Shown one piece after another: positions 1 to 64,000 of a stretch of DNA of 64,000 nt. Below the pieces are notes generated by a model. That model did no database searches and was not told the DNA's origin. It saw nothing but the letters and a program-made list of their open reading frames with translations. Location of the stretch: contig CAWHIM010000037.1 of the NCBI GenBank assembly GCA_963829245.1, positions 60,427 to 124,426 on the forward strand. The letters run 5' to 3'. Position numbers and translations under genes: made by a program. This DNA is from an uncultured bacterium. Lineage in GTDB: Bacteria > Desulfobacterota > Deferrimicrobia > Deferrimicrobiales > Deferrimicrobiaceae. Each line of letters starts with the position of its first letter. Positions within the stretch are counted from its first letter, which is position 1.

Positions 1-2511
1 CCTCGGAGGAGGCGGAACATCGCCTGGACGAGTACGGCCCGAACGAATTGTCGCATGGCAAGCGTCTGGGTTTCTGGGCCGACATCTTCCACCGTTGCAG
101 GAGCCCGCTGGTCATTCAGTTGCTGATCATCGCCCTGGTCTCGGCGTTCATCGGCGAGGTCAAATCGTCACTGATCGTCGGAGCGATGGTCGTTCTCAGC
201 GTGGGACTTTCCTACATCCTGGATCGTCGATCGAGCCAGGCCGTGGAGTCGCTGGGCAAGCGCGTGCAGTCGCGGACCCTGGTCCTGAGGGACGGCAAGG
301 AGACCGAGATCAAGATATCGGACGTCGTTCCCGGCGATGTCGTTCTCCTGCAGGCCGGCTCCATCATTCCGGCCGACTTGCGACTGCTCGCCGCCAAGGA
401 TTTCTTCGTCAGCCAGTCGGTCCTTACCGGGGAGTCCATGGCTGTGGAAAAGACGGCTGAGGGCAAGCCCGCTCTACGGCCGGTCTGTCGCCGAGGACCT
501 GGCCAACGCCTGCTTTCTCGGGACCAACGTGACCAGCGGCACGGCTCGCGGCGTGGTGGTGAACACCGGAACGCGAACCCTGTTCGGGGCCATCTCCGAA
601 CGACTGACAGAGAAGACGGGAGGAGACGAGTTTCGACCGGGGCGTGCGTTCCTTCACCTGGCTGATGATCCGGTTCATGGTGGTCATGGTTTGCGCGGTC
701 TTTTTAATCGTCGGATTGACCAAGGGCAACTGGCTGGAGGCCTTCTGTTCGGCCTGTCCATCGCCGTGGGCCTCACCCCGGAAATGTTGCCGATGATCGT
801 CACCGTAAACCTGGCAAAGGGTGCCTTGACCATGGCCAAGAAAAAGGTCATCGTCAAGCGGCTCCCCTCGATCCAGAACTTCGGCGCCATCGACATCCTT
901 TGCACGGACAAGACCGGGACACTGACCCAGGACCAGGTCGTGCTCGAACGCCACGTGGACATCACCGGCCACGTGAGCCAGGACGTCCTGAGCTACGCCT
1001 ACCTGAACAGCTATTACCAGACCGGGCTTACGCAACCTGATCGACCGGGCCGTACATCGACCATTCCGACCTGGACGTGGAACAGAACTGCCGCCTTGTG
1101 GATGAACTGCCCGTTCGATTTCCAGCGCCGCCGCATGTCGGTCGTGGTGGATTACGAGGGCGACCATGTGCTGATCTGCAAAGGCGCGGTGGAAGAGATT
1201 TACTCCTGCTGCAGCCACTATCAGATCGGCGATGAGGTCTATCCGCTGATCGACATGATCCGTGAGGATCTCTTCGAGGAAGTCGAACGGCTTAACAGGG
1301 ATGGCTACCGGGTTCTCGGCATCGCCTACCGGGAGTTCCCGCGGGAGAGGACATCGTTCACCGTCGGCAGACGAAAGCCAACTCGATCCTGCTCGGCTAT
1401 ATCGCCTTCTTTGATCCGCCCAAGGATTCGGCGACCAAGGCGCTGAAGCTCCTGAAGGAGGCCGGCGTCAGGGTGAAGGTCCTGACAGGCGACAATGGAC
1501 TGGTAACCAGCAAGGTCTGCCGGGATGTCGGGCTTGCTGTCGAACGTCATCGTCACCGGCGCGGAACTCTCACAGCTCACTCCGGAGGAGTTCTCCGAGA
1601 TTGCGCAGGAGGCGGATGTCTTCGTCAAGCTGACCCCGGCGCAAAAAGAGCAGATTGTCCGGACACTGCGGGCAGAACGGCCATGTGGTGGGCTTCATGG
1701 GCGACGGCATCAACGATGCGCCCGCCCTGAAGGCGGCCGATGTCGGCATCTCGGTGGATTCCGCCGTGGATGTGGCCAAGGAAGCCGCCGACATCGTGCT
1801 GCTGGAAAAGAGCCTGCTGGTCCTGGAAGACGGCATCATCGAAGGCCGGAAGGTCTTCACCAACATCATCAAATACATCCGCATGGGGGCAAGCTCCAAT
1901 TTCGGCAACATGTTCAGTGTGCTCGGCGCGAGCTACCTGCTTCCTTTTCTTCCGATGCAGCCCGTGCAGATTCTGACGAACAACCTGCTCTACGACTTCT
2001 CCCAGACCGGCATCCCACCGACAGCGTGGATGAGGAGCTGATCGCCAAGCCTCTAAAATGGAACATCGGCAATATCAAGCGGTTCATGGTCTTCATCGGT
2101 CCGATGAGTTCCATCTTCGATTATGCCACATTCGCGCTGATGTGGTTCTTTTTTCGCTGCAGCGCTTTTGTCGATCCGGCAACCGGCCCCGTGCAAAAAG
2201 AGGTATTGGCGAGACTCTTTCAGACCGGGTGGTTCGTGGAATCGCTGTTGACCCAGACGCTGATCGTCCACATTATCAGGACCAGACGGATACCTTTTTT
2301 CGGAAGCCGGGCCTCCCTGCCGATGACGCTGACGACCCTGGTCATCATGGCCGTTGGCGCCTGGCTGCCGTATTCACCTTTCGCCGCCGCGCTGGGGATG
2401 GTTCCGTTGCCGCTGATCTACTGGGCCTGGATTGCGGCATTCCTCTTGTCCTACGCAGCATTGACTCACTTCGTGAAGACCTGGTTCTTCAAGCGCTATG
2501 GAGGTGAATGA
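1..2511 (+). CDS. mgtA: Mg2+-transporting P-type ATPase (5' part outside window; split by several probable sequencing frameshifts)
   Basis: Fragments in ORFs 48-665, 337-1446, 1655-2041 and 1525-2511 carry [34 protein letters not shown] and the MgtA-typical [22 protein letters not shown]. Confidence 0.92.
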
Positions 2512-3319
2512 TCATGGATACCTTGCTGGATGCGCTGCAAGAAGGCCGGCTGATCGAACTGCCCGATAACAATAAAGATGATGCCCTGCAATTTCTGGCG
2601 CACATTATCGAGGCGATTCCATCGGTACCCACCGGCACCGATGTGGTCGGATTGGTCATGGAACGGGAACATTCGACCAATACCGCTATCGGCAAAGGCT
2701 GGGCTTGCCCCCATGCTCGCGTGCCTTTCGATGAAGACTTGATGTGCGTCGTGGGGTGGAGTCCGACGGGGATCGATTACGGCTCTCCCGATGCAATGCC
2801 GGTGTCGGTTATCGCCATGTATCTGGTGCCGGAAAATCAGCGGAATCATTACCTGCGTGAAGTCTCCTTGCTCGTAAAGGCCCTGATCGCCTATCCCGAA
2901 CTTGAGAAGTTGCAGTCTGGCAAAAGACCTGAACGACGTTCGAAATTGCCTGCTCGATCTCATCAGTTCGACAAAAGAAACCGTTGGCCCGGATGCGCGA
3001 GCCCGAATGATCCAGCTGCAGGCCAGGCCGAGCCAGGAAGCATTGCCTGTTCGCGACCTGTCAAACCTTGTCGTTGAACCGGTGACCTTGGTTGCCAGTC
3101 CAGGCCTGAAACACATCGTGCTTACTCAGAGTGTGAGTCTTGGGGCAATCCTGGATTCCGCTGCCGGATTGATTGAGAGAATAGAATCCGATGGGATGTT
3201 CCAAAACGGCGGATGGCGCATTGTGAAGCGAGGGACGGTCGGCCTATCAAGGTGGTCGAGTTGTATATGATTGTTTGGCGATAAAAATTGCGGCAGGGAA
3301 CTCGGCGTTGACCAAATGA
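2508..3319 (+). CDS. PTS EIIA (fructose/mannitol/Ntr-type) domain protein with unknown C-terminal extension (two probable frameshifts)
   Basis: ATGA overlap with mgtA stop; EIIA motifs ERE..TAIGKGWACPHAR and GIDYGSPD; continues in ORF 2902-3270, then AYQGGRVVYDCLAIK..K to TGA 3317-3319. Confidence 0.75.
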
Positions 3320-3610
3320 TGGCCTCGCGTTGACCCATTTTGGCCCATTCCGGCCGGGATCCAATACGGTTACATTTAGCGGCCATGATGCGATTCTGAT
3401 ATGGAATCATGGGAAGGGGAGCATTTCCTCCCACCAGTGCCCTTCTTCGTCCGGTATGGCGCGCCACTTTTTCCAAATCAATTGTGTGTACCCGTGAAGC
3501 GTGTCCGGGAAGGGGTACGGCCTTGGCGGAAATCAAACGTTTCCTGTTCTTCGAGGCGAGACGGTTCGCAGGGAAAACAACGCATCGTTTGCGGAAACGC
3601 TGCGGCCATG

Positions 3611-3629
3611 TGCTATCATAATGCTATCT
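3611..3629 (+). promoter_or_regulatory. Extended -10 promoter overlapping putative antitoxin operator (TGCTATCA taa TGCTATCT)
   Basis: TG-c-TATCAT at 3611-3619 and two TGCTATC copies ~20-35 nt upstream of the antitoxin ATG. Confidence 0.55.
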
Positions 3630-3648
3630 TGCTGGCCCGGAGGCTCCG

Positions 3649-3879
3649 ATGCCCCAGATCCTGGTGCGTGACTTGGACGATGTTTTGGTGGAACGACTGA
3701 AACGCCAGGCGAAGCGGCACCACCGATCGTTGCAGGGCGAGGTGAAAGCCATTCTGATCGAGTCCGCAAGAATGACGCCCGAGGAAATGCTTGCCGCAGC
3801 GGAAGGTTGGCAACGTCGCCTTGCAGGCGGGAAATTCGGCGACAGCTCCCGCCTTGTCCGTGAGGACCGCGGTCGGTGA
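3649..3879 (+). CDS. FitA-like ribbon-helix-helix antitoxin
   Basis: MPQILVRDLDDVLVERLKRQAKRHHRSLQGEVKAIL matches the FitA/StbC RHH pattern; GGAGG RBS; GTGA overlap with toxin. Confidence 0.88.
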   Translation: MPQILVRDLDDVLVERLKRQAKRHHRSLQGEVKAILIESARMTPEEMLAAAEGWQRRLAGGKFGDSSRLVREDRGR

Positions 3880-4301
3880 AGACCGCTTATGTGGTCGATG
3901 CCAGTGTAGCCGTGAAATGGTTCGTGCCCGAGGTCCACTCAGAGCACGCGCTGCGCCTGCTTCGGAAGAGGTTCGCCTTGCAGGCCCCGGAACTGATCCA
4001 GGCCGAGTTCGGAAATATTCTCTGGAAGAAGTGTCGGGCGGGCGAGCTCGATGGAACAACCGCAGGGGAAATTCTGGAAAACTTCAAAAGGTCGCCGTTG
4101 GTTGTACAACCGCACGGGGCATTCCTGAAGCTTGCATGGGAAATCGCCCTGAAACACCGCCAAACGTTTTACGACAGCTTGTACCTCGCCTTGGCGTTGG
4201 CCGAAAAAGCGCGAATGGTCACCGCCGACCGGAAGTTTTACGAAGCCCTTGCCGGGACGTCGTCGGGACGGTATCTCCTCTGGATCGAAGAGGTGGCCTG
4301 A
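3876..4301 (+). CDS. vapC: VapC/PIN-domain toxin
   Basis: VVDASVAVKW, E..N, FYDSLYLALA and VTAD PIN motifs. Confidence 0.9.
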   Translation: MKTAYVVDASVAVKWFVPEVHSEHALRLLRKRFALQAPELIQAEFGNILWKKCRAGELDGTTAGEILENFKRSPLVVQPHGAFLKLAWEIALKHRQTFYDSLYLALALAEKARMVTADRKFYEALAGTSSGRYLLWIEEVA

Positions 4302-4336
4302 AAGCCTCCTCTCGAAAATTCGCCATCAGGCAGAGG

Positions 4337-4750
4337 TCAGAGCGGCCTTTTGCCCGTTTTCTTGTATATGAAATAGTCCGCCAGGATCTTCGCGTGGTCG
4401 AAGGCGAGGGGGGAGGGGAGGTCGCCCTCGCCGAACAGCCGCGCCTCGGCGGCGTCGTCGCCGCCCGCCGGGGCGCCTGAGGCCCGCCCGACGTAGACCG
4501 TCGAGATCGTGTGGTGGCGCGGGTCGCGGGCCGGGTCGGAGTAGACGCCCAGCAGCGCGGTGAGGGTCACGCGCAGGCCCGTCTCCTCGAGCGCCTCCCG
4601 GACGGCCGCGGTTTCGACGGTTTCACCGACCTCGACGAATCCGCCTGGGATCGCCCACCCCGGAGGGGGATATTTCCGCCGGACAAGAACGACGCGGTCA
4701 CCCACCTCGATGATGACGTCGGCGGTGGGGAAGGGATTGCGATCTGCCAA
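4337..4750 (-). CDS. NUDIX hydrolase
   Basis: Nudix box GGFVEVGETVETAAVREALEETG and LAFDH; likely TTG start at 4750 after GGAGG (ORF open to 4780). Confidence 0.9.
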   Translation of the reverse strand: MADRNPFPTADVIIEVGDRVVLVRRKYPPPGWAIPGGFVEVGETVETAAVREALEETGLRVTLTALLGVYSDPARDPRHHTISTVYVGRASGAPAGGDDAAEARLFGEGDLPSPLAFDHAKILADYFIYKKTGKRPL

Positions 4751-4812
4751 AGGGGGGTTCCTCCAGCCTCCCGGACTCATCCCGGGCGATGATTTGTGTT
4801 ATAAATTTTACT

Positions 4813-5490
4813 ATGGATTTCGGTCATCCTGCGGCGATCTTCGTATCTTCCTTCATCATCGGCCTCTCCGGGGCGATGATGCCGGGACCCCTCCTTGCGG
4901 TCACCATCCGGCACGCTTCGGTCCGCGGTTTTTCCGCGGCGCCGCTGCTCGTCCTCGGGCACGCGATCCTCGAGGCGGCGCTCGTGTGCCTCCTCCTGTT
5001 CGGGCTGATGGAGTGGATCCGGGGAGACGCGGCGATCATCGCGATCGCCCTGCTTGGCTCCGCGATGCTCCTCCGGATGGCGGCCGGGATGGCCCGGGAG
5101 GTCCGGACGCTCCATTTCGGCGTCGAGACGGGCGGTTCCCGTGGGCGGGCGAGCGACGGGAAAGGATCGGGAGGGGTGCGTCCGGTGATCGACGGTATCG
5201 CCACCTCCGCCTCGAACCCGTACTGGTCGCTCTGGTGGGCGACGATCGGCCTCGGGTACCTGCTGCTTTCGCGCGGGCAGGGATGGCGGGGCGTCCTCGC
5301 CTTCTTCTCCGGGCATATCCTTTCCGACGCCGCGTGGTACCTCTTCGTCGGGGCGGCGGTTTCGGTGGGAAGGGGCTGGTTTACCGACCGGGTCTACCGC
5401 GGCGTCGTCGGCGCCTGCGCCGTCTTTCTTGTCTTCTTCGCCCTCACCTTCGGGTATCTCGGGGTGTCGCGTCTTGTCCACTTCCTGTAG
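4813..5490 (+). CDS. LysE-family translocator
   Basis: GLSGAMMPGPL, LGHAILE, SNPYWSLWW and GHILSD motifs; hydrophobic helices. Confidence 0.85.
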   Translation: MDFGHPAAIFVSSFIIGLSGAMMPGPLLAVTIRHASVRGFSAAPLLVLGHAILEAALVCLLLFGLMEWIRGDAAIIAIALLGSAMLLRMAAGMAREVRTLHFGVETGGSRGRASDGKGSGGVRPVIDGIATSASNPYWSLWWATIGLGYLLLSRGQGWRGVLAFFSGHILSDAAWYLFVGAAVSVGRGWFTDRVYRGVVGACAVFLVFFALTFGYLGVSRLVHFL

Positions 5491-5520
5491 CGGGGGCATT
5501 TCTCCCATGGAGGCTTCGAC

Positions 5521-8018
5521 ATGAAGGCGGTAGTGATGGCGGGAGGGTTCGGAACGAGGCTTCGCCCGCTGACCGAAAAACTTCCCAAGCCGATGGCGCA
5601 CGTGGCGAACCGCCCGATGATGGAACACGTCGTCCGGCTGCTGGCCGCCGGCGGGATGAACGACCTCGAGGTGCTGCTCCACTTCTATCCCGAGAAGATC
5701 AGCTCCTTCTTCGGAAACGGGACTCCATGGGGAGTCCGGATGAACTACGTGAACGCCGAGGCGGATTACGGCACCGCGGGGGCGGTGAAGAACGCGGAGG
5801 AGCGGCTCTCCGGGACCTTCCTGGTGATCAGCGCGGACATCATCACCGATATCGACCTGCCGAAGGCGATCGACTTCCACAAGGAACGCGGGGCGGCGGT
5901 CACCATCGTCCTGACACGCGTTCCCAACCCCCTGCAGTACGGCATCGTGATCACCGAGGAGGACGGCCGGATCGTCCGCTTTCTGGAGAAGCCGACGTGG
6001 GGGGAGGTCTTCTCGGACACGATCAACACGGGGATCTACATCATCGAGCCCGAAGTGCTCGACTCGTCCCGCCGAAGAAGAACTGGGACTTCAGCAAGAA
6101 CCTCTTTCCCGCCATGCTGGCCCGGAACGACCGCCTGCTCGGCTACGTCGCGGAGGGGTACTGGAAGGACGTGGGGAATCTCGACGAGTACCTGAACGTC
6201 CACCTCGACCTCCTGGCGGGGAAGGTGAAGATCCACTTCGACGGGGAGAAGGCGGGGGATCGGAGCGTCTGGATCGGAGAAGGGTCGAAGGTCGACTACA
6301 CGGCGGAGCTTTCGAACGTGCTCCTGGGGAAGAAGTGCGTCATCGGGTCCGGGGTGACGATGAGCAACGTCGTGGTCGGAGACGGATGCGTCATCGAGGA
6401 CGGCGCGGTCATCCAGTCCTCCGTGCTGTGGGAGCGCGCGACGGTGGGGAAGGGGGCCCGGATCTTCGAGAACATCGTCGGATCCGACGTCCGGGTGGGG
6501 CGCGGCGCCTTCCTCGCGGAGCGGGCGGTGATCAGCGACCATTGCGTCATCGGGACCGAGGCCGTGGTCAAGCCGAACGTGAAGGTTTGGCCCCACAAGG
6601 TGGTCGAGGACGGGGCGGTCCTGTCGTCTTCCCTCATCTGGGGGGAGAAGTGGGCGCGCTCCCTTTTCGGCGCCTACGGGATCGTCGGGCTGGCGAATAT
6701 CGAGATATCCCCCGAGTTCGCGGCGAAGGTCGCGGCCGCCTACGCCGCCACGTTCGGAAGGAAGGTGGTCCTCTCCACCAGCCGGGACAGCCACAAGGCG
6801 TCGCGGATGATCAACCGCGCGATCATGACGGGAATGCTCTCGGTCGGCGTCGACGTGCACGACTACGGCATCACGCCCCTGCCGGTGGTGCGTTTCCTCT
6901 CCCGCTCTCATGGGGAGGAGCGGGGCGGCGTCCACACCCGGAAGAGCCCGTTCAACGCGTCCTTCCTCGACCTCAAGTTCTTCGACGATTCCGGCCTCGA
7001 CCTGTCGATGGGACAGGAGAAGAACATCGAGAACCTGTTCTTCCGGGAGGACTTCGTCCGGGCCGACATCGAAGAGACCGGGGGGATCACCTTCCCGATG
7101 GGCGGGTTCGACTTCTACATCGACGGGTTCGTGAAATCCGTCGACGCGCGGGCGATCAAGGAACGGAACTACAACCTCGTGCTCGACTACTCCTACGGTT
7201 CCTCCGCCGTCATCTTCCCACGGATCCTCGGACAGCTCGGGGTGGAGACGGTGGCGCTGAACGCCATCCTCGACCCGGCCCGCATCACCCGGACGCAGGA
7301 GGAGTTCGACAAGGGGATGGGACATCTCGCGGCGATCTCGCGCTCCCTGTCCGCCGACTTCGGGGCGATGCTCGACACCGGCGGCGAGAAGATCTTCCTG
7401 ATCGACGAGAAGGGGGACATCCTCCCCGACGCGACGGCGCTGCAGGTGGTCTGCCTCCTCGCCTGCCGCCAGGCGGGCAAGGGGCTGGTGGGCGTCCCGG
7501 TCACCGCCTCGCGGAACGTCGAGAAAATCGCGTCCCGCTTCGGGATGGACGTGGTCAGGACCCGGACGCTGCCGCGGTCGCTGATGGAAACGGCGGCGAG
7601 GGAGGGGGTGGCCTTCGCGGGGGACGGGGCGGGCGGGTTCGTCTTCCCGCGCTTCCAGCCGGCGTTCGACGGCATGTTCGCGATCGTGAAGATCATGGAA
7701 CTGCTGGCGGCCGAGGGGAGGGGACTGACCGACATCCTCCGCGAGATCCCGCCGACCGTCCTGATCCACCGGAAGATCCCCTGCGCTTGGGAGAACAAGG
7801 GGTCCCTCATGCGGATGTTGACCATGCACGCCAAAGGGAAGCCGAGCCAGTTCATCGACGGGGTGAAGGTATTCGAGGGGGAGGACTGGGCGCTGGTCTA
7901 CCCGAGCCAGGACGAGGCGTACTTCCACCTGGTGGTCGAGTCCGGGGACGGCCGCGCGGCTTCGCTGCTCGCATCGGAGTATACGGACCTGTTCGCGTCC
8001 TGGGGGAAGAAGCTGTGA
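5521..8018 (+). CDS. Mannose-1-phosphate guanylyltransferase-like nucleotidyltransferase / LbH / phosphomannomutase-like fusion (frameshift ~6063)
   Basis: MAGGFGTRLRPLT..LPKPM, FLEKP, YWKDVG, hexapeptide repeats, then a PGM/PMM-like region starting LFGAYGIVG. Confidence 0.88.
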
Positions 8019-8671
8019 CCGATGTCCGGCCGCTCCGGGTGCTGGCGATGGAGGTCGGCCCGCTGGCGGAGAACGCCTACATCGTGGGGCACGTGGCGAG
8101 CGGGAAGGCGGTCGTGATCGACCCGGGAGACGAGGCCGACGAGATCCTGCGCCGCTTGGGCGAGCAGGGATGGACCCTGGACAAGATCCTTCTCACCCAT
8201 GGGCACTTCGATCACGTGGGTGCGGTCGCGGCCATCAAGGCGCGCACGGGTGCGAGCGTCCACATCCATCCGGACGAAGCGGAACGGATGCGGACGGCGA
8301 GCCGGCAAGGTGCGATGTTCGGGCTGCGCGTCCCCGACCCTCCGCCCCCCGACGTGCTTGTGCGGGACGGCGATACCGTTCCGCTGGCGGACGTGGCGTT
8401 CCGCGTCTTTCACACCCCTGGGCACACCCCTGGGCACGTGACCTACGTTTGCGGGGACCTCGCCTTCGTGGGCGACCTCATCTTCGAGGGGTCCATCGGC
8501 CGGACGGACCTTCCCGGGGGCTCCCTCGAGGACCTGCTGCGCGCGGTCCGGGAGAAGATCTTCACGCTGCCGGGGGAGACCATTCTCTTTCCGGGGCACG
8601 GCCCGGCCACGACGGTGGGCGATGAAATGCGCGGGAATCCATTCTTCACGGGGGAGGACGCAGGCGGATGA
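8015..8671 (+). CDS. MBL-fold metallo-hydrolase (glyoxalase II/YcbL-like)
   Basis: THGHFDH, HTPGH, GDLIF, GRTDLPGG, PGHG; GTGA overlap. Confidence 0.9.
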   Translation: MTDVRPLRVLAMEVGPLAENAYIVGHVASGKAVVIDPGDEADEILRRLGEQGWTLDKILLTHGHFDHVGAVAAIKARTGASVHIHPDEAERMRTASRQGAMFGLRVPDPPPPDVLVRDGDTVPLADVAFRVFHTPGHTPGHVTYVCGDLAFVGDLIFEGSIGRTDLPGGSLEDLLRAVREKIFTLPGETILFPGHGPATTVGDEMRGNPFFTGEDAGG

Positions 8672-9870
8672 CCACGCTCTCGGGCAAGGAGATCGTCCTC
8701 GGGGTCACCGGTGGGATCGCGGCCTACAAGGCGTGCGAGATCGTCCGCTCGCTGCGCAAGGAGAGCGCGGGCGTCCGGGTGATCCTCACCGCCTCCGGGG
8801 CGCGGTTCATCACCCCGCTCACCCTTCAGACCCTTTCGAAGAACCCGGTCTCTACCGACCTCTTCGATCTCGTCACCGAGTCCGACATCGGGCACATCTC
8901 CCTCGCGCAGCGGGCGAATCTCCTTTTGATCGCGCCGGCCACCGCGAACATCCTCGGGAAGATCCGGGGCGGCATCGCGGACGACATGCTCTCGACCGTG
9001 GTGATGGCCACCGCCGCGCCGGTCCTCATCGCTCCTGCGATGAACAGCCAGATGTACGCCTCCCCGTCGGTGCGGGAAAACGTGGAGGTCCTGCGGGAGC
9101 GGGGGTTCACCTTCGTGGAACCCGACGAAGGGGAGCTCGCCTGCGGGACGGTGGGCCCGGGGCGGCTGGCCGACACGGAGAAGATCGTCGAGATGGCCCG
9201 GATCCTCCTGGCGGAGAAGATCCTCGCGGGAAAGAGGGTCGTGGTGGGGGCGGGGCCCACGGAGGAGGACATCGACCCGGTCCGGTTCCTCACGAACCGG
9301 TCCAGCGGCAAGATGGGATTCGCCATGGCGGTCGCCGCCCGGCGGTTCGGCGCGGACGTGACCCTCGTCGCGGGACCGACCCGGCTGCCGGATCCCCCGT
9401 TCATGAGGACGGTCCGGGTGCGGTCCGCGAAGGAGATGGGGGGGGCGGTGTCAATCGCGGCGGAAACGGCGGACGTGGTGGTGATGGCGGCGGCGGTGGC
9501 CGACTTCCGCCCGGAGTCCGCGGCGTCGCAAAAGATCAAGAAGGAGACGTTCGACAGGCGGATCCCGCTGGTTCCCACGGAGGACATCCTCGCCTCCCTC
9601 GGGCACTCCGGGGGGAACCGTGTGCTCATCGGGTTCGCGGCGGAGACGAACGACATCGAGGGGAACGCGGTCGACAAGATGCGACGGAAGAATCTCGACG
9701 CGATCGTGGCGAACGACGTCTCACGGCCCGAGATCGGATTCCAGTCCGACAGCAACGAGGTCCGCGTTTACTTCTCCGACGGGACCGCGCTCGACCTCGC
9801 CATGGCGGCCAAGGACGCGATCGCCTCCGCCGTCTGGCGGGCGGTCTGCCGGAAGTTCCTCCCCGGATGA
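8668..9870 (+). CDS. coaBC: Phosphopantothenoylcysteine decarboxylase/synthetase
   Basis: GVTGGIAAYK, APAMN, GELACG, DPVRFLTNRSSGKMG, GFAAET. Confidence 0.96.
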   Translation: MTTLSGKEIVLGVTGGIAAYKACEIVRSLRKESAGVRVILTASGARFITPLTLQTLSKNPVSTDLFDLVTESDIGHISLAQRANLLLIAPATANILGKIRGGIADDMLSTVVMATAAPVLIAPAMNSQMYASPSVRENVEVLRERGFTFVEPDEGELACGTVGPGRLADTEKIVEMARILLAEKILAGKRVVVGAGPTEEDIDPVRFLTNRSSGKMGFAMAVAARRFGADVTLVAGPTRLPDPPFMRTVRVRSAKEMGGAVSIAAETADVVVMAAAVADFRPESAASQKIKKETFDRRIPLVPTEDILASLGHSGGNRVLIGFAAETNDIEGNAVDKMRRKNLDAIVANDVSRPEIGFQSDSNEVRVYFSDGTALDLAMAAKDAIASAVWRAVCRKFLPG

Positions 9871-10511
9871 GCCGGACCGTATCCCGCGGGATGCTGGCAG
9901 CGTGGCTCCGGGAGGTCGGGGTGGACTACGTTCTTCGGCCGTCGCCGGGCGGGGAGACCCTCGACGACATCCGCGGGGAACTGACCGACTGCCGACGTTG
10001 CCCGCTCTGCGCGGGCCGCGCCACGGTCGTCTTCGGGGTCGGGAACCCCCACGCCAGGCTGATGTTCGTCGGCGAGGGACCCGGGTCCGAGGAGGACCGC
10101 CTGGGGGAGCCGTTCGTCGGGGCCGCCGGGAAGCGGCTTGATCGGTGGATCGCGCGGATCGGTCTTCGCCGGGAGGACGTCTACATCGCCAACATCGTGA
10201 AGTGCCGCCCGCCGGGAAACCGCGCTCCCCTCCCCGACGAGGCGAAGGCATGTCTTCCGTACCTGTTGCGCCAGATTCGCGCCGTCCGCCCCGAAATCGT
10301 CTGCACCCTCGGCGCAACCGCGCTGAATTTCCTGTTGGGAGTCGAGGAGAAGATCACCCGGGAGCGGGGGAAGTGGAGGGAACGGGACGGCGTCCCCGTG
10401 CTTCCCACGTATCATCCCGCCTTCATCCTGCGCGATGCCGCCCGGGAGACGGAAGTGTTCGGAGACTTCGATGCCATCGCATCGCGGCTCCGCCTTCCTT
10501 CGGCGAAATGA
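9867..10511 (+). CDS. Family 4 uracil-DNA glycosylase
   Basis: CRRCPL, GEGPG, PFVG, NIVKCRPP and TYHPA motifs. Confidence 0.92.
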   Translation: MSRTVSRGMLAAWLREVGVDYVLRPSPGGETLDDIRGELTDCRRCPLCAGRATVVFGVGNPHARLMFVGEGPGSEEDRLGEPFVGAAGKRLDRWIARIGLRREDVYIANIVKCRPPGNRAPLPDEAKACLPYLLRQIRAVRPEIVCTLGATALNFLLGVEEKITRERGKWRERDGVPVLPTYHPAFILRDAARETEVFGDFDAIASRLRLPSAK

Positions 10512-11701
10512 CGGATTTCCTTCCCGAGGTCCGGGTCAGCCGGAAAGGGGAGGAACGGCTGCGCTCCGGCCACGCGTGGGTGTTCGGGGACGACCTGCGC
10601 GAGGTGCCGCCGGGCCTCTCGCCGGGGCAGTGGACCTGGGTGCGCTCCCGGTCGGGGGAACCTCTCGGGACGGCGACGATCAACCTCGGGTCCCGGATCG
10701 CCCTTCGACGGGTGTCCCGTGCCGATGTCCTGCCGACGGAGGCGTTCCTCGGGGACCGGTTGCGCGAGGCGTCCGAGCGGCGCGCCGAGGCGGGGATGGG
10801 CGGGGAACGCGCCCTGCGGGTCCTCTATTCCGAGGGGGATTTCCTCCCGGGGATGATCGCGGACCGGTACGGCGATGTCCTCTCGGTGCAGATCCTGACG
10901 GCGGGAATGGAGATCGTCCGGGATCTTCTCCTCGACGTCCTCGAGCGTCACTTCCGGCCGCGGCTGATCTACGAGCGGTCCGAAGGAGGGGGACGTCGCC
11001 ACGAAGGCCTGGCGGAGCGGAAGGGGCCGGTCCGCGGGGACGGGTCGACCCGGGAGGAGATCGAGACGGACGGGGTCCGGTTTTCCGTGGACGTGGAGAC
11101 GGGACCGAAGACGGGCTTCTTTCTGGACCAGCGAAGGAATCGCGGCATCGTCCGCGACCTGGCGAAAGGGAAGGCGGTGCTCGACGGCTTCTGCGCCGGG
11201 GGAGGTTTCGGCCTGTACGCCCTCGCCGGGGGTGCGAAGAGCGTTCTGGCGATCGACTCCTCGCGTGCGGCCGTCGAGACCGCGCGGGCGAACGCCTCGT
11301 TGAACGGCGTATCCGGGCAGTGGGAGGGGGAGGCGGAGGACCTCTTCCAGGCGCTTCGGAACTTGAGGGACGTCGGCCGGCGGTTCGATCTGGTGATCCT
11401 CGACCCGCCGTCGTTCGCCAAGGCCCGGGAGGGGAGGGAAGGGGCGCTGCGTGGATACAGGGATATCAACCGGATGGGGCTTTCGGTCCTCTCTCCCGGG
11501 GGTGTTCTCGCCACCTCGTCCTGCACGCAGTTGATCGACGGGACGCAATGGGTCGAGGCTCTCCGGGACGCGGCGGCCGACGCCGGCGCCGACCTCGAGA
11601 GGATCGCGTGGGGAGGGCAGCCGCCCGATCACCCGGTGCTCCTGTCCGTTCCGGAGACCGACTACCTGAAATTCGCCGTCTACAGGAAACGACTGCCATG
11701 A
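10508..11701 (+). CDS. rlmI: RlmI-like SAM-dependent rRNA methyltransferase
   Basis: PUA-like N-terminus GHAWVF, KTGFFLDQR, ILDPPSF, PDHP..PETDYLK. Confidence 0.85.
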   Translation: MTDFLPEVRVSRKGEERLRSGHAWVFGDDLREVPPGLSPGQWTWVRSRSGEPLGTATINLGSRIALRRVSRADVLPTEAFLGDRLREASERRAEAGMGGERALRVLYSEGDFLPGMIADRYGDVLSVQILTAGMEIVRDLLLDVLERHFRPRLIYERSEGGGRRHEGLAERKGPVRGDGSTREEIETDGVRFSVDVETGPKTGFFLDQRRNRGIVRDLAKGKAVLDGFCAGGGFGLYALAGGAKSVLAIDSSRAAVETARANASLNGVSGQWEGEAEDLFQALRNLRDVGRRFDLVILDPPSFAKAREGREGALRGYRDINRMGLSVLSPGGVLATSSCTQLIDGTQWVEALRDAAADAGADLERIAWGGQPPDHPVLLSVPETDYLKFAVYRKRLP

Positions 11702-13008
11702 CCTTCTCCGTTCGCCGCGGTCTGATCGCTGCCATCCTGCTTCTCTTCCTTGTTCCGGGGGTCGGCCTTCCCGCCGCTCCGGCGGCGAAAGAGGTGCTGG
11801 TGGCCACCATCGCCGCCCCGATCGGCCCCGTAACGGCGGACTACCTCTCCGCGGTCATCGCCCGGGCGGAGGAAGAGAACGCGGCGCTCCTCGTGGTCGA
11901 GCTGGATACGCCGGGCGGGCTCGATTCCGCAATGCGGGAGATGGTGCAGGCGATTCTCAAGAGCCGGGTCCCCGTCGCGGTGTACGTCTCCCCGCAGGGG
12001 GCGCGGGCGGCGTCCGCCGGGGTGATGATCACGCTGGCGGCCGACGTGGCCGCCATGGCCCCCGGGACCAACATCGGCGCGGCCCACCCGGTAAACATGG
12101 GGGGCGGCGCGATGGACAACACGATGTCGCGGAAGGTGGAAAACGACGCTGCGGCCTACGCGCGCTCGCTGGCCGCAGGCAAGGGGAGAAATGCCGATTG
12201 GGCGGAGAGCGCCGTGCGGGAGAGCGCCTCGCTCTCGGCAAAAGACGCCCTCGACAGGAACGTCGTCGACCTGGTCGCGGCGTCCCTTCCCGACCTGCTC
12301 GCCCGGATCGACGGGAAGGTGATCCGGAAGGGCGACGGGACGGTGACCCTCCGGACGAAGGGCGCGCAGGTCATCCGCGTGCCCATGGGCCTTCGCCATC
12401 GTGTCCTGTCCGCTCTCGCGAACCCCAACATCGCCTATATCCTGATGATGATCGGGATCTACGGGATCTACTTCGAGCTGGCCTCCCCCGGCGCGGTGTT
12501 CCCGGGAGTGGTGGGAGGGATCTCGCTTCTGCTGGCCTTTTACGCCTTGCAGACCCTCTCTGCGAATTTCGCCGGCTTTTTGTTGGTCCTCCTCTCCCTC
12601 CTCCTCTTCATCCTCGAGCTGAAGGTCCAGTCGCACGGGGCGTTGGCCATCGGCGGGATCGTCGCGATGACCCTGGGGAGCCTGATGCTCTTCCGGGAGA
12701 GCGCCGATCCGTACCTGCGTGTCTCCTGGACAGTGCTGGCCACCATGGTAACGTTGTCGGCGGTCTTCTTCGCCGCGGTCATCTCGCTCGCCGTGCGCAG
12801 CCAGCTCCGCAAGCCGTCCACCGGTTCGGAGGGGATGATCGGAGAGATCGGGGAGGCCCTCACGGACATCGACCGGAAGGGGAAAGTGCGCGTCTTCGGA
12901 GAGCAGTGGGACGCGCGATGCGACCGGCCCGTCCGCAAGGGGGACCCGGTGATCGTGAAGGGCCGCGACGGGATGACGCTCATCGTGGAACCAAAGGAAG
13001 ACCGCTGA
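11698..13008 (+). CDS. nfeD: NfeD-family membrane-bound serine protease
   Basis: LDTPGG, RAASAG, GTNIGAAHPV, TM region and C-terminal OB fold. Confidence 0.92.
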   Translation: MTFSVRRGLIAAILLLFLVPGVGLPAAPAAKEVLVATIAAPIGPVTADYLSAVIARAEEENAALLVVELDTPGGLDSAMREMVQAILKSRVPVAVYVSPQGARAASAGVMITLAADVAAMAPGTNIGAAHPVNMGGGAMDNTMSRKVENDAAAYARSLAAGKGRNADWAESAVRESASLSAKDALDRNVVDLVAASLPDLLARIDGKVIRKGDGTVTLRTKGAQVIRVPMGLRHRVLSALANPNIAYILMMIGIYGIYFELASPGAVFPGVVGGISLLLAFYALQTLSANFAGFLLVLLSLLLFILELKVQSHGALAIGGIVAMTLGSLMLFRESADPYLRVSWTVLATMVTLSAVFFAAVISLAVRSQLRKPSTGSEGMIGEIGEALTDIDRKGKVRVFGEQWDARCDRPVRKGDPVIVKGRDGMTLIVEPKEDR

Positions 13009-13048
13009 CCCCGGGAACGGAACGGAGCGGCACAAGGAGGATTGAAAA

Positions 13049-13837
13049 ATGGTGATGTACGCAGCGGCAGTGGTGCTCGTCGTGCTTTTCCTTTCCAGCG
13101 CCGTCAAGATCCTGAACGAGTACGAACGGGGGGTCGTGTTCCGCCTCGGGCGCGTCATCGGCTCGAAGGGCCCCGGCCTCATCCTGCTCATCCCCGCCGT
13201 CGACAAGATGGTCCGGGTGGACCTCCGCGTCGTGGCGATGGACGTCCCCGCGCAGGACGTCATCACGCGGGACAACGTCACCATCAAGGTGAGCGCGGTC
13301 CTCTATTTCCGCGTCATCGATCCGAACCGGGCGATCGTCGGCGTGGAAAACTACCTCTACGCGACGTCCCAGCTTTCCCAGACGACCTTGCGGTCGGTCT
13401 GCGGCCAGGCCGAGCTCGACGAGCTCCTCGCGTCCCGGGAGAAGATCAACACGCACCTCCAGGAGATCCTCGACAAGGACACGGAGCCGTGGGGCGTCAA
13501 GGTCGCGAAGGTGGAGATCAAGAACATCGACCTGCCCCAGGAGATGCAGAGGGCGATCGCCAAGCAGGCCGAGGCCGAGCGGGAGCGGCGGGCCAAGGTC
13601 ATCGGCGCCGAGGGGGAGTTCCAGGCGGCCCAGAAACTTTCCGACGCGGCGAAGATCATCAGCGAAAACCCGATCGCCCTGCAGCTGCGCTACCTCCAGA
13701 CGCTGCGGGAAGTGGCGGCCGAGAACAACTCGACGACCATCTTCCCCGTGCCGATCGACCTGCTCACCCCGTTCATGCAGATGGCGAAAATGGTGACCCC
13801 GGCGCCCCCGGGCGGAACGACGCCTCCCGCGGGGTAA
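13049..13837 (+). CDS. SPFH/stomatin-like (slipin) protein
   Basis: [43 protein letters not shown]. Confidence 0.93.
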
Positions 13838-13840
13838 GAG

Positions 13841-15110
13841 ATGCAGGCGCTATCAAGGGGCATGCCAGCTTGGAGCGCGGCCGCCGCCGCGCTCCTCGCC
13901 GCGGGGGTACTCGCGTTCTCCGGCTGCGCGGGGGCGCCTCCGCGGGAGCCTGCGCACCGTGTGGCTCCTCCCGAGTCGCGGTCTTCCACCGCCCCGGCGC
14001 CGACGCGGCCGGGGATCACCACCCGTCCCGGTGCCGTCGTCCCTTCTCCCTTCGCGGCGACCGGGCCCCGGTTCATTCGTGTGCTCCTCTCGGGAGGGGC
14101 GTCGGGTGTCGTCCTCGAAGGAGAGACGATCCGGGCGTGGGGCGTCGACGGGAGGCTGGCCGCCGAAGCGGCGGGGCGCGTCACCCTGGCCGCGGTCGGG
14201 GAGAGGATCCGATGGAACGGATCGAGGCTCCTCGGAGACAACCTCGACGTGGCGGGGGCACCGAACCTGCGCGTCGGGAACCGGAAAGTGTCCGGCCGGG
14301 TCCGCCTCCTCGCGCGGAAAGGGGAGCTGCTCGCCGTGGCTGTGGTGCCGTTGGAGGAGTACGTCGCCGCCGTGGTCAGCCGGGAGGGCGCGGCGCGGTT
14401 CCACCCGGAGGCGCTCGCGGCGCTGGCGGTGGCCGTGAGGACATACGCCGCCGGGGCGGCCGCGAAGCCGCGCGACCCCGCCTATGACGTCGGCGGAAGC
14501 GTGGAAGACCAGGTGTTCGACGGAATGGACGGGGTCGCCGCGGTCTTCCGGGAGGCGGCGGACCGGACGCGGGGGATGTTGGTGCGGTACAGGGGCGAGC
14601 TCGCGCTGACGGTGTACCATTCCACGTGCGGGGGGCGGACCGAAGACGCCGTATCCGTCTGGGGGAAGGAGATCCCGTACTTGCGATCGCAGGTCTGCGA
14701 CGATTGCGCCGACAGCCCGGTCTACCGGTGGGAGTACCGGATGTCCGAGGCGGAGGGGCGCCGCGTGGTGAAAGCGCTCGGTGTCCCGCCCGGTAAGGCG
14801 CTACGGATCGCCGTGACGCGCCGCACGCCGACGGGACGGGCGAGCCGTGTCCTGATCTCCTCCGACGGCGTCTCCCGGGAACTGCAGGCCGCGGAGTTCC
14901 GGAAGGCGGCAGGGTACGCCAGAGTCCGCAGCCTGAAGATGGAGATCGTCCCCGTCGCCGGGGAATGGCGGATTCACGGGGGAAGGGTGGGGACATGGGG
15001 TGGGGTTGTGCGAGTTCGGGGCGAACGGGATGGCCCGGCGCGGCGCGGGATTTCGCGAGATCCTCGCCCGCTACTACCCCGGGACCGAAATCACCGGAGA
15101 GACGCCCTGA
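13841..15110 (+). CDS. SpoIID/LytB-domain lipoprotein (frameshift ~14972)
   Basis: Lipobox AFSGC, LEEYV..VV.RE, YHSTCGGRT, then G.GWGHGVGLC..GA..MA..IL..YYPG in the shifted frame. Confidence 0.85.
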
Positions 15111-16166
15111 GGACCGATCTGCTGGAGTACGACCTGCCGGAGCGACTCGTCGCGCAGCATCCTGCTCCCCGCCGGCGCGACGCCCGCCTGATGACCCTCT
15201 CCCGCGCGACCGGGGAGATCGGCCACCGCGTATTTTCGGAATTGCCGTTCCTTCTTCGCCGCGGGGACCTGCTGGTCGTCAACGATACGAAGGTCCTTCA
15301 CGGGCGGATTCGCGCGTCGCGCGTGACGGGCGGGGCCGTCGAGGTCTTCCTCCTCTCGCCCCTGCCGGAGGCCGGAGCCGCGGGGGAGGAACGCTGGGAG
15401 GCGCTCGCCCGCCCTTCGAAGCGGCTGAAGGAGGGGGAGGAGTTCGAGGTCGGAGGGACCCTTCGGGTTCGCCTCGCGCGCAGGCTGGGACGAGGGGCGC
15501 TGGGAGGTGCTCCTGTCAGGGGGGAGCATCCCCGTCGCGAAGGCGCTGGAGCGGGCTGGGGAGGTGCCGCTGCCGCCGTACATCCGGCGCCGCCCCGACG
15601 ATCCCTCGGCGAAGGAGGACGCGGTCCGGTATCAGACGGTGTACGCGAGGAACCCCGGTTCGGTGGCGGCGCCGACCGCGGGGCTCCATTTCGACGAGGA
15701 TCTGCTGGGGGAGCTCGCGACGGCGGGAGTCGGCGTCGCGCGGTTGACCCTTTCGGTCGGGTACGGCACTTTTTCCCCGATCCGCACGGAGGAGGTCGAG
15801 GCGTACGCGATCCACCCGGAACGGTACCGGTTGCCGCCGGAGACGGCGGCTGAAATCAACGCGGCGCGCGGTCGCGGCGGGCGCGTGGTGGCGGTGGGAA
15901 CCACCAGCGTGCGGACGCTGGAGACGTGCGCGGCGGAGGACGGAACGTTGGAGCCGTCGGGGGGGATGACGCGGAAATTCATCTTCCCCGGCTACCGGTT
16001 CCGGGCGGTCGACGCCCTCGTGACGAACTTCCACCTTCCGCGATCAAGCCTCCTTGCCCTGGTGATGGCGTTCGCCGGCGTCGACGCGGTGCGGGCGGCG
16101 TACCGGGAAGCGGTGGCGCGGGAATACCGCTTCTACAGCTACGGCGACGCGATGTTCATTTCTTGA
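15107..16166 (+). CDS. queA: S-adenosylmethionine:tRNA ribosyltransferase-isomerase (frameshift ~15490)
   Basis: [57 protein letters not shown]; start appears to be CTG. Confidence 0.93.
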
Positions 16167-16176
16167 GGAGGGCCCT

Positions 16177-17294
<1,118 letters not shown>

Positions 17295-17309
17295 AGGAGG
17301 CGAAACCCT

Positions 17310-17660
17310 ATGTTCATGACCGGCGTGGCGTACGCGTTGGGAGGATCCCCGGGCGGCGGGGCCGGAGGGAGCAGCGGCCTGATGGGGCTTCTCCCGATCC
17401 TGCTCATGTTCGTTATCTTCTACTTCCTGCTGATCCGTCCGCAGCAGAAACAGGCGAGCAAGCAACGCGATTTCATCAAGAACCTCAAGGTGGGCGACCG
17501 GGTGGTGGCCGCGGGGGGGCTTCACGGCGAGGTGAAGGGATTGACCGAGACGACCATCACGCTTGAGATCGCCGACAAGGTGCGCGTGAAGGTCACCCGC
17601 AGCGCCGTTTCCGGCTCGAGCCAGGACGCGGCTCTCCCCGACGTGCAGAAGCCCGCCTGA
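17310..17660 (+). CDS. yajC: Preprotein translocase subunit YajC
   Basis: FYFLLIRPQQK, GD.VV..GG..G; synteny with tgt and secD. Confidence 0.95.
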   Translation: MFMTGVAYALGGSPGGGAGGSSGLMGLLPILLMFVIFYFLLIRPQQKQASKQRDFIKNLKVGDRVVAAGGLHGEVKGLTETTITLEIADKVRVKVTRSAVSGSSQDAALPDVQKPA

Positions 17661-17690
17661 CAAGGATACGGAAAGGAGCACCAGCGGATC

Positions 17691-19286
17691 ATGTTCAAGA
17701 GCATCACCGGTAGGATCACGCTGATCGCCGTGCTGACGGCGGTCGCCATCATCGTACTCTTGCCCTCGCTGACCGACCGGCTCCCCGCGGCGTGGAAGGA
17801 CAGGATGCCGAAGATCAACCTCGGGCTCGACCTCCAGGGGGGCGTATTCCTGCGCCTGGCCGTCGATATCGACAAGGCGATCGAGAACACCTCCATGCGC
17901 TACGCGGACGATGTACGCGCCGTCTGCCGCGAGAAGGGGCTGCCGGTCCTCGCCATTCAGCAGATCGGCGACGGCGGGTTCTCGCTCCGGTTTCCCCCGG
18001 GCGACTTCGCCACCCGTGCGCAGGCCATCCTCAAGGACGAGTTTCCCTCCCTCGACGTGAGCCTGGGTTCCGTGAACGCCGACGGGGCGACCGTCATCGC
18101 GCGGATGAAGCCCGCGGAGATCCAGGCGATCCGGACGAACGCGGTGGTCCAGGGGGTGGAGACGATCCGGAACCGGATCGACCAGTTCGGTGTCCGGGAA
18201 CCGCAGATCGTCGCGGAGGGGGACGACCGGATCGTGGTGCAGCTTCCGGGCGTAAAGGACCAGCAGCGGGCGATCGAGCTCGTCGGCAAGACGGCCCTCC
18301 TCGAGTTCAAGCTGGTCGACGAGGGCGCGAGCGTGGAAGAGGCCCTCAAGGGGAACCTCCCCGAGGATGACCAACTTCTCTATCAGAAGTCGACCGACCC
18401 GCAGAGCGGCCGGGTGACGAAGACCCCGATCGTCGTGAAGAAGCGGGCTGTGCTCACCGGCGACACGATCAAGACGGCGAAGGTGAACTTCAGCAACCAG
18501 GGAGGGGGCGCGCACGTCTCCATCTCCTTCGACACCCGGGGCGCGAAGGTCTTCGACCGGGTGACCGCCGAGAACGTGAAGCGCCGCCTTGCGATCGTCC
18601 TCGACGACACGGTCTACTCCGCGCCCGTCATCCAGGAGCGGATCTCGGGAGGCGAGGCGCAGATCACAGGGAGCTTCACCCCGGAGGAGGCGTCCGACCT
18701 CGCGATCGTCCTGCGGGCCGGCTCGTTGCCTGCGCCGGTCAAGGTGATCCAGAACGTCTCCATCGGACCTTCCCTCGGTCTCGACTCGATCCAAAAGGGA
18801 GTGCGGGCGGCGCTGATCGGCGCCGTTCTCGTCGTCTTGTTCATGGCGTTCTACTACCGGTTCGCCGGGTTGGTGGCGGACTTCGCCCTCGTCTTCAACA
18901 TCCTCTTCCTCCTTGCGGGGATGGCCGCCTTCTCGGCGACCCTCACCCTGCCGGGCATCGCGGGGATCATCCTGGCGATCGGCATGGCGGTCGACTCGAA
19001 CGTCCTGATCTTCGAGCGCATCCGCGAGGAGATCCGTGCGAAGAAGTCCGTTCGTGCGGCGATCGACGCCGGGTACGAAAAGGCATTCTGGACGGTGGTC
19101 GATTCCCACGTGACGACGCTGATCACGGCGGTGATCCTCTTCCAGTTCGGCACCGGGCCGATCAAGGGGTTCGCCGTGACGCTCTCCATGGGCGTGGCGA
19201 TCAACCTCTTCACCGCGCTCGTGTGCACCAAGGTCGTGTTCGACTATCTCAACGCCAAAAAGCCGATGCAGGCGCTGAGCATTTAA
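17691..19286 (+). CDS. secD: Protein translocase subunit SecD
   Basis: LGLDLQGG, RIDQFGVREP, LRAGSLPAP, GMAVDSNVLIFERIREE. Confidence 0.96.
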   Translation: MFKSITGRITLIAVLTAVAIIVLLPSLTDRLPAAWKDRMPKINLGLDLQGGVFLRLAVDIDKAIENTSMRYADDVRAVCREKGLPVLAIQQIGDGGFSLRFPPGDFATRAQAILKDEFPSLDVSLGSVNADGATVIARMKPAEIQAIRTNAVVQGVETIRNRIDQFGVREPQIVAEGDDRIVVQLPGVKDQQRAIELVGKTALLEFKLVDEGASVEEALKGNLPEDDQLLYQKSTDPQSGRVTKTPIVVKKRAVLTGDTIKTAKVNFSNQGGGAHVSISFDTRGAKVFDRVTAENVKRRLAIVLDDTVYSAPVIQERISGGEAQITGSFTPEEASDLAIVLRAGSLPAPVKVIQNVSIGPSLGLDSIQKGVRAALIGAVLVVLFMAFYYRFAGLVADFALVFNILFLLAGMAAFSATLTLPGIAGIILAIGMAVDSNVLIFERIREEIRAKKSVRAAIDAGYEKAFWTVVDSHVTTLITAVILFQFGTGPIKGFAVTLSMGVAINLFTALVCTKVVFDYLNAKKPMQALSI

Positions 19287-19310
19287 CCGAAACGGGGACG
19301 GAAGACGAAG

Positions 19311-20228
19311 ATGATCGAACTGGTGAAAAACACCAAGATCGACTTCATGGGTCTGAAGAAATACGCCTTTTCCTTCTCCGCGATTCTGGTGATCCTCGGG
19401 ATCGTGGGGACCGTGCAGATCTACCGCGGGAAGGCGAACCTCGGGATCGATCTCGCGGGCGGAACGGAGATCCAGATCAAGTTCCAGAAGCCCTTCGCGA
19501 TGGATCAGATCCGTGCGTTGCTGGCGAAGGCGGGGCATGGTGACGCGACCTTGCAGCAGGTTTCGGGAGAGAACATCCTCTTTCTCAAACTGCGCGCCCT
19601 CGGAAAGCAGGACGAAAAGATGGTCGCCGAGCCGGTGGTGAACCTCCTGCGGCAATCCTTCCCGGGCAACCCGTTCGTCGTCGAGAGCGTTTCGGAGATC
19701 GGGCCGGCCATCGGGCACAAGCTGCGCCAGGACGCCGAGCTGGCGATGCTGATTTCCGCGCTGGCGATCATCATCTACCTTGCCTGGCGGTTCGAGTTCA
19801 AGTTCGGCGTCGCGGCGGCGATCGCCACGTTCCACGACATCTTCTCGATCGTCGGGATCTTCTGGGTCCTCGGGATCGAGATGGACCTGCTTTTCATCAC
19901 CGCGCTGCTCACGATCGGCGGGTACTCGCTGACCGACACGGTCGTCGTCTTCGACCGGATCCGGGAGAATATCCGGCTCCGGAAGATGGGGACCTTCTCC
20001 GAGACGATCAACCTGAGCGTCAACGAGGTTCTCAGCCGGACCATCGTCACCTCGATGACCGTCTTCATCGCCGTCATTACGCTGCTGGTCTTCGGCGGGC
20101 TTGTTCTGCACAACTTCGCGCTGGCCCTCGCGATGGGGATCGTGGTCGGGACCTACTCCTCGATCTTCGTCGCCAGCCCGGTCGTCGCCCTCTGGCGCGG
20201 CGAGAAGATGACCGAAGTGAAGAGGTGA
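19311..20228 (+). CDS. secF: Protein translocase subunit SecF
   Basis: LGIDLAGG, HD, GYSLTDTVVVFDRIRE, GTYSSIF. Confidence 0.96.
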   Translation: MIELVKNTKIDFMGLKKYAFSFSAILVILGIVGTVQIYRGKANLGIDLAGGTEIQIKFQKPFAMDQIRALLAKAGHGDATLQQVSGENILFLKLRALGKQDEKMVAEPVVNLLRQSFPGNPFVVESVSEIGPAIGHKLRQDAELAMLISALAIIIYLAWRFEFKFGVAAAIATFHDIFSIVGIFWVLGIEMDLLFITALLTIGGYSLTDTVVVFDRIRENIRLRKMGTFSETINLSVNEVLSRTIVTSMTVFIAVITLLVFGGLVLHNFALALAMGIVVGTYSSIFVASPVVALWRGEKMTEVKR

Positions 20229-20241
20229 CCGGGGCGGAGGC

Positions 20242-22006
20242 TTGAAGGGGGCGGCGAAGCGGGAGTGGATCCTCCGCTCCCCCGATCCGGACGCCGTCCG
20301 GGAGCTTTCGACCCGGCATGGCCTGGCCCCCGCGGCATCGAAGGTGCTCGTCAATCGCGGGATCGTGGAACCGCGTGACGTCGACCGCTTCCTCGGCGGG
20401 ACACTCTCCGATCTCCCCGACCCTTCCCTTCTCAAGGATGCCGACAAGGCGGCGCGCCGCCTCGCGGCCGCCGGCTCGCGCGGGGAGCCGTTGCTCATCT
20501 ACGCCGACTACGACGCCGACGGCGCCACCGGCGCCGCCTGCCTCTACCTCTTCCTGAAGCGGATCTTCCCCGATCTCCCCGTACGGATCCAGCAGAACGA
20601 CCGCCGCAAGGACGGCTACGGCCTGCAGACGCACGTTCTCGCGCCCGCCGCCCGGGAAGGGTATCGCCTCGTCGTCACCGTCGACTGCGGGATCTCCGAT
20701 GTCGCGGCCGTGCGGGAGGCGGCCCGGGAGGGGGTCGAGGTGATCGTGACGGACCATCACCTCCCGGGCGAAACCGTTCCTGAGGCGTTCGCCATCGTGA
20801 ACCCGATGCAGCCCGGAATGCGCGTTCCCCGGGAAGGAGATGGCGGGGGTGGGGGTCGCCTTCCTGCTCGTGTGCGCCCTGCGCAAGGCGGTGCGGGAGA
20901 TCGCGGGATTCGGGCTCCTGCCGGAGCCGCCGCTGCGGCCGTACCTCGACCTGGTCGCCCTGGGCACGGTCGCCGACATGGCGGCCCTCCGGGGAGGGAA
21001 CCGGCTTCTCGTCCGGGAGGGGCTCCGGGAGATCCGCAAGTCGCCCCGTCCGGGGATCGAAGCGCTGTTCGAGGCGTCGGGCGTGCCGCATGCCGCGGCG
21101 ACGGAGATGGATCTCGGTTTCCGGGTCGGTCCGCGCCTGAACGCCGCAGGCCGGGTCGGAGACGCGACGCGCAGCTCCCGGATCCTCGTATCGGAATCCC
21201 GGGACGATGCCGTGCGCCTTGCCCGGGAACTGAACGAGGACAACGCGCTGCGGCAGAGGGAGGAGGAGCGGATCGTCGTCGCCGTGGAAGCCGCCCTCGC
21301 GGCGGCGGGGGAGATCCCCCCGGCGATCGTTCTGTCGGACCCCGCCTGGAACGCCGGGGTGCTCGGGATCGTCGCCTCGAAGGTCCTCGAGCGGTACGGC
21401 CGCCCGGTCGTGCTGCTTCAGGAGGAGGACGGTGCGGCCAAGGGGTCGTGCCGCAGCGTCGAGGGGTTCCACATCGTGTCGGCCCTGTCCCGCCTTTCCC
21501 ATCTGCTCACGCGGTACGGCGGACACGCGCAGGCGGCCGGCCTCGCCCTCTCCCTCGAGCACCTCCGCGCCTTCCGCGATGGTCTTGCGGGGATCGCCGA
21601 CCGGCACGCGCGGGAGACCCCCTTCGTCCGGCGCCGGTCGATCGACGCGGAACTTCGCGTCGCCGAGATCACCCCGGACCTTCTGTCCGATCTCGACCGC
21701 CTGCGCCCCTTCGGCGTCGGGAACGAGGAGCCGCTGTTCCTGCTGCCGAACGTTCGCGTCGCGGCGATCTCCCGCATCGGGGCGGGGGGACGCCACCTCC
21801 GGTTCGCGGTGGAAGAGGACGGGCGGCGCCTTTCCGGCGTGGCGTTCCGCCGGACGGAGATCCCCGTCTCCGCCTCGGGCCGATCGGACCTGCTCTTCGC
21901 CGTCCAGGAAAACGTCTACCGCGGCGCGCGTTCGCTGCAGCTTCTGCTGAGGGACGCGAGACCGGCCGGGGACACGGTATTGTGCGGGGGAACGCCGCCG
22001 GGGTAG
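20242..22006 (+). CDS. recJ: Single-stranded DNA exonuclease RecJ (frameshift ~20812)
   Basis: DYDADG, TVDCG, TDHH, LGTVAD, PRLNAAGR, GSCRS, GGHAQAAG, PFGVGN. Confidence 0.93.
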
Positions 22007-22058
22007 AATCTGGCGGGCGACGCGTCTCACCCCAACCGTTTCACAGGAGGTGCTCACC

Positions 22059-22950
22059 GTGATCCCATACTCCGTCACGTTCGGAGGGATATCCGGCAGG
22101 TACGCGTCGTGGAAGGCCGCGACCTTCGTCGTGATTCCGTTCCCGGTCGACATGACCACGACGTACATGTCGGGAACGCGGAACGGCCCACGCGCCATCC
22201 TCGACGCCTCCTCCCACATGGAACTGTTCGACGAGGAGAACAAGATCGAGCCGTACCGGGCCGGGATCTTCGTCTCGACGGAGGTCCCGGTCTCCCTGAC
22301 GGGGCCCGTCCCGGCCCTGAAGGAGGTCGAGCGGCGGGTGAAGGCCACGGTGCGGGCGGGCAAGATCCCGGTGCTGCTCGGCGGGGAGCATTCCGGAACG
22401 GTCGGGGCGGTGGCCGCGCTGCGGAAGACGGTACGGAGACTTGACCGTGCTGCAATTCGATGCCCACACGGACCTTCGGGACACGTATCTCGGGACGCCG
22501 CACAACCACGCGTGCGTCGGCCGGCGGATCGTCGACTCGGGGGCCCGTCTCGTCCAGGTCGGCATCCGGAGCATGTCGGAGGAGGAGGACCGCTTCCTGA
22601 AGAAGTCGGAGGAGGTGAAGACGTTCTACGCCTCCGAGGTCCGGGACAACGTGGCCGACGTCACGAAGGGGGTCGTCAGCTCCCTCTCGGAGAACGTCTA
22701 CATCTCGATCGACCTCGACGTGTTCGACCCGGGGATCATGCCCGCCGTCGTCACGCCCGAGCCAGGCGGACTCTCCTGGTTCGAGGGGATCGACATCCTG
22801 CGGGACGTGATGCGTTCGAACCGGAACATCGTCGGGTTCGACGTGATGGAGCTCGCCCCGATCGCGGGGATGGCGGCGCCGGACTACCTGGCCGCGCGCC
22901 TTTGCTACCGCCTGATGGGCTGGCTCGTCGCGCGCCAGTCCGAGAAGTAA
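22059..22950 (+). CDS. speB: Agmatinase (frameshift ~22427)
   Basis: [32 protein letters not shown]; AGGAGG RBS before GTG 22059. Confidence 0.88.
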
Positions 22951-22963
22951 GGAGAACCCGCGC

Positions 22964-23503
22964 ATGTCCGTTCCAACGAAGATCTTCTTTACCAAGGGGG
23001 TCGGCCGCCACCGCGAGCAGCTTACCTCGTTCGAGCTCGCGCTGCGGGACGCCGGGATCCAGATGTTCAACCTCGTCCAGGTGTCGAGCATCTTTCCGCC
23101 GAAGTGCAAGATCGTGAAGAAGGAGGAAGGACTCAAGCTCCTCGCCCCCGGTGAGATCGTCTTCGTGGTCATGAGCCGGTGCTGCAGCGACGAACCGCGG
23201 CGGCTGGTCGCCGCTTCCGTCGGGTGCGCGCTCCCCTCGGACCGGTCGGTGTACGGATACCTGAGCGAGCACCACGCCTTCGGGCAGACCGAGAAGGTGG
23301 CGGGGGACTACGCGGAGGACCTGGCGGCGGCGATGCTCGCGTCGACGCTCGGCGTGGAGTTCGACGAGGACAAGAGCTGGGACGAGAAGCGGGAGGTGTG
23401 GAAGATCAGCGGGAAGATCTACCGCTCCTTCAACATCACGCAGTCGGCCATCGTCAAGGACGAGTACACCACGGTCATGGCCGCGGCCGTGCTGGTCTTG
23501 TGA
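22964..23503 (+). CDS. pdaD: Pyruvoyl-dependent arginine decarboxylase
   Basis: [25 protein letters not shown] (Ser-Ser cleavage site), GYLSEHH. Confidence 0.9.
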
Positions 23504-23518
23504 CGGAAGAGAGCGGGA

Positions 23519-24516
23519 ATGCGCGGAGCGCGGATCATCGGCACGGGGCGGGCTCTGCCTCCGCGCGTGGTGAAGAACGAGGAACTGGCGCAGTCTGATG
23601 GACACGTCGGACGAGTGGATCGTCCAGCGCACCGGGATCCGGGAGCGCAGGTACGTCGATCCAGGGACGGGTTCGTCCCACCTCGGCGCCGAGGCCGCGC
23701 GCAAGGCGATCGCGAACGCCGGGATCACGGTGGACGACATCGACCTGATCGTCTTCGCCACCCTCTCGCCGGATCACGTCTTCCCCGGGAACGGCGTCCT
23801 GGTCCAGCAGCAGCTCGGGATGCGGACCGTGGGCGCCCTCGACGTGCGCGACCAGTGCACCGGCTTCCTCTACGGTCTCTCCGTGGCGGAGGCGTACGTC
23901 AAGGGCGGGTTCCACGACCATGTCCTGGTGATCGGCGCCGAGGTGCACAGCACCGGGCTCGATTTCAGCACGAAGGGGCGCGACGTGGCGGTGATCTTCG
24001 GGGACGGCGCGGGGGCGGTCGTCGTCGGCCCCGCGGAGCCGGGGAGGGGGATCCTCTCTTCCCACCTTCATTCCGAGGGGAAATACGCCAAGGAGCTGTG
24101 GGTCGAAGCTCCCAGCTTTCTCGATAACCCCTGGATCTACCCACGAGATGATCGACGCCGGGAAACATTTCCCGAAGATGAACGGCCGGTACGTCTTCAC
24201 CCACGCGGTCCGGCGCTTCCCCGAGGTGATCCGCGAGGCCCTCGATAAAGAACGGCCTCACCGTATGGCGGACCTCTCCCTGCTCATTCCCCACCAGGCG
24301 AACCTGCGCATCACCCAGGCGGTCGGGGCCGCCCTCCAGCTGCCCGAGGAAAAGGTGTTCTCCAACATCGAGCGGTACGGGAACACGACGGCGGCGTCGA
24401 TCCCGATCGCGCTCGACGAGTGCGTCGAGCAGGGCCGGATCAGGGAGGGGGACATCGTCTGCCTCGCCTCGTTCGGTTCCGGATTCACCTGGGCCTCGGC
24501 GCTTCTCCGCTGGTAG
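23519..24516 (+). CDS. fabH: Beta-ketoacyl-ACP synthase III (several frameshifts)
   Basis: DTSDEWI..RTGIRERR, QCTGF, FGDGAGA, PHQAN, YGNT, FGSGFTW. Confidence 0.9.
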
Positions 24517-24525
24517 CGCGGGGAC

Positions 24526-24984
24526 GTGCGGATCCGGGAGATGGGCCCGTCGGACCTCGACGGCGTGATGGCGATCGAGGAGGTATCCTTCCCGACGCCC
24601 TGGTCCCGGGGGATGTTCATCGAGGATTTCCCGCGCGACTTCTCCGACACCCTGGTCGCGGCGGGGACGGAGGACGAGGTCCTCGGATACTCCGTCTGCT
24701 GGACCATCGCGGGGGAGTCCCACCTGTTGAACATCGCCGTGCACCCCTCGCGGCGGGGGGAGGGGATCGGCCGGGCCCTCCTGTCCGAGTGCATCCGACG
24801 CTCGGCGCGGGCCGGGGCTTCGCTGATCTTCCTGGAGGTGCGCGCCGGAAACGAGGCCGCGCAGCGGCTTTACCGTTCGATGGGGTTCGCGTTCCGGGGG
24901 ATCCGGAAGGGGTATTACACCGACACCGGAGAGGATGCCGTCATCCTCGATCGGGAGGTACGGAAGAGCGATGCCGCACGGTAG
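24526..24984 (+). CDS. rimI: Ribosomal protein S18 alanine N-acetyltransferase
   Basis: IE..SF..PWS, LLNIAV, LEVR..N..A..LY...GF...G.RKGYY...EDA. Confidence 0.9.
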   Translation: MRIREMGPSDLDGVMAIEEVSFPTPWSRGMFIEDFPRDFSDTLVAAGTEDEVLGYSVCWTIAGESHLLNIAVHPSRRGEGIGRALLSECIRRSARAGASLIFLEVRAGNEAAQRLYRSMGFAFRGIRKGYYTDTGEDAVILDREVRKSDAAR

Positions 24985-25788
24985 CCCCCGGTTCGTCCAC
25001 GGGAAGATCCTTCACAACACGGGGAGCGGCATCTTCTACCGGATGGAGGTGGCGATCCCGGAACGGATCGACTTCGTCCCCGGTCAGTTCGCGATGGTCT
25101 CGGGGTGGCCGGGGAACGATCCGCTGCTGCCGCGGCCTCTTGCGATCTTCCGCTCCGGCGGCGTTCGGGGAAAAGGGACCGTCGAGTTCGTGTACAAGGT
25201 CGTCGGGCGCGGTACCGCCCTCCTGTCCGGCCTCCACGCCGGCGATCCTCTCGCCCTCACGCTTCCGCTCGGACACGGTTTCGAGTTCCCCGGCGAGGAC
25301 CGTTCCTGGTGGCTGGTGGGGGGCGGCGTCGGCTTCTCCAGCGTCTTCCCGGCCGCGGCGGCGCTCGATGCGCAACGGGCCGACTTCGAGATCTTCCTCG
25401 GGGCGCGTACCCGGGACCAGCTTCCCCCGGGGAGTGGATCCCCGGCGGCGCCGTTCCGGGCCGGGTGCACCTGTGCACCGACGACGGGACGGCGGGTTTC
25501 TTCGGGACCGCCGCCGCGGCCCTCCGGGACCGGATCGATCGGCGGAAATCCTCCGGGCCGGCGCGCGTCGCAATCCTCGCGTGCGGGCCCCGCGAGATGC
25601 TGAAGGCCATCGCGGAACTCGCCCTCCCCCTCGACATCCGGGTTCAGGTGTCCCTCGAAAGCTCGATGGCGTGCGGCTTCGGCGTCTGCTGGGGGTGCGT
25701 CACGGCGGTTCGGGACGGCGAGAAGTCCGGGTACCGCAGGGTCTGCAGGGAAGGACCGGTCTTCGACGCGAGGGAGGTCGTCTGGTGA
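24971..25788 (+). CDS. pyrK: Dihydroorotate dehydrogenase electron transfer subunit (frameshift ~25430)
   Basis: PGQF, RPL, VVGRGT, PLGHGF, CGP..M, MACGFGVCWGC..C.EGPVF. Confidence 0.88.
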
Positions 25789-26717
25789 CGCAGTCCGTGA
25801 CCCCCGACCTCTCCGCGCGCGTGGGGAGCGTGCTCCTCAAGAACCCGGTGATGAGCGCCTCCGGCACCTTCGGATACGGTCTGGAATTCATGCCGTTCTA
25901 CGACATCTCCCGACTGGGGGCGGTGATCGTCAAGGGCCTGTCCCTCCTCCCGACGCCGGGCAACGCCCCCGGGCGGATCGTGGAGACCCCCGCGGGGATG
26001 CTGAACGCGATCGGCCTGCAGAACATCGGGGTCGAGCGGTTCGTGAACGAGGTGGCGCCGCGGCTGGACGACGCCGGCGCCGTGTACGTCGCGAACATCT
26101 ACGGACGCACGATCGAGGAGTACGAGGCGGTGGCGCGGCGGCTCTCCGATCTCCCCGCGCTCGCGGCGATCGAGCTGAACGCCTCCTGCCCCAACGTGAA
26201 GGAGGGGGGGATCGCCTTCGGTTCGAACCCCGAGGGGCTTTCCGGACTCACCCGGCGGGTGCGCGCCGCCACGGGGAAGCCGTTGTGGGTGAAGCTCTCC
26301 CCGAACGTGTCGGACATCGGCGAGATCGCGCGCGCGGCCGAGGAGGCGGGGGCCGACGCGGTGACCCTCATCAACACCATCGTCGGGATGGCGGTGGACC
26401 CCCGGACGCGCCGGCCGATGCTCTCCAACGTGACCGGAGGCCTCTCCGGCCCGGCGGTGAAGCCGGTGGCGCTTCGGATGGTGTGGGAGGCGTGCAAGGC
26501 GGTGAAGATCCCGGTGGTCGGGATCGGGGGGATCCAGAGCGCCGGGGACGCCCTCGAGTTCCTGCTGGTGGGCGCCGCCGCGGTGCAGGTGGGGACGGCG
26601 AACTTCCGCAACCCGAACGCGTGCGTCGAGATCGTCGACGGGATCCGGGATTTTTTCGTCCGGGAGAAGATCTTCCGCCTCGACGACTACCGCGGGACGC
26701 TCCTCCTGCGGGAGTAA
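25785..26717 (+). CDS. pyrD: Dihydroorotate dehydrogenase family 1B catalytic subunit
   Basis: KNPVMSASGTFG, MLNAIGLQN, ELNASCPN, VKLSPN, GGLSGPAVKP. Confidence 0.94.
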   Translation: MTQSVTPDLSARVGSVLLKNPVMSASGTFGYGLEFMPFYDISRLGAVIVKGLSLLPTPGNAPGRIVETPAGMLNAIGLQNIGVERFVNEVAPRLDDAGAVYVANIYGRTIEEYEAVARRLSDLPALAAIELNASCPNVKEGGIAFGSNPEGLSGLTRRVRAATGKPLWVKLSPNVSDIGEIARAAEEAGADAVTLINTIVGMAVDPRTRRPMLSNVTGGLSGPAVKPVALRMVWEACKAVKIPVVGIGGIQSAGDALEFLLVGAAAVQVGTANFRNPNACVEIVDGIRDFFVREKIFRLDDYRGTLLLRE

Positions 26718-26780
26718 AAGAAATGTGTTGTGGGGAACGCCGGTTTCCCTGTAGTATGATGGGGTTTAGGGCTTGGAAAC

Positions 26781-26804
26781 GTGGGCTGGAGCCCACTTTT
26801 TTTT
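26781..26804 (+). promoter_or_regulatory. rimP-leader attenuator hairpin
   Basis: GTGGGC-TGGA-GCCCAC followed by T8, between a -10-like TAGTATGAT and the rimP start. Confidence 0.75.
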
Positions 26805-26820
26805 CCTTACTCGTGTGAAT

Positions 26821-27303
26821 ATGGACACCTTGAAGATCGAGGCGCTGGCCGGGGAAGTCGCCCGGGATCTGTCCCTTTCCCTGTTCGACGTCGAAATCGC
26901 AAGGGAAGGGCCGAGGACTATCCTCCGGGTATTCGTGGAGCGTGAGGGCGGGGTCCCTCTTTCCGACATCGCGACGTTCAGCCGCCGTTTCGGCGCGATC
27001 CTCGAGGTCGACGATCCCATGGACGGCCCCTACGTGCTCGAGGTTTCCTCTCCCGGGGTGACCCGGCGGCTGCGGCGGCCGGAGCACTTCGAACGGTCCC
27101 TGGGGAAGCGGGTCCGGGTGAACCTCACGGTGCCGCGGGAGGGCCGGCGACACCTCGTCGGAGAGCTCTCCGGCTGCGACGGCGAGGGGATCGAGGTTGT
27201 GGCGGACGGGACGACGTATCGGGTGCCGTACGGGGAGATCCGGAAGGCGACCCTGGATGTGACGCAGGAAGAACTCTTCGGGAAGGGAAAGAAAACGCGA
27301 TGA
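26821..27303 (+). CDS. rimP: Ribosome maturation factor RimP
   Basis: YVLEVSSPG..R.L....F....G..V; upstream of nusA. Confidence 0.92.
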   Translation: MDTLKIEALAGEVARDLSLSLFDVEIAREGPRTILRVFVEREGGVPLSDIATFSRRFGAILEVDDPMDGPYVLEVSSPGVTRRLRRPEHFERSLGKRVRVNLTVPREGRRHLVGELSGCDGEGIEVVADGTTYRVPYGEIRKATLDVTQEELFGKGKKTR

Positions 27304-28541
27304 TCCTGGACGTGGGACAGATCATTGCCCAGCTGGGCAAGGAAAAAGGGATCGACAAGGCCGTCATCGTCGCGGCGATCAAGGAAGCCCTCGAGACCGC
27401 CGCCCGGAAGAAGTACGGGATGAACAAGATCCTCGAGGCGACCTACGATTCCGACACCGGGGAGTTCGAGATCCTGTCGTTCCGCACGGCGACGGAGACG
27501 GTCGTCGACCCCGACACGCAGATGACCCTCGAGGAGGCGCAGGTCCTCGACCCCGAGGCGCAGGTGGGCGACAGCCTCGGCGAGCGGCTGAGCACCAAGG
27601 ACCTGGGGCGGATCGCCGCCCAGACGGCGCGCCAGATCATCATGCAGAAGGTGAAGGATGCGGAGCGCGAGGTCATCTACAACGAGTTCATCGGCCGGAA
27701 GGGGGAGATCCTGAACGGCATCGTGCAGCGGTACGAGCGCGACTGCCTCGTCATCGACCTCGGGAAGACCGAGGCGATCATGCCCCCGTCGGAACAGATT
27801 CCCCGCGAGCGATACCGCCAGGGCGACCGGATCCGGGCCTACATCAAGGACGTCACCAAGACGTCCCGGGGTCCGGAGATCCTTCTCTCGCGGGCCGACC
27901 CGAGGGTGATCCTCAAGCTCTTCGAACAGGAGGTTCCCGAGGTCTACGAGGGGGTGGTCTCCATCCTCAGCGTGGCGAGGGAGCCCGGCTTCCGCACCAA
28001 GATCGCCGTGCGCTCCAGGGACCGGGACGTCGACCCCGTCGGGCGCGTGCGTCGGCATGAAGGGGTCCCGCGTGCAGAGCGTCGTGCAGGAACTTCGCGG
28101 CGAGCGGATCGACATCATCGCCTGGGACGAGGACCCCGCCCGGTTCGTCTGCAACGCCCTTCAGCCGGCCGAGATCATCCGGGTGCTCGTGAACGAGTCC
28201 GGGAAGAGCATGGAAGTGGTCGTTCCCGAGGAGCAGCTGCTTCTCGCCATCGGGAAGCGGGGGCAGAACGTGAAGCTCGCCTCCAAGCTGGTCGGCTGGC
28301 ACATCGAGGTGCGGGCCGAGGGGCAGGTCGAGGACGCCCTGAAGCGGGCGGAGGGGCTGTTCACGAAGAAGCCGGAGGGCATGGCCGCGGAGGTCCCGCC
28401 GCCCGAAGGCGAGCCCTCCGTAGCGCCCGCTGCGGAGAGGTGCGGCGGACGGCGAAGGCGGGCGAGCCCTCCGAAGCGCCCTCCGGCAGGAGGGTACGGA
28501 TCGTCGAGGCGAAGGACGGGAGCGAGCCCACCAAGGAGTAG
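27300..28541 (+). CDS. nusA: Transcription termination/antitermination factor NusA (frameshifts ~28042 and in the tail)
   Basis: [48 protein letters not shown]. Confidence 0.93.
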
Positions 28542-28544
28542 CGC

Positions 28545-28821
28545 TTCGGGGCCGCAGCGCACCTGTGTGCAGTGCGGCGCCGTCCGGGATAAGGGCGGGC
28601 TGCTCCGGATCGCGGGGAAACCGGGGGTGGGCTGGACGCCCGACCCGGGGGGGAAGCTGCCGGGCCGGGGGATCTATCTCTGTCCCGTCGGGGAGTGCGT
28701 CGATCGGTTCGCGGCGAGGATACGAACGCCGAAGGGCGGGGCCCGCTGGAAGATGGGTGTCGCAGGCAAGGAACTGGCGGACCGTCTGGCCGCATCGCGG
28801 CACGGCGGGCAGGAAAGGTAG
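28545..28821 (+). CDS. ylxR: YlxR/DUF448 (RnpM) family protein
   Basis: PQRTCVQC...LLRI...PGRGIYLC..C; start probably TTG masked by an extra C after AAGGAG. Confidence 0.8.
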
Positions 28822-28832
28822 AGGGGGAGTGG

Positions 28833-31317
28833 ATGGACAAGGTTCGCGTACGTGATCTGGCCAAGGAACTCGGGATGGAAACCAGCAAGGAGGTCCTTGC
28901 CTTCCTGGAGCGGATCGGCGTCAAGGGAAAGTCGGCGTCCAGCAATCTCGAGGGGGAGATGATCGACCGGGTCAGGGCCCATTTCCGGAAACCCGCTCCG
29001 CCGCCGCCGCCGCCCCGCACCACCACGTTGACCCGCTCCGACGGGGTGCTGGAGCGCCGTTCCAAGAATGTGATCCTGCGCCGCGGGGCTCCGACCCCGC
29101 CCCCCGCCCCCGAGCTGCCCCCCGAAGAGCCGCCCGCGCCCCCCGTGGTCGTCGAGGAGACGGCGCCGCCCGTCGTCGAGCCCGTCGCCGCCGCCGAAGT
29201 CCCGGCGGGAGCGCCGCCGGAAAAGGTCGCCGAGCCGATGATCGAGCCGCCGATCCCGGAGCCGACGGTTCGGGTGATCGAAAAGCCCGCCGCGCCCCCC
29301 AAGCCGGAGGATGTGCGGAAAGAGAAGGAAAAGAAGTGGAAGAAGACGAGGCCGCACGAGAAGAAGGTGCAAAAGGCGGTCCTCAAGCAGACGATCATCC
29401 AGGAAGTCCTCGCCGAGCCGGAGGCCGACGCGAAGAAGGCGGAAGGCGTCACGCCCGCGCCCGAGGTCGTGGTGCGGCAGTTCCAGCCCGGCCGCGCCGC
29501 GAAGAGGAGGGGGGGGCGGCCCGTACGCGAGAAGAAGGCCCCCTCGACGGTCCCGCCCAAGGCGAGCAAGCGGCTGCTGAAGATCGAGGAGGTCGTGACC
29601 GTCGGGGACCTGGCCCATCGCATGGGAGTCAAGGCCGCCGACGTCATCAAGAAGCTGATCGAGATGGGGATGCCCACCACCGTCAACCAGCTCCTCGACG
29701 CCGACACCGCCGCGCTCCTCGCGCAGGAGTACGGTTTCGTCGTGGAAAACGTCGCCCCCGAGGTGGAGAGGTTGATCGACCAGGAGGAGGACCGCGCGGA
29801 AGACCTTCAGCCGCGGCCACCGGTGGTCACCATCATGGGGCACGTCGATCACGGCAAGACCACGCTGCTCGACGCCATCCGGGAGAGCAACGTCACCGGG
29901 TCGGAGGCGGGCGGGATCACCCAGCACATCGGGGCCTATGAAGTGGAGCATAACGGCCGGCGGGTGGTCTTCCTCGACACGCCGGGCCACGAGGCGTTCA
30001 CCTCGATGCGCGCCCGGGGCGCCTCCGTGACCGACATCGTCATCCTCGTGGTCGGGGCGGACGACGGCGTGATGCCGCAGACGGTGGAATCGATCGACCA
30101 CGCCAAGGCGGCGGGGGTGCCGATCGTCGTCGCGGTGAACAAGATCGACAAGCCGGGCGCCCAGCCCGACCGGATCCGTCAACAGCTCTCCGGCCACGGC
30201 CTGAATCCGCGAGGAGTGGGGCGGACAGACGCTCTACGCGAACGTCTCCGCGAAGAAGAAGGTCGGCATCAACGAGCTCCTCGAAATCGTCCTCCTGCAG
30301 GCGGACGTCCTCGACCTCAAGGGGAACCCGACGAAGCTCGCCCGCGGCACGGTCATCGAGTCGCGGCTGGAGAAGGGGCGCGGTCCCGTCGCCACCGTCC
30401 TGGTGGCGGACGGAACGCTGAAGGTGGGCGACGCCATCGTCACGGGGATCCACTACGGGCGTGTCCGTTCGCTGCTGAACCACAAGGGGAAGCGGCTCGA
30501 CGAGGCCCCTCCCGGGACCCCCGTCGAGATCCAGGGGCTGTCCGGCCTGCCGGATGCCGGCCAGAAGTTCGCCGTCCTGAAGGATGAGCGCACGGCGCGG
30601 CAGATCGCCCTCCACCGGGGCGAGAAGGAGCGGGAGCGCGCCGTGGTGCGCCCGCGGATGAGCCTCGAGGATCTGCACAAGCAGATCGACGAGGGGCTGG
30701 TGAAGGAACTGAACATCGTGATCAAGTCCGACGTCCAGGGATCGATGGAGGCGCTCCGGTTCTCCCTCGACAAGCTGGCCGACGTGAAGGTCAAGGTCGC
30801 CGTCATCCACTCCGGCGTCGGGGGGATCTCCGAGTCCGACGTGATGCTCGCCTCCGCTTCCTCCGCCGTGATCATCGGGTTCAACGTCCGGCCCGAACCG
30901 AAGGCGGCCGTGCTCGCGGAGCGCGAGGGGGTCGACATCCGGCTCTACTCCGTCATCTACGACGTGGTGGACGACGTGAAAAAGGCGATGGAGGGGCTCC
31001 TCGATCCCACCCTCAAGGAGGTCGTCCTGGGCCGGGCCGAGGTGCGCAACATGTTCCACATCTCCAAGATCGGCACGATCGCCGGCTGCAGCGTCCTGTC
31101 GGGAAAGATCGCCCGCGGCGCGAACATCCGCCTCCTTCGGGACAGCGTGGTCGTGTACGAGGGGAAGCTCTCCTCCCTGAAGCGGTTCAAGGACGACGTC
31201 AAGGAGGTCGCGGAGGGGTACGAGTGCGGCCTCGGGATCGACGGGTACAACGACCTCCAGGTGGGCGACCATATCGAGGCGTTCGTGATCGAGAAGATCG
31301 CCGGCACGCTGGCGTGA
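28833..31317 (+). CDS. infB: Translation initiation factor IF-2 (frameshift ~30209)
   Basis: [51 protein letters not shown]. Confidence 0.96.
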
Positions 31318-31341
31318 CGATTTCCGGGCGGGGGAATCGCG

Positions 31342-31647
31342 TTGCTGGTGGCGGTCCTGATCGCGGAGCTTCTCTTCCCGGACGCGGCGTCCCTCAAGGA
31401 CAAGCGGCGGCGCCTCGTGGGCCTCGTCGCGCGGATCCGCGCCAACTACCCCGTATCGGTCGCCGAGGTGGGGGGACAGGATCTCTGGCAGCGGGGGACC
31501 GTCGGCGCGGCGCTGGTCACCACCGACGGGCGGCTCGCCCGGTCGATGCTCGACCGGATCGCCGGCGGGATCGGCCGCGACGGCGAGGTGGAGCTTCTCT
31601 CCTCCCGCGTCGAGTTCTTCCATCCCGAGGGGAGCGAAACGGAATGA
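31342..31647 (+). CDS. DUF503/YlxP family protein
   Basis: SLKDKRR, VSVAEV..QDLWQR; typical position after infB. Confidence 0.85.
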   Translation: MLVAVLIAELLFPDAASLKDKRRRLVGLVARIRANYPVSVAEVGGQDLWQRGTVGAALVTTDGRLARSMLDRIAGGIGRDGEVELLSSRVEFFHPEGSETE

Positions 31648-32015
31648 AGGGTCGCGGCGACCGCCCCGCGCGTGTCGGTGAGAGGATCCGGGAAGAGCTC
31701 TCCCTCCTCCTGCTGCGGAAGGTGAACGACCCGGGGCTGGCGCCGGTCACCGTCACCGAGGTTTCCGTGACGAAGGACCTTCGGATCGCCCACGTGAATT
31801 ACTCCGCTCTCGTCGCGCCGGAGGAGCGCCCGGCCGTGGCCAAGGCGCTCCGTCGGTCCTCCGGATTCCTGCGGCGGGAGCTCGGCCATCTCCTCGGCCT
31901 GCGGTACGCCCCCGAACTGCAGTTCCACTACGACGACTCGTTCGACCGCGGCGCCCGGATCGACGCGATCCTCCGCGATATCCCGGAGGGGAAGGAGGGT
32001 CCGGATGAGGGGTGA
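31644..32015 (+). CDS. rbfA: Ribosome-binding factor A
   Basis: R..RV...IREEL, DP....VTVT.V.V..DL, GFLR, LRYAPEL.F..D.S. Confidence 0.94.
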   Translation: MKGRGDRPARVGERIREELSLLLLRKVNDPGLAPVTVTEVSVTKDLRIAHVNYSALVAPEERPAVAKALRRSSGFLRRELGHLLGLRYAPELQFHYDDSFDRGARIDAILRDIPEGKEGPDEG

Positions 32016-32967
32016 CCTCTCCGCGATCTGCCGGGTCCTGCGGGAAAAGGACCGCTTCCTCATCGCCTGCCACGAAAATCCGGAAGGGGACGCGATCGGG
32101 TCCGAGCTGGCGCTCGCCCTCGCCCTGCGGAAGATGGGAAAGACCGCGACGGTGCTGAACGCCGACCCGGTTCCCGGCAACCTTCTCTTCCTTCCGGGGG
32201 CCGGCACGGTCGTCTTCGCGGAGGACGGTTCGAAGTACGACGTGGCGGTCGTGGTGGATTGCGGCTCTCCGGAGCGGACGGGGCGCGTCGGCCAGGAGCT
32301 GCGGAAGTGCCCCCTGCTCGTCAACATCGACCACCACCGGACGAACGGCGATCTCGGGGAACTCGCCCTGGTCGATCCCGCCGCCGCCGCGACGGGGCTC
32401 CTCATCCACCGGGTCCTCTCGGCGATGGGGTACGAGATCGGCCTCGACGTGGCGACCAACATCTACGTCGCCGTCCTCACCGACACCGGGTCGTTCCATT
32501 ACGGGAGCTCTTCGCCGGAAGCGTTCGAGGTGGCCGGGGAGATGGTCCGCCGGGGAGTCGATCCGTGGGCCGTGGCGGAGCAGGTGTACGAGACGCAGAG
32601 CGCCCTCCGTCTCCGGCTGCTCGGCCGGGTGCTCGATTCCCTCGAGGTTTCCGCCGACGGAAGGGTCGCCTGCATCACCACGATGCGGGAAGACCTGCGG
32701 GAGTTCGCCGCCGGGAAGGACGCCCTCGAGGGATTCATCAACTACCCCCGCTCCATCGTCGGTGTCGAAGTCGCCGTCTCCTTCCGCGAGGAGGAGGGGG
32801 ACGTCTTCCGCGTGAGCTTCCGCTCCAAGGGGCGCGTCGACGTCTCCGCCGTCGCCGCCCGGTTCGGCGGGGGAGGGCACCGCAACGCCGCCGGATGCAC
32901 CGTCCCGGGGACCCTCGCCGACGTGAAGAAGAGGGTGCTCGAGGCGCTCGCGGCCGTGTTGTCGTGA
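32005..32967 (+). CDS. nrnA: DHH/DHHA1 oligoribonuclease / pAp phosphatase
   Basis: HENPEGDAIGS, VVDC, NIDHH, TDTGSF, SFRSKG, GGGGH..AAG. Confidence 0.88.
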   Translation: MRGDLSAICRVLREKDRFLIACHENPEGDAIGSELALALALRKMGKTATVLNADPVPGNLLFLPGAGTVVFAEDGSKYDVAVVVDCGSPERTGRVGQELRKCPLLVNIDHHRTNGDLGELALVDPAAAATGLLIHRVLSAMGYEIGLDVATNIYVAVLTDTGSFHYGSSSPEAFEVAGEMVRRGVDPWAVAEQVYETQSALRLRLLGRVLDSLEVSADGRVACITTMREDLREFAAGKDALEGFINYPRSIVGVEVAVSFREEEGDVFRVSFRSKGRVDVSAVAARFGGGGHRNAAGCTVPGTLADVKKRVLEALAAVLS

Positions 32968-33856
32968 CGGCGGGGGTGCTGGTCGTCGACAAGCCCCAGG
33001 GGATCACCTCCTTCGACGCGGTCCAGGCCGTGGGCCGGATCCTCAAGGAGCGGAAGTGCGGCCACGCCGGCACCCTCGACCCGATGGCCACCGGCGTCCT
33101 GCCGGTGTGCGTCGGAGCCGCCACGAAGATCGCGGGCTACCTCACGGAGGAAGAGAAGGAGTACGAGGCGGCGTTCGCGTTCGGCGTCGCGACGGATACC
33201 GGCGACGCCACGGGGAAGCCCGTGGAGGAGCGTCCCGGGGCAACGGCCACGGAAGGCGCCGTGGCGGAGGCGCTGGCGGCTCTGGTGGGGACGTTCGAGC
33301 AGGTCCCCCCGGCGTACTCCGCGGTCAAGGTGGGCGGCGTGCGCTCCTACACGCTCGCGCGGAAGGGGATGGAGGTTCCTCTCGCGGCGCGCCGGGTCAC
33401 GGTCCGCGAGGCGCGGCTCCTCTCCATCGGGCCGGACCGGTTCCGGGTGTTCCTCGCCGTGTCGAAGGGGTTCTACGTCCGGTCGCTGCCGCGCGATCTG
33501 GGCGCGCGTCTCGGGGTTCCGTTGACGGTCTCGGAGCTGCGGCGTACCCGGGTAGGGCCGTTCCGCGCGGAGCAGGCGGTGACGCTGGACGCGCTGCGCG
33601 AACGGGCGCGGGGCGTCGACGCGGCACTCCCTGCTCATCCCGATCGTCGATGCGCTCGGGCGGTTCCCGCACTGGGAGGTGCCGGCGGAGGCGATCTCCC
33701 AGGTGCGCAACGGACGGCTTTCCGGTCCGTGGCTGGTCGAACGCGCCGCGGCTTCGAGCGGGGGATCTCGCGCTGCTGGTGACTTCGCGGCGGGAGCCGC
33801 TGGCGATCGTCGGCCGGGATCCGACGGGGCTTTGGAAAATCGTTCGGGGCATCTGA
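32964..33856 (+). CDS. truB: tRNA pseudouridine(55) synthase (frameshifts in the 3' part)
   Basis: DKPQGITS, GHAGTLDPMATGVL, QVPPAYSAVK, KG.YVRSL..DLG. Confidence 0.92.
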
Positions 33857-33885
33857 TTTACATACGGGATCGGATATGGTATAAA
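33857..33885 (+). promoter_or_regulatory. Sigma70 promoter for rpsO
   Basis: TTTACA-17-TATAAA with TG extension. Confidence 0.65.
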
Positions 33886-33945
33886 TTAATTCCTCAATAA
33901 AAACGGAACATTCTCGACGCAACGAAAGGAGAAAGGCAAAAGGTC

Positions 33946-34215
33946 ATGAGTCTGGTCACCGAGAAAAAGAGCGACATCATCGGAAAGTTCCGTGTGCATG
34001 ACACGGACACCGGTTCCCCCGAGGTCCAGGTCGCGCTCCTGACGGAGCGGATCAACATGATCACGGACCACCTCAAGATCCACTCCAAGGACTTCAGCAC
34101 GCGACGGGGCCTGCTCAAGCTGGTCGGGCAGCGGCGGCGCCTGCTGGATTACCTGAAGTCGGTGGAATCGATGCGGTACAAGGCCCTTCTGGAGACGCTC
34201 GGCCTTCGCAAGTAG
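33946..34215 (+). CDS. rpsO: 30S ribosomal protein S15
   Basis: [31 protein letters not shown]. Confidence 0.98.
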
Positions 34216-34296
34216 TCCCGGCATCGCTCCAGAAATTTCCGCCAACACAATCCGCGGTCCCCACGGGGGGCCGCTACGAGAAGGGAATCCATCACT

Positions 34297-36493
34297 GTGG
34301 GAAACGTGTACGAAATTGAAGTATCCGGACGGAACCTGTCCATCGAATCGGGCCGTTGGGCCCGTCAGGCCGGCGGCGCGGCGGTCGTCCGCTACGGGGA
34401 ATCGGTCGTGCTGGTCACCGCCTGCCTCTCCGAGAACCCCCGCCCGGGCATCGACTTCCTCCCGCTGGTCGTCGACTACGTGGAGAAGACCTCCGCGGTC
34501 GGAAAGATCCCCGGCGGCTTCTTCAAGCGCGAGGGGAGGCTCTCCGAGTTCGAGATCCTCACCTCCCGGATGATCGACCGGCCCATCCGTCCCCTCTTCC
34601 CGAAAGGGTTCTACAACGAGATCCAGATCGTCGCCACCGTTCTCTCCGCGGACAAGGAAAACGACACCGGGATCCTGGCCATGATCGGCGCCTCGGCCGC
34701 GCTCTCGATCTCCGAGATCCCCTTCACCGGGCCGATCGCCGGGGCGCGGGTCGGCCGCATCGACGGGAAGCTGGTGGTCAACCCCGTCCTTCCCGACTTC
34801 GAGCGGAGCGACCTGAACATCTTCGTCGCCGGAAGCCGCGACGCGATCCTGATGGTCGAGGGAGAGTCGAACGAGGTGTCCGAGGAGGAGGTGCTCGACG
34901 CGATCCTCTTCGCGCACCGGTCGCTGGTGCCGATCCTCGATCTCCAGGAGCGGATGGCGCGGGAGATCGGCAAGGAGAAGCGCGTCTTCGAGAAGAAGGC
35001 CCTCTCGGAGGAAGACCTGCGGAAGATCGCGTCGATCGCCGAGGCTCCTTTCGCGGAGGCGTACGCCATCCGAGACGAAGCAGGACCGGCGCAAGCGGAT
35101 CGAGGAGATCGGCGAGTCGGTTCGCGCCGCCTTCACCGACGAGGAGCGCGCGGAAAAGGGGGCGCTGATCTCCGACGCCCTGAAAAACCTGGAAAAGAAG
35201 TACGTCCGCGGGACGATCCTCCGGGAGAGGAAGCGGATCGACGGCCGCGGGCTGACGGACGTCCGCGCCATCTCCTGCGAGGTGGGGGTGCTCCCCCGCA
35301 CGCACGGCTCCGCCGTCTTCACCCGGGGCGAGACGCAGGCCCTGGTCATGGCCACCCTCGGGACGTCGCAGGACGAGCAGCGGATCGACTCGATCATGGG
35401 GGACACCACCAAGTCGTTCATGCTTCATTACAACTTCCCGCCCTTCAGCGTCGGCGAGGTCAAGATGCTGCGCGGTCCCGGCCGCCGCGAGGTCGGGCAC
35501 GGGGCGCTCGCCGAGCGCGCCGTGTCGAAGGTGCTGCCGAAGAACGTCGACTTTCCCTACACGGTGCGCGTCGTTTCCGAGGTCCTCGAGTCCAACGGGT
35601 CCTCCTCCATGGCCACGGTGTGCGGGGCGTCCCTCGCGATGATGGACGCCGGGGTCCCGACCTCCGGAGCCGTTTCCGGCATCGCGATGGGGCTCATCAA
35701 GGAGGGGAACGACGTCGCGGTCCTCTCCGACATCCTCGGGGACGAGGATCACCTGGGCGACATGGACTTCAAGGTGGCGGGAACGAAGAACGGGGTGACC
35801 GCCATCCAGATGGACATAAAGATCGGCGGCGTCAGCCGCGAAATCATGCTCTCCGCCCTCCAGCAGGCCCGCGAGGGTCGGCTCCATATCCTGGAGAAGA
35901 TGAACGCCGTGATCGACACGCACCGCGCCGATCTCTCCCCGTACGCTCCGCGGATCTACGTGATGATGGTGAAGACCGACAAGATCCGGGAGATCATCGG
36001 CCCGGGAGGAAAGGTCATCCGCGGGATCCAGGAGCAGACGGGCGTGAAGATCGACATCGACGACGACGGCACCGTGAAGATCGCCGCGGTGAACGCCGAC
36101 TCGGCGCGGGCGGCCATCTCCATCATCGAGGGGATCACGCAGAGCGCCGAGGTGGGAAAGGTCTACGAGGGAAGGGTACGCAAGATCATGGATTTCGGCG
36201 CCTTCGTGGAACTCTTCCCGGGCACCGACGGCCTGCTCCACGTTTCCCAGATCTCGAAGCACCGCGTCAACGTCGCCGACTGCTTCAAGGAGGGGGACGA
36301 CGTCACCGTCCGCGTCCTCGAGGTGGACCGGGACGGGAAGATCCGTCTCTCCCACAAGGAGTTCGAGGAGGAGGGGAGGTTCCCCGAGGCCACGGGCCCG
36401 CCGCCGGGACAGGACCGGGACAGGGAGAAGGGCGACCCCGGCCGGGATCGCGGGCGGGACGGCGGCCGCGGCGGGGGAAGGGGACGCCGTTAG
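34297..36493 (+). CDS. pnp: Polyribonucleotide nucleotidyltransferase (frameshift ~35072)
   Basis: [60 protein letters not shown] and S1 domains. Confidence 0.97.
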
Positions 36494-36518
36494 TGCGGCG
36501 TTTCGGAACGCCGCGCTA
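36491..36518 (+). other. Stem-loop at the pnp stop codon (no U-tract)
   Basis: TAGTGCGGCGTT-TCGG-AACGCCGCGCTA inverted repeat. Confidence 0.5.
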
Positions 36519-36533
36519 GCGCGGCCGACGTCG

Positions 36534-37779
36534 ATGACGGTCGCCCGTACCCTCCTCGACAACGGCGTCGCCATCGTCACCGAACAGGTCCCCTGGCTGC
36601 GGTCCGCCACCGTGGGGATCTGGGTGCCGGTGGGCTCGCGCGCGGAAACGCCGGCCGAAAGCGGCGTCGCGCATTTCATCGAGCACATGCTGTTCAAGGG
36701 GACGCCTCGCCGGAGGGCCGTGGACATCTCGCGGGCCATCGAATCGGTGGGCGGCACGATGAACGCCTGCACCTCCAGGGAGTACACGTACTTCTTCGCC
36801 AAGTCGATGGAGAAGGATTTCCCCCTTCTCGTGGACCTGCTCACCGACATCTATCGGAACTCCCTCTTCGACGAAGCGGAACTGGATCGCGAGAGGGGCG
36901 TCATCCTCCAGGAGATCCTCATGGTGGACGACACGCCCGAGGAGTATCTCCACGATTATTTCAACGCGGCGTACTGGGGGGGGCACCCGCTGGGGTTTCC
37001 CGTGCAGGGGTCCGCGGAGAGCGTGGGGCGGTTCGACCGGGCCCTCCTTACGGGGTATTTCGACGACCGGTTCCGGCGGGCGGGGATCGTGGTGACGGCG
37101 GTGGGAAACCTCCGGCACGCCGTCGTGGCGGAGGCGTTCGAACGCGCTCTCTCCTCGCTCCCGCTCGGGGAGCCGCTGGTTCCCGTTCCTCCCACGGCGC
37201 CGGTGCGGGGGACGTTCCTCAAGCGGAGGCCCCTCGAGCAGGTGCACCTGTGCCTCGGCGCCCCCGGCGTTTCGCGGCGGAGCGAGCGGATCTACGCGAT
37301 GGACGTGCTGAACGCGATCCTCGGGGGCAGTTCCAGCAGCCGCCTCTTCCAGCAGGTCCGCGAGGAGCGCGGGCTGGCGTACTCCGTCGGGTCCTCCCTG
37401 TCCGCCTACGCGGACGCCGGGGTCGTCGACATCTACGCCGGCACGGGGCGGGATACCGCCGCCGAGGTGCTCTCCGTCGCGGGCGACGTGGTGGACGCTC
37501 TCCAGCGGGGCGGGGTCACCGACGACGAGGTCGTCGTTCGGCAAGGAGCTCATCAAGGGGAATACCCTTCTTTCGCTGGAAAGCACGGGATACCGGATGT
37601 CGTGCCTTGCGATGAACGAGATGTTCCTCTCCCGCCTGGAACCCCCGGAGGCGATCCTCGACCGCGTGGACGCGGTGACCCCGGAGGAAGTGCGCGCGCT
37701 CGCGGCGGAGGTGCTCGGCAGGGACCGGTTCACGCTGGCGGCCGTCGGGGACCTGCCCGACGCCGGGCTTTCTTTTTAG
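36534..37779 (+). CDS. M16 family zinc peptidase (frameshift ~37535)
   Basis: GVAHFIEHMLFKGT, NACTSRE, SSRLFQ.VREERGLAYSV; usual neighbour of pnp. Confidence 0.92.
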
Positions 37780-37783
37780 CGCG

Positions 37784-38233
37784 ATGGGCGCGGAATGCGC
37801 GATCCGGGTGCGGCTGCTGCGCGGTGGGGACGATTCGCTCCCCGTGTACCAGACGGCCGGGTCGGCCGGGATGGACTTGAAAGCCGACGTCGACGGCGAG
37901 ATCGTCATCCCGCCGATGGGGAGGGCGATGATCCCGACGGGGATCGCCCTGTCGATGCCGCCGGGGGTCGAGGGGCAGGTGCGGCCGCGCAGCGGGCTGG
38001 CGATCCGCCACGGCGTGACGTGCCTCAACGCGCCGGGGACGATCGACTCCGACTACCGCGGCGAGGTGTGCGTGATCCTCGCGAACTTCGGGGAGGAACC
38101 GTTCCCCGTCCGGCGCGGGGACCGGGTCGCGCAGATCGTCTTTTCCCGGACGCTGCGGGCGCGCCTCGAGGTCGTGCCGGAACTCGAGGGGACCCCGCGG
38201 GGGGAAGGCGGCTTCGGGCACACGGGGAGATAA
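37784..38233 (+). CDS. dut: dUTP diphosphatase
   Basis: SAGMDL, RPRSGLA, NAPGTIDSDYRGE, GDRVAQ, RGEGGFGHTG. Confidence 0.96.
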   Translation: MGAECAIRVRLLRGGDDSLPVYQTAGSAGMDLKADVDGEIVIPPMGRAMIPTGIALSMPPGVEGQVRPRSGLAIRHGVTCLNAPGTIDSDYRGEVCVILANFGEEPFPVRRGDRVAQIVFSRTLRARLEVVPELEGTPRGEGGFGHTGR

Positions 38234-38279
38234 GCGCTCCGGTTCGCCGGAGATGCGCAAGCACCAGGGGGTGACGACG

Positions 38280-39591
38280 GTGATCGAACGGTACACGCGG
38301 CCGGAGATGGCGGCCATCTGGCACGACGAGAACCGGTTCCGGATCTGGCTCGACATCGAGATCCTCGCCATGGAGGCGATGGTCCGCCAGGGGTGGATCC
38401 CCGCGGACGCCCTCGCGCGGGTCCGCAAAAAGGCGTCCTTCGACGTCGCGCGGATCAACGAGATCGAGAAAAAGGTCAAGCACGACGTCATCGCCTTCCT
38501 GACCTCCGTGGCCGAGCATATCGGCGACGACTCCCGCTTCCTCCACGTGGGGATGACGAGCTCCGACGTTCTGGACACCGCCTTCGCCGTCCAGATGCGG
38601 CAGGCCCTTGGGCTCCTGATCCGCGAGGCGGAAGCGGTCTTCGATGTCCTGAAGGCCCGCGCCCTCGAGCATCGGGGCACCGTGATGATCGGCCGGACGC
38701 ACGGCATCCACGCCGAGCCGGTGACGTTCGGGTGGAAGATGGCGCTGTGGGCCGACGAGGTGCGCCGCGACATCGCCCGCCTCGTCCGCGCGCGGGACGT
38801 GATCTCGGTCGGGAAGATCTCCGGGGCGGTGGGAACCTTCGCCAACATCGATCCCTCCGTGGAAGAGTACGTCTGCCGGAAGCTCCGGCTCTCGCCCGCC
38901 CCCGCATCCACCCAGGTGATCCAGCGGGACCGGCACGCCGAGGTGTTCGCGACGCTCGCCATCGTCGCCTCCTCCCTCGACAAGTTCTGCACGGAGATCC
39001 GCCACCTGCAGCGGACCGAGGTCCTCGAGGTGGAAGAGTTCTTCTCCGCGGGCCAGAAAGGGTCCTCCGCCATGCCGCACAAGCGGAATCCCGTCCTCTC
39101 CGAAAACCTCTCCGGCATCTCGCGGCTGCTGCGCGGCTACTCCGTCACGGCGATGGAGAACATGGCGCTCTGGCACGAGCGGGACATCAGCCACTCCTCC
39201 GCGGAGCGGGTGATCGCCCCCGACGCCACCATCCTCCTGCACTTCGCCCTCGGACGATTCCGTGGGATGATGGAGAAGCTCCTCGTCTATCCCGACCGGA
39301 TGCGGAAAAACCTCGAGAGCACCCACGGGCTGCTGTACTCGCAGCGCGTGCTCCTCGCCCTGGCCGCGAAGGGGTTGTCGAGGGAAATGGCGTACGAGGT
39401 GGTCCAGCGCTCCGCGATGAAGTCGTGGAAGAACGGACGGCCGCTCGCGGCGCTTCTCTGGAAGGACAAGGACGTGCGCGTCCGCGCTGTCGAAAAAGGA
39501 GTTCGACGCGCTGTTCGACATCGACTACTACCTGAAGAACATCGACGGGATCATCGACCGGGTGTTCGCTCGAAAGGGAGGGAAGGCGTGA
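38280..39591 (+). CDS. purB: Adenylosuccinate lyase (frameshift ~39480)
   Basis: IERY.RPEM, HDVIAF, GRTHGIHAEP, GQKGSSAMPHKRNP. Confidence 0.96.
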
Positions 39592-39830
39592 AGGCGAAAA
39601 TCTACGTCACGCTGAAGCGGGGGGTCCTCGACCCGCAGGGGAAAGCGATCCGCGCGTCGCTCTCCCACCTCGGCATCGACGGGGTGGAAGATGTGCGTGT
39701 CGGAAAGTTCATGGAGATCACGCTGAAGGAGATCGGGGTCGAGGAAGCGCGTCGCCGCCTCGACGAGGCGTGCCGCCGCCTCCTGGCGAACACGGTGATC
39801 GAAGAGTACCGGATCGAGATCGGGGGGTAG
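39588..39830 (+). CDS. purS: FGAM synthase subunit PurS
   Basis: VTLK.GVLDPQGKAI, VRVGK, LLAN.VIE.Y. Confidence 0.94.
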   Translation: MKAKIYVTLKRGVLDPQGKAIRASLSHLGIDGVEDVRVGKFMEITLKEIGVEEARRRLDEACRRLLANTVIEEYRIEIGG

Positions 39831-39840
39831 GGGAAACGCG

Positions 39841-40543
39841 ATGAAGACCGCCGTCCTCGTGTTCCCCGGCTCCAACTGCGACCACGACGCCTACCACGCC
39901 CTGCAAGCACGTGGTCGGGGTGGACGCGGAGTTCGTCTGGCACAAGCGATCCTCCCTCGACGGCTTCGACGCCGTCGTCATCCCCGGGGGCTTCACCTAC
40001 GGCGACTACCTGCGCTCGGGGGCGATGGCGAAGCTCTCTCCCGTGATGGATGCGGTGCGCCGGTTCGCGGAAGGCGGGGGGCCGGTCATCGGGATCTGCA
40101 ACGGCTTCCAGATCCTGCTCGAGGCGGGCCTTCTCCCGGGGGCGATGATCGTGAACGACTCCCTCCGGTTCGTCTGCGACTACGTCCACCTGCGCGCCGG
40201 CACGGATCGCACGCCGTTCACGCGGGGGATCCCCGAGGGGACGGTCCTCAAGATCCCCGTGGCTCATTACCAGGGGAACTACTACGCGGACGAGCGGACC
40301 TTGTCCCCCCTCGAGGAGCGGGGCCAGGTGGTCTTCCGCTACTGCGACCCGGAAGGGGAGGTGACGAGGGAATCCAACCCGAACGGCTCCGCGCGGAACA
40401 TCGCCGGGATCTGCAGCGAGGCGGGGAACGTCCTCGGCATGATGCCCCACCCGGAACGGTGCTCGGAAGAGGCGATGGGCAGCGCCGACGGACGCCGCCT
40501 GTTCGACGCGATGGTCGCCTGGCTCGGGGAGAGGACGGCATGA
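39841..40543 (+). CDS. purQ: FGAM synthase glutaminase subunit PurQ (frameshift ~39904)
   Basis: VFPGSNCD, PGGFTYGDYLR, GICNGFQIL, NPNGS, GMMPHPER. Confidence 0.95.
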
Positions 40544-42772
40544 AGGAGAAAACGGTCACCCCGGAACTGGCGCGGGAGCACGGTCTCTCCGCCCGCGGAA
40601 TACGGGACGGTCCTCGGGATCCTCGGGCGCACCCCGAGCCTCACCGAGCTCGGGATCTTCTCCGTCATGTGGAGCGAACACTGCTCCTACAAGAGTTCGC
40701 GGATCCACCTGAAGAAATTCCCGACGAAGGGTCCCCGCGTCCTGCAGGGGCCCGGGGAAAACGCCGGGATCGTCGACATCGGCGACGGGCTCGCGGTCGT
40801 CTTCAAGATGGAGAGCCACAACCACCCGTCCTTCATCGAGCCGTACCAGGGGGCCGCGACGGGCGTGGGGGGCATCCTGCGGGACGTCTTCACCATGGGG
40901 GCCCGCCCCATCGCGTCGCTGAACTCCCTCCGCTTCGGCCGTCCCGACCACCCGCGGACGCGGTACCTGGTTTCCGGCGTGGTGTCGGGGATCGCGGGGT
41001 ACGGCAACTGCATCGGCGTCCCGACCGTCGGCGGGGAGGTCTCCTTCGACGAGTGCTACGACGGGAACATCCTCGTGAACGCCTTCACCCTCGGCGTGGT
41101 GCGACACGAGCGGATCTGGCTCGGCACCGCCGCGGGCGTGGGGAACCCGGTCATCTACGTCGGGTCGAAGACCGGGCGCGACGGCATCCACGGGGCGACG
41201 ATGGCTTCCGGCGAGTTCGACGAGAAGTCCGAGGAGAAGCGGCCGACCGTCCAGGTGGGGGATCCGTTCACGGAGAAGCTCCTCCTGGAGGCGTGCCTCG
41301 AGCTCATGCGCTCCGACGCGATCGTCGGGATCCAGGACATGGGCGCCGCGGGCCTCACCTCCTCCTCGTTCGAGATGGCTTCCCGGGGAGGGACCGGGTT
41401 CCTGATGGACCTCGACCGGGTGCCGCAGCGCGAGGAGGGGATGACCCCCTACGAGCTGATGCTCTCGGAGTCCCAGGAGCGGATGCTCATCGTGGCGAAG
41501 AAGGGACGGGAGGACGAGGTCCGGGAGATCTTCGAGAAGTGGGACCTCGACGTCTCGGTGATCGGAGAGGTCACGGGGGACGGGATCGGCCGGGTGCGGT
41601 GGCGCGGGAAGACGGTCGCGGAGATCCCGATCGCCGCGCTGACCGACAAGGCGCCCGTCTACGACCGGCCGGCGGTGCGGCCGGAGGGGCAGGACGCCCT
41701 CCAGAGACTCGATCCCGCGGGGCTCCCGGCGCCGTCGGACCTCGGGGAGACGTGGGTGCGCCTGATGGGCGGCCCCGAGCTGGCCGACAAGAAGTGGGTC
41801 TACCGCCAGTACGACCATATGATCCGGACGAACACCCTGATCCTCCCGGGGTCGGACGCGGCCGTGCTGCGGGTCAAGGGGACGCGGAAGGGGATCGCCC
41901 TGTCGGTCGACTGCAACAGCCGGTACTGCTACCTGGATCCGTTCGTCGGCGGGATGATCGCCGTGTGCGAGGGGGCTCGCAACGTCGCCTGCTCCGGCGC
42001 GGAGCCGATCGGGCTCTCGGACTGCCTGAACTTCGGCAACCCCGAAAAGCCGGAGGTCATGTGGCAGTTCCGCTCCGCGATCGAGGGGATGGCGAAGGCG
42101 TGCGAGGCCCTCGGCGTCCCGGTGGTATCCGGAAACGTCTCCTTCTACAACGAAACGATGGGAAAGGGGATCCACCCCACCCCCGCGGTGGCGATGGTCG
42201 GACTGCTCGAGGACGCGTCGATTCGGCGGGTCCAATGGTTTTCCACCGATGGGGACCTCATCCTCCTGGCGGGGGCGGATCGGCTCGGCGTTCACCTGGG
42301 CGGTTCCCTTTACCTCAAGGAGGTCCACGGGAAGGTGGCCGGAACCCCGCCGCCGGTCGACCTCGCCCACGAGAAGCGGCTCCAGGAGTTCCTGCGGGAG
42401 GCCGCCTCGGCCGACCTCGTCGCCTCGGCGCACGACCTCGCGGAGGGAGGCTTCGCCTGCGCCCTCGCGGAGTCGTGCATATCGGGCCCGGGAAGCGCGA
42501 TGGGCGCGCGGGTCGTAAACCCGTTCCCGGAGGCGACCCGGCCGGATTTCGCCATGTTCTCGGAGTGCCAGGGGGCCGTCCTGCTCTCCTGCGCGCCGGC
42601 GAAACGGGACACCCTCCTCGATCTCGCCCGCCGCTTCCGTATTACAATGAAGGAACTGGGCGTCGTCGGCGGGGAGCACGTCGACATCGAAGGCTTGGCG
42701 AGGGTAGGGGCCGCGGAGCTCCGGACGGCGTGGAGCGAGGGGTTCGCGGCGGCCTTGGGCCTGGAAGGATAG
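40540..42772 (+). CDS. purL: FGAM synthase subunit PurL (frameshift ~40592)
   Basis: [45 protein letters not shown]. Confidence 0.96.
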
Positions 42773-42782
42773 GGGATCGGGA

Positions 42783-44201
<1,419 letters not shown>

Positions 44202-44238
44202 CGGACCGCCGAAGCCGCGATACCACCCGGGGGAAACG

Positions 44239-44835
44239 ATGCCCAGCGCGACCGATCGATCCGCCGTGTTCCCGCCGGAGATGACCGCCGACCGGCGGCG
44301 TTTCCTGGCCCTCCTGAGGGAGAAAAGCTACGAACGCCGCAAGGTCGTCCTTTCCTCGGGACGGGAATCCGACTTCTACATCGACTGCAGGCAGAGCACG
44401 CTCGACGCGGAGGGGGCGGTCCTCACGGGGCGGCTTTTCTGCGCGATGCTCGAGCGGGGGGAGCGCCCGGAGGCGGTGGGGGGGATCACCCTCGGGGCGG
44501 ATCCGATCGTGACCGCCGTCTCCCTCACCAGCGCCCTTCGGGGATGGCCGGTGCCCGCGTTCATCATCCGCAAGGAGCCGAAGAAGCACGGGACGGAGCA
44601 GTGGATCGAGGGGACGAAGAATCTTCGTCCCGGGATGCGCGTGGCGATCCTGGAGGACGTGGTGACCACCGGCGCTTCGACGATGCGGGCGATCGAGCGC
44701 GCCGTCGGGGCGGGACTGGTCGTGGCCCGGGTCCTTTGCCTCGTCGACCGGAACGAGGGCGGTTCGGAGGCGGTGGCGGCGGCCGGGTACCGCGTCGAGC
44801 CGATGTTCCTTCGGGAGGACGTGGAACATGGCTGA
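44239..44835 (+). CDS. pyrE: Orotate phosphoribosyltransferase
   Basis: LSSGRESDFYID, LGADPI, RKEPKKHG, LEDVVTTG; alternative start at 44281. Confidence 0.93.
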   Translation: MPSATDRSAVFPPEMTADRRRFLALLREKSYERRKVVLSSGRESDFYIDCRQSTLDAEGAVLTGRLFCAMLERGERPEAVGGITLGADPIVTAVSLTSALRGWPVPAFIIRKEPKKHGTEQWIEGTKNLRPGMRVAILEDVVTTGASTMRAIERAVGAGLVVARVLCLVDRNEGGSEAVAAAGYRVEPMFLREDVEHG

Positions 44836-45458
44836 CACACGCGCGGCGCGCGTCATTGGCGGCGGCGCTCCTGGCCCTCGCGGCGGTCGCGTCCGGCTGC
44901 GGTCCGCGGTCGGTCGCCCTCTACGAGAAGGTGATGGGTTCCCCCTCCTATGAACGGGTCACGGAGTCCGCGACCCGCACCCGCGAGGTCCACGACGGGC
45001 TGGACACCCGATTCATCCTGTCCGCCACCTGGCTCTCGGGAACGTGGGTCTCGGCCTTCGCGGAAGAGTATTCGAATATCTACTACCTCGACGCGGAGCG
45101 GCGGGAGCGGGTGATCTCCCAATGGCGCGGGGAATCGGAGAAGTACGTTCGCTTCTTCGTCGCCCTCTACGTCCCGGAGGAGAAGGGGAACGACCTGGAG
45201 AAACCCGGGACGCTCTGGAGCCTGCGGCTGGTGCGGGCGGACGAGAAGGACTTCGAGCCCGTCTACATCCGCAAGTCGTCCCTGCGCCCGGAGGAGATCT
45301 CCCGCTTCTTCCCCTACTCGGGGACGTGGTACCGGGCGTACGAGGTGGCGTTTCCGCGGGAGGCGGGTGAGCCGGCGGGGTCGCCGCGGGCCGGGTCGCC
45401 GCGCCTGAAGCTGGTCCTGTCGGGCGTGGAGGGGCGCGCCGTCCTCGCCTGGCAGTAA
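44828..45458 (+). CDS. Hypothetical lipoprotein (probable frameshift near start)
   Basis: Signal peptide ending ASGC, coding-like composition, GGAGG RBS; no family recognised. Confidence 0.7.
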
Positions 45459-45475
45459 GGGCCCCGGGGACCCGC

Positions 45476-47084
45476 CTAGAACCGGGTGCGGCGGACCAGC
45501 GTGTCCTTGCGCCCGTGCTCGTCGTCCAGGTACGGGTAGTCGATCGTCGTGTGGAGCCCCCGGCTCTCCTTGCGCTGCATGGCGCACCGGACGATCAGCT
45601 CCGCCACCGTGCAGATGTTGCGCAGCTCGAGCAGGTCGCCCGTCACCTTGAAGTTCCAGTAATACTCCGAGATCTCCCGCTTCAGCAGCTCGATCCGGTC
45701 GAGCGCGCGCGACAGCCGCTTGTTCGACCGGACGATCCCCACGTAGTTCCACATCGTCCGGCGGATCTCCTCCCAGTTGTGGGAGACGACGACCCCCTCG
45801 TCCGGTTCCTGCGCCTTGCCCGGGTCCCACTTCGGGATGTCGATCCGGGGCCTCGGTTTTCCGATGTACGCGGTCGAGGCGCGCTGGACGGCGCTGTGCG
45901 AAAAGACCAGCGCCTCGATCAGGGAGTTCGAGGCGAGGCGGTTCGCGCCGTGGAGCCCCGTGCCCGCGCACTCCCCCAGGGCGAAGAGCCGCTGGATGTC
46001 CGTCTCCCCGTGGAGGTTCGTCCGCACGCCGCCGCACTGGTAGTGCGCCGCCGGGACCACCGGGATCGGCTCCTTCGTCATGTCGATGCCGAACGAGAGG
46101 CACGTCTCGTGGATGTTCGGGAAGTGCTTCCTGATGAACGCCGGACCCTTGGACCGGATGTCGAGATAGACGCAATCCTCCCCGGTGCGCTTCATCTCCG
46201 CGTCGATCGCCCGCGCGACGATGTCCCTCGGGGCAAGCTCCCTCATCGGGTGGGCGCCCTCCATGAACCGCTTCCCGGCGCGGTTCAGGAGGACCGCCCC
46301 CTCGCCGCGGACCGCCTCGGAGATGAGGAACGACTTGGCGAGCGGGTGGTAGAGGCAGGTGGGGTGGAACTGGACGAATTCCATGTTGGCGATCGTCGCC
46401 CCCGCGCGGTACGCCAGCGCGACTCCGTCCCCCGTGGCGACGTCGGGGTTGCTCGTGTACAGGTACACCTTTCCCGAGCCCGCCGGTGGCGAGGACCGTC
46501 ACGTCCGCCACGAAGGTGTGGATCTCGCCGGTCATCCTGTCCAGCACGTAGGCGCCGAGCACCTCGTCGACCCCCGGGTGGTCGAAGGAGGAGAGTTTCT
46601 GCCGCGTGATGAGGTTGATCGCCGTGTGGTTCTCGAAGATCCGGATCCGGGGGTTCTCCCGGGCGCGGACGAGGAGCGCCCGTTCCACCTCGCGTCCGGT
46701 CAGGTCCTTCGCGTGGAAGATCCTCCGGGCCGAGTGTCCCCCCTCGCGGTGGAGGTCGAACTCCTTCTTGCCGGTCTGCCGGGTGAACTCGACCCCCCAT
46801 TCGATCAGTTCGCGGATCCGCGCCGGGGCGTCCCGCACCACGAAGTCGACCGTGTCGGCGTGGCAAAGCCCCGCCCCCGCCTTGTGGGTATCCTCGATGT
46901 GGGACTCGAAGGTGTCCTCGTCGCTCCAGACGGTGGCGATCCCGCCCTGCGCGTAGTTGGTGCTCGACTCGGACGCCTCCTTCTTGGTGATGATGGTGAC
47001 CCGGCCCTTCTTCGCCGCCCGGAGCGCGAAACTCAATCCGGCGATTCCGCTGCCGATGACCAGGAACTTCGACACCTTTCCCAT
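45476..47084 (-). CDS. nadB: L-aspartate oxidase (frameshift ~46472)
   Basis: [67 protein letters not shown]. Confidence 0.95.
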
Positions 47085-47115
47085 GACGTTTCCCCCATCT
47101 GCGGGCCCACGTGGT

Positions 47116-47145
47116 TTGACTTCGGCGGGGTCCTGTCCGTAGAAT
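47116..47145 (+). promoter_or_regulatory. Sigma70 promoter for the transglycosylase-pgsA unit
   Basis: TTGACT-18-TAGAAT, 8 nt before ATG 47154. Confidence 0.65.
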
Positions 47146-47153
47146 GTTAGATT

Positions 47154-47741
47154 ATGGTTCAATTATCGCGCATTTTCATCCTTTCTTTCCTCCTCTGGCC
47201 GGTCGTTTCCGGCGCGGACATCTACCGGTACGTGGACGGGGACGGCGTCATCCACTACTCGAACACCCAGCCGGACGAGAAGTTCACGCTCTATCTTCGG
47301 GAGGGGCCGAAAGCCGCGCCCCGGGCGCCGGCGACCGTCGCTCCCCGGGGCAAGCTGGATGACCGGGTACGTCGACCGGTTCTCCCGGGCGAACGATCTC
47401 CCCCCGCGCTCGTCCACGCGATCATCAAGGCGGAATCGAACGGACAGCGCAAGGCCGTCTCCCCCAAGGGCGCCAAGGGTGTGATGCAGCTGATGCCGTT
47501 CACGTCGAAACGGCTGCAGGTCGCCGATCCGTTCGACCCCATCGAGAACATCGAGGGGGGGATCAAGTACATCAAGGAACTCCTCGTCGCCTTCGAGGGG
47601 AACCTCACCAACACGGTCGCGGCGTACAACGCCGGGCCGGCCGCGGTCAGGAAGTACGGCGGCGTCCCTCCCTACCAGGAGACCCGCCTCTACGTTCGCC
47701 GCGTGATGGACCTGTACCGGCAATACTCCGCAGTCGAATGA
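47154..47741 (+). CDS. SLT-family lytic transglycosylase with N-terminal DUF4124-like domain
   Basis: Signal peptide, ADIYRYVD.DG..HYSN, II.AES, AVS.KGA.G.MQLMP, AAYNAG, PPY.ET..YV. Confidence 0.88.
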   Translation: MVQLSRIFILSFLLWPVVSGADIYRYVDGDGVIHYSNTQPDEKFTLYLREGPKAAPRAPATVAPRGKLDDRVRRPVLPGERSPPALVHAIIKAESNGQRKAVSPKGAKGVMQLMPFTSKRLQVADPFDPIENIEGGIKYIKELLVAFEGNLTNTVAAYNAGPAAVRKYGGVPPYQETRLYVRRVMDLYRQYSAVE

Positions 47742-48312
47742 CCGGCGACTCCCGCCTGAACGCCCCCAACATCCTGACGCTGCTGCGGATCCTCGCGATC
47801 CCGGTGGTGGTCCTCATCCTTCTCCCGCCCGCGGGCAGGGAGATCTCCTTCGCGCGTTCGGTGGCGGCGTTCTCCCTGTTCGTCGTCGCCACGATCACCG
47901 ACCTCTTCGACGGCTACATCGCGCGGCGCTACCACATGGTCACCACCCTGGGGAAACTGCTCGACCCGCTGGCCGACAAGCTGCTCGTGTGCGCCGCGAT
48001 GATCATGCTCATCCCGCCGGGCCGGGTCCCGGCGTGGATGGCGGTCATCGTGGTCGCCCGGGAGATCGGCGTCACGGCGCTGCGCGGGGTGGCCTCCACG
48101 GAAGGGGTGATCATCGCCGCCTCGAAATTGGGGAAGGCGAAGACCCTGCTCCTGAATATCGGGGTCGGCGGCCCTCATCCTCCATTACCCGATCCTCGGG
48201 ATCCCGGTCCACGGCGTGGGGATGGTGTTCCTGAGCGCCGGGCTGGTCCTCACCGCGTGGTCCGGGCTCGACTACTTCTTCCGTTTCGTGGGGGAGATCT
48301 TCAAGCGTTACG
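47738..48312 (+). CDS. pgsA: CDP-diacylglycerol-glycerol-3-phosphate 3-phosphatidyltransferase (frameshift ~48165; stop approximate)
   Basis: PNILTLLRI, TDLFDGYIAR...VT.LGKLLDPLADK, ARE..V..LR, GKAKT. Confidence 0.92.
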
Positions 48313-48335
48313 GATGGAGGCCGCGGCGGCTTTTC

Positions 48336-48365
48336 TTGACAAGCCGCGCGCGGTTCGCCTACAAT
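48336..48365 (+). promoter_or_regulatory. Sigma70 promoter for tRNA-Gly
   Basis: TTGACA-18-TACAAT, 13 nt upstream of the tRNA. Confidence 0.75.
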
Positions 48366-48378
48366 CGACGTTCGTTAC

Positions 48379-48453
48379 GCGGGCGTAACTCAGTGGTAGA
48401 GTGCGACCTTGCCAAGGTCGAAGTCGCGAGTTCAAATCTCGTCGCCCGCTCCA
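48379..48453 (+). tRNA. tRNA-Gly(GCC)
   Basis: GCGGGCG acceptor, CGACC-TTGCCAA-GGTCG anticodon arm, GTTCAA T-loop, CCA end. Confidence 0.97.
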
Positions 48454-48495
48454 TCGGATGCAAATAACCCCTCGCGCGCTTCGCCTAACGCACGC

Positions 48496-48596
48496 TTCGG
48501 CTGCGCGCCTCGCAGGGCGGGCTCGTTCGTGGCTCGCCGTGCGTGAACCTGCACGGCTGCGCTTTACCTCACTCGCCCCCTCCTGCGGCGCCGCCG
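48496..48596 (+). repeat. Long-hairpin palindromic repeat, copy 1
   Basis: Collinear match to 49975-50083, with single-base deletions. Confidence 0.88.
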
Positions 48597-48654
48597 GACC
48601 CTCCCGTTGTGCGCCTTCCGTGGTGATTGTGGCAGAATGGGCTGCGGGAGGGAG

Positions 48655-49962
48655 ATGGCGCGTGCAGGGAAGGCCGGCCCGAGCGGGTCGGCTGGTACTT
48701 CTACGATTTCGCGAACTCGGCCTTCTCCACGACGGTGGTCACGGTGTTCACGGGGCCGTATCTGACCTCCGTCACCCGCGCCGCCGCCGACCCCGCGGGG
48801 TACGTTCATCCTCTCGGCATCCCCGTGCTGGCGGGGTCGTTCTTCCCGTACGTCGTCTCCCTTTCCGTCTTCTTCCAGGTGCTCCTCCTGCCGCTGCTGG
48901 GGGCGATCGCCGACTACTCCCGCCGGAAGAAACCGATGCTGTTCCTCTTCGCCTACGCGGGATCCGCCGCGACGGTGGGGCTCTATTTCCTCGAAGGGAC
49001 GCGGTACCTGCTGGGTGGGGGGTTGTTCCTGCTGGCCAACGTCTGCTTCGGGGCCTCGGTGGTCTTCTACAACGCCTGGCTGCCGGAGATCGCGGCTCCG
49101 GAGGACCGCGATTCCGTCTCCTCCGTGGGGTGGGCGCTCGGGTACCTCGGGGGCGGGGTCCTCCTTCTCCTGAACCTGGTCCTCTTCTCCCGTGCGCGCG
49201 ACTTCGGCCTGACGAGCGGAGAGGCGGTCCGGATCAGCCTCGCCTCGGCGGGGGCGTGGTGGGCCGTCTTCTCCCTCGTGCCGCTCGCCACGATGCGCCG
49301 CCGGGAGGCCGCGCGGCCGCTTCCGGCGGGGGAGGGACTCCTCGGCACGGGATTCCGCCAGCTGCGTCGCACGTTCGCGGAGGCGAAGGGCCACCCGCAG
49401 CTCCTGCTGTTCCTCGGCGCCTACCTGCTCTACAACGACGGGATACAGACGGTGATCGCCCTCTCGTCCCAGTTCGGCCAGGAGGAGCTGGGCCTCTCCG
49501 TTTCGACGCTGACCACGGCGATCCTCATGGTCCAGTTCGTCGCCTTTTTCGGGGCCCTGCTCTTCAACGCGTTCGCGAAGCGGGTGGGGGCGAAGGCGGC
49601 GGTGGCGATCAGTCTGGTCCTGTGGACGGGGACGCTCGTCTACGCCTACGCCGGGCTTCGGGATGCGGCCGGGTTCTACGCGATGGCGGCATGCGTGGCC
49701 GTCGTCCTCGGCGGGAGCCAGGCCCTCTCCCGCTCCCTCTTCTCGCGGATGATCCCGGTCGGGCGGGAGGCGGAGTACTTCTCCCTGTACGAGGTGAGCG
49801 AGCGGGGGACGAGCTGGCTGGGGCCCCTCTTTTTCGGGCTGGCGCTGCAGTTCACGGGAAGCTACCGCGTCGCGATCCTCTCGCTGGCGGTCTTCTTCAT
49901 CGCGGGGCTCGCCCTCCTGCTGCGCGTGGACGTCGCGAAAGCCGAGGCGGAAGCTAAGCTGA
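48655..49962 (+). CDS. MFS transporter, UMF1/Atg22-like (start and stop affected by probable indels)
   Basis: GWYFYDFANSAF, P.LGAIAD, FYNAWLP.I, GWALGYLGG, YNDGIQTVI, GGSQALSRSLF. Confidence 0.88.
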
Positions 49963-49974
49963 CGGGCTTCCCGG

Positions 49975-50083
49975 TTCGGCTGCGCCGCCTCGGAGGGCGG
50001 GGCTCCGTTCGTGGCTCGCCGTGCGATGAACCTGCACGGCTGCGCTTTACCTCACTGCGCCCCCCCTCCTGCGGCGACTCCGC
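49975..50083 (+). repeat. Long-hairpin palindromic repeat, copy 2, between convergent genes
   Basis: Nested stems CGCCGC/GCGGCG, GGAGGGCGGGGC/GCCCCCCCTCC and GCCGTGC/GCACGGC. Confidence 0.9.
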
Positions 50084-50099
50084 TGTTGCTGCCCCTGCC

Positions 50100-50796
<697 letters not shown>

Positions 50797-50804
<8 letters not shown>

Positions 50805-51578
50805 CGGCGTCCCCTTCCGCGGCGCCGAGGTACGCCTCGATCACCTGCGGGTCGTCCCGGATCTCCGCCGGCGTCCCTTCCGCGATCTTCCGGCCGAAGT
50901 TGAACACCACCAGCCGGTCGCACGCCTTCATCACCAGCGACATGTCGTGCTCGATCAGCAGGATCGTAACTCCCAGCGACTGCACCCGCTTGATGAGCCC
51001 GAACACCTCCTGGGTCTCCGCGTCGTTCATCCCCGCCACCGGCTCGTCGAGCAGGAGCAGGCGCGGTTCCGCCGCCAGCGCCCGGGCGATCTCGAGCCGC
51101 CGCTGGTGGCCGTAGGGGAGGCTTCCCGCGGTCCTGCCGCGGTCGGCCCCGGAAAGTCCCACGAGGTCGAGCAGTTCCCGTGTTTTCCCGCGGATCCCCT
51201 GTTCCTCCCGCCGCTCCCCCCGGGTGCGCAGCACGCCACGCCAAACGCCGGCCCGGTGCGGCAATGTCTCCCGACCATGACGTTTTCCTCGACGGTCATG
51301 GTGGAGAAGAGGCGGATGTTCTGGAACGTCCGGGTGACGCCCCGCTTCGTGATCGCGTGGGAAGGGAGCCCGCTGATCCGCTCCCCGTCGAACACGACCT
51401 CCCCCGCGGTCGGCGGGAAGACGGCGGTGACCACGTTGAAGAGCGTCGTCTTTCCGGCGCCGTTGGGGCCGATGACGCCGACGATCTCCCCCGGTTGGAC
51501 GTCGAAGGAGATGTCGGAGAGGGCCGAAAGTCCCCCGAACGATTTTCCGATGTTCCGGAGGGAAAGGAGGCCGCTCAC
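50797..51578 (-). CDS. livG: Branched-chain amino acid ABC transporter ATPase (frameshifts)
   Basis: FGGL.AL, GPNGAGKTTLFN, RTFQNIRLF, LPYG.QRRLEIARAL, IEHDM, VIEAYLG. Confidence 0.9.
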
Positions 51579-52522
51579 GCGGGCGTCCCCTTGCCGGATC
51601 GACGGAACCGTCGCAGCAGCGCGGGGTCGATCACCCCCTGCGGCCGGAAGACCATCATCAACACGAGCAGGAGCCCGTAGAGGATGTACCGGTAGTCGCT
51701 GATCGAGCGAAGCGCTTCGGGGACGACGGTGAGGAAGGCGGCGCCGAAGACGGGACCGAGGATGTGCTCGCTCCCGCCGAAGACGGCGAAAACGAGGATC
51801 TCCACGGCCCGGTGGTAGGTGAAGTCCGCGGGGCTCACGAACGACGTCGAGTGGGCGAACAGCGCCCCGGCGAATCCGGAGAGCAGCGCTCCCTGGGAAA
51901 AGGCCAGCACCTTGTAGTACGTGATGGGGATCCCCGCCGCCGCCGCGGCGCTTTCGTCCAGCCGGATGGCGGCGTACGCGCGGCCGACCCGGGAGCGGGA
52001 GAGACGCAGGAAGAAGGCGACCGTCAGGATCGTGCAGAGGAGAAGGATCAGGAACACCGTCAGGCTGATGAACTGGTTGTTTTGCAGCCCCAGCGATCCG
52101 GGGGAGAACCCCCGGTCGCTCGCCCAGGCGAGGATCACGCGCCCCATCTGCGGGATCGCCGCGATCCCCACCGCGCCGCCGGTCAGCGACTCCCAGTTGA
52201 TGAGGACGGCCCGGAGAACCTCGCCGAATCCGAGCGTGGCGATGGCGAGGTAGACGCCGGAAAGCCGCAGGGACGGAATGCCGACCAGGATCCCCGCCGC
52301 GCCCGCGAGGAGGCTCCCGGCAAGGATCCCCACGGGGATCGGGACCTGGTGCTGCGTGGAGAGAAGGGCGGCGGTGTACGCCCCGATGCTCATGAACCCG
52401 GCGTTCCCCAGCGAGAGCTGCCCGGTGGAAAGGGTGACGTAGATGCTCACGCCGAGGATGGCGTTGATCAGCACGAACGACGCCACCTGCAGGTGGTACG
52501 GGTTCAGCCACTCCATCGGCAT
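51575..52522 (-). CDS. livM: Branched-chain amino acid ABC transporter permease
   Basis: GQLSLG.AGF..IGAY, LRL.GVYLAIATLGFGE, S.VGRA..AIR.DE, RPQG. Confidence 0.9.
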   Translation of the reverse strand: MPMEWLNPYHLQVASFVLINAILGVSIYVTLSTGQLSLGNAGFMSIGAYTAALLSTQHQVPIPVGILAGSLLAGAAGILVGIPSLRLSGVYLAIATLGFGEVLRAVLINWESLTGGAVGIAAIPQMGRVILAWASDRGFSPGSLGLQNNQFISLTVFLILLLCTILTVAFFLRLSRSRVGRAYAAIRLDESAAAAAGIPITYYKVLAFSQGALLSGFAGALFAHSTSFVSPADFTYHRAVEILVFAVFGGSEHILGPVFGAAFLTVVPEALRSISDYRYILYGLLLVLMMVFRPQGVIDPALLRRFRRSGKGTPA

Positions 52523-52525
52523 CGT

Positions 52526-53410
52526 CTACCGCCTTGCTTCGGCGGGCGCCTGCCCGAACAGCCCCTGCGGCTTGATGAGGAGGATGACGATGATCGCGAC
52601 GAAGGCGATCGCGTCCCGGTACCCGGAGGAGCCGTAGGCGACCACGAACGTTTCGGAAAGCCCGAGGATCAAGCCCCCGGCCATGGCGCCGTAGACGCTC
52701 CCCATCCCGCCGAAGATGATGATCGCAAGCCCTTTGAGCCCCATGGAGAGCCCGATCTGGTTGTTGATGTAGTTGAACGCCATCCCCACCAGCACACCGG
52801 CGACCCCGCCCATCGCCGAGGCGATGACGACCGTGGCGGTGATCATCCGGTTCGTGTCGACCCCGAGCAGCCCCGCCGTCTCGAGGTTCTCCGCGGTGGC
52901 GCGCAGCGCCTTCCCCGCGCGCGTGCGCGACAGCCAGAGCGCGAGCCCCGCCATGAGGAGCAGGGAGATGAGCAGGATCACCACCTGGACCAGGTAGACC
53001 GTCACCGGGCCGACCGTGAAGCTGATCTCCGCGAAGGGGGTCTCGAACAGGTGGTTCCCGGACCCGAAGAGCTTGTGCGCCAGGTTCTCCAGAAGGATGG
53101 AGACGCCGATCGTGCTGATGAGGGAGGCCAGGTGCGAGGCCCCGGGCCGGCCCCGCAGCGGCCGCAGGGCGAACCGCTCCAGCAGCAGCCCCATCGCCGC
53201 GGTGACGACGATGGCCCCGAGAAACGCCACGGGAAGCGGAGCGCCCGCCTTGCTCACGATGAGCAGGCCGACGAACGCCCCGAACATGAAGATCTCCCCG
53301 TGGGCCATGTTGATGATGTCGAGCACGCCGAAGACGAGCGTGTATCCCAGCGCCACGATGGCGTAGATGCTGCCAAGCGTGATGCCGTTGATCAGTTGCT
53401 CGAGGAACAC
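52526..53410 (-). CDS. livH: Branched-chain amino acid ABC transporter permease
   Basis: QLINGITLGSIYA.VALGYTLVFGVL.IIN.AHGE, GKALRA, GGMGS..GA..GG. Confidence 0.92.
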   Translation of the reverse strand: MFLEQLINGITLGSIYAIVALGYTLVFGVLDIINMAHGEIFMFGAFVGLLIVSKAGAPLPVAFLGAIVVTAAMGLLLERFALRPLRGRPGASHLASLISTIGVSILLENLAHKLFGSGNHLFETPFAEISFTVGPVTVYLVQVVILLISLLLMAGLALWLSRTRAGKALRATAENLETAGLLGVDTNRMITATVVIASAMGGVAGVLVGMAFNYINNQIGLSMGLKGLAIIIFGGMGSVYGAMAGGLILGLSETFVVAYGSSGYRDAIAFVAIIVILLIKPQGLFGQAPAEARR

Positions 53411-53435
53411 GCCCGCCTCCGCCGCTTCGCCCGGA

Positions 53436-54578
53436 TCAGTTGAAGATCGTGAACTTTCCGCCCTTGACGATCAGGACGTTGGGCGCCATGACCACGTCGC
53501 GCTCCGCGTCGAAGGAGAACGTGCCGAGGACCCCCTGGAAATTCCTCGTCGCCGCCAGCGCGTCGCGCAGCTTCGCCCGGTCCGCCGTTCCCGCCGCCTT
53601 CAGCGCGTTCGTCATGATGTGGAAGGCGTCGTACGCCTGGGCCGCGAACTGGTCCGGCTTCTTCCCGTACGCCTTCTCGTACTTCGCCACGAACGCCTTC
53701 ACCTTCGGGTCGTTCTTTTCGCCGAACCAGGGGGTGGCCACGATCAGCCCCTCCGCCGCCCCTTGGCGATCTCGATGACCTTCGGCGAGTTGAAGCCGTT
53801 TCCGCCGACGAACGGGACCTTCAGCCCCATCTTCCGCGCCTGTGCGAGGATGACGCCCCCCTCGTTGTACAGGGCGGAGCAGAGGACCGCGTCGGGCTTC
53901 AGCGAGGCGATCTTGGTCAGCTGCGCCTTGTAGTCCGCCTGCCCCTTCTGGAACTCCTGGATCGTCACGATCTTCAGCTTGAGCTTTTCGGCGACCTCTT
54001 TCATCGTGTCGAAGCCGGACTTGGTGAAGGCGTCGTCGTTCCCGTAGAGGAGGGCGACCTTCTTGATGTTGTACTTCTTCACCGCCTTGCCGACGGACGC
54101 CGGGATCGCCTGGGACTCGGGCAGCGAGTTCCGGAAGACGAACTTCCCGATCTGGGTGATCCCCTTCGCCGTGGTGGACGTCCCCATGATCGGCACGCCG
54201 CTGGCGTTGGCCTCGGGAGCCAGCGACCATCATCTCGTTGGAGAGGGTGGGGCCGATGATCGCCACGACCTTCTCCGAGTTGATGAGCTTCTGCGCCGCC
54301 GCCAGCGCCTGCTCCTGTTTCCCGGAGGAGTCCTCGATCTTCAGGTCGATCAGGACCTCGCCCTTCGCGTTGACCTCGTCCCGGGCGAGCTTGATGCCGT
54401 TCGTGATCGCCTCCCCGTACGCCGCTCCCTGCGCCGGTGATGATGGAGATGACGCCGATCTTCGCCCGGATCGGCAAACCTTCGGCTTCGCCGCCTTGCC
54501 GGCCTTCTCCGCCCCCATGAACACGAAGGCGAAGAGGGCGCACGCGACAACGGCAACCAGACGCACGTTTCTTTTCAT
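53436..54578 (-). CDS. livK: Branched-chain amino acid ABC substrate-binding protein (frameshifts)
   Basis: Signal peptide, IIGP.LS, FVFRNSL, AAQAYDA, F.GV.G.FSFD; first gene of the liv operon. Confidence 0.85.
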   Translation of the reverse strand: MKRNVRLVAVVACALFAFVFMGAEKAGKAAKPKVCRSGRRSASSPSSPAQGAAYGEAITNGIKLARDEVNAKGEVLIDLKIEDSSGKQEQALAAAQKLINSEKVVAIIGPTLSNEMMVAGSRGQRQRRADHGDVHHGEGDHPDREVRLPELAARVPGDPGVRRQGGEEVQHQEGRPPLRERRRLHQVRLRHDERGRRKAQAEDRDDPGVPEGAGGLQGAADQDRLAEARRGPLLRPVQRGGRHPRTGAEDGAEGPVRRRKRLQLAEGHRDRQGAAEGLIVATPWFGEKNDPKVKAFVAKYEKAYGKKPDQFAAQAYDAFHIMTNALKAAGTADRAKLRDALAATRNFQGVLGTFSFDAERDVVMAPNVLIVKGGKFTIFN

Positions 54579-54612
54579 GGATCAGCCCCCCTTGGAATAA
54601 GGTTGATTTGCA

Positions 54613-54641
54613 ATTCTATTCGCCGGTAGGGAGTGGGTCAA
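54613..54641 (-). promoter_or_regulatory. Sigma70 promoter for the liv operon
   Basis: Minus strand TTGACC-17-TAGAAT. Confidence 0.7.
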
Positions 54642-54704
54642 GGAAGGCGGGTTGATGAGGAAAGGTGACTCGGCGGTGCGGATCGACATCGAGCGGCGAG
54701 CGGA

Positions 54705-54746
54705 AAACGACCAGGGCCCACGGCCTGCGGCCGTAAGCCCTGGTCG
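54705..54746 (-). terminator. Intrinsic terminator after the CHRD gene
   Basis: Minus strand CGACCAGGGC-TTACGGCC-GCA-GGCCGTGG-GCCCTGGTCG followed by TTTT. Confidence 0.7.
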
Positions 54747-54800
54747 CGCCGGTTCACCGGCACGGGTCACCGTCGGTATTTGGGTGCCCATGCCGGACGG

Positions 54801-55325
54801 CTACTTCTTTTCCATCATGCCCTTCTTTACCCCCTTGTGGATGCCCCACAACTCGCCGCCCTCGTTCTGCTTCGTGTGAACCGCCACTCCGGCCGTCCCG
54901 TATTCGATCTTCTCGAACAGCTCCTTGACGGTTCCCCCCTTCAGCGGTCCCTGGAGATTGTCGGCGGTGATGTCCCCTTCCGCCAGCGTTCCGGAAAAGC
55001 TTCCCTTCCGGAGGGAAGGCGCCATGCCACTCGTCGGGTAGATCCAGGTGAGGATGGCGGCTGGGGTGCCGTTGTCCCCGACGACGTGAACGTGCGCCAT
55101 CGTGGCGTTATCGATTTTCTTGAGAGTCAACTTGTAGTGGAGCGTCTTCCCGTCCTTTCCCAGTTCGAAGACGGCGTCTCCGCTTGCGGAGGTTTTGACC
55201 CCGGAGACGGGGTCCAGCTTGACCTTGACCTGTTCTCCGTGCATCGCGTTCGCCCGTGCTGCGCCGGGGGCGATGAATGCCAGGAAGGCGACGACGCCCA
55301 AAATCGTCAACAAGATTCTTTTCAT
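54801..55325 (-). CDS. Secreted CHRD-domain protein
   Basis: Signal peptide, ASG.A.F, L.YKL, TMAHVH, VHT.QN.GGEL.G; GGAGG RBS. Confidence 0.8.
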   Translation of the reverse strand: MKRILLTILGVVAFLAFIAPGAARANAMHGEQVKVKLDPVSGVKTSASGDAVFELGKDGKTLHYKLTLKKIDNATMAHVHVVGDNGTPAAILTWIYPTSGMAPSLRKGSFSGTLAEGDITADNLQGPLKGGTVKELFEKIEYGTAGVAVHTKQNEGGELWGIHKGVKKGMMEKK

Positions 55326-55506
55326 GACACGCTTCCTCCTTGCTGGTCCGGTTTTGTTCCCGCTGTTTGTTGGATGAGAATTTCACCGAACCGGTTTTCC
55401 CGGCGAAGAAGATAAATCGTCCCCATCGAGGGTGGAAAGCAAGGGATCGGGTTCAGGAAATGAGGCGTATCGGCTCGTCGTATCGATCGTTCGCGCCTGA
55501 ATGCGC

Positions 55507-55594
55507 TGGTGCCCGGGGTGGGAATCGAACCCACACGGCTTATTCAGCCTCGGGATTTTAAGTCCCGTGCGTCTGCCAGTTCCGCCACCCGGGC
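55507..55594 (-). tRNA. tRNA-Leu(TAA)
   Basis: GCCCGGG acceptor, CGGGA-CTTAAAA-TCCCG anticodon arm, long variable arm, CCA end. Confidence 0.96.
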
Positions 55595-55643
55595 TTGCAG
55601 GGGAAAGATATCAGAAAACGGGAACGTTCGGCGCGAAGGAGGA

Positions 55644-55718
55644 TGGAGGCGGCACCCGGATTCGAACCGGGGGATAAAGGATTTGCAGTCCTCTGCCTTA
55701 CCACTTGGCTATGCCGCC
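55644..55718 (-). tRNA. tRNA-Cys(GCA)
   Basis: GGCGGCA acceptor, GAGGA-CTGCAAA-TCCTT anticodon arm, GTTCGAA T-loop, CCA end. Confidence 0.96.
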
Positions 55719-55766
55719 GTCCCGTGGATTATATGTGACGGGCAGCGCCGAAATCCACCCTTATGT

Positions 55767-56432
55767 TCATAATGGTAGCGGAACTCCGTTGCCCCGGGCG
55801 AACGAGACGATGTCCATCGACGGCACCCAGGAGGGAACGGCGGACCCGATGTCGCCAGGCGGGCAGTTGAGCATGCCGAAGACCTCGCCCGACGGGAGGA
55901 AGCCGGGACAGCCGGAAGCGTCGCCGATGACGGTGGCGTCCGTCACGTAATAGGATACGGATTCACCGCCCGGGCCGGCCGTTCTAACGAAGGAGGATAT
56001 GCTCGCTCCCTGGAACATCTCGATGAGAGAGGCGCCGGGCAGGGGAGCCGGACCCATCGCGATGCGGGGAAAACCGCAATACGCGCACTGCGTGCCGACA
56101 GGAACGGGGGCGTCGAGTATCCTCAGAAAAGCGGCGGATCGCGGAGCATCGATCCGCAGGAGGGCCAGCCCCTTCCCGCGGTCCACGGAGACCAGAGTCG
56201 CCCTCTCCGTTCCCCGTCCGATGTCCGGAGCACGGACCAGCGACAGCCCGGAGCAGGGCAGGGTGCACGGTTCCGAACCGCCGGGAAAGCACCGCGTGGA
56301 CGTCACCAGCATTCCCGGAGCGATCATGAAGGCCGTCCCGCCCGAAGGCGTCGCGGCCTCCGGCGGCAAAGGAGGGGATGCAAGGATCGCGTAGATCGCC
56401 TCCCTGTTCTCCGCCAGCGCTTTCTCGAACAT
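55767..56432 (-). CDS. Trypsin-like (Trypsin_2) fold protein with degenerate catalytic triad
   Basis: GTAFMIAPG.LVT, LALLRI, GFP, DA....ASG.P....GEV.GM pattern. Confidence 0.7.
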   Translation of the reverse strand: MFEKALAENREAIYAILASPPLPPEAATPSGGTAFMIAPGMLVTSTRCFPGGSEPCTLPCSGLSLVRAPDIGRGTERATLVSVDRGKGLALLRIDAPRSAAFLRILDAPVPVGTQCAYCGFPRIAMGPAPLPGASLIEMFQGASISSFVRTAGPGGESVSYYVTDATVIGDASGCPGFLPSGEVFGMLNCPPGDIGSAVPSWVPSMDIVSFARGNGVPLPL

Positions 56433-56610
56433 TCCGATTCCCTCCCGAGACTGAGACCGGATATTGTTTTCCGGCGCCCTTCCCGGTGTCAAGTCAATCT
56501 CGCCGGCCAATCTCGCCGGTCCCGCCCCGGGAGTCCTTTCTGGAACTTTGCGTTTCTGGGATAATATCGGAGGAGATACGGCGGAAGGTTCCAACCCGGG
56601 AGGTTCTAGC

Positions 56611-57579
56611 GTGCCCCTGAACGTTTTCGTCACCGGCGCTGCCGGCTTCATCGGATCGCATGTAGCGGAAGCGCTCCTCGCCCGCGGAGACCGGGTCTAC
56701 GGGCTCGACAACTTCGACCCGTTCTACGACCGGTCCGATCAAGGAGGCAACCTCTCCGCCCTTTTCGGGCGCCCGTGCTTCTCCTTCCTCGAGGGGGACA
56801 TCCGCGACGCCTCCGCCCTCGCCCGATGGGGGGAGGGGGTTCCTCCCGACGCGTTGATCCACCTTGCCGCGAAGGCAGGGGTGCGGCCGTCGGTCGCCGA
56901 TCCGGTCGGCTACGCGGACGTCAACGTCCACGGCACGATCCGGATGCTCGAGTGGGCGCGGGATCGGAAGGTCCCGAAGGTCCTCTTCGCCTCCTCCTCG
57001 TCCGTTTACGGCGGCAACACGAAGGTTCCCTTCCACGAGGACGACTTCGTCGATCATCCGGTGAGTCCCTACGCGGCGACGAAGAAGGCGGGGGAGCTTC
57101 TCTGCCACACGTACTGCCACCTGTACGGGATGAACGTCGTCGCCCTGCGCTTCTTCACCGTGTACGGCCCCCGCCAGCGCCCCGAGATGGCGATCCACAA
57201 GTTCACCCGTCGGATCATGGACGGGAAGGAGATCGACCTGTACGGCGACGGCTCTTCCCGGAGGGATTACACCTATATCGAAGACATCGTCTCCGGGGTC
57301 CTCGGCGCGCTGACCGCGCCCCCGGGGTACCGCGTCTACAACTTCGGGGAGTCGGCCACGATCTCCCTTTCGGAACTGGTCGCGCTGATCGAGAAGGCGT
57401 GCGGGAAGACCGCCGTGCGGCGCTTCAAGCCGCCGCAGCCCGGGGACGTCCCCGTGACGTACGCGGACATCTCCCGCGCGAGGAAAGAGATCGGCTACGA
57501 CCCGCGCACGCCGATCGGGCGCGGCGTATCCCGTTTCGTCGAATGGTACCGGCGTGAGGAAACCGCAAGACCAACCTGA
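56611..57579 (+). CDS. NAD-dependent nucleotide-sugar epimerase (UDP-glucuronate 4-epimerase-like)
   Basis: VTGAAGFIG, HLAAKAGVR, SSSSVYG, SPYAATKK, LRFFTVYGP.QRP.MA. Confidence 0.9.
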   Translation: MPLNVFVTGAAGFIGSHVAEALLARGDRVYGLDNFDPFYDRSDQGGNLSALFGRPCFSFLEGDIRDASALARWGEGVPPDALIHLAAKAGVRPSVADPVGYADVNVHGTIRMLEWARDRKVPKVLFASSSSVYGGNTKVPFHEDDFVDHPVSPYAATKKAGELLCHTYCHLYGMNVVALRFFTVYGPRQRPEMAIHKFTRRIMDGKEIDLYGDGSSRRDYTYIEDIVSGVLGALTAPPGYRVYNFGESATISLSELVALIEKACGKTAVRRFKPPQPGDVPVTYADISRARKEIGYDPRTPIGRGVSRFVEWYRREETARPT

Positions 57580-57591
57580 AAGGAGGCTTCC

Positions 57592-58713
57592 ATGAAGGTA
57601 ACGCTGTCGGTGATCAAGGCGGACATCGGTTCCATCGGGGGGCACATCCGGCCGAGCGCGAAGCTGCTCGAAACGGTGCGGTCGAAGGTTGCCGAGCTCG
57701 GGAAAGGGCTCCTGATCGACACCTACATCGGTTTTACCGGGGACGACGTGGCGATCCTGATGTCCCACACCGGGGGGACGGGAAACCCGAAGGTCCACAA
57801 GCTGGCGTGGGACGCCTTCATCGCAGGGACCGCGGTGGCGAAGGCCCAGGGGCTCTACGGCGCGGGCCAGGACCTGCTGAAGGACTCGTTCTGCGGCAAC
57901 GTGAAGGGGATGGGCCCCGCCGTGGCGGAGATGGAGATCGAGGAGCGCCCCAACGAGCCGTTCGTCCTGTTTGCGGCGGACAAGACCGACCCGGGAGCGT
58001 ACAACCTGCCATCCTACCTCGGCTTCGCCGACCCGATGTTCTCCTCCGGCCTCATCCTCTCCCCGAAGGTGGGGAAGGGGTTCACCTTCCGCATCATGGA
58101 CGTCGCGAACACGGATGGGGACAAGGTGATCGACCTCTCGGCGCCCGAGGACCTCTACGACATCGCGGCGCTGCTGCGCGACCAGGAGCGGTTCGTCGTC
58201 GAGTCCATCCGTTCCCGCGCCACTGGAGAGGTCGCCGCCGTGGTCAGCACCACCCGGCTCCACAACATCGCGGGGAAGTACACCGGGAAGGACGACCCGG
58301 TGATGCTGGTCCGGACCCAGGGGAACTTTCCCGCCACGGGGGAGGTGCTCGCCCCCTACACCATCGGCCACCTGGTCGCCGGCTTCATGCGGGGAAGCCA
58401 CCATGGGGCGCTCATGCCGGTGCCGCGGAACACGGGAACCTCCTTCTTCGACGGTCCGCCGATCGTCTCGGCCCTCGCCTTCAGCGTGAAGGAGGGGCGG
58501 TTCACCGAGCCGGCCGACGCGTTCGACCACCCGTACTGGGAGTACGTAAGGGCGCGGGTGTCGGCCAAGTCCGAGGATCTTCGCCGTCAGGGGTTCTTCG
58601 GCCCCGCGATGCTGCCGTACAGCGAGCTCGAGTACGGCGGGATCGTGGAACGGATGAAGGGGATGGAGCCGAGGTTCCGCATGCTCGGGGGAAAGGAACC
58701 CGTCGAGGCGTAG
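57592..58713 (+). CDS. fbp: Bifunctional fructose-1,6-bisphosphate aldolase/phosphatase (FBPase class V)
   Basis: TLSVIKADIGSIGGH, GDD, GLYGAGQDLL, ADKT.PGA.N, RLHNIAGKYTGKDDP, FDGPP, QGF.GPA.L..SELEY. Confidence 0.95.
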   Translation: MKVTLSVIKADIGSIGGHIRPSAKLLETVRSKVAELGKGLLIDTYIGFTGDDVAILMSHTGGTGNPKVHKLAWDAFIAGTAVAKAQGLYGAGQDLLKDSFCGNVKGMGPAVAEMEIEERPNEPFVLFAADKTDPGAYNLPSYLGFADPMFSSGLILSPKVGKGFTFRIMDVANTDGDKVIDLSAPEDLYDIAALLRDQERFVVESIRSRATGEVAAVVSTTRLHNIAGKYTGKDDPVMLVRTQGNFPATGEVLAPYTIGHLVAGFMRGSHHGALMPVPRNTGTSFFDGPPIVSALAFSVKEGRFTEPADAFDHPYWEYVRARVSAKSEDLRRQGFFGPAMLPYSELEYGGIVERMKGMEPRFRMLGGKEPVEA

Positions 58714-58749
58714 CCGCGGACGGATCCCCGCCCTCCGAGGCGGCGCAGC
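58707..58749 (-). repeat. Partial inverted copy (left arm) of the long-hairpin repeat
   Basis: Reverse complement of 58712-58749 matches 49979-50016 at 35 of 38 nt. Confidence 0.8.
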
Positions 58750-58783
58750 GGGAGTCTGAGTATCTATAGAAGGAGGGGGCGGC

Positions 58784-60211
58784 ATGGGCGACGGGATCCG
58801 GTTCCGCTTCGATTTCTCCCTCGTGGGAGAGAGCAACCTCCGGGGAGGGGACGGGATCGCCGCGCCCGACTTCCGGAAGATGATGGCGCTGGTCGACGAC
58901 GCGGTGGAAACGCTCGCGGGGAAACATCGGCGCGGGGAGATCGGCTTCCCCGACCTGCCGTTCCTCGAGAAGGAGGCCCGGGCGATCTCCCGGGACGCGG
59001 CGGCCCTTCGCGCGAAATGCACCCACCTCCTCGTCCTCGGCATCGGCGGCTCGGCGCTGGGGACGAAGGCGGTGCACGAGGCGGTCGGAGGCGCGGGACG
59101 CCCCGGGATGGCGCTCTCCGTGGGGGACAACGTCGACCCCGACGCCTTCTTCCCCCTCCTGGCGAAGCTCCCGATGAAGAAGACCGTCGTGGTGGCCATC
59201 AGCAAATCGGGGGGGACGGCGGAGACGAACGCCCAGCTCGCGCTCGCGATCGCCGCGTTGAAGAAAGCCGTCGGGAAGCGTTGGAGGGAGCGGCTGGTTC
59301 TCGTCACCGATCCTTCGAAGGGGGTCTTCCGCCGGATGGCGGACGCGGAGGGGCTGAAAAGCTACGCCGTGCCGCCGAACGTCGGCGGCCGCTTCTCCGT
59401 CCTCTCGCCGGTGGGGCTGTTCCCGCTCGCCGCGGCGGGGGTCCGCGTGGAGCGGCTTCTCGCCGGGGCCGCGCAGATGGAGGCGATCTTCCGCCACACG
59501 AAGGGGACCGACAACCCGGTCCGGTTCGCCGCGGCCGTCTACGCGTACTACCTCCTGGTGAAGCCGAAGGCGGTGCAGGTCTGGTTCACCTACGGGGCGG
59601 GGCTGTCGACCGGATCGCGGAGTGGTGGCAGCAGCTCTGGGGAGAGAGCCTGGGGAAGGAGCGCGAGGGCCGCTCCCCCGTCGGGCAGACCCCCGGCGCG
59701 CGCGGTGGGCGTCACCGACCAGCACTCCCAGCTCCAGCTCTACCAGGACGGCCCCGCGGACAAGGTGTTCACCTTCGTCCGGTGGATGACGGGAAGGGAG
59801 AAGGGGAACGTTCCGAAGGCGGGGTTCGCCCCGGACATGGCGATGCTCGGCGGCCGACCGCTGCGGGATCTCTTCGACGCGGAGTTCGAGGGGACGATCG
59901 GCGCGCTGTGGAGCGCGGGACGCCCCATCGTGCGGATGGAGATCGGGAAGCGCGACGAGGAGCACGTCGGCGCGTTCCTCCACTTCTGGGAATGGGTGAC
60001 GGCGATCGCGGGTACGTGCGCCGGGGTCGACCCGTTCGACCAGCCCGGCGTGGAGGAGGGGAAGCGGATCTCCCGCGCGCTGATGGGGGAGAAAGGCACG
60101 GAGGCGCTCCGCGCGGACTTCGAGGAGAAGGTCTCGAGGATCCGCCGCGCCGAGATCCGCATCGGGGAGGATCTTCCCGTCGCATCCCTCCGCCGCAAGG
60201 GCGGGAAGTAG
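58784..60211 (+). CDS. pgi: Glucose-6-phosphate isomerase (compensating indels ~59608-59690)
   Basis: LGIGGSALG, ISKSG.T.ET, VGGRFSVLS, QQLWGESLGK (shifted frame), DQHSQLQ, PFDQPGVE.GK. Confidence 0.93.
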   Translation: MGDGIRFRFDFSLVGESNLRGGDGIAAPDFRKMMALVDDAVETLAGKHRRGEIGFPDLPFLEKEARAISRDAAALRAKCTHLLVLGIGGSALGTKAVHEAVGGAGRPGMALSVGDNVDPDAFFPLLAKLPMKKTVVVAISKSGGTAETNAQLALAIAALKKAVGKRWRERLVLVTDPSKGVFRRMADAEGLKSYAVPPNVGGRFSVLSPVGLFPLAAAGVRVERLLAGAAQMEAIFRHTKGTDNPVRFAAAVYAYYLLVKPKAVQVWFTYGAGLSTGSRSGGSSSGERAWGRSARAAPPSGRPPARAVGVTDQHSQLQLYQDGPADKVFTFVRWMTGREKGNVPKAGFAPDMAMLGGRPLRDLFDAEFEGTIGALWSAGRPIVRMEIGKRDEEHVGAFLHFWEWVTAIAGTCAGVDPFDQPGVEEGKRISRALMGEKGTEALRADFEEKVSRIRRAEIRIGEDLPVASLRRKGGK

Positions 60212-61973
60212 TTGACCTCCCGCATCCGGCCGCTGCCGGACGACGTCGTCAACCGGATCGCCGCGGGGGAGGTCGTCGAACGCCCGGCGTCGGTCCTCAA
60301 GGAGTTGCTCGAAAACGCCGTCGACTCCGGCGCGGGGAGCGTGGAGGCGGACGTCTCGGGTCCCTTCCCGTTCTCCCTGCGCGTCACCGACGACGGGTGC
60401 GGCATGTCCCGCGAGGAGGCGGAGCTCGCGGTGCGGCGGCACACGACGAGCAAGATCGCCTCGGCGGACGACCTGGAGCGGATCGGTTCCTTCGGGTTCC
60501 GCGGCGAGGCGCTCCCGTCGATCGCCTCGGTCGCGCGGGTCTCCGTCGTCACCAGGCCCGCGGAAGAGCGAAGCGGGACGGAACTGGTGGTGGAGGGGGG
60601 AGCGATCCTCTCCGATCCGCGACGCGGGCGCTCCCTGCGGGACGACCGTCACCGTCTCGGGGCTCTTCGAGAACGTCCCCGCCCGGCGGAAGTTCCTGAA
60701 AAGCGAGCGCACCGAGATGGCGCACCTGTGGGAGGTGTTCCACGGCGTCGCGATTCCCGGCGAGGGGATCTCTTTCCGGTTCATCGATCCCCGCGGGGCG
60801 TTCGCGTACGAGAGCCGCGAGTCCGCCCTGGACCGCGCGAAGCGCCACGCGGGCGACGACGGGCAATACCTTGTTCCCGTCGACGTCTCCTCCGCCTTCT
60901 TCCGGATCTTCGGCTGGGCGGGGCTTCCCCAGGTTTCCCGCGCGGGGGCGGGCGGTCTCTGGTTCTTCGTCAACGGCCGGCGCTTCCGCGACCGCGGCCT
61001 CTACGCGGCGGTTCGGGAGGCGTACCGGGGGATCCTGCCCGGCGACCGCCTTCCCGTCCTCTACCTGTTCGTCACCTGCAGCCCGCGGGAGGTCGACGTC
61101 AACGTCCACCCGGCGAAGACGGAGGTCCGCTTCCGGTATCCCCGCGACTTGAACGAGCTGGCGCGCCACGCCCTCGGCGGGGCGCTCGGGGAGGCGCCGA
61201 CGCGCACGGCATTCCCTTTCCACGCCTGGGAGGAACGGAACCCGCAGGGAGGGCACCGGCCGGCGGGATCGCCGCCGGACATGTCGCTCGAGGGCGTCAC
61301 CGGTCCCCCTTTCCCCTTCCGGGCCGGCGCGGCACGGGGGAGCTGCCGTTCGCGAACCGGGCGGCGAGGCGACCGGGGGCGGTTCTTTTCCTCCCTTGTC
61401 CCGATCGGGCAGGTGCTGGGGACGTATCTGGTCTGCGAGGAGGCGGACGGGATCGTCCTCGTCGACCAGCACGCCGCCGACGAGCGGATCGTCTTCTCGC
61501 GCTTGAAGGATCGGTACCTCGGGAAGAGGGCCCCGACGCAGCGATGGCTCGACTCCGTGGAGGTTGCGCTCCCGGGGATCCTGCCGGAGGCGGACGAGCG
61601 CCCGGCCGTGGAGACGTTTCTCGTCCGGACCGGATTTTCCTTCGAGCCGGCGGGGGGGAGCGGATCCGCCTGACCGGCGGCCCGGCGGCCTTGCCGGGGT
61701 TCGACGCGCGGCGGTGGTGGGAGGACATTGTGCGAATCGTTGCGCGCCCAGGAGACCCTCCCCAAGGACCTGTTCGACGCGGATCGCGAGCTGTGGCGGA
61801 TGGCGTGCCACACGGCCGTGCGCGGCGGCGAGCGGGTGACGACGGAACGCGCCCGCCTCCTGCTCGCGGAGCTCGACGCGGCGATGGCCGCCCACAGCTG
61901 CCCCCACGGCCGCCCGGTGTGGATCCGCATCTCCCGGGGCCGTCTCGACGCCCTCTTTCACCGGACAGGATGA
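60212..61973 (+). CDS. mutL: DNA mismatch repair endonuclease MutL (frameshifts)
   Basis: NRIAAGEVVERPASVLKELLENA.D, TSKI, GFRGEAL, DVNVHPAKTEV, DQHAA.ER, CPHGRP. Confidence 0.93.
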
Positions 61974-62880
61974 CAGACTCATCGTCCTCTCCGGCCCGAC
62001 GGCCTCCGGGAAATCGGCCCTGGCCCTCGCCCTGGCGCGCGAATTCCCCGTGGAGATCGTCAACGCCGATTCCCTCCAGGTGTACCGGCACTTCGACATC
62101 GGCACCGCGAAGCCCACCGTGACGGAGCGGGGCGAGGTCCCCCATCACCTGATCGACGTGGCGGATCCCGACGAGCCGTACGACGCCGGGAGGTACGTCC
62201 GGGACGCGGAGCGTGCGATCGGGGAGATCCGGGCACGGGGAAAGGTTCCGATGCTGGTCGGCGGGACGGGGATGTATATCCGCTCGCTGCTGCGGGGGCT
62301 GGATCCTCTTCCCTCGGACCCGCGGGTCCGGGAGGAGCTCTCGCGGCGTTGGGAAGCGGAAGGGGGGGCGGCGCTCCACGCGGAGCTGGCGCGCATCGAT
62401 CCGGAAACGTCCGCGAAGGTCCATCCCTCCGACCGGCTCCGGGTCCTGCGCGCCCTCGAGATCGCCGCGGTCGCCGGGATCCCCCCCAGCCGGGCGCGTG
62501 CGGCCTGGGGCTCCGCCGATGCGAGGCACGAGTGCCTGTTTCTTGCCGTTTGGCCGGACCGGGAGACGCTGTACCGCGGGATCGATGCCCGGACGGAGGA
62601 GATGTTCCGGCGAGGGTTGCTGGAGGAGGTCAGGGGACTGCTCGCCAGGGGCTTCGACCGCTCCCTCAAGCCGATGATGGCCCTCGGGTATCGCCATGCG
62701 GCGGCACATCTCCTGGACGGCGTCCCGCTTTCCGAAACGATCGAGGCGGTGAAACGGGACACCCGGCGGTACGCCAAACGGCAGGTGACCTGGCTCTCCT
62801 CGGAACCGGGGCTTCTTCCTATCGTCCCGGGGGAGGCGTCCCGTCCTCCTTCGGAAGTCGTCAGAATGTACTTGTCCTGA
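61970..62880 (+). CDS. miaA: tRNA dimethylallyltransferase (frameshift just after start)
   Basis: GPTASGKS, NADSLQVYR.FDIGTAKP, VGGTGMY, R.LRALE, TRRYAKRQ.TW. Confidence 0.94.
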
Positions 62881-62931
62881 CCGTAATTCCGCATAAAATA
62901 AAGGTTTACGAAATATCGTGAAGGAGCGTGG

Positions 62932-63906
62932 ATGATCCTCCAATACCTCGATTTCGAGCGGCCGATCGTCGACCTGGAAAACCGCCTCGAGCAACTGAAG
63001 CGCCTCGACGACGGGACGGACAAGGGCGTCAAGGAAGAGATCGGGAAGCTGGAACGGAAGATCGGGAAGATCCGAAAGGAGGTCTTCTCCAACCTCACGC
63101 GCTGGCAGATCACCCAACTCGCGCGCCACCCGAACCGGCCGTACCTGCTCGACTACGTCAACCTCTGCTTCAAGAATTTCGTCGAACTGCACGGGGACCG
63201 GGCGTTTCGCGACGATCCGCCCCTGGTGTGCGGTTTCGCCGAGCTCGAAGGGCATCGGGTCGTCCTCATCGGACAGCAGAAGGGGCGCAACACCAACGAG
63301 AAGATTCATCGCAACTTCGGCATGGCGAATCCGGAGGGGTACCGCAAGGCTCTCCGCGTCATGAAGATGGCGGAGAAGTTCCGCCTCCCCGTCCTCACGT
63401 TCATCGATACCCCGGGTGCATTCCCCGGGATCGGCGCCGAGGAGCGCGGCCAGTCCGAGGCGATCGCGCGCAACCTCCTGGAGATGTCCCACCTCAAAAC
63501 CCCGATCGTCGTGGCCGTCATCGGCGAGGGGGGGAGCGGCGGGGCGCTGGCCATCGGCGTGGGGGACGAGATCCTGATGATGGAATATTCCGTCTACTCC
63601 GTCATCTCCCCCGAGGGGTGCGCCTCGATCCTCTGGCGCGACACGGCCAAGGCCGAGGTTGCGGCGGAGATGATGAAGATCACGGCCCCGGACCTGAAGA
63701 AGTTCGGGGTCATCGACCGGATCATCCCGGAGCCGCTGGGGGGCGCGCACCGCGACCACAAGGCGGCCGGAGACGCGTTGAAGGCGGCGCTTCTGGAGAC
63801 GCTCCCTCCGCTTCTGTCCATGCCGATCCCGCAGCTCCTTGAGCGGCGCTACCGGAAGTTCCGGGAGATGGGGGCGATGAAGCGGAAAGCCGGGGGAGCG
63901 GCTTGA
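62932..63906 (+). CDS. accA: Acetyl-CoA carboxylase carboxyltransferase subunit alpha
   Basis: LDFERP, ARHP.RP, ELHGDR, NFGM..PEGYRKA, DTPGA, IGEGGSGGAL, YSVISPEG. Confidence 0.97.
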   Translation: MILQYLDFERPIVDLENRLEQLKRLDDGTDKGVKEEIGKLERKIGKIRKEVFSNLTRWQITQLARHPNRPYLLDYVNLCFKNFVELHGDRAFRDDPPLVCGFAELEGHRVVLIGQQKGRNTNEKIHRNFGMANPEGYRKALRVMKMAEKFRLPVLTFIDTPGAFPGIGAEERGQSEAIARNLLEMSHLKTPIVVAVIGEGGSGGALAIGVGDEILMMEYSVYSVISPEGCASILWRDTAKAEVAAEMMKITAPDLKKFGVIDRIIPEPLGGAHRDHKAAGDALKAALLETLPPLLSMPIPQLLERRYRKFREMGAMKRKAGGAA

Positions 63907-64000
63907 CGCAGGACCGCCTGAAGGAGCTCCGCGTCGAAATCGATGCCACCGACGACCGGATCCTCGAGCTGCTGAACCGCCGGGCGAAGGCGGCCATCGA
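63903..64000 (+). CDS. Chorismate mutase (probably PheA N-terminus), truncated by window end
   Basis: TTGA overlap; MTQDRLKELRVEIDATDDRILELLNRRA is the AroQ signature. Confidence 0.8.
   Translation, partial: MTQDRLKELRVEIDATDDRILELLNRRAKAAI

Follow-up and report, generated by a model that had tools for sequence, protein, structure and literature searches.

A long-hairpin repeat of the Deferrimicrobiaceae as the conserved core of a probable IS630-type MITE

The window considered here, a stretch of 64,000 nucleotides from an uncultured bacterium of the Deferrimicrobiaceae (contig CAWHIM010000037.1), carries two copies and a fragment of a long-hairpin repeat, referred to below as the rod. The question that this locus raises is what kind of element the rod belongs to, what carries it from site to site and what keeps it there. 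The cores of copies 1 and 2 occupy 48499..48595 and 49978..50083 on the plus strand, where the sequence-only reading had placed them, and align in direct orientation at 89% over 111 columns, gaps counted. The third copy, reported from 58707, is real and partial, as described (58712..58756, minus strand; a remnant of the left arm with the initial ~38 nt of the core), but its orientation is inverted relative to the other two (38 nt, 92%); it adjoins the stop codon of the FBPase gene at 57592-58713. Copy 2 adopts the fold that had been proposed, with an RNA minimum free energy of -58.4 kcal/mol (z -3.8) and of -60.4 on the reverse strand (z -3.8), and copy 1 reaches z scores of -2.1 on the plus and -3.9 on the minus strand. 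With DNA parameters the z scores are only -1.4 to -2.5 (-2.0 and -2.3 for copy 2).

The two full copies flank a host gene that lies outside the element, an ATG22-like MFS transporter frame (48639..49949, plus strand; PF11700, E=9e-103; the span is that of the frame rather than of a mapped start). Copy 1 lies ~45 nt downstream of tRNA-Gly(GCC) (48379..48453, plus strand), so that the claim that every copy sits just 3′ of a gene is right as to position but the gene here is a tRNA gene, not a protein gene. The order in relatives is tRNA-Gly, a G+C hairpin with a T-run, and then the rod. Compared with genome G017, the segment 48455-48600 has lost most of the tRNA-Gly terminator hairpin, and copy 1 shows several 1-nt gaps against its G017 orthologue, its loop being one base short of the one quoted earlier; these gaps may reflect decay or assembly error. 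To the right of copy 1, a remnant of the right inner arm of a 254-bp element remains (48596..48622, plus strand), its terminal inverted repeat (TIR) lost. Copy 2, which is near the family consensus, lies between the MFS gene and a convergent host gene for a livF-like ABC ATPase (50100..50804, minus strand), whose stop codon is at the insertion site. Its left junction keeps CTAAG (49954..49958, no strand), the likely original target as judged from genome G018 and a contig of run X20, followed by a decayed remnant of the left inner arm (49963..49977, plus strand); on the other side, as comparison with the G017 orthologue reveals, deletion and decay have left a remnant of the right inner arm (50085..50099, plus strand). 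In this assembly the MFS frame runs through copy 2 without a stop, whereas a TGA stands just before the rod in G017, G013 and G014; relative to G017, one extra base within 49950-49962 removes the MFS stop codon, and this difference, too, may be an assembly error or real decay. Elsewhere in the window, tRNA-Leu(TAA) and tRNA-Cys(GCA) lie at 55507-55594 and 55644-55718, both on the minus strand.

The repeat is not confined to this locus. In this genome (2.59 Mb, 58% complete), a profile HMM (nhmmer) matches 40 times at E<1e-12 and, at the looser cutoff of E<=0.01, at 46 loci, and a reversed-genome control gave nothing better than E=2.8; these 40 full copies bear out the expectation of many copies genome-wide and rule out a local duplication. 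Near-identical flanks at C2:4345/C32:199, at C16:17791/C19:26644 and between contigs C22 and C23 point to duplication of segments or a mixture of strains in the assembly, in which case a few of the 40 may be duplicates. Together with its associated modules, the rod accounts for 127 loci and 0.8% of the genome. With a covariance model, the rod was detected in 26 of 27 further genomes of the genus and, across the family, in 51 of the 69 others; matches per genome ranged from 0 to 55 or more, also within the genus, and 146 sampled genomes of the phylum outside the family gave none. BLAST recovered one divergent copy in G025, from another family of the same class. No Rfam model matched beyond its gathering threshold in the window except for 3 tRNAs, and none matched at E<=0.5 in 5 rod loci. 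The description of the repeat as lineage-specific, non-autonomous and ERIC-like agrees with this high copy number, with the restriction to the family by the covariance model and with the absence of an Rfam match. Plasmid and phage collections gave no match to the rod, and viral contigs gave one match each for the core and for the TIR pattern. A literature search, ISfinder lying outside it, yielded no published description of the rod family; titles and abstract openings revealed nothing on Deferrimicrobium repeats, and the literature on IS630 elements with TWA or 3-bp duplications, or on structured single-stranded DNA repeats, yielded nothing on the rod family.

The nature of the element becomes visible at its ends. 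The 107-nt rod is the centre of a non-coding element of 251-255 bp with 30-bp TIRs, inserted at C-TWA-G, and the whole 254-bp element folds as a single rod. Additional modules recur in the sequence around the copies, as does a terminal motif arranged in inverted pairs; a scan of the genome contigs placed this motif at no fewer than 80 loci. Among the matches listed, the intact forms are the 251-255 bp element with the central rod, a sister form of 161-164 bp and longer mosaics. A TIR match bounds twelve rod copies at both ends, and 8 of the twelve measure 251-255 bp; long flank homology was absent among the 13 two-ended loci tested. TWA stands on both sides of 17 of 38 two-ended short elements, and the two triplets are identical in 16 of these 17 (p=0.0003), mostly within C...G; this agreement stems mostly from the sister element, and among two-ended rod copies an identical TWA is found on both sides in only 2 of 12 (L118, L007). 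The target duplication is thus 3 bp (TWA) rather than TA. The earlier statement that no TIR with target duplication could be seen holds for the three eroded copies of the window only, since intact members of the family show both. The sister MITE (L060, L062, L071, L104, L106, L108 and others), which combines the same TIRs with another rod interior, is present both in this lineage and under record titles naming Nitrospirota or Nitrospirae; in G136 this interior is also nested, free of TIRs, inside the rod.

An autonomous partner with the same ends exists. Among the matches listed, L127 spans 1,256 bp and carries the same TIRs around HTH and DDE_3 frames that match NF033545 (IS630), and L175, from the same genus, measures 1,271 bp and is flanked by C-TAA and TAA-G; both elements (1.26-1.27 kb) encode HTH and DDE_3 in two overlapping frames, and the ends of L175 agree with those of the MITE at 25-27 of 30 positions. 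A search of 70 family genomes gave an IS630 match in 8. Close relatives with TIRs (66-74% amino acid identity; L175, L177, L178, L179) are present in 4 of the 27 other genomes of the genus, and another in one genome of a rod-less genus; no IS630 of the matching group was found in this genome, which is 58% complete. In G017, an IS630 copy adjoins a full rod-MITE, one TAA being common to both. Metagenomic IS630 relatives were two-ended in 66 of 80 cases, and TWA stood on both sides in 58 of the 60 with readable flanks, its central W agreeing in only 27 of the 58. This agreement reached 14/19 on long-flank contigs vs 17/45 otherwise (p=0.013), and C preceded and G followed the element in all 64 IS630 elements selected for TWA on both sides. 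The disagreement at W may reflect chimeric joining between elements present in many copies. Judged from its sequence, the rod element has the attributes of an IS630-derived MITE, namely TIRs, a target duplication, an autonomous partner and a short, multi-copy, polymorphic body that lacks a transposase, and it has very probably been mobilised by an IS630 transposase.

The target also bears on where the copies lie. CTWAG, of which this genome holds 212 occurrences, contains a stop triplet on either strand, TAA in one reading direction and TAG in the opposite one, and this is likely the reason why rods lie 3′ of genes; it offers a simple explanation for repeats that sit at stop codons. In this genome, 33 of the 34 classified copies are 3′ of at least one gene, and 13 of the 34 occupy convergent spacers, compared with 43/441 in the background.

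The comparison of filled and empty sites shows that the element is polymorphic. Anchored on the MFS gene, 26 loci orthologous to the copy-2 site comprise 7 empty sites, 5 with a rod, 13 with other inserts and 1 that is rearranged; in G018 a TIR-bounded rod begins exactly at the C-TAA of this site, and in run X20 one contig joins across copy 2 with CTAAG kept. At the copy-1 site, anchored on the tRNA gene, a rod is present in 3 of 19 loci. From 115 rod copies in the fetched loci, 54 could be mapped to this genome by both flanks, 38 were unmapped and 23 were short-flanked; of the mapped copies, 25 are shared with this genome, 14 correspond to empty sites and 15 to other sequence. At no empty site was a single clean TWA with fully matching flanks found, between-species junctions being eroded. 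At least 2 further, unrelated hairpin repeat families occupy the same spacers, at the tRNA-Gly 3′ flank (L014, L027, L028) and at the copy-2 site (L015, L029, L030), which marks both spacers as insertion hot spots. Erosion is also evident at the termini of the copies themselves. The 37 copies of this genome away from contig edges comprise 25 without a TIR, 11 with one and 1 with both, against a TIR match in 3 of 400 random windows. Across 116 copies, retention is 99% for the core (96.7% identity) and 22-44% for the arms (84-87% identity), a comparison to be read with the fact that the copies had been found by their core.

In other genomes the core stands free of this vehicle. In genus g13, TIRs were found at 0 of 30 rod loci, and they are absent at 16 rod loci of G243, G247 and G248 and present at 5 of 14 in G250 and G258. 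IS630 therefore cannot explain the spread of the core in g13 and in the three other genomes, and since a TIR-less core exists in another genus, the MITE has, on these sequence comparisons, probably captured an older hairpin module.

The reading that brings these observations together is that of an IS630-type MITE with a captured, conserved and flipping hairpin core, to which, as a whole, we assign a probability of roughly 60%. An IS630-type MITE would have captured the hairpin module, and an IS630-family transposase would have copied the resulting element in trans to CTWAG sites. TIRs and arms would then likely have eroded as the core stayed; the core likely flipped in place through template switching between its arms during replication, and selection for a putative orientation-independent binding site likely kept it.

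The flips are seen when orthologous copies are compared. Of 25 orthologous pairs, 11 carry the core in opposite orientations, and these fall at 9 of the 16 sites compared; this ratio of 14:11 (same:opposite) supersedes one of 17:11 to which some loci had contributed a second copy. Several sites share the same arms, down to the deletion junctions, and differ only in the reversed core. The break points vary: by eye, about 5 sites break at the terminal 3-bp CGG/CCG stem and 2 inside the next stem, and the remaining ones comprise 1 in the outer arms and 1 without a clear break point. Excerpts of two papers describe arm homogenisation and spacer inversion as outcomes of template switching (PMC8604942; PMC8794818). 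In 3-4 of 151 copies one arm has become a perfect inverted repeat. We lean slightly towards replication template switching between the arms as the cause of the flips, although ~5 of 9 flipped sites breaking at the same terminal stem is more than random template switching would predict. The surplus of clean flips over copies with a perfected arm points either to selection that preserves the bulges or to an enzyme specific to the boundary.

An enzyme is also central to another explanation, according to which the rod is itself a mobile REP/REPIN/BIME-like module that a candidate single-strand nuclease or recombinase inserts, in either orientation, at C^G in CCGG-like sites; it would land inside older repeats, the IS630 frame being just one landing place. 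The TIR-less rods of g13 fit this picture, since most often another rod, opposite in polarity, comes after them, and so do the nesting of other modules in the rod at CCGG or GCGC junctions, the many flips that end at the terminal CGG/CCG, the differing modules that fill the same orthologous site and the conservation of the core at 97% against 84-87% for the arms, the copies having been found by the core. Such insertion is, however, difficult to reconcile with the lack of an empty inner frame, that is, arms without a core, which was found neither in 70 genomes (one 28-nt pattern, <=3 mismatches) nor among the arm matches in this genome, or with core alleles that follow the site: position 8 agrees in 22 of 25 orthologous pairs, which are not independent, against 51% expected. 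The candidate enzymes were likewise not found next to the modules. The proposal of HUH/RAYT mobilisation finds no support, as modules occur at 0 of 19 and at 0 of 3 more Y1 loci, this genome has no Y1 match, and the ends of the vehicle match a DDE (IS630) transposase. In the 5 genomes searched, none of the IS110 (2 loci), DUF559 (1) and integrase (28) matches is flanked by modules, one B-module piece lying ~1.2 kb from an integrase match, and among 30 GIY-YIG loci of the genus no small gene is flanked on both sides, one having a 62-bp module piece downstream. The 34 scanned genes between close module pairs of this genome are mostly housekeeping and include no transposase or recombinase; one encodes an SNase-fold protein and 7 have no Pfam match. 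An independently mobile module is thus a tentative and rather unlikely account of the rod. A similarly speculative extension would place the rod in a new class of structured DNA modules with G/A-rich loops on one strand, bound, inverted and nested by their own putative recombinase, which would hitch-hike in IS630 MITEs in some genera and spread without them in others.

For the IS630-type MITE with a captured core, what has to be accounted for is the persistence of the hairpin. When copies were found via the neighbouring gene, core divergence was 38/1174 (3.2%) vs 401/2412 (16.6%) at fourfold sites in 13 non-independent pairs, so that the core is about five times better conserved than nearby silent codon positions; an earlier estimate of 3.5% vs 17.7% used top BLAST hits and was discarded as biased. 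Identity to a single query is 91-100% for 35 full-length copies in G017. This is the reverse of what would be expected of a selfish MITE, as the transposition ends decay and the centre is kept, in either orientation, at about one fifth of the silent-site divergence, which points to a second pressure on the hairpin. The bases of the internal loops are nearly invariant across genera, with pyrimidines on one strand and G/A on the other, as would be seen if the bulges formed a protein-binding site, a possibility raised from the sequence at the outset. Evidence from base pairing is more ambiguous. An alignment of 57 sequences across genera showed two-sided changes in 11 of 28 pairs (23 cells vs 2.2 when shuffled), yet one slid control, with 62% of its cells paired, gave 30 two-sided cells against the 23 of the true structure, and compensatory changes can arise by template switching itself according to an excerpt of PMC8794818. 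Covariation had been weak (5 cells) on a first, mostly within-genus alignment, and RNAalifold recovers only the apical stem.

Uniformity of this kind could also arise without function, if gene conversion among the ~40 copies and self-correction of the hairpin homogenised the core and the arms were deleted. Module swaps and partial replacements occur at orthologous sites, recombinants with a perfected arm exist, and orthologues (3.5%) are barely closer to each other than random paralogues (4.5%), all of which would be expected under neutral homogenisation. Against this, template switching would be expected to erase the bulges, and both bulged arms persist in 124 of 151 copies; the unpaired bases of the internal loops are invariant to the degree described above, the major allele falls below 90% at only 8 of 107 core positions, and site-specific alleles are inherited. 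Neutral homogenisation is therefore improbable, and the balance tips modestly towards purifying selection on a putative protein-bound hairpin, rather than gene conversion, as what has kept the core.

Less probable still is a domesticated 3′-UTR RNA structure that would govern how stable the upstream mRNA is or how it is processed, as is reported of ERIC in Yersinia: the location of the copies 3′ of genes and in convergent spacers, the stable RNA folds on both strands and the ERIC and NEMIS precedents (in an excerpt of PMC2229807) speak for it, but the CTWAG target accounts for the 3′ position, cores flip at the same gene, copy number within the genus varies from none to dozens, and the rod shows no orientation bias, whereas in that source orientation is crucial for ERIC. 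As the main identity of the rod, the strand-specific 3′-UTR RNA of the sequence-only reading is accordingly set aside, there being no U-tract terminator either: no terminator-like signal (short stem plus T-run) was found on copies 1 and 2. Relative to transcription, the rod is oriented 14:6 in this genome (p=0.12) and 23:21 in relatives; an apparent bias of 22:6, obtained with crude gene calls, fell to these values with a better strand call. Wobble pairs number 13 on one strand and 8 on the other, an asymmetry uninformative for strand preference that lends the RNA reading no weight. Rod depth was high in three RNA-library contig sets (~40-fold in X2), as expected of multicopy DNA, these contigs carrying no strand or end information, and the reads of one further run left the rod uncovered. 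An orientation-independent RNA role of the rod may nonetheless exist.

Taken as an IS630-type MITE with a captured core, the rod element can be set beside several known systems, here as they are described in the excerpts cited. The nearest in kind is RUP of Streptococcus pneumoniae, a 107-bp MITE associated with IS630-Spn1: both are non-coding, intergenic and hairpin-forming, and in both the TIRs are similar to a resident IS630, which is proposed to act in trans as their mobiliser (PMC2229807, PMC3049150). A 2007 review noted, in the excerpt, that few bacterial repeats had been found to have TIRs matching an insertion sequence and named RUP as the exception (PMC2229807). RUP uses TA targets, whereas the rod element has C-TWA-G and 30-bp TIRs. 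Unlike RUP, its interior is a stack of exchangeable GC-rich modules, with a core that outlives the TIRs and is found inverted. ERIC, which we take to be the element named MITEEc1, offers a second comparison. MITEEc1 is listed under IS630 in ISfinder according to an excerpt of bioRxiv 2024.01.18.576219, and ERIC/IRU (127 bp, enterobacteria) shares with the rod element a long imperfect palindrome, TIRs, a target duplication and a position 3′ of genes (PMC2229807, PMC3184786). This likeness is one of description, and ERIC differs in its 7-bp TIRs, TA ends and orientation-dependent effect on mRNA. BOX of S. pneumoniae (boxA/B/C) and BIMEs are, like the rod family, composites of modules in varying number (PMC3049150), but BOX modules stand in tandem, whereas those of the rod family nest in one another's stems and swap at one site.

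REPs are defined, in the part of PMC3733652 consulted, as palindromes of 20-40 bp with a GTAG or CGTC tag at one end; the rod, 107 nt long and ending in GGC...GCC, was rightly said to lack the GTAG end of classic REPs. The REP/REPIN repeats with RAYT of Pseudomonas fluorescens SBW25 resemble it as intergenic hairpins, and paired rods of opposite polarity are common in g13, the unit in the genus of the present genome being the TIR-bounded element. Excerpts on REPINs describe conserved ends and a variable spacer (PMC3116915), whereas in the rod element the centre is conserved and the ends decay. Chunjie, a MITE from Geobacter uraniireducens (178-235 bp), and QMITE2 of Coxiella also have many partial copies without TIRs or direct repeats (excerpt of PMC10969869), a likeness by description. 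NTS/SRM repeats with Ssn GIY-YIG nucleases are high-copy hairpins as well, recognised as single-stranded DNA in the excerpt of PMC11893778; in the rod genus, by contrast, no GIY-YIG gene is flanked on both sides by modules. The rod element is, then, probably a variant of the IS630-type MITEs, set apart by its conserved core and its 3-bp target. With the ends, the target and an autonomous partner identified, a single IS630 transposase is enough to test directly whether a long-hairpin repeat can be mobilised, and the rod lends itself to the question of whether bacterial repeats turn into host sites.

Several other repeats were noticed in passing. Small stand-alone GIY-YIG genes (L267, L269, L275, L276, L278) follow a hairpin repeat family distinct from the rod, seemingly downstream of a tmRNA- or tRNA-like end, and are possibly Ssn-type systems unrelated to the rod. 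Another repeated intergenic family of ~19 copies in this genome (C5, C8, C9, C36, C37, C42), also unrelated to the rod, precedes or overlaps a small ORF. Arrayed repeats, presumably attC-like, occur on contigs C8, C35, C36 and C41 of this genome and at L177 (G007:C31), where IS630 copies are inserted at CTAAG within such a repeat. Finally, at the MFS/livF junction of the copy-2 site orthologue in G004 (L014:487-1374), a gene for a 295-aa protein of metallo-beta-lactamase fold (PF00753) lies between decayed copies of the rod-MITE TIRs, and this locus is possibly a passenger-carrying, non-autonomous IS630 derivative.
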